From a virus (Duplodnaviria; Heunggongvirae; Uroviricota; Caudoviricetes): a DNA stretch of 23,360 nt. Positions 1 to 23,360 of this stretch are shown here, one piece after another (the first letter of the stretch is position 1; every line of letters begins with the position of its first letter). The translations under genes and the position numbers were made by a program. The notes beneath the pieces were generated by a model that was given only the letters and a program-made list of their open reading frames with translations, did not search any database and was not told the DNA's origin. The stretch is from IMG/VR virus record IMGVR_UViG_3300005076_000001, positions 1 through 23,360 of that record. One strand, 5' to 3'.

Positions 1-7149: not shown

Positions 7150-7413
7150 TCAATCCTCCCAAACAGCTACAACATACCCAACACACGAACATGTTTCACA
7201 CCCTTCCTTGAACACATTGTGTGCCTTATATTTTTCTACATACCATTCTGCCATATCTCCATCTTGAGAAGGGGCAATGATACAATCATCATCTGTTTCA
7301 ATGCACCACTGCTCTCCTCGCCCTTGGCAATCTGGGCAACGACGAAACTGACGACGCCCTTCAATAATTGCACGAATTTCTTCTGGCTCTAAGTCATGTG
7401 TCCATGCACTCAT
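7150..7413 (-). CDS. hypothetical zinc-finger-like protein, 87 aa (CPDC...CETC)
   Basis: ORF track; GAGGAG SD; two CxxC pairs. Confidence 0.85.
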   Translation of the reverse strand: MSAWTHDLEPEEIRAIIEGRRQFRRCPDCQGRGEQWCIETDDDCIIAPSQDGDMAEWYVEKYKAHNVFKEGCETCSCVGYVVAVWED

Positions 7414-7414
7414 T

Positions 7415-7906
7415 TCATTTCTCCTCTAACATATCAAACAAATACTCACTTTGCAACACATAAGCCTCTCGCAGCATATCTGTCACATTGTCCAAAGCAT
7501 TAACAGCATTGTCACATAACCCTTCATGCTTGTCAACATCTACAAGAATAGAGGATAGCAATGTCTGTACAACATGTATTCTATCCAAGGCTTCATGTGC
7601 ATATGCTACACGTTGTTGATGTTTCACTTTATTCTCCTCTTGTTTCTTTGGTGCGTGCAATACAGTGCCACACTCGCTGCAATACTCAGACCAATTGTTG
7701 CTGTCCCAGAGAATGATACCATCCCCACAGACAGGGCAATCTGGAGCTTTCTCAGCCCAAGCGTCTTTAAGAAAATCTGGATGTGTGTTTGCAACAAGCT
7801 CTGCAATGTTGTAGCGTTTTCGTTTCCCACACTCTTTCTCTGGCGGTGTCACATTGTTGCTTGGGCGTGGGGTTGTTGGTTCTGGGTTTTCACCGTATGG
7901 TTTCAT
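7415..7906 (-). CDS. hypothetical protein, 163 aa, with zinc ribbon (CPVC...CSEC) and probable internal start at GTG 7627
   Basis: ORF track; AAGGAG SD; internal GAGGAG SD 7 nt before the in-frame GTG. Confidence 0.85.
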   Translation of the reverse strand: MKPYGENPEPTTPRPSNNVTPPEKECGKRKRYNIAELVANTHPDFLKDAWAEKAPDCPVCGDGIILWDSNNWSEYCSECGTVLHAPKKQEENKVKHQQRVAYAHEALDRIHVVQTLLSSILVDVDKHEGLCDNAVNALDNVTDMLREAYVLQSEYLFDMLEEK

Positions 7907-8007
7907 ATTTTCTCCTTTATTCTAAATAGCGGCGTAAAAGCCGCGTTAGCACATGAGCGTCAGCGTTGTGCTATTCTGTTTCTCATTAGCCATTAGGTTT
8001 TTGAATG

Positions 8008-8706
8008 CTAGATAATCCCACATTGTATCTCCCCTTGAATGCAAACAATTGTAAACTTACCGTCAGAAAAGCAAGCTCCTGTGTCAATGTACGTAACATT
8101 ACCTAGAGAAATGCTGTCGTTCAATGGTGTATGTCCGACATAAACATGCTCAATGTTCTTCACACCGCTTGTAATGCTGTTGTTGATTCTGTCTCGGCTC
8201 CACAACATAATGTTCTTAATGCCTTCTGTTTTCATGTTGTCTTCTGCCCCTTCAAGCTTGTAGATTTCTTCCCAATCAGAATATGGAACATCGGCATGAA
8301 CAACACCGACACGTCCATAATCTGTCTCGATTTCAATTGCAAGAGGAAGCTCCATAAGTTCGTAAGCAATAACATTCTTTTTAGCTTGTGGCACACTTTC
8401 CCACCACATGCCACCATTCATGTAAAAGCTGGCAAGCATGTATTCGCTTCCGTTAAAAGCATCAATACACATTTGCTCGTGATTGCCCATAACAGCATGG
8501 ACATAAGGCAAGGATAGGAAGTCTAGCACATGTTCACTCTCCATGCCACGATCAATCAAATCACCAACACAGAATAGACGATCTGTCTCTTTGTTAAAGC
8601 CAATGGCGTCTAGCTGTTCATACAGTTTTGTGTATGTGCCATGAATATCCCCAACAACGAAGTCTTTCCCGCGCGTGTTCTTCTGGAATTTCTTCAGTAC
8701 GTTCAT
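8008..8706 (-). CDS. Ser/Thr protein phosphatase-like metallophosphoesterase (lambda NinI/PPP family), 232 aa
   Basis: GDIHG, GDLIDRG, GNHE, GHTP and IDTG motifs; start moved to ATG 8706 after AGGAG SD. Confidence 0.93.
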   Translation of the reverse strand: MNVLKKFQKNTRGKDFVVGDIHGTYTKLYEQLDAIGFNKETDRLFCVGDLIDRGMESEHVLDFLSLPYVHAVMGNHEQMCIDAFNGSEYMLASFYMNGGMWWESVPQAKKNVIAYELMELPLAIEIETDYGRVGVVHADVPYSDWEEIYKLEGAEDNMKTEGIKNIMLWSRDRINNSITSGVKNIEHVYVGHTPLNDSISLGNVTYIDTGACFSDGKFTIVCIQGEIQCGII

Positions 8707-8707
8707 T

Positions 8708-9130
8708 TTATTTCTCCTGTAAAGTATAGCCAAACTTCCCTGCATTGACAAGAAGATCGCACAGGCGTTGCTCATATACCCCATACCAGTGATTGAACTC
8801 TCGCTCTACACTGGCACGAACATCTTCTTCTGTTACTACAACCTCATAATGAATCACTGCATAATGACGGTCATACCCTTCGTATGGGTCTGGGTCACAC
8901 TCAACAGACAACGAAACATCAGCAGGATTTAAACCCATCTCCATTACTTTGTCAAATAGAGATTGCAAATTCTCCCCTTCAACTTCGCAATGCTTGTCTA
9001 CACTATCCCCAAGCTTAGTGTAATGCAGTTGTGCCACATCTAGAAATTCTTCCATCTCTTCGTAGTTGAAGCTCCACTTGTTGCGAATGTTACCACTGCT
9101 GTCTGTCATAATTTCGCGTAGATTTTTCAT
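8708..9130 (-). CDS. acidic hypothetical protein, 140 aa
   Basis: Start moved to ATG 9130 after AAGGAG SD. Confidence 0.85.
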   Translation of the reverse strand: MKNLREIMTDSSGNIRNKWSFNYEEMEEFLDVAQLHYTKLGDSVDKHCEVEGENLQSLFDKVMEMGLNPADVSLSVECDPDPYEGYDRHYAVIHYEVVVTEEDVRASVEREFNHWYGVYEQRLCDLLVNAGKFGYTLQEK

Positions 9131-9310
9131 GTTGTTTCTCCTTTGTTGTAAAATACAGCCCAAACATTAAGTATGGACAGCGATTGCTGGCGTTTTAAGG
9201 CACATTACAGCGACTTTCACCCTCTGAATGTACGTTGATGCACCCTAGGCTTAAAATAGCCTCTTTAAACGGGCTTAAAACGCCTTTCTGCGTTTGTGCC
9301 GGATGCACAT

Positions 9311-9339
9311 ATAGTCTCATACATTTGGTGTTTTGTCAA
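9311..9339 (-). promoter_or_regulatory. probable promoter in the 3' end of the upstream gene
   Basis: TTGACA(9339-9334)-17 bp-GACTAT with TGn; spacer resembles the 5451-5479 promoter. Confidence 0.5.
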
Positions 9340-9499
9340 TATCTTTCTTACGTGTAAATTTAATAGGCTTCCATTGCCTGCACACGCTATCACTCTTAGC
9401 ACGACAATCGTGAAATCCACACAATCCATCTGAAGAATGTGGATAGCGTTCTAGCTTCCACTTCACCCAATGTCTACACCCTCCACAACTCTTTTGCAT
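9317..9499 (-). CDS. small Cys-rich hypothetical protein, 60 aa
   Basis: ORF track; CxxC...C...C; packed 1 nt after previous stop. Confidence 0.75.
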   Translation of the reverse strand: MQKSCGGCRHWVKWKLERYPHSSDGLCGFHDCRAKSDSVCRQWKPIKFTRKKDIDKTPNV

Positions 9500-9500
9500 A

Positions 9501-9692
9501 TCATACCCATTTACAGTAAGTAAAAGAAACTAAGAAAAGCAGCCCACACAACACAACAATACATGACAACCAAAAAGTCACACAAGCAATTACAGCATCC
9601 TTCTCTTCGTTCAGACCAAGGGAGTGTCTAACGCCTGCTATACCGAGTAACACTAACAGAATACCTGCAATAAGTTCCATAACATTCTCCAT
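9501..9692 (-). CDS. hypothetical two-TM membrane protein, 63 aa
   Basis: ORF track; two hydrophobic helices. Confidence 0.75.
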   Translation of the reverse strand: MENVMELIAGILLVLLGIAGVRHSLGLNEEKDAVIACVTFWLSCIVVLCGLLFLVSFTYCKWV

Positions 9693-9737
9693 AAAGAAAA
9701 AGACACACAGGCATAATAGCCCATGTGTCTCGTTGTG

Positions 9738-9926
9738 TCAACTAGATTTGTTTGTATTCGGCAGGAATGTTTCTATACCTGTCAAATGTGTCCACACTTG
9801 CTTTTCATTATCCCAATCCCCAAGCCAACCCAGAGGTTTGTACCGATAAACCTCATCATCGTCAATGCGTGCATAAAGCTCACCGTTCAGGTAGATTTGT
9901 GTTCCAACACGGCTATAGTTTTGCAT
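9738..9926 (-). CDS. hypothetical protein, 62 aa
   Basis: ORF track; GAGGAG SD; 1-nt overlap with ClpP-like gene. Confidence 0.85.
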   Translation of the reverse strand: MQNYSRVGTQIYLNGELYARIDDDEVYRYKPLGWLGDWDNEKQVWTHLTGIETFLPNTNKSS

Positions 9927-10699
9927 TACTCTTTCTCCTCTTGTGCTGGTTGTTTCTTACGACGACTTGCATACGGTGGTCGAAGAGTGCCTTGCTTTGC
10001 TGCGGCTTCTTCTCCTACATCGTCACCTGTCGACTCCTCTGCGGCTTGGGTATGTGTGTCTGTGCCACAATGCCCACACTCACATTCATCTTCTTCAATC
10101 TGTGCAAGATATTCGTTACGTTTCTGGAAGCGATCAATCCAAGCGGAAGCATCGAGCCATAGGTCTTTCCCTTCAAGCATATCATCAAGCTCTTTCTCAG
10201 ACAAGAAATGCTTGTACACAGAACGAAGGCGAGATTCCATGTATTTGATGGTGAAAGCAGAAGATGCTTTAAACTCTGGAATTGTACCACTCATACCAGC
10301 ACTACCTGCATGAAGCAGAGCATGAAACCCTTCGCTCAATTCAAAACTATCTGCATACAGTGGAATGAAAGAGAAAGCAGAAGCAAGAAGGCCAGTGCAT
10401 ACGCAATGAATACTCACCCCACGAGCTTGTGCGCTTTGCATCTCATGAATGAGCAAATCAACACTGCTTACACAACCACCAACACCAGAGACATACATTG
10501 TAACATTGTCCCCTTCCTCAAGCTGTCGCAATGTGTCTACAATAGGAACAACATCGGTTGGGCTTTCAATGCTTTCATGTACGAAGATTGGAAAATCCCT
10601 CACCATCTGTACACGAGGGTTGCCAACAATGAACATGCCACCGTCAGATTGTGTGCCAATGCCGTTACGTTTGGTTGTTTTGTTCACAAATTTATTCAT
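9926..10699 (-). CDS. ClpP-like (S14 family) serine protease, 257 aa
   Basis: MYVSGVGG (NSPGG-like), LASAFSFI (catalytic Ser) and LLHAG (catalytic His); AAGGAG SD. Confidence 0.85.
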   Translation of the reverse strand: MNKFVNKTTKRNGIGTQSDGGMFIVGNPRVQMVRDFPIFVHESIESPTDVVPIVDTLRQLEEGDNVTMYVSGVGGCVSSVDLLIHEMQSAQARGVSIHCVCTGLLASAFSFIPLYADSFELSEGFHALLHAGSAGMSGTIPEFKASSAFTIKYMESRLRSVYKHFLSEKELDDMLEGKDLWLDASAWIDRFQKRNEYLAQIEEDECECGHCGTDTHTQAAEESTGDDVGEEAAAKQGTLRPPYASRRKKQPAQEEKE

Positions 10700-10710
10700 T
10701 GTTGTTCTCC

Positions 10711-11850
10711 TTAATCTGTAATAAGAACTTGGTAATTCATCAATGCTTCATAAGCTCTTGGGTCAATCTGATCTTTCCACATTTCAGCCAGTCTCTTTGC
10801 ATTCTTTTCCTTGTCTTGCTTGTAGGCGTTAAATGCTGCCTCGACTGTTGTGAAGTTTCCAATTACATAGTTCTCACCTAACCATGCCCCTTGTGCGCGA
10901 TATGGGCTTGTTTTGGAGTTAGACAAATCCACACCCAATGGAAACTCATTAAAGCGTTTCGGCTTGATGAACGTATTTATTTGCGGAGGAAGGAACACGC
11001 AGTTATCGAAAGAGTATTCACTATTCCCTCTTACCAAAAGGTCTTTGTCTAACTGCCAACCCTCATTCCCGAAACCAATCTGTTTATCACACCAAGCGGC
11101 AAACGTCTGGTAGCAATGCATATCAGGGTGAACTTCAACATACATATAACTTGGTGCATACTTAAGCTGCTCTGGACTGTAGCACCGCTTAATCATGGAA
11201 TTGAAGTGCGTATAGTGTTCAGTGTGTTTGCCGTCGATCTTGGCAACATACCCACCCACACCGAAGTACCCAACACCACAAATGCTCCTATGAAACGGGT
11301 TACTTACATTGCCTCTTTTGACATTAGCCGCCGTAACTTCTACCTCCACAGCAGGTGAGTCACTAAACACCACAGAGCAGCGACCTCGTTTTCCTTTCAA
11401 GCTGGTTACAGTTGCAGTATACCCCTCGTTTGTTGCAAAGCTATCGCCAACCTTAAAAGTTCCAGTGCGCATTGTACAACCGCAAGAAGGGTGAACACTT
11501 CTTTCAAATTCAAGCCGTGTCTTAATTGTGGTATTTCCGCAACTACATGCAAACTCCCACAAAAAGTTTTTAGCCTTCTTCCCTACCGCCTTAATTGCAG
11601 TTAGTTCACCTTTACTAAATCCGGCTATGTTTTTAGGTGCCGTACCACCACCAAGGCAGCCGCAGGATTTTTGTTTTCCGCTCTGCATGTCAGACATACG
11701 CACTGTGCAAATGTTTCCGCAATCACATTTGCAAGTAAAACGACGAACCATCTTACCAGTTGTTTCACTTTGTTTGCGTTCTGCCTCTTCGACAACAGTG
11801 AGCATGTTATACTTCGCACCAATAGGTATCTCTTTCAACACACCCATCAT
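10711..11850 (-). CDS. free-standing HNH-like homing endonuclease with CxCxCG zinc repeats and a C-terminal AP2-like DNA-binding domain, 379 aa
   Basis: CKCDCG, ACSCG, WQLDKDLL..GN.EYS..NCVFLP..IN, YRAQ...IGNF..VE.AF..YK motifs. Confidence 0.8.
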   Translation of the reverse strand: MMGVLKEIPIGAKYNMLTVVEEAERKQSETTGKMVRRFTCKCDCGNICTVRMSDMQSGKQKSCGCLGGGTAPKNIAGFSKGELTAIKAVGKKAKNFLWEFACSCGNTTIKTRLEFERSVHPSCGCTMRTGTFKVGDSFATNEGYTATVTSLKGKRGRCSVVFSDSPAVEVEVTAANVKRGNVSNPFHRSICGVGYFGVGGYVAKIDGKHTEHYTHFNSMIKRCYSPEQLKYAPSYMYVEVHPDMHCYQTFAAWCDKQIGFGNEGWQLDKDLLVRGNSEYSFDNCVFLPPQINTFIKPKRFNEFPLGVDLSNSKTSPYRAQGAWLGENYVIGNFTTVEAAFNAYKQDKEKNAKRLAEMWKDQIDPRAYEALMNYQVLITD

Positions 11851-12638
11851 ACATCTCCATAAGCACGTAGAACGTCTTTAACAATCTCGGAACGCATAAC
11901 GTCTTTTACACCAAATTTGTGTTTTGCAAAATTCGGATATTTAGCGTTTCCGTTTTCATCAAAGAAACGAGACATTGCATCTTGCATCCCACTGCGACCT
12001 TTGTCTGCTGTGTAAATCTGCGTACTACTGCCGCTAATCACAACCTTTGTATTTTCACCAATGCGCTCAAGCAGCAACTTCATAATGATTGGCTCAAATA
12101 ACTGGCTCTCGTCCAAAAGCCAAAGCTTGTTGTCCATTGTCGCTCCCAAAATATAGTTTGCAATGGTGAAGTGGATGCGCTTACCTAGATCGTTTTTAAC
12201 CTTCTCCTTACCCAGAAACTGTTCCAGAAGTTTACGTGTACTTGCATAGTGTGGCTCAAGTTTAGATTGCAAATCGTTCGGCAAAAAGCCTACCTTGTCT
12301 TTACCCACTTCAGCAGGTGTGCGTGTAATTACAATCTCAAGAGAAGGGTCACGCAGATACTGTTTGCAAAAATACCACAATGTAACTGCCGTCTTGCCAA
12401 CGCCCGCTGGGCTGTCCACAAAAGTTACGATGTTCTCTTCAATCTTGTCAATAAACTCCCATTGTGCTGCTGTTGGTTGGAACTCATTGATACGGTTTTC
12501 AACCTTAGCCACCTCACTTGGTTTTGGTGTTGGTGGTGTACCAGCAGCCTGCTTCACATTACGCGTTTGCTTACGTGTTTTACGCGGCTGTGCAATGGCA
12601 CTGTCGATAGCGTACAAATCGTCTTCTGTGTATGTCAT
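11847..12638 (-). CDS. phoH: PhoH-like ATPase, 263 aa
   Basis: Walker A SPAGVGKT, ITR.P..V...GFLP..L..KL.P, LLDESQ, VISGS..Q, DVMRSEIVK; AAGGAG SD. Confidence 0.92.
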   Translation of the reverse strand: MTYTEDDLYAIDSAIAQPRKTRKQTRNVKQAAGTPPTPKPSEVAKVENRINEFQPTAAQWEFIDKIEENIVTFVDSPAGVGKTAVTLWYFCKQYLRDPSLEIVITRTPAEVGKDKVGFLPNDLQSKLEPHYASTRKLLEQFLGKEKVKNDLGKRIHFTIANYILGATMDNKLWLLDESQLFEPIIMKLLLERIGENTKVVISGSSTQIYTADKGRSGMQDAMSRFFDENGNAKYPNFAKHKFGVKDVMRSEIVKDVLRAYGDV

Positions 12639-12998
12639 TTACTTCTCCTTGTTCACAATAACATCATTCAACCAAGTTTTAATCTCTTCGTTTGAAGCAC
12701 CATTCTTCGTCATCCAATTAACAGTGTCAACAAGCCGCTTCGCCTTCTTTACACAAGCACCCTTGTTTTCGTATGTTCTTTTGAAGAATCCATTTTCTCC
12801 CCAAAAATAAGGACGACCGTCAACACGAACATCAAGAGAGCGGAAAGGCCCACCTGTTGTCTTGCTACGTACAATTTCTGTTTTCGTAACAAAAACCTTC
12901 TCTGCAAAGAATGCCCAAACACCTTCTTTTGTGTATTCTGGCGGGTAATAGTTTAGGAGCCAGCGTGTTTGCCCTTGTCGAATTCGCTTCTGTTTCAT
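12639..12998 (-). CDS. hypothetical protein, 119 aa (MKQKRIRQ...)
   Basis: Start moved to ATG 12998 (ATGA overlap, AAGGA SD). Confidence 0.8.
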   Translation of the reverse strand: MKQKRIRQGQTRWLLNYYPPEYTKEGVWAFFAEKVFVTKTEIVRSKTTGGPFRSLDVRVDGRPYFWGENGFFKRTYENKGACVKKAKRLVDTVNWMTKNGASNEEIKTWLNDVIVNKEK

Positions 12999-13198
12999 TT
13001 GATTCCTTTCTTCGGCTTTGGAATTAACGGACTCCAATGTGTATCGAATCGTGGATTGAAAATGTCCTTGCGCGAACATCCCCACCGGCTGTAACACCAC
13101 ACCAACATATTCTTTGGAGGTGTTAGTTCTTCTGGTGTGTAATAACGCGCAGCAACAGGAATGTCTTTTGTGCTGCAATGCCCAATTTGGAAATTCAT
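12995..13198 (-). CDS. hypothetical protein, 67 aa
   Basis: ORF track; AAGGAGAG SD. Confidence 0.85.
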   Translation of the reverse strand: MNFQIGHCSTKDIPVAARYYTPEELTPPKNMLVWCYSRWGCSRKDIFNPRFDTHWSPLIPKPKKGIK

Positions 13199-13245
13199 AC
13201 TCTCTCCTTGTAAAGCAAGGCCGCCGATAAAAGCAGCCCCGTTAG

Positions 13246-13533
13246 TTAAGACACCAAAGGCATTACAAACACTTTAGCATCTTTACCTGTAAGTTCCTTA
13301 AACTCTGCTTTCAGTTCTGGAATACCACTTAGCGTTTCTTCATCCACTTCAGTGAAAGTGTACTAGCCACGTGCCAAACACCAACCAACTATACAATCAG
13401 AGTTATCTGCATCATACATCGGACTAATGCGTTCGAGAGTGTCTTCGTAGTTTTCATACCAATCGTCACTATCCTCGCACACTTCATCGAACGGCAGACC
13501 AACAACCAATACACCACTAATACTCATACCCAT
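13246..13533 (-). pseudogene. 95-codon hypothetical gene interrupted by one in-frame TAG (13363-13365): pseudogene, readthrough or sequencing error
   Basis: Translated by hand: MGMSISGVLVVGLP...CLARG*YTFTEVD...FKELTGKDAKVFVMPLVS; AAGGAG SD; no restart signal after the TAG. Confidence 0.75.
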
Positions 13534-13534
13534 C

Positions 13535-13693
13535 TCAGTTCTCCTTTACATCTTTCAGCAAGCTAATGAAATATTCAGCTTGTTGTTCTGGTGTGAAATT
13601 ATCCCATGTTTGAAGCTGTTCTGGCGCTGTTGTATTTAGGTCAGAATACCACTTCTTCCAAGCAGCTACCACATCTTCTTCATTAAATGTCAT
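13535..13693 (-). CDS. hypothetical protein, 52 aa (MTFNEEDVVAAW...)
   Basis: Translated by hand; AAGGAG SD; fills the gap exactly. Confidence 0.8.
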   Translation of the reverse strand: MTFNEEDVVAAWKKWYSDLNTTAPEQLQTWDNFTPEQQAEYFISLLKDVKEN

Positions 13694-13704
13694 TTGTATT
13701 CTCC

Positions 13705-13980
13705 TTATGCTTGTTTACGTGCATTACGACGTTGTGTTGTAGCTGGCTTTTCTTCTGTTTGATCTTCTACAACCACTTGTTCACTTGTTACAACTTGTGC
13801 AGGGTTTTCTCGTACAAGTGTATCACTTTTCACTAAAGTGATTGTCCACATATTCCCAATAAGCTGTGGAGCATGTTCAACACTTTCACCATCCATGTCC
13901 CAACCCTCACGAGCCATGTCAATCAGAATGCGTGTAAATTCAATAGGGCTAGATGTTGCAATTTGGAATGTTTGTTTCAT
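13705..13980 (-). CDS. hypothetical protein, 91 aa
   Basis: ORF track; AAGGAG SD. Confidence 0.85.
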   Translation of the reverse strand: MKQTFQIATSSPIEFTRILIDMAREGWDMDGESVEHAPQLIGNMWTITLVKSDTLVRENPAQVVTSEQVVVEDQTEEKPATTQRRNARKQA

Positions 13981-14040
13981 TTTAATTCTCCTTTATATCT
14001 GAACGTAGTGAAGATATATTCTCACAGAACAGCTAGTTTG

Positions 14041-14310
14041 TCAATCTATTTCTTCACCATACAACTCATCCAGCCATTTATCTAGACATTTTAGACACAG
14101 TCTGTATTCTCCGAAGAAGCTACCATCCACTAGCGCCTTCTCGTATCGGTAGGTTTCTCCTTTCTCAATGAAGTGGTCTTGCTTTCCGTCCAAGCTAAAA
14201 CATACATGACGTTTACGTGCTTTTCTCATTTTAATTTGTTGACAAGACAGTAAGGCATCTTGATCTTCAAACATGTTTAATGAGAGGTAGTCGTCCTCTT
14301 CATACTTCAT
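14041..14310 (-). CDS. hypothetical protein, 89 aa, possible zinc-binding (H.C...CLKC)
   Basis: ORF track; GGGGG SD. Confidence 0.8.
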   Translation of the reverse strand: MKYEEDDYLSLNMFEDQDALLSCQQIKMRKARKRHVCFSLDGKQDHFIEKGETYRYEKALVDGSFFGEYRLCLKCLDKWLDELYGEEID

Positions 14311-14427
14311 TACAAGCCCCCGTTTGTCAAGAACAATTTATAGGCATTCTGTTTCACATATTTCGTTTGTTGTTTTTGTGCATATTGCAACACAAGAATA
14401 TGGAAGAAAGAGAATAGATAGTAGACA

Positions 14428-14676
14428 CTAGTCATAATTGTCTTCCTCCTTCTCTAAACGCTTCCTATATTCTTCAAGCTCTGCTTCATATTTCTCTTTC
14501 TGTGCAATATCTTTAGAAATATACTGTACAAGGTCACGAAGAACATTTGTGTGTTTTACAATATGGCTGTTGTCTTGCATCTCATAATCAATAATAAGCT
14601 CTTCGTTTCTTGCAACAGACAAGAGAAGTTCTTCACGCCAATGTTTCAATGTTTCCAGCGAGACAGAATGTGTCAT
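14428..14676 (-). CDS. hypothetical coiled-coil protein, 82 aa
   Basis: ORF track; GGGAG SD; ATGA overlap. Confidence 0.85.
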   Translation of the reverse strand: MTHSVSLETLKHWREELLLSVARNEELIIDYEMQDNSHIVKHTNVLRDLVQYISKDIAQKEKYEAELEEYRKRLEKEEDNYD

Positions 14677-14900
14677 TGTTTTCTCCCTTCCAATTCTGAG
14701 CCAAGCAGCTCTTCAAAGAAGAACATGAGTAACAACAGTGTATTAGCAATAGGCACAATACCTAGCATCATAAAACCAAATATGTGTGCAGTTTTCTGGC
14801 TAACACCATCAGACCATCTAGAATAAATACCAACTGTACCCACTGCAAACCACACAAATACAGTGATACAATAAACTACCCACAATGTTGTCATTTGCAT
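14673..14900 (-). CDS. hypothetical two-TM membrane protein, 75 aa
   Basis: ORF track; GGAG SD; two hydrophobic helices. Confidence 0.85.
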   Translation of the reverse strand: MQMTTLWVVYCITVFVWFAVGTVGIYSRWSDGVSQKTAHIFGFMMLGIVPIANTLLLLMFFFEELLGSELEGRKQ

Positions 14901-15184
14901 TTCTCCAAAGCAATTGCAAATGAACGTGCATTCTCAAAGAATTTCAGCATACGTGTTTCTGTTGCTTGTTCTTTGTGTAGATGTTTAAGCCACTGTTTAT
15001 GATCGTTCACAAGGCTCATATAGTATTTGTAGTCACATTCCGCGCCAGCATCGTAATAAAGTGTTGCCATGTCTTTCTGAAGACCGCAAGAGTTAATTAC
15101 GTCTTGAATTTCAACTTTACGCTTGTCCAAGCTGCTTTGCAAATGACGAATGTATTGCTCTACGTCTTGTTGAATTTTATTCAT
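14891..15184 (-). CDS. hypothetical protein, 97 aa (MNKIQQ...)
   Basis: Start moved to ATG 15184 after AAGGAGAG SD. Confidence 0.85.
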   Translation of the reverse strand: MNKIQQDVEQYIRHLQSSLDKRKVEIQDVINSCGLQKDMATLYYDAGAECDYKYYMSLVNDHKQWLKHLHKEQATETRMLKFFENARSFAIALEKCK

Positions 15185-15279
15185 TTCATTCTCTCCTTTA
15201 GAATGTATTTCCAATTGTAATAATATACTGCTTATTCCCAGCAAACTCTTTTGTAAGTTTAACACTCTTCACAGCATTT

Positions 15280-15402
15280 CTAGAACCCATACACATTGAA
15301 CAGAAGATGCACTTCAGACGGGTTTGCATTAATTTGTTCTAGCTCTGCCTTAACTTTAAACAAGGCACTAATCAGATCATCAATACTCATCGGCTCACGC
15401 AT
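15280..15402 (-). CDS. hypothetical protein, 40 aa (MREPMSIDDL...)
   Basis: Translated by hand; AAGGAG SD; overlaps upstream stop. Confidence 0.7.
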   Translation of the reverse strand: MREPMSIDDLISALFKVKAELEQINANPSEVHLLFNVYGF

Positions 15403-16027
15403 TTCGTTTCTCCTTTTCATTGTTCCAGTTGTCTACATCATATGTAATAGCTTGCATCTTGTCAACCCATTCGTACAAACGTCCAGAGACATACATGTTA
15501 CGTACAAGCAGCACAAAGAATTTAGCCTCTTCCTCGCTTGTAATGGAATATGGGACGCAAATCTCAACACCCTTGCAACGGTTCCACCATTCTACACGAA
15601 CAGAGGGACGAGCAACAACCCCATTTTCTTTGTCTTTAAGAAATGCTTCCTGTTGCTCCCAAAGCTCTTTGTGCCACTTATCCATCTCTTCTTTGTTGCT
15701 GTCTTCCATTGTGAAGCCCACTACTTTCTTACGGCTTTTGCCAAGCTTTTTCGTGGAATAAGGCTTCCATTCGACAGTGTTCTTTGGATAGGAGGGGTAG
15801 AGCTTATCCCACACAATTTGTTCACATTCGTCTTTATATTTCATGCGAGGATGAATGAAACATACAGCGTAGCGAATGCCGTTTAAGTAGAAGCTGAAGT
15901 CATTCCACCATGTCAAGCTGACGGGGACAACATCTTCATAACCACCAAGGACAGAAAAGCCCTTACGCTGTCCTTTGGCTGCTAGGAGCATTCGTTGTTT
16001 CTTTGCTTCCATCATTTTGTTTTTCAT
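15395..16027 (-). CDS. hypothetical protein, 210 aa
   Basis: ORF track; AGGAG SD; abuts macrodomain gene. Confidence 0.88.
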   Translation of the reverse strand: MKNKMMEAKKQRMLLAAKGQRKGFSVLGGYEDVVPVSLTWWNDFSFYLNGIRYAVCFIHPRMKYKDECEQIVWDKLYPSYPKNTVEWKPYSTKKLGKSRKKVVGFTMEDSNKEEMDKWHKELWEQQEAFLKDKENGVVARPSVRVEWWNRCKGVEICVPYSITSEEEAKFFVLLVRNMYVSGRLYEWVDKMQAITYDVDNWNNEKEKRNA

Positions 16028-16471
16028 TTATTCTCCTAATGTGTAAACAACAGGCTGGAAATGCTTTGCCTCTGTTTCAATAATTTTCTCAATAACTTCC
16101 CAATCTCCATTAGCCAACCCCGCACCAATCTTTGGAAACCCCACCTCACAAACATTATTCCACACAGCAAACATGCTGTCAATCTTTTTAATACATTCTG
16201 CGATAGCCTCGTAGGAGACATAACGAACATTCTTGTTACGTCCGTAATATTGCTGCGTAATGCAATTGAAGATTGTCACACCATCCGTTTCAGCAACAAT
16301 AACATTGCCAAGTGTCATGTCCCCTTGCATGTACGCTTCGTATGCTTCTGGGTATTGTTGTCGAATAGCTTGTGCAATTCCACTACCCATTTTGCGTTGT
16401 GCATTACATCCGTGCGCAATGTATTTTAATCCAGAAACAAGCAAGTCACCTTGTCGATAGATAATTCTCAT
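16028..16471 (-). CDS. macrodomain (ADP-ribose binding/hydrolase) protein, 147 aa
   Basis: GDLL...IAHGCNA..KMGSGIA..I...YP and FPKIGAGLANGDW..I motifs. Confidence 0.92.
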   Translation of the reverse strand: MRIIYRQGDLLVSGLKYIAHGCNAQRKMGSGIAQAIRQQYPEAYEAYMQGDMTLGNVIVAETDGVTIFNCITQQYYGRNKNVRYVSYEAIAECIKKIDSMFAVWNNVCEVGFPKIGAGLANGDWEVIEKIIETEAKHFQPVVYTLGE

Positions 16472-16482
16472 TTACTCTCTCC

Positions 16483-16899
16483 TTAATTAATAGCATCACA
16501 ATAAGCAAGGCTGGAAGCTTTAATCTCTTGTGCAAGCTTAACCCCATCTACCTCTTCTTGCCCATATGCTTTAGCAAGCTTATTCATAACAAACACACGT
16601 CCAGTGATTTCACCAACATTGTTTGCAGCAAGAACGTATGTACGTACATCAACATTACGTGAAGCTGCAAGGGTTTCCAAACTGTGTTTGTCGCCACGAA
16701 TAATGCTGTCAACAGCTAAATTAATGCCATCTACACATTGTTTCTTGGTTACATCTGTAGAATAGCGTGCTTTCAATTCGTTGTCAACATATTCTTTGTG
16801 TCTATCATCCATATACCAAAACGAAAGGAATGCACCAAGCAATGTACATGTTACAGTGTAGCCAACAACGCTGGCATACAGTTTTGTTTCTTTGTTCAT
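16483..16899 (-). CDS. hypothetical protein with N-terminal TM helix, 138 aa
   Basis: ORF track; GGAG SD; ATGA overlap. Confidence 0.85.
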   Translation of the reverse strand: MNKETKLYASVVGYTVTCTLLGAFLSFWYMDDRHKEYVDNELKARYSTDVTKKQCVDGINLAVDSIIRGDKHSLETLAASRNVDVRTYVLAANNVGEITGRVFVMNKLAKAYGQEEVDGVKLAQEIKASSLAYCDAIN

Positions 16900-17099
16900 T
16901 TCAGTTTCTCCTCTAATTTAACCATTCGTGCCATTATACGTGCTTTCTGAATTTTGTCAACAATATCGTCACGTCCTTTTGCTTTATAGCGTGTTACAGC
17001 AGCCTGAATAATACTTCTAGCACGTCGCACTACTTCTTGTGCAAGGTCTTCCACAGAAATGTTTTCATAATCAATATTACCAATACGTTTAGCTGACAT
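16896..17099 (-). CDS. hypothetical basic protein, 67 aa
   Basis: ORF track; GGAGG SD. Confidence 0.82.
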   Translation of the reverse strand: MSAKRIGNIDYENISVEDLAQEVVRRARSIIQAAVTRYKAKGRDDIVDKIQKARIMARMVKLEEKLK

Positions 17100-17527
17100 T
17101 AGATATTCGCCTCCATTTTTGCACGCATGGTTGCATCAAGTTCATTGCACCAAATATAAGTGTAGCCGTCTCGGCAGGCTTCTACACCTTGCCAAGGGTG
17201 TGAGCTGTATCCACCGTCACGAGGCCATTTAACATGGTACGATCTGCGCGAATTATCAGGATACACAAAATGAATCTGTGTGATGTCTGCATACTTCTTC
17301 AGACGCTCCAGCCAATGCTCACTGCCGTTATCAAATTCATACTCACCACCGTTTGAATCAACATCAATGAAGAACTCTTTGCAATAGCGGTATTCTTCAA
17401 TAACACCTTCCTCATCAATTTGTTCTGTGGTTGTAAGGTCGGCAATACAAATACCATTTACATGCTTCCAATCAAACACAATAGTTTCACAATTTTCCAG
17501 CACAAGTTCAAGTTTTACAGGTTTCAT
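17099..17527 (-). CDS. hypothetical protein, 142 aa
   Basis: ORF track; GGAG SD; 1-nt overlap with the polymerase-like gene. Confidence 0.85.
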   Translation of the reverse strand: MKPVKLELVLENCETIVFDWKHVNGICIADLTTTEQIDEEGVIEEYRYCKEFFIDVDSNGGEYEFDNGSEHWLERLKKYADITQIHFVYPDNSRRSYHVKWPRDGGYSSHPWQGVEACRDGYTYIWCNELDATMRAKMEANI

Positions 17528-18921
17528 TATTTCTTCTCCACAACACAGAATTTATCACTACCAACAACATCATAATACGCTTTACGCATCAGGTTGGCAA
17601 CATCATGTTCAATGCTTTCTCGCACAATAACACTATCATGCTCTGGGTACAACACTTCACCTTGTTGCAGAAGCTCTTGCATAACAATCTGAATAATATC
17701 ACTGTCTTTCTTTTGAAGCAAGATGCCAACATCAGAAAAGAAGTGATGGTCAATTGGTTTGTTTGCAGCCACAACAAGCTCACACAAATCGTTAGACGGG
17801 AATGTTTTTGTCAGCGAATACACACCAACATATTTTCTGTCTTTCTCATCTTTCTTCATGTCGTCATACACTTCCTTTGTCAAGGCATTTGCTGCCGGAA
17901 GCATTGGACGTTTTTCACCACGTTTTGCATTCAAGCAGGCCATGACAGCAAACTTGAACAAATTACGAATTGGGTTGTATTTGTACAAGCCGTATTTCTC
18001 GATGTGCTGGCCAATCTCTTCGTTATCAAGGCGAAGCACACACTCATAGCCTTTAGTCGTATACGGATTGTACACTCCATCCCATGCACGCTCAATCCAC
18101 ATGTCAACAAATGTTGGGTCAGCCTGCCATGCGTGGTCATAAAGAATGGATGGATGCAGAGCCTTAAAATCCAGTTCAACCACTTTCTCTCCGTTAATCA
18201 TAATACGTTTCCTATCCTCCTGTTTCATCACTTGAACACCACCAACGATGTTATAAAACCTTCCACCAAGCTCTAAGTTGTTGCTGAATACACGCTTGTA
18301 TTGTTGCACAGGGAGTGTGTTCCCGTCAAGCGTTAGATGCACATCACACAATTGTTTGTTGTATCTTTGCACCAGTGAACGTATTTCAGCCGTTCCTCTA
18401 ATCTTGCTATTCAGTAGTTGCTTTGTTTCTCTGTCTTTGATTTCAATCAAGTCTCCATCATAAGCCAAGTCTTCCTGAATGTCAATCCCACTCCACAACT
18501 CTTTATACTTATCAGTTATGAAGTATAAGCTAGGCACAGTGTCTTGCTTCTTTAGGTTGATGAATCCACCCTTGTAATAGACAAGAAATCCATTCGCACA
18601 CAAACTATCCAACACCTTACACATCTTGCGATAGCTGATACCTTGCTTGTTACATGTGTAAAGCTCCTTGTCCTTCGGCACTTGCATGTATCTAGCTTGT
18701 TGTTTCATGCTTCTAGCTGTGTTTGTCACTACACACCACAACTCTTTGACACATCCACTACCAACAACAGATAGAAGAACATTGTACACATCTTCATACT
18801 TCTTTGTCTTGTTGTAGTGTAGGTTATAGTGAGTAGATAGAGACAACAACACATCTCTTTCTTCTTTCTTCATCTTGTATAATTCTATCATTTCATTATC
18901 TCTTCTTCTCCTTCCATACAT
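17527..18921 (-). CDS. minimal family-A / T7-RNAP-like nucleic acid polymerase fold protein, ~464 aa (start uncertain: 18921 or 18894)
   Basis: GGRFY, motif A VELDFKALHP, motif B RNLFKFAVM, LQKKDSDII and motif C HDS, in the order found in PolA and T7 RNAP. Confidence 0.75.
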   Translation of the reverse strand: MYGRRRRDNEMIELYKMKKEERDVLLSLSTHYNLHYNKTKKYEDVYNVLLSVVGSGCVKELWCVVTNTARSMKQQARYMQVPKDKELYTCNKQGISYRKMCKVLDSLCANGFLVYYKGGFINLKKQDTVPSLYFITDKYKELWSGIDIQEDLAYDGDLIEIKDRETKQLLNSKIRGTAEIRSLVQRYNKQLCDVHLTLDGNTLPVQQYKRVFSNNLELGGRFYNIVGGVQVMKQEDRKRIMINGEKVVELDFKALHPSILYDHAWQADPTFVDMWIERAWDGVYNPYTTKGYECVLRLDNEEIGQHIEKYGLYKYNPIRNLFKFAVMACLNAKRGEKRPMLPAANALTKEVYDDMKKDEKDRKYVGVYSLTKTFPSNDLCELVVAANKPIDHHFFSDVGILLQKKDSDIIQIVMQELLQQGEVLYPEHDSVIVRESIEHDVANLMRKAYYDVVGSDKFCVVEKK

Positions 18922-19069
18922 ACCAAGTCACTACACACATGTAGATAGTGGAACGTATTTGCTGTAAGTGATTGATACACAAAGAAATATGACTATTTCA
19001 GGTGTGTTCCCATGCTTGCATTGTAGACGTTGCTTGCCTGTTGTGCAAGAACTATTTCTCTATACATTC

Positions 19070-19097
19070 AGTATACCACATAATTCTTTATTGTCAA
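19070..19097 (-). promoter_or_regulatory. leftward promoter for the polymerase-like gene
   Basis: TTGACA-16 bp-TATACT with TGTGG extended -10. Confidence 0.75.
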
Positions 19098-19132
19098 TAG
19101 CTTGGTAGCTTTTTCATTTAACACATTCTTTA

Positions 19133-19161
19133 TTGACTTTATAGACATGTCATGGTATAAT
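19133..19161 (+). promoter_or_regulatory. rightward promoter (divergent pair)
   Basis: TTGACT-17 bp-TATAAT with TGn. Confidence 0.85.
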
Positions 19162-19184
19162 AGAAGGACAATAGGAGAAACACC

Positions 19185-19736
19185 ATGTCAATGCAAGATA
19201 GTCCTGTGTTCTGTCATTTGCTTGTAGACACACAAAGCAAAACAGAACGTACAACAGAAGCCATCCTCAAGCAGAACGGATGGAAATTCATTCAAGATGG
19301 ACGTTACACATCCTCTTCCCCTCTTACCATTTCCAGTGGCTCCAAAACAAAGCTGACGTTCTCTTTGACACAGCTTGCCTACCAAGATGGACGTTTGCTT
19401 GACTTAGCTTACAACCAATCTTCCAACAAATTTATGCCTACACAGGTGGGAGCAACCTACCTAGCTAACATTCGCTTCAAGGCTAAAAGTAGCAGCCAGA
19501 ACAACATTCTCGATGTATCTCTTGAAAGCCCTAACGTAAGCTTCAACCCAATTGTAGCTGAGTCTATTACATTCAACAAGAGTGCAAACACAGAACATTT
19601 CATCTCCATTACACAACCAATCTTTATTACGCAAGATGTTGTGACTAATGGGCTGGAAATCTATCTACTACCTACAGGTGGTAATTTGTCTGTGTACGAT
19701 TATTCCGTATTTGTTCAAAAGACATTCATTCCCTAA
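19185..19736 (+). CDS. hypothetical beta-rich protein, 183 aa (possibly virion-associated)
   Basis: ORF track; AGGAG SD; Ser/Thr-rich beta-strand pattern. Confidence 0.88.
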   Translation: MSMQDSPVFCHLLVDTQSKTERTTEAILKQNGWKFIQDGRYTSSSPLTISSGSKTKLTFSLTQLAYQDGRLLDLAYNQSSNKFMPTQVGATYLANIRFKAKSSSQNNILDVSLESPNVSFNPIVAESITFNKSANTEHFISITQPIFITQDVVTNGLEIYLLPTGGNLSVYDYSVFVQKTFIP

Positions 19737-19742
19737 GCCTAA

Positions 19743-19770
19743 TTGACATATATGCATTCCATGTTATAAT
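19743..19770 (+). promoter_or_regulatory. promoter
   Basis: TTGACA-16 bp-TATAAT with TGn. Confidence 0.8.
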
Positions 19771-19801
19771 AAAATGTTAAATAGTGTAACAAGGAAATAG
19801 C

Positions 19802-20248
19802 ATGGAACAATATGACGACGAAGCAAATGTAGAAGATGGCTTGCCTTCGGCAAAACAAGGGAAGACAGCTTTAGATCAAACACACAAGCTGTCTCCTCTG
19901 CAAAAACGTCTGAAGAAAATCACAGACAAAGCCATTGCAAAGCTTGAGAGTGTTCTTGATAACAAAGAAGCAACAATTAAAGAGCAAATGGATGCAGCAA
20001 AGACATTGACGTCTATGTACATTGATGTGACAAAAGAGCTTAACAACGACAGCATGAAGAAGACCCTCATTCAGTTAAAGCTTAGTGGTGCTTTGAATGC
20101 TCCTCGTGAAAAAGCAATTGAAGGGGAAACATTTGCTGCTCCTATTTTCATGCCTGACACAATTGTTGGTGATGGCCTGATTGAACAGGGTGGTAGGAAA
20201 GAGATTGAAACAAATGTTGATTTGTCAGGGTATGATATTTCACAATAA
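19802..20248 (+). CDS. hypothetical helical protein, 148 aa; candidate terminase small subunit
   Basis: ORF track; AAGGA SD; size, helical pattern and position upstream of terL; function is inference only. Confidence 0.6.
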   Translation: MEQYDDEANVEDGLPSAKQGKTALDQTHKLSPLQKRLKKITDKAIAKLESVLDNKEATIKEQMDAAKTLTSMYIDVTKELNNDSMKKTLIQLKLSGALNAPREKAIEGETFAAPIFMPDTIVGDGLIEQGGRKEIETNVDLSGYDISQ

Positions 20249-20251
20249 CCC

Positions 20252-20279
20252 TTGACAACAATGCATTTTGTGGTATGAT
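20252..20279 (+). promoter_or_regulatory. promoter for tRNA/thioredoxin unit
   Basis: TTGACA-16 bp-TATGAT with TGTGG extended -10. Confidence 0.75.
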
Positions 20280-20501
20280 AAGAATATGGAGAGAGGAAGA
20301 AACATTCATGATGTTGAAGCCGTTGTGTATGTTTGAATTTGCTTTCTTCTCTTCATTCTTGTTGTGTTAAGAGTGTCTTTGGATACTTCGGATTGTGGGG
20401 TGTCACATTAAGGTTTGTGACCACGGTTGCACAACATATGTTCTTTTCCAAGCCCATTAGCGATAGTGGGTTTCAGAAAGAAGCTTGCTTCTACAATTTA
20501 T

Positions 20502-20573
20502 GCTACCTTAGTTTAGTTGGGAAAATTTCGGTTTTGTAGTCCGAAGTCGTCAGATCGTACCTGACAGGTAGCC
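20502..20573 (+). tRNA. atypical tRNA-Thr(UGU) or tRNA-like RNA
   Basis: Acceptor GCTACCT/AGGTAGC, D-arm GTTT/AAAT, anticodon loop TT-TGT-AG, T-stem GTCAG/CTGAC; T-loop ATCGTAC, U31-U39 mismatch, no encoded CCA. Confidence 0.75.
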
Positions 20574-20593
20574 CCGAACAATAAGGAGAAATA

Positions 20594-20848
20594 ATGAAAC
20601 TAATTAAGTTCAGCGCCCAGTGGTGCTCACCGTGCTCTGTAATGACAGCACTGATGAAACACAATAACATTTACGACAAATTTGAACACGTAGATGTTGA
20701 TGAAAATGCAGAGCTTGTAGCTCAATATAAGATTCGTGGTGTTCCAACAATCATTCTTGCTGACGATGATGGCAATGTTGTTCGTTCCATCTCTGGCAAT
20801 GCAACAGCAGATCAATTGCTTGCTATTGTAAAAGAAGCCGGCAAATGA
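20594..20848 (+). CDS. thioredoxin-like protein, 84 aa
   Basis: KFSAQWCSPC CxxC site, VDVDEN.EL..QY.IRGVPT; AAGGAG SD. Confidence 0.93.
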   Translation: MKLIKFSAQWCSPCSVMTALMKHNNIYDKFEHVDVDENAELVAQYKIRGVPTIILADDDGNVVRSISGNATADQLLAIVKEAGK

Positions 20849-20982
20849 AAGACATTATTATTTTCCGTTCTGCTTTTCTCGTAGGGCTTCTCCTGTTCTA
20901 CGTTCTTGCTGCTGTTGTAGCAATTGGCTCTCTTCCTTTCACGTTGTATTACGCTCTTTTCCAAGCTTCTCCTCCTAAATAA
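20845..20982 (+). CDS. small membrane protein, 45 aa (MKDIIIFRSAFLVGLLL...)
   Basis: Translated by hand; ATGA coupling to thioredoxin stop; long hydrophobic stretch. Confidence 0.6.
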   Translation: MKDIIIFRSAFLVGLLLFYVLAAVVAIGSLPFTLYYALFQASPPK

Positions 20983-21049
20983 AACATTCATTTCTCTCCT
21001 GACGTGTTCTCTCCTCCGCTGCTTCTCCTCAGCGTGACACGTCTTTTCG

Positions 21050-21084
21050 CCCTCTGCCCTTCTATCCGAGGGTAGGGGGTTTTT
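21050..21084 (+). terminator. Rho-independent terminator
   Basis: CCCTCTGCCCTTC-TATCC-GAGGGTAGGGGG stem (G-U pairs, one bulge) followed by TTTTT. Confidence 0.8.
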
Positions 21085-21138
21085 CTCATTGCATTCGAAA
21101 AATTCCCCGTGGAGGGTATTTTCATTAACAGGTATATT

Positions 21139-21414
21139 ATGACAAACAAAACAAATAAACAGCTACGTCTTGTACGGCAAGATGGTAGTGTAAGTATTCG
21201 TGTCGTGCTTGTAGACGACAATGGTGAAGTGGTGCATATTGGCTCTGAGCCTTTTAGCTTCTCTGCAAATGATATTGATAAGCTGCTGCTAATGCATGGT
21301 GAAGCGGCTTTGTGTTTCAAGAAACCAATTCTAACACAGCCAACAAAGCGAGGCAACGCAGGTAAGATGGAAGCCTTGACATTTGAGCCGGAAGATTGGG
21401 AGGATGATGAATGA
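21139..21414 (+). CDS. hypothetical protein, 91 aa (MTNKTNK...)
   Basis: Start moved to ATG 21139 (CAGGT SD-like); acidic tail; ATGA overlap with next gene. Confidence 0.8.
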   Translation: MTNKTNKQLRLVRQDGSVSIRVVLVDDNGEVVHIGSEPFSFSANDIDKLLLMHGEAALCFKKPILTQPTKRGNAGKMEALTFEPEDWEDDE

Positions 21415-21692
21415 CAACATATTTTGTCTGTGAAACATACGTCTCTGCTTATTACACGTTTCACGCAGAGAGTAAGAAGCTTTCTATGATGCGTGGGTAT
21501 GTTGGTAGTCAAGCTACGCTTTCTTATACGTTCGGTGGTGAGCAATATGTTTGCCTAGATGTTGGTAGTTTCATGTCTAAGCTACGTGCTGGTGAAGTGG
21601 CTGTGGGTAGTGTAGTGGTGTTGACATTCTCTGCTTCTTCTAGTATTGTTGATGAGATTGGTAAGTGGAAAGTTAATCTTGTTGAACGATAA
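21411..21692 (+). CDS. hypothetical protein, 93 aa
   Basis: ORF track; GGAGG SD; ATGA overlap. Confidence 0.8.
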   Translation: MTTYFVCETYVSAYYTFHAESKKLSMMRGYVGSQATLSYTFGGEQYVCLDVGSFMSKLRAGEVAVGSVVVLTFSASSSIVDEIGKWKVNLVER

Positions 21693-21703
21693 AGGAGAAT
21701 GAT

Positions 21704-22420
21704 ATGCAAGTCAAAGATAACCTAGAAGGTCAACGCTTTGAACGATTGGTTGTGGTTGCTTATGGTGGGACTGTTTCTGGGTATCAAAGAACATGGGTTT
21801 GTTTGTGTGATTGTGGTAAAACTGTGAAAGTACGACAAGGAAATCTTCTATCTGGAAATACAAAATCCTGTGGCTGTCTTGGATTACAAAACAACCTGAA
21901 ACACGGTATGGCACACACTGAAGAGTATCGCATCTGGAGGAAAGCAAAAGAACGCTCCAATGGCAAAGGGAAGGCGAAGTACCTTGACCATGATATCAGT
22001 ATGTCAGAAGAGTTTTGTAATGATTTTATGGCCTTCTATGAGCACATCGGGGAAAGACCAAGTGAGTATCATTCTTTGGGTAGGATAGATAATTTCAAAG
22101 GGTATGAGCGTGGAAATATTCGATGGGAGACGCTGACAGAACAATCTCGGAATAAGAGCAAATACAAGAGCAATTCATCTGGTAGTTGTGGCGTCTCTGT
22201 TCGCAATCGCAAAAATGGTTACACATACTATGTAGCGACAGCGGTTATCAACGGTGAGAGATTTAGCAAGGAGTTTTCTGCGAATCTGTATGGCGACGAG
22301 GTTGCCCTTTTCTTGGCAACAGAGCAACGCGATCAGTGGATGCTGATTAATGAGTTGTGTTTTGGAATCAAGTATGCTCCCACTCATGGTTTAAGTAAGG
22401 AGGAGTATGAGCAAAAATAA
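21704..22420 (+). CDS. HNH-like homing endonuclease with CLCDCG zinc motif and AP2-like tail, 238 aa
   Basis: CLCDCG...TKSCGC, GERPS..HSLGRIDNFKGYE.GNIRW.T..EQ.RNK; AAGGAG SD. Confidence 0.82.
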   Translation: MQVKDNLEGQRFERLVVVAYGGTVSGYQRTWVCLCDCGKTVKVRQGNLLSGNTKSCGCLGLQNNLKHGMAHTEEYRIWRKAKERSNGKGKAKYLDHDISMSEEFCNDFMAFYEHIGERPSEYHSLGRIDNFKGYERGNIRWETLTEQSRNKSKYKSNSSGSCGVSVRNRKNGYTYYVATAVINGERFSKEFSANLYGDEVALFLATEQRDQWMLINELCFGIKYAPTHGLSKEEYEQK

Positions 22421-23360
22421 ACCTTTAGTGTTTGCACCGGCTTCTGAAAAGCAGAAGTTGGTGCTTATGGACAACCAAGTAGACGTGTTGCTCGTTGGTG
22501 GCGGTGCTGGCGGGGGCAAGTCCACGATTTGCCTCACCAAAAATCTAGACGGTATCAATGACCCCGATTTTATTGCTGTTGTACTTAGGCGGTCGCAGCC
22601 CGAGCTTAAGCGTCCGGGCGGATTGATTAACGAAAGTAAAAGTATCTACCCTCATTTTAAAGGTAAATACGGTTTACAAAGCCTGACATGGAAGTTTCCT
22701 TCCGGTGCTCAAATTAGCTTCGGTGCAATATCAGGCGATAGTGATTTGGGTGGTTGGCAAGGTAGTCAGCTAACTCGTGTAATGATTGATGAAGCAGCAG
22801 AGGAGTGGACACAGCATCAAGTGTTGTTCATGATTTCTCGTATGCGCTCTAAATCAAAAATTCACCCACAGCTTATTATGACAGCCAACCCAAATAAGAA
22901 CAGTTTTCTGTTTGATTGGGTGCAATATTGTCTTGATGAAGATGGTGTGCCAAAGAAAGGGACAGAGAATATTGTACGGTGGTTTACTGTAGAAGATAAC
23001 GTAGCAAAATGGGCAGATAGCCCAGAAGAATGCTATGAACTCTATGGTAAACCAAAAGGTAAGATCATGGCAAAAGGTTTAAGTGATACTGAGATTGCCA
23101 AGATTCCACCACAACTTTTGTTCATTCCAAAGAGCTTCCGCTTCATCCCAACAGGTGTTTACGACAACCCTTACCTTCTTCCTCCTCGTAATAACACCTA
23201 TCTAGCCAACCTTCTGTCGCAACCTCGTGTTAGTCAGCTAAGATTTTTGCTAGGATCATGGACAGCTGTACCAGATGGTGCAAGTTACTTCAAGTCAGAA
23301 AACCTTAAATACATAGACATGCTCCCGCTAGATGACGATATTACGTGGGTTAGGGCTTAC
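22407..23360 (+). CDS. terL: terminase large subunit, 5' part (runs off window)
   Basis: Translated by hand from ATG 22407 (GGAGGAG SD): Walker A GGGAGGGKS, LRRSQPEL, WKFPSGAQISF, Walker B VMIDEA, MTANP coupling motif; 318 codons with no stop. Confidence 0.95.
   Translation, partial: MSKNKPLVFAPASEKQKLVLMDNQVDVLLVGGGAGGGKSTICLTKNLDGINDPDFIAVVLRRSQPELKRPGGLINESKSIYPHFKGKYGLQSLTWKFPSGAQISFGAISGDSDLGGWQGSQLTRVMIDEAAEEWTQHQVLFMISRMRSKSKIHPQLIMTANPNKNSFLFDWVQYCLDEDGVPKKGTENIVRWFTVEDNVAKWADSPEECYELYGKPKGKIMAKGLSDTEIAKIPPQLLFIPKSFRFIPTGVYDNPYLLPPRNNTYLANLLSQPRVSQLRFLLGSWTAVPDGASYFKSENLKYIDMLPLDDDITWVRAY

What the first reader, a model, noticed from the sequence alone, without database searches (positions are those of the whole stretch)
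17527..18921. Half-size PolA/T7-RNAP-fold polymerase with non-canonical sugar-selectivity residues
Seen: GGRFY (18253-18267), VELDFKALHP (~18151-18180), RNLFKFAVMACLN (RNLFKFAVM at 17941-17967) and HDS (17632-17640), in that order. Known: T7 RNAP has DWRGRVY, motif A D537, motif B R627-SVT-K631-RSVM-TLA-Y639 and motif C H811-D812-S813. The RxxxKxxVM and HDS matches are close. However, the protein is about half the size of T7 RNAP (464 vs ~880 aa) and shows no recognisable 3'-5' exonuclease motifs. The Y639-equivalent position is Asn, and motif A D+5 is His (Glu steric gate in Pol I, Gly in T7 RNAP). The window's genes use host sigma70-type promoters, so a bulk transcription role is not obviously needed. 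Inference: a primase-like, origin-priming or otherwise specialised nucleotidyltransferase of unknown sugar specificity.
Basis: partly seen in the sequence, partly recalled or inferred. Interest (0 to 1): 0.78.

Follow-up and report, generated by a model that had tools for sequence, protein, structure and literature searches.

The report
Mini PolA-like phage polymerase (divPolA2/TV-Pol)
This early phage gene encodes a real, probably active, stripped-down relative of DNA polymerase I and T7 RNA polymerase joined to a DNA-binding-type head; the family was already described by computer (TV-Pol 2008, divPolA2 2024), has never been tested at the bench, and most likely starts phage DNA replication.

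Summary
ORF 17527-18921 (-) is 464 aa, and all four motifs lie at the stated coordinates. An AlphaFold2 model (pLDDT 93) shows an N-terminal winged-helix domain followed by thumb-poor palm and fingers. [quoted passage not shown] The motif A and C aspartates, the hairpin Arg and the RxxxK of motif B are invariant in 208 relatives. His at D+5 is 97% conserved and Asn at the Tyr639/766 position 91%.

The protein is not a new kind. It is homologous to AUR84708, the published reference of divPolA2 (hhalign 99.5%, E 2e-22). More distantly it matches the TV-Pol of Microcystis phage Ma-LMM01. Bacterial relatives sit beside resolvases and integrases, as described for TV-Pols. This scan has reported the same family before on other DNA.

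- The His/Asn/HDS signature marks a large clade that includes ICP1 ORF100. The published reference carries the Pol I-like Glu/Tyr/DE signature.
- The gene is early, and it is the first long gene after a strand switch in related phages.
- In ICP1 the theta-replication coverage peak lies within a few kb of the homologue.

Best reading: a replication-initiating primase-polymerase (about 0.45). Sugar specificity is unknown.

The parts
17527..18921 (-). divPolA2/TV-Pol-type minimal family-A-like polymerase gene, 464 aa (P0001)
   Evidence: ORF. PHROG 4756, unknown function, E 2e-76. AF2 model pLDDT 93. Fold matches at Z 10-13. hhalign to the divPolA2 reference AUR84708: 99.5%, E 2e-22.
18472..18792 (-). 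N-terminal winged-helix-type domain (residues about 44-150)
   Evidence: VIA-align matches to winged-helix proteins (MarR-type regulators, ribosomal winged-helix proteins, ADAR1 Z-beta, STIV F93) at Z 5-6 over residues 44-150. G118 is near-invariant and R70 mostly conserved.
17530..18465 (-). Polymerase core (residues about 153-464): reduced thumb, Arg hairpin, palm, fingers
   Evidence: Aligned range 153/160-464 on apicoplast Pol, Aquifex Pol I, Pol nu, Klenow, T7 DNAP, yeast mtRNAP and T7 RNAP. Foldseek E 1e-5 to 1e-3 to 53 family-A chains.
18253..18267 (-). GGRFY hairpin motif (R221 invariant; counterpart of Pol I TGR / T7 RNAP RGRxY)
   Evidence: R221 in 208/208 sequences. Lies on strands 208-213/219-224 in the model.
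18151..18180 (-). Motif A, VELDFKALHP (D251 invariant; H256 at D+5)
   Evidence: D251 208/208, H256 201/208. The divPolA2 reference has Glu at this position.
17929..17967 (-). Motif B helix, RNLFKFAVMACLN (R319, K323, M327, N331)
   Evidence: K323 208/208, R319 206/208, N331 190/208 with Tyr/Phe in 18 distant members.
17632..17640 (-). Motif C, HDS (H428, D429 invariant)
   Evidence: H428 and D429 208/208, S430 186/208. At the turn of hairpin 425-427/430-434.
19070..19097 (-). Sigma-70-type promoter of the gene (TTGACA, 16 nt, TG-n-TATACT), leaving a leader of about 135 nt
   Evidence: Promoter scan, 11 of 12 matches with TG; sequence read.
19133..19161 (+). Divergent sigma-70-type promoter of the rightward operon
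   Evidence: TTGACT-17-TATAAT with TG, 11 of 12 matches.

Best explanation
The ORF encodes a member of the divPolA2 / TV-Pol family. It is a roughly 310-residue minimal family-A-type polymerase core (Arg hairpin, palm, fingers, almost no thumb, no exonuclease) behind a winged-helix-type N-terminal domain. Host RNA polymerase transcribes it early from a strong sigma-70 promoter, as the first long gene of the leftward operon. I infer that it is catalytically active and works as an auxiliary, low-processivity, template-directed polymerase that starts phage DNA replication. In this reading the winged-helix head places it on DNA at or near its own locus, it makes a short primer de novo, and the phage's own PolA and primase-helicase take over. 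Shown: the fold, the conserved catalytic set, family membership, early-type promoter and conserved genomic position. Inferred: activity, de novo priming, the origin link, and whether it uses NTPs or dNTPs. The His / Met-Leu / Asn / HDS signature departs from Pol I and leans towards, but does not equal, the RNA polymerase pattern.
For: Fold and motifs:
- AF2 model pLDDT 93.
[quoted passage not shown] Foldseek agrees.
- Catalytic residues are invariant in 208 relatives.

Family:
- The A1 HMM hits AUR84708 at E 6e-17; hhalign gives 99.5%, E 2e-22. AUR84708 is the divPolA2 reference of PMC11348598.
- Profile-profile match to the Ma-LMM01 gp030 family: 88.5%, E 2.7e-6, with motifs in register.
- Rhodobacteraceae homologues occur in 14 of 151 genomes. 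A resolvase lies nearby in 6 of 13 loci and a tyrosine integrase in 9 of 13. This is the context from which Iyer et al. predicted a prim-pol role.
- The SCCmec CcPol-MP enzyme, which Iyer et al. 2008 placed in TV-Pol, is an experimentally shown DNA primase-polymerase.

Auxiliary role: the genome has its own 926-aa PolA and a Toprim-DnaB protein.

Early expression:
- Sigma-70 promoter upstream.
- ICP1 ORF100, a homologue at 26% identity and E 3e-18, is classed 'Early' and is highly expressed.

Origin link:
- At 8 min the ICP1 theta-replication coverage peak is 'near the 60 kb position'. ORF100 lies at 56.0-57.7 kb in the engineered phage and at 58.95-60.6 kb in MH310934.
- In 16 of 18 related loci the gene is the first long gene after a strand switch, while the flanking genes are not conserved.
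- A local minimum of cumulative GC skew lies at about 19-20 kb.
Against: - No member with this architecture has been assayed (PMC7581432 says so for TV-Pols).
- The phage already has a Toprim primase.
- No iterons or notable repeats lie next to the gene.
- The GC-skew turn coincides with the switch in gene orientation, so it is not independent evidence.
- The ICP1 peak is known only from 1-kb bins and from text, not from a mapped origin.
- CcPol keeps Pol I's Glu and Phe and needs an OB-fold partner, whereas the gene downstream here is not conserved in relatives.
- The family is almost absent from plasmids, so it is not a general Rep protein.
- The authors of divPolA2 proposed repair or RNA polymerase roles instead.
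Confidence: 0.45

Rival explanations
1. It is a small phage RNA polymerase that transcribes a set of middle or late genes, or a specific RNA, with the winged-helix head acting as the promoter-recognition module. This would parallel early-made T7 RNAP or N4 RNAP II.
For: - Motif B (R...K...VM), motif C (HDS) and GR-x-Y resemble T7-type RNAPs more than Pol I.
- The Pol I steric-gate Glu is replaced by His, and Phe762 by Met/Leu.
- Yeast mtRNAP scores Z 11.9 and T7 RNAP Z 10.6.
- The gene is early.
- The ICP1 literature states that no phage RNAP is predicted and that control of its expression programme is unknown.
- The divPolA2 authors raise this possibility.
Against: - No repeated non-sigma-70 motif is found in the 87-kb genome. 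Only ribosome-binding-site and -35-type words are enriched in intergenic DNA.
- Strong sigma-70-like promoters head the operons.
- The Tyr639 position is Asn.
- The thumb is nearly absent, which argues against processive synthesis.
- Motif A reads like Pol I (D-F/Y-K/S-A-L) and the motif spacing is Pol I-like.
- Foldseek's top 50 matches are all DNA polymerases.
- Homologues sit in small integrative islands with recombinases, where a transcriptase has no obvious role.
Confidence: 0.2
2. It is an accessory DNA polymerase for repair, gap filling, lesion bypass or recombination-dependent synthesis, and not an initiator.
For: - The best structural matches are family-A DNA polymerases, including the repair enzymes Pol nu and Pol theta.
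- The absence of proofreading and the poor thumb suit short-patch synthesis.
- The divPolA2 reference AUR84708 keeps Pol I-like Glu, Tyr and DE.
- The divPolA2 authors list repair as an option.
Against: - Immediate-early, very high expression in ICP1, and a place at the head of an early operon, are unusual for a repair enzyme.
- The winged-helix head and the link with recombinase-bearing mobile islands point to element-specific replication.
- This clade has lost the Pol I sugar and fidelity residues Glu, Phe and Tyr.
Confidence: 0.15
3. It is a leftover or passenger of a TV-Pol-type selfish element that invaded an ancestral phage, or it serves in conflict (exclusion of other phages, anti-defence), and has no role in the phage's own replication or transcription.
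For: - Iyer et al. describe TV-Pol elements inserted in phage Ma-LMM01 next to transposases.
- Some phages carry two or three paralogues.
- The neighbourhood is made of hypervariable small early genes.
- Felix O1 itself was not among the tblastn hits.
Against: - No recombinase or transposase lies next to the gene here.
- Catalytic residues are under strong conservation over 9160 cluster representatives.
- The position is conserved in many 85-92 kb phages.
- PADLOC gives no match.
Confidence: 0.1

Closest known systems
divPolA2 (Yutin, Tolstoy, Mutz, Wolf, Krupovic, Koonin 2024, Virol J 21:200; PMC11348598; reference AUR84708 of Vibrio phage 1.063.O)
   Same: Homologous over about 320 residues (hhalign 99.5%, E 2e-22). 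Shared features: about 430-465 aa, active-looking palm, no canonical thumb, no exonuclease, an N-terminal globular domain, carried in addition to a regular DNA polymerase, variable gene neighbourhood, and a host clade of 80-105 kb phages that includes Ounavirinae. The same structural neighbours were reported (mtRNAP Z about 12, N4 RNAP about 9).
   Different: This protein and most relatives I sampled have His at D+5, Met/Leu and Asn in motif B, and HDS in motif C. The published reference has Glu, Tyr and FDE. Here the regular polymerase is a PolA, not the PolB of barbaviruses. I assign the N-terminal domain to the winged-helix class, whereas the paper reports no detectable similarity.
TV-Pol, Transposon-Virus polymerases (Iyer, Abhiman, Aravind 2008, Biol Direct 3:39; PMC2579912)
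   Same: Minimal superfamily-A core of 400-600 aa with an invariant Arg on a beta-hairpin, two catalytic Asp, RxxxK and a conserved Asp in the fingers, no nuclease, and an extra N-terminal domain in a subset. Bacterial homologues of this protein lie beside gamma-delta resolvases and lambda-type integrases in Rhodobacterales, as described there. The profile-profile match to the Ma-LMM01 protein is 88.5%, E 2.7e-6.
   Different: The described bi-helical coiled-coil thumb is not evident in the model, which has a single helix at 177-191. TV-PolN was predicted to be all-helical, whereas here the head is a winged helix. The phage gene has no recombinase, transposase or D5 helicase next to it. That Ma-LMM01 gp030 is the paper's TV-Pol is my inference from its size and the adjacent transposases.
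CcPol-MP primase-polymerase of SCCmec (Bebel et al. 2020 eLife, PMC7581432; Rice 2023, PMC10061031)
   Same: A family-A-type polymerase without proofreading and with a shortened thumb, carried by a mobile element beside recombinases. It is the only enzyme that Iyer et al. 2008 placed in TV-Pol for which de novo priming has been shown.
   Different: CcPol is a truncated canonical Pol I relative that keeps Glu710 and Phe762 and uses dNTPs. It needs the OB-fold partner MP and works with the Cch2 helicase. It lacks the N-terminal domain of TV-Pols. No conserved small partner gene is seen here.
T7-type single-subunit RNA polymerases, including N4 RNAP II (gp15/gp16)
   Same: Shared palm and fingers fold (T7 RNAP Z 10.6, yeast mtRNAP Z 11.9, N4 RNAP II Z 7.0). 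RxxxKxxVM-like motif B, HDS motif C and GR-x-Y. Made early. T7 RNAP and mtRNAP also prime DNA replication (established knowledge).
   Different: About half the size. No promoter-binding N-terminal domain or specificity loop was recognised. Asn replaces Tyr639. Motif A is Pol I-like. No family of phage promoters exists in the genome. Sequence profiles find no significant match.

Membership tests
divPolA2 | Sequence homology to the published reference AUR84708 (MG592441.1) | tested here: met
   The A1 HMM hits the ORF 25469-26761 (-), annotated AUR84708.1, at E 6.4e-17 and 3.8e-16. hhalign gives 99.5%, E 2e-22 over 320 columns.
divPolA2 | Palm with the catalytic residues; no canonical thumb; no 3'-5' exonuclease; N-terminal globular domain | tested here: met
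   D251 and D429 are invariant. Only one helix (177-191) lies between the head and the Arg hairpin. Pfam gives no hit. Residues 44-150 form a separate winged-helix-type domain.
divPolA2 | Encoded in addition to a regular replicative DNA polymerase, in a variable neighbourhood | tested here: met
   A 926-aa PolA (PF00476) and a Toprim-DnaB protein lie elsewhere in the genome. The flanking genes have no homologues in 18 related loci.
TV-Pol | Beta-hairpin with an absolutely conserved Arg; two catalytic Asp; RxxxK and a conserved Asp in the fingers | tested here: met
   R221, D251, D429 and K323 are 100% conserved, R319 99%, and D406 98% (plus Glu) in 208 sequences. Their positions fit the strands and helices of the model.
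TV-Pol | Thumb made of two antiparallel helices | tested here: inconclusive
   The model shows a single helix, 177-191, in the thumb position. No coordinates were available for inspection.
TV-Pol | Homology to a TV-Pol named in the 2008 paper (Ma-LMM01) | tested here: met
   A2 (72 sequences) against A3 (the Ma-LMM01 gp030 family): hhalign 88.5%, E 2.7e-6, 173 columns, with the Arg hairpin and motifs A, B and C in register. gp030 lies next to the transposases gp031/032. That gp030 is the paper's protein is inferred.
TV-Pol | Neighbourhood with a gamma-delta resolvase, lambda-type integrase, IS transposase or D5-like helicase | tested here: not met
   Not met for the phage gene itself, which has no such neighbour. 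Met for its Rhodobacteraceae homologues: a resolvase in 6 of 13 loci and an integrase in 9 of 13.
Canonical family-A DNA polymerase (Pfam PF00476) | Match to the DNA_pol_A profile; steric-gate Glu, Phe/Tyr and Tyr of motif B; HDE in motif C | tested here: not met
   No Pfam, NCBIfam or PDB sequence match. The corresponding residues are His256, Met327, Asn331 and HDS. Only the fold is shared.
T7-like single-subunit RNA polymerase | Tyr639-type ribose selector; promoter-recognition elements; a set of conserved phage promoters | tested here: not met
   Asn331 is at the Tyr position. The head is a winged helix, not a T7-type N-terminal domain. No repeated non-sigma-70 motif is found. hhalign to T7 RNAP and N4 gp16 is not significant.
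PolA-SSB (CcPol-MP) primases | Small OB-fold partner encoded directly downstream, and a helicase in the operon | not tested
   The overlapping downstream gene (17099-17527, PHROG 2349, unknown function) was not folded. It has no homologue next to the polymerase in related phages or in ICP1. No helicase is present in the operon.

The most novel reading that the evidence does not exclude
The His / Asn / HDS clade of divPolA2 includes this protein, ICP1 ORF100, the Rhodobacteraceae island proteins and Ma-LMM01 gp030. It may be a sequence-directed, RNA-synthesising primase of the family-A fold that fires the theta origin of these lytic phages and of small integrative elements. That would be a third structural class of origin primase, distinct from the DNA-synthesising Glu/Tyr/DE paralogues.
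Probability: 0.25. Interest if true: 0.75.

Novelty: new member of a known kind. Interest (0 to 1): 0.4.

Why it matters
The family is very large: 9160 cluster representatives at E<=0.001. It is missing from Pfam and NCBIfam, and PHROGs lists it as unknown function, so it is annotated as 'hypothetical' in well-studied phages such as ICP1. The ICP1 literature states that no phage polymerase other than the replicase is predicted and that the control of replication and expression is unknown.

No member with this architecture has been assayed. Showing what it synthesises and where would settle three questions:
- Whether family-A cores can act as primases without an SSB partner.
- How these phages start theta replication.
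- What the His/Asn substitutions do to sugar selection.

For this window alone the result is an annotation of a known but uncharacterised family.

Tried and rejected
- Sequence searches of P0001 and of profiles A1 and A2 against Pfam, NCBIfam, PADLOC and PDB sequences gave nothing meaningful. Relatives also have no Pfam hit.
- hhalign of A1 against single sequences of T7 RNAP, N4 gp16 and the phage's own PolA was not significant. The best local pieces fell on motif C or motif B.
- No promoter family for a phage RNAP was found. Exact 11-14-mers repeated in the genome are only ribosome-binding-site words and the terminal 38-bp repeats. A 10-mer, one-mismatch count over 50 intergenic regions gave only RBS and -35-type words, at 11 regions against a maximum of 7 in shuffles.
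- No iterons or notable repeats occur in 18850-19250 or 5750-6900.
I do not treat it as a link.
- Plasmid Rep idea: tblastn of P0001 found no plasmid. An island homologue found only four records, and only three of those matches lie on megabase-size replicons.
- Conserved partner idea: the overlapping downstream 142-aa gene is not conserved next to homologues, so I ran no further search on it.
- Rfam found only a tRNA in the window.
- GC skew follows gene orientation and cannot locate an origin on its own.
- The supplement of the TV-Pol paper, with its gene lists, is not held.
Full report
**Observation.** The minus-strand ORF 17527-18921 encodes 464 aa. Pfam, NCBIfam, PADLOC and PDB sequence searches find nothing. 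PHROGs places the protein in phrog_4756, 'unknown function'.

**Structure.** I aligned 37 relatives found (A1). The AlphaFold2 model built on that alignment has mean pLDDT 93 and pTM 0.87.
- Foldseek against the PDB gives 53 matches at E<=0.001. The 50 matches listed are all family-A DNA polymerases: apicoplast Pol, Aquifex and Taq Pol I, Klenow, Bst, Pol theta and Pol nu.
- The independent VIA-align scan aligns residues about 153-464 to apicoplast Pol (Z 13.3), Aquifex Pol I (12.3), Pol nu (12.0), yeast mitochondrial RNAP (11.9), Klenow (11.7), T7 DNAP (11.6), T7 RNAP (10.6) and N4 RNAP II (7.0).
- The same scan aligns residues 44-150 to many winged-helix proteins at Z 5-6.
- D251 ends strand 245-252. 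R319, K323 and N331 lie on helix 317-331. H428 and D429 sit at the turn between strands 425-427 and 430-434. This is the motif A, B and C topology of this superfamily.
- Between the head and the Arg hairpin there is only one helix (177-191), so the thumb is minimal. There is no exonuclease domain.

**Conservation.** A profile search of 1.84 billion representatives finds 9160 proteins at E<=0.001 and 1547 at E<=1e-30, mostly 400-560 aa.
- In 208 aligned members R221, R237, D251, Y287, K323, H428 and D429 are invariant. R319 is 99% conserved, H256 97% and N331 91%.
- Eighteen distant members have Tyr or Phe at position 331.

**Genome context.** The window is the first 23.4 kb of an 87,360-bp virus record.
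- The nearest named phage is Pseudomonas phage vB_PsaM_M1 (Ounavirinae), with 40% identity for this protein, annotated there as 'DNA polymerase'.
- The genome has its own 926-aa PolA, a Toprim-DnaB primase-helicase, ribonucleotide reductase, an exonuclease and an RNA ligase. The 464-aa protein is therefore an extra polymerase.
- It is transcribed from a near-consensus sigma-70 promoter with an extended -10 at 19097-19070, back to back with the promoter of the rightward operon.
- In 16 of 18 related loci the homologue is likewise the first long gene after a strand switch, whereas none of the flanking genes is conserved.
- I found no repeated motif that could serve as a promoter set for a phage RNA polymerase, and no iterons beside the gene.

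**What is known.** Homologues in Rhodobacteraceae occur in 14 of 151 genomes sampled, sometimes in several copies. They are flanked by a small serine resolvase in 6 of 13 loci and a tyrosine integrase in 9 of 13.
- This is the neighbourhood described for the subset of TV-Pols that carries an N-terminal domain (Iyer, Abhiman, Aravind 2008, PMC2579912). That paper predicts a primase-polymerase role.
- A 72-sequence profile of the family (A2) matches the family of Microcystis phage Ma-LMM01 gp030, a 506-aa protein next to transposases. The hhalign probability is 88.5%, E 2.7e-6, with the Arg hairpin and motifs A, B and C in register.
- Earlier notes of this scan pointed me to 'divPolA2' in Yutin et al. 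2024 (PMC11348598). I read the paper. I then tested the link: the A1 HMM hits the paper's reference protein AUR84708 in MG592441.1 at E 6e-17, and hhalign gives 99.5%, E 2e-22 over 320 columns.
- The paper describes the same features: palm with catalytic residues, no homologous thumb, no exonuclease, an unassigned N-terminal domain, carriage beside a regular polymerase, a variable neighbourhood, and a host clade of 80-105 kb phages including Ounavirinae. It proposes either repair or RNA polymerase activity.
- The protein is therefore a member of a published, computationally defined family. The same scan has reported it on other DNA several times.
- The only biochemically studied enzyme placed in TV-Pol by Iyer et al. 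is SCCmec CcPol-MP. It is a dNTP-using primase-polymerase that keeps Pol I's Glu710 and Phe762 and needs an OB-fold partner. Its authors state that no other TV-Pol has been characterised.

1. The 'non-canonical' residues mark a clade. This protein, vB_PsaM_M1, ICP1 ORF100, Vibrio phage 1.193.O, the Rhodobacteraceae island proteins and Ma-LMM01 gp030 all carry His at D+5, Asn at the end of the motif B helix and HD[S/A/G] in motif C (Met/Leu at the Phe762 position was read only for the first five). The published divPolA2 reference carries Glu, Tyr and FDE, the Pol I pattern. This suggests two functional types within the family.
2. The N-terminal domain is of the winged-helix type.
3. The ICP1 homologue ORF100 (gp102 of ICP1_2006_E) is listed as 'Early', with no function, and has very high read counts in published RNA-seq tables (PMC7567579).
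4. Published marker-frequency data place the early theta-replication peak of ICP1 'near the 60 kb position' (PMC7145576). The gene lies at 56.0-57.7 kb in the engineered phage used and at 58.95-60.6 kb in MH310934.
5. ICP1 reviews state that no phage RNA polymerase is predicted and that the control of its programme is unknown.

**Mechanism.** The most economical reading is a replication-initiating primase-polymerase. It would be made at once by host RNAP, positioned by its winged-helix head, make a short primer with a low-processivity core lacking thumb and proofreading, and hand over to the phage replisome.
- Support: the prim-pol prediction for TV-Pols, the recombinase-linked islands that carry no other replication gene, the early timing, the conserved place at a divergent junction, and the ICP1 coincidence.
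- Against: none of this is direct evidence, the phage already has a Toprim primase, and the GC-skew turn at 19-20 kb tracks gene orientation.
- Sugar choice is open. Motif A and the motif spacing look like Pol I, motifs B and C and GR-x-Y look like T7 RNAP, and His/Asn match neither.
- I give the initiator reading about 0.45, a dedicated RNA polymerase 0.2, a repair polymerase 0.15 and a selfish or conflict role 0.1.

**Verdict.** This is a new member of a known, uncharacterised family, of moderate interest. The interest lies mainly in the family being testable in ICP1.

Noticed in passing
window 1-93 and genome 87270-87360 (G000:C1): Both ends of the record consist of a 38-bp tandem repeat (unit begins TGGGCTTCGCCCTGGTAGCC), about 2.4 copies at each end. 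The 'direct terminal repeat' of this record may therefore be an assembly junction inside a tandem array of about five copies rather than a true terminal redundancy.
   Followed up: partly
window about 5830-6820: A stretch of about 1 kb has only short, doubtful ORFs and several long imperfect inverted repeats (for example 6175-6202 with 6224-6251). Rfam finds nothing there. It could be a non-coding RNA, or a second candidate for an origin.
   Followed up: partly
L071 (MG592441.1 25469-26761, AUR84708) compared with window 17527-18921: The published divPolA2 reference has Pol I-like Glu (D+5), Tyr (motif B) and FDE (motif C). The window's protein and most relatives sampled have His, Asn and HDS. 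The family seems to hold two catalytic signatures.
   Followed up: partly
L007 / L063 (Vibrio phage ICP1 ORF100, gp102 of ICP1_2006_E): ICP1 carries a 555-aa homologue annotated as hypothetical. Published tables class it as Early and highly expressed, and the published theta-replication coverage peak ('near 60 kb') lies within a few kb of it.
   Followed up: partly
L011, L012, L049-L060 (Rhodobacteraceae genomes): Homologues of 460-525 aa sit in small islands with a serine resolvase and a DUF6538-type tyrosine integrase, up to three copies per genome. Some copies are truncated or split (for example L053, L059).
   Followed up: partly
window 17099-17527 (-): A 142-aa gene of unknown function (PHROG 2349) overlaps the polymerase stop by ATGA, which suggests translational coupling. 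It is not conserved beside homologues in other phages.
   Followed up: partly
window 9926-16471 (-) and 20502-20575 (+): The same leftward operon carries a macro-domain 'phosphatase' (16028-16471), a PhoH-like ATPase (11847-12638), an HNH endonuclease of the T7 gp3.8 type (10711-11850) and a ClpP-like protease (9926-10699). A tRNA-Thr (TGT) lies at 20502-20575.
   Followed up: no
whole genome G000: The genome holds 70 direct exact 14-mer repeat pairs against about 14 in shuffles. Many are ribosome-binding-site/start contexts such as CATTATTTCTTCTCC at 17525, 51832, 72267 and 72516.
   Followed up: no
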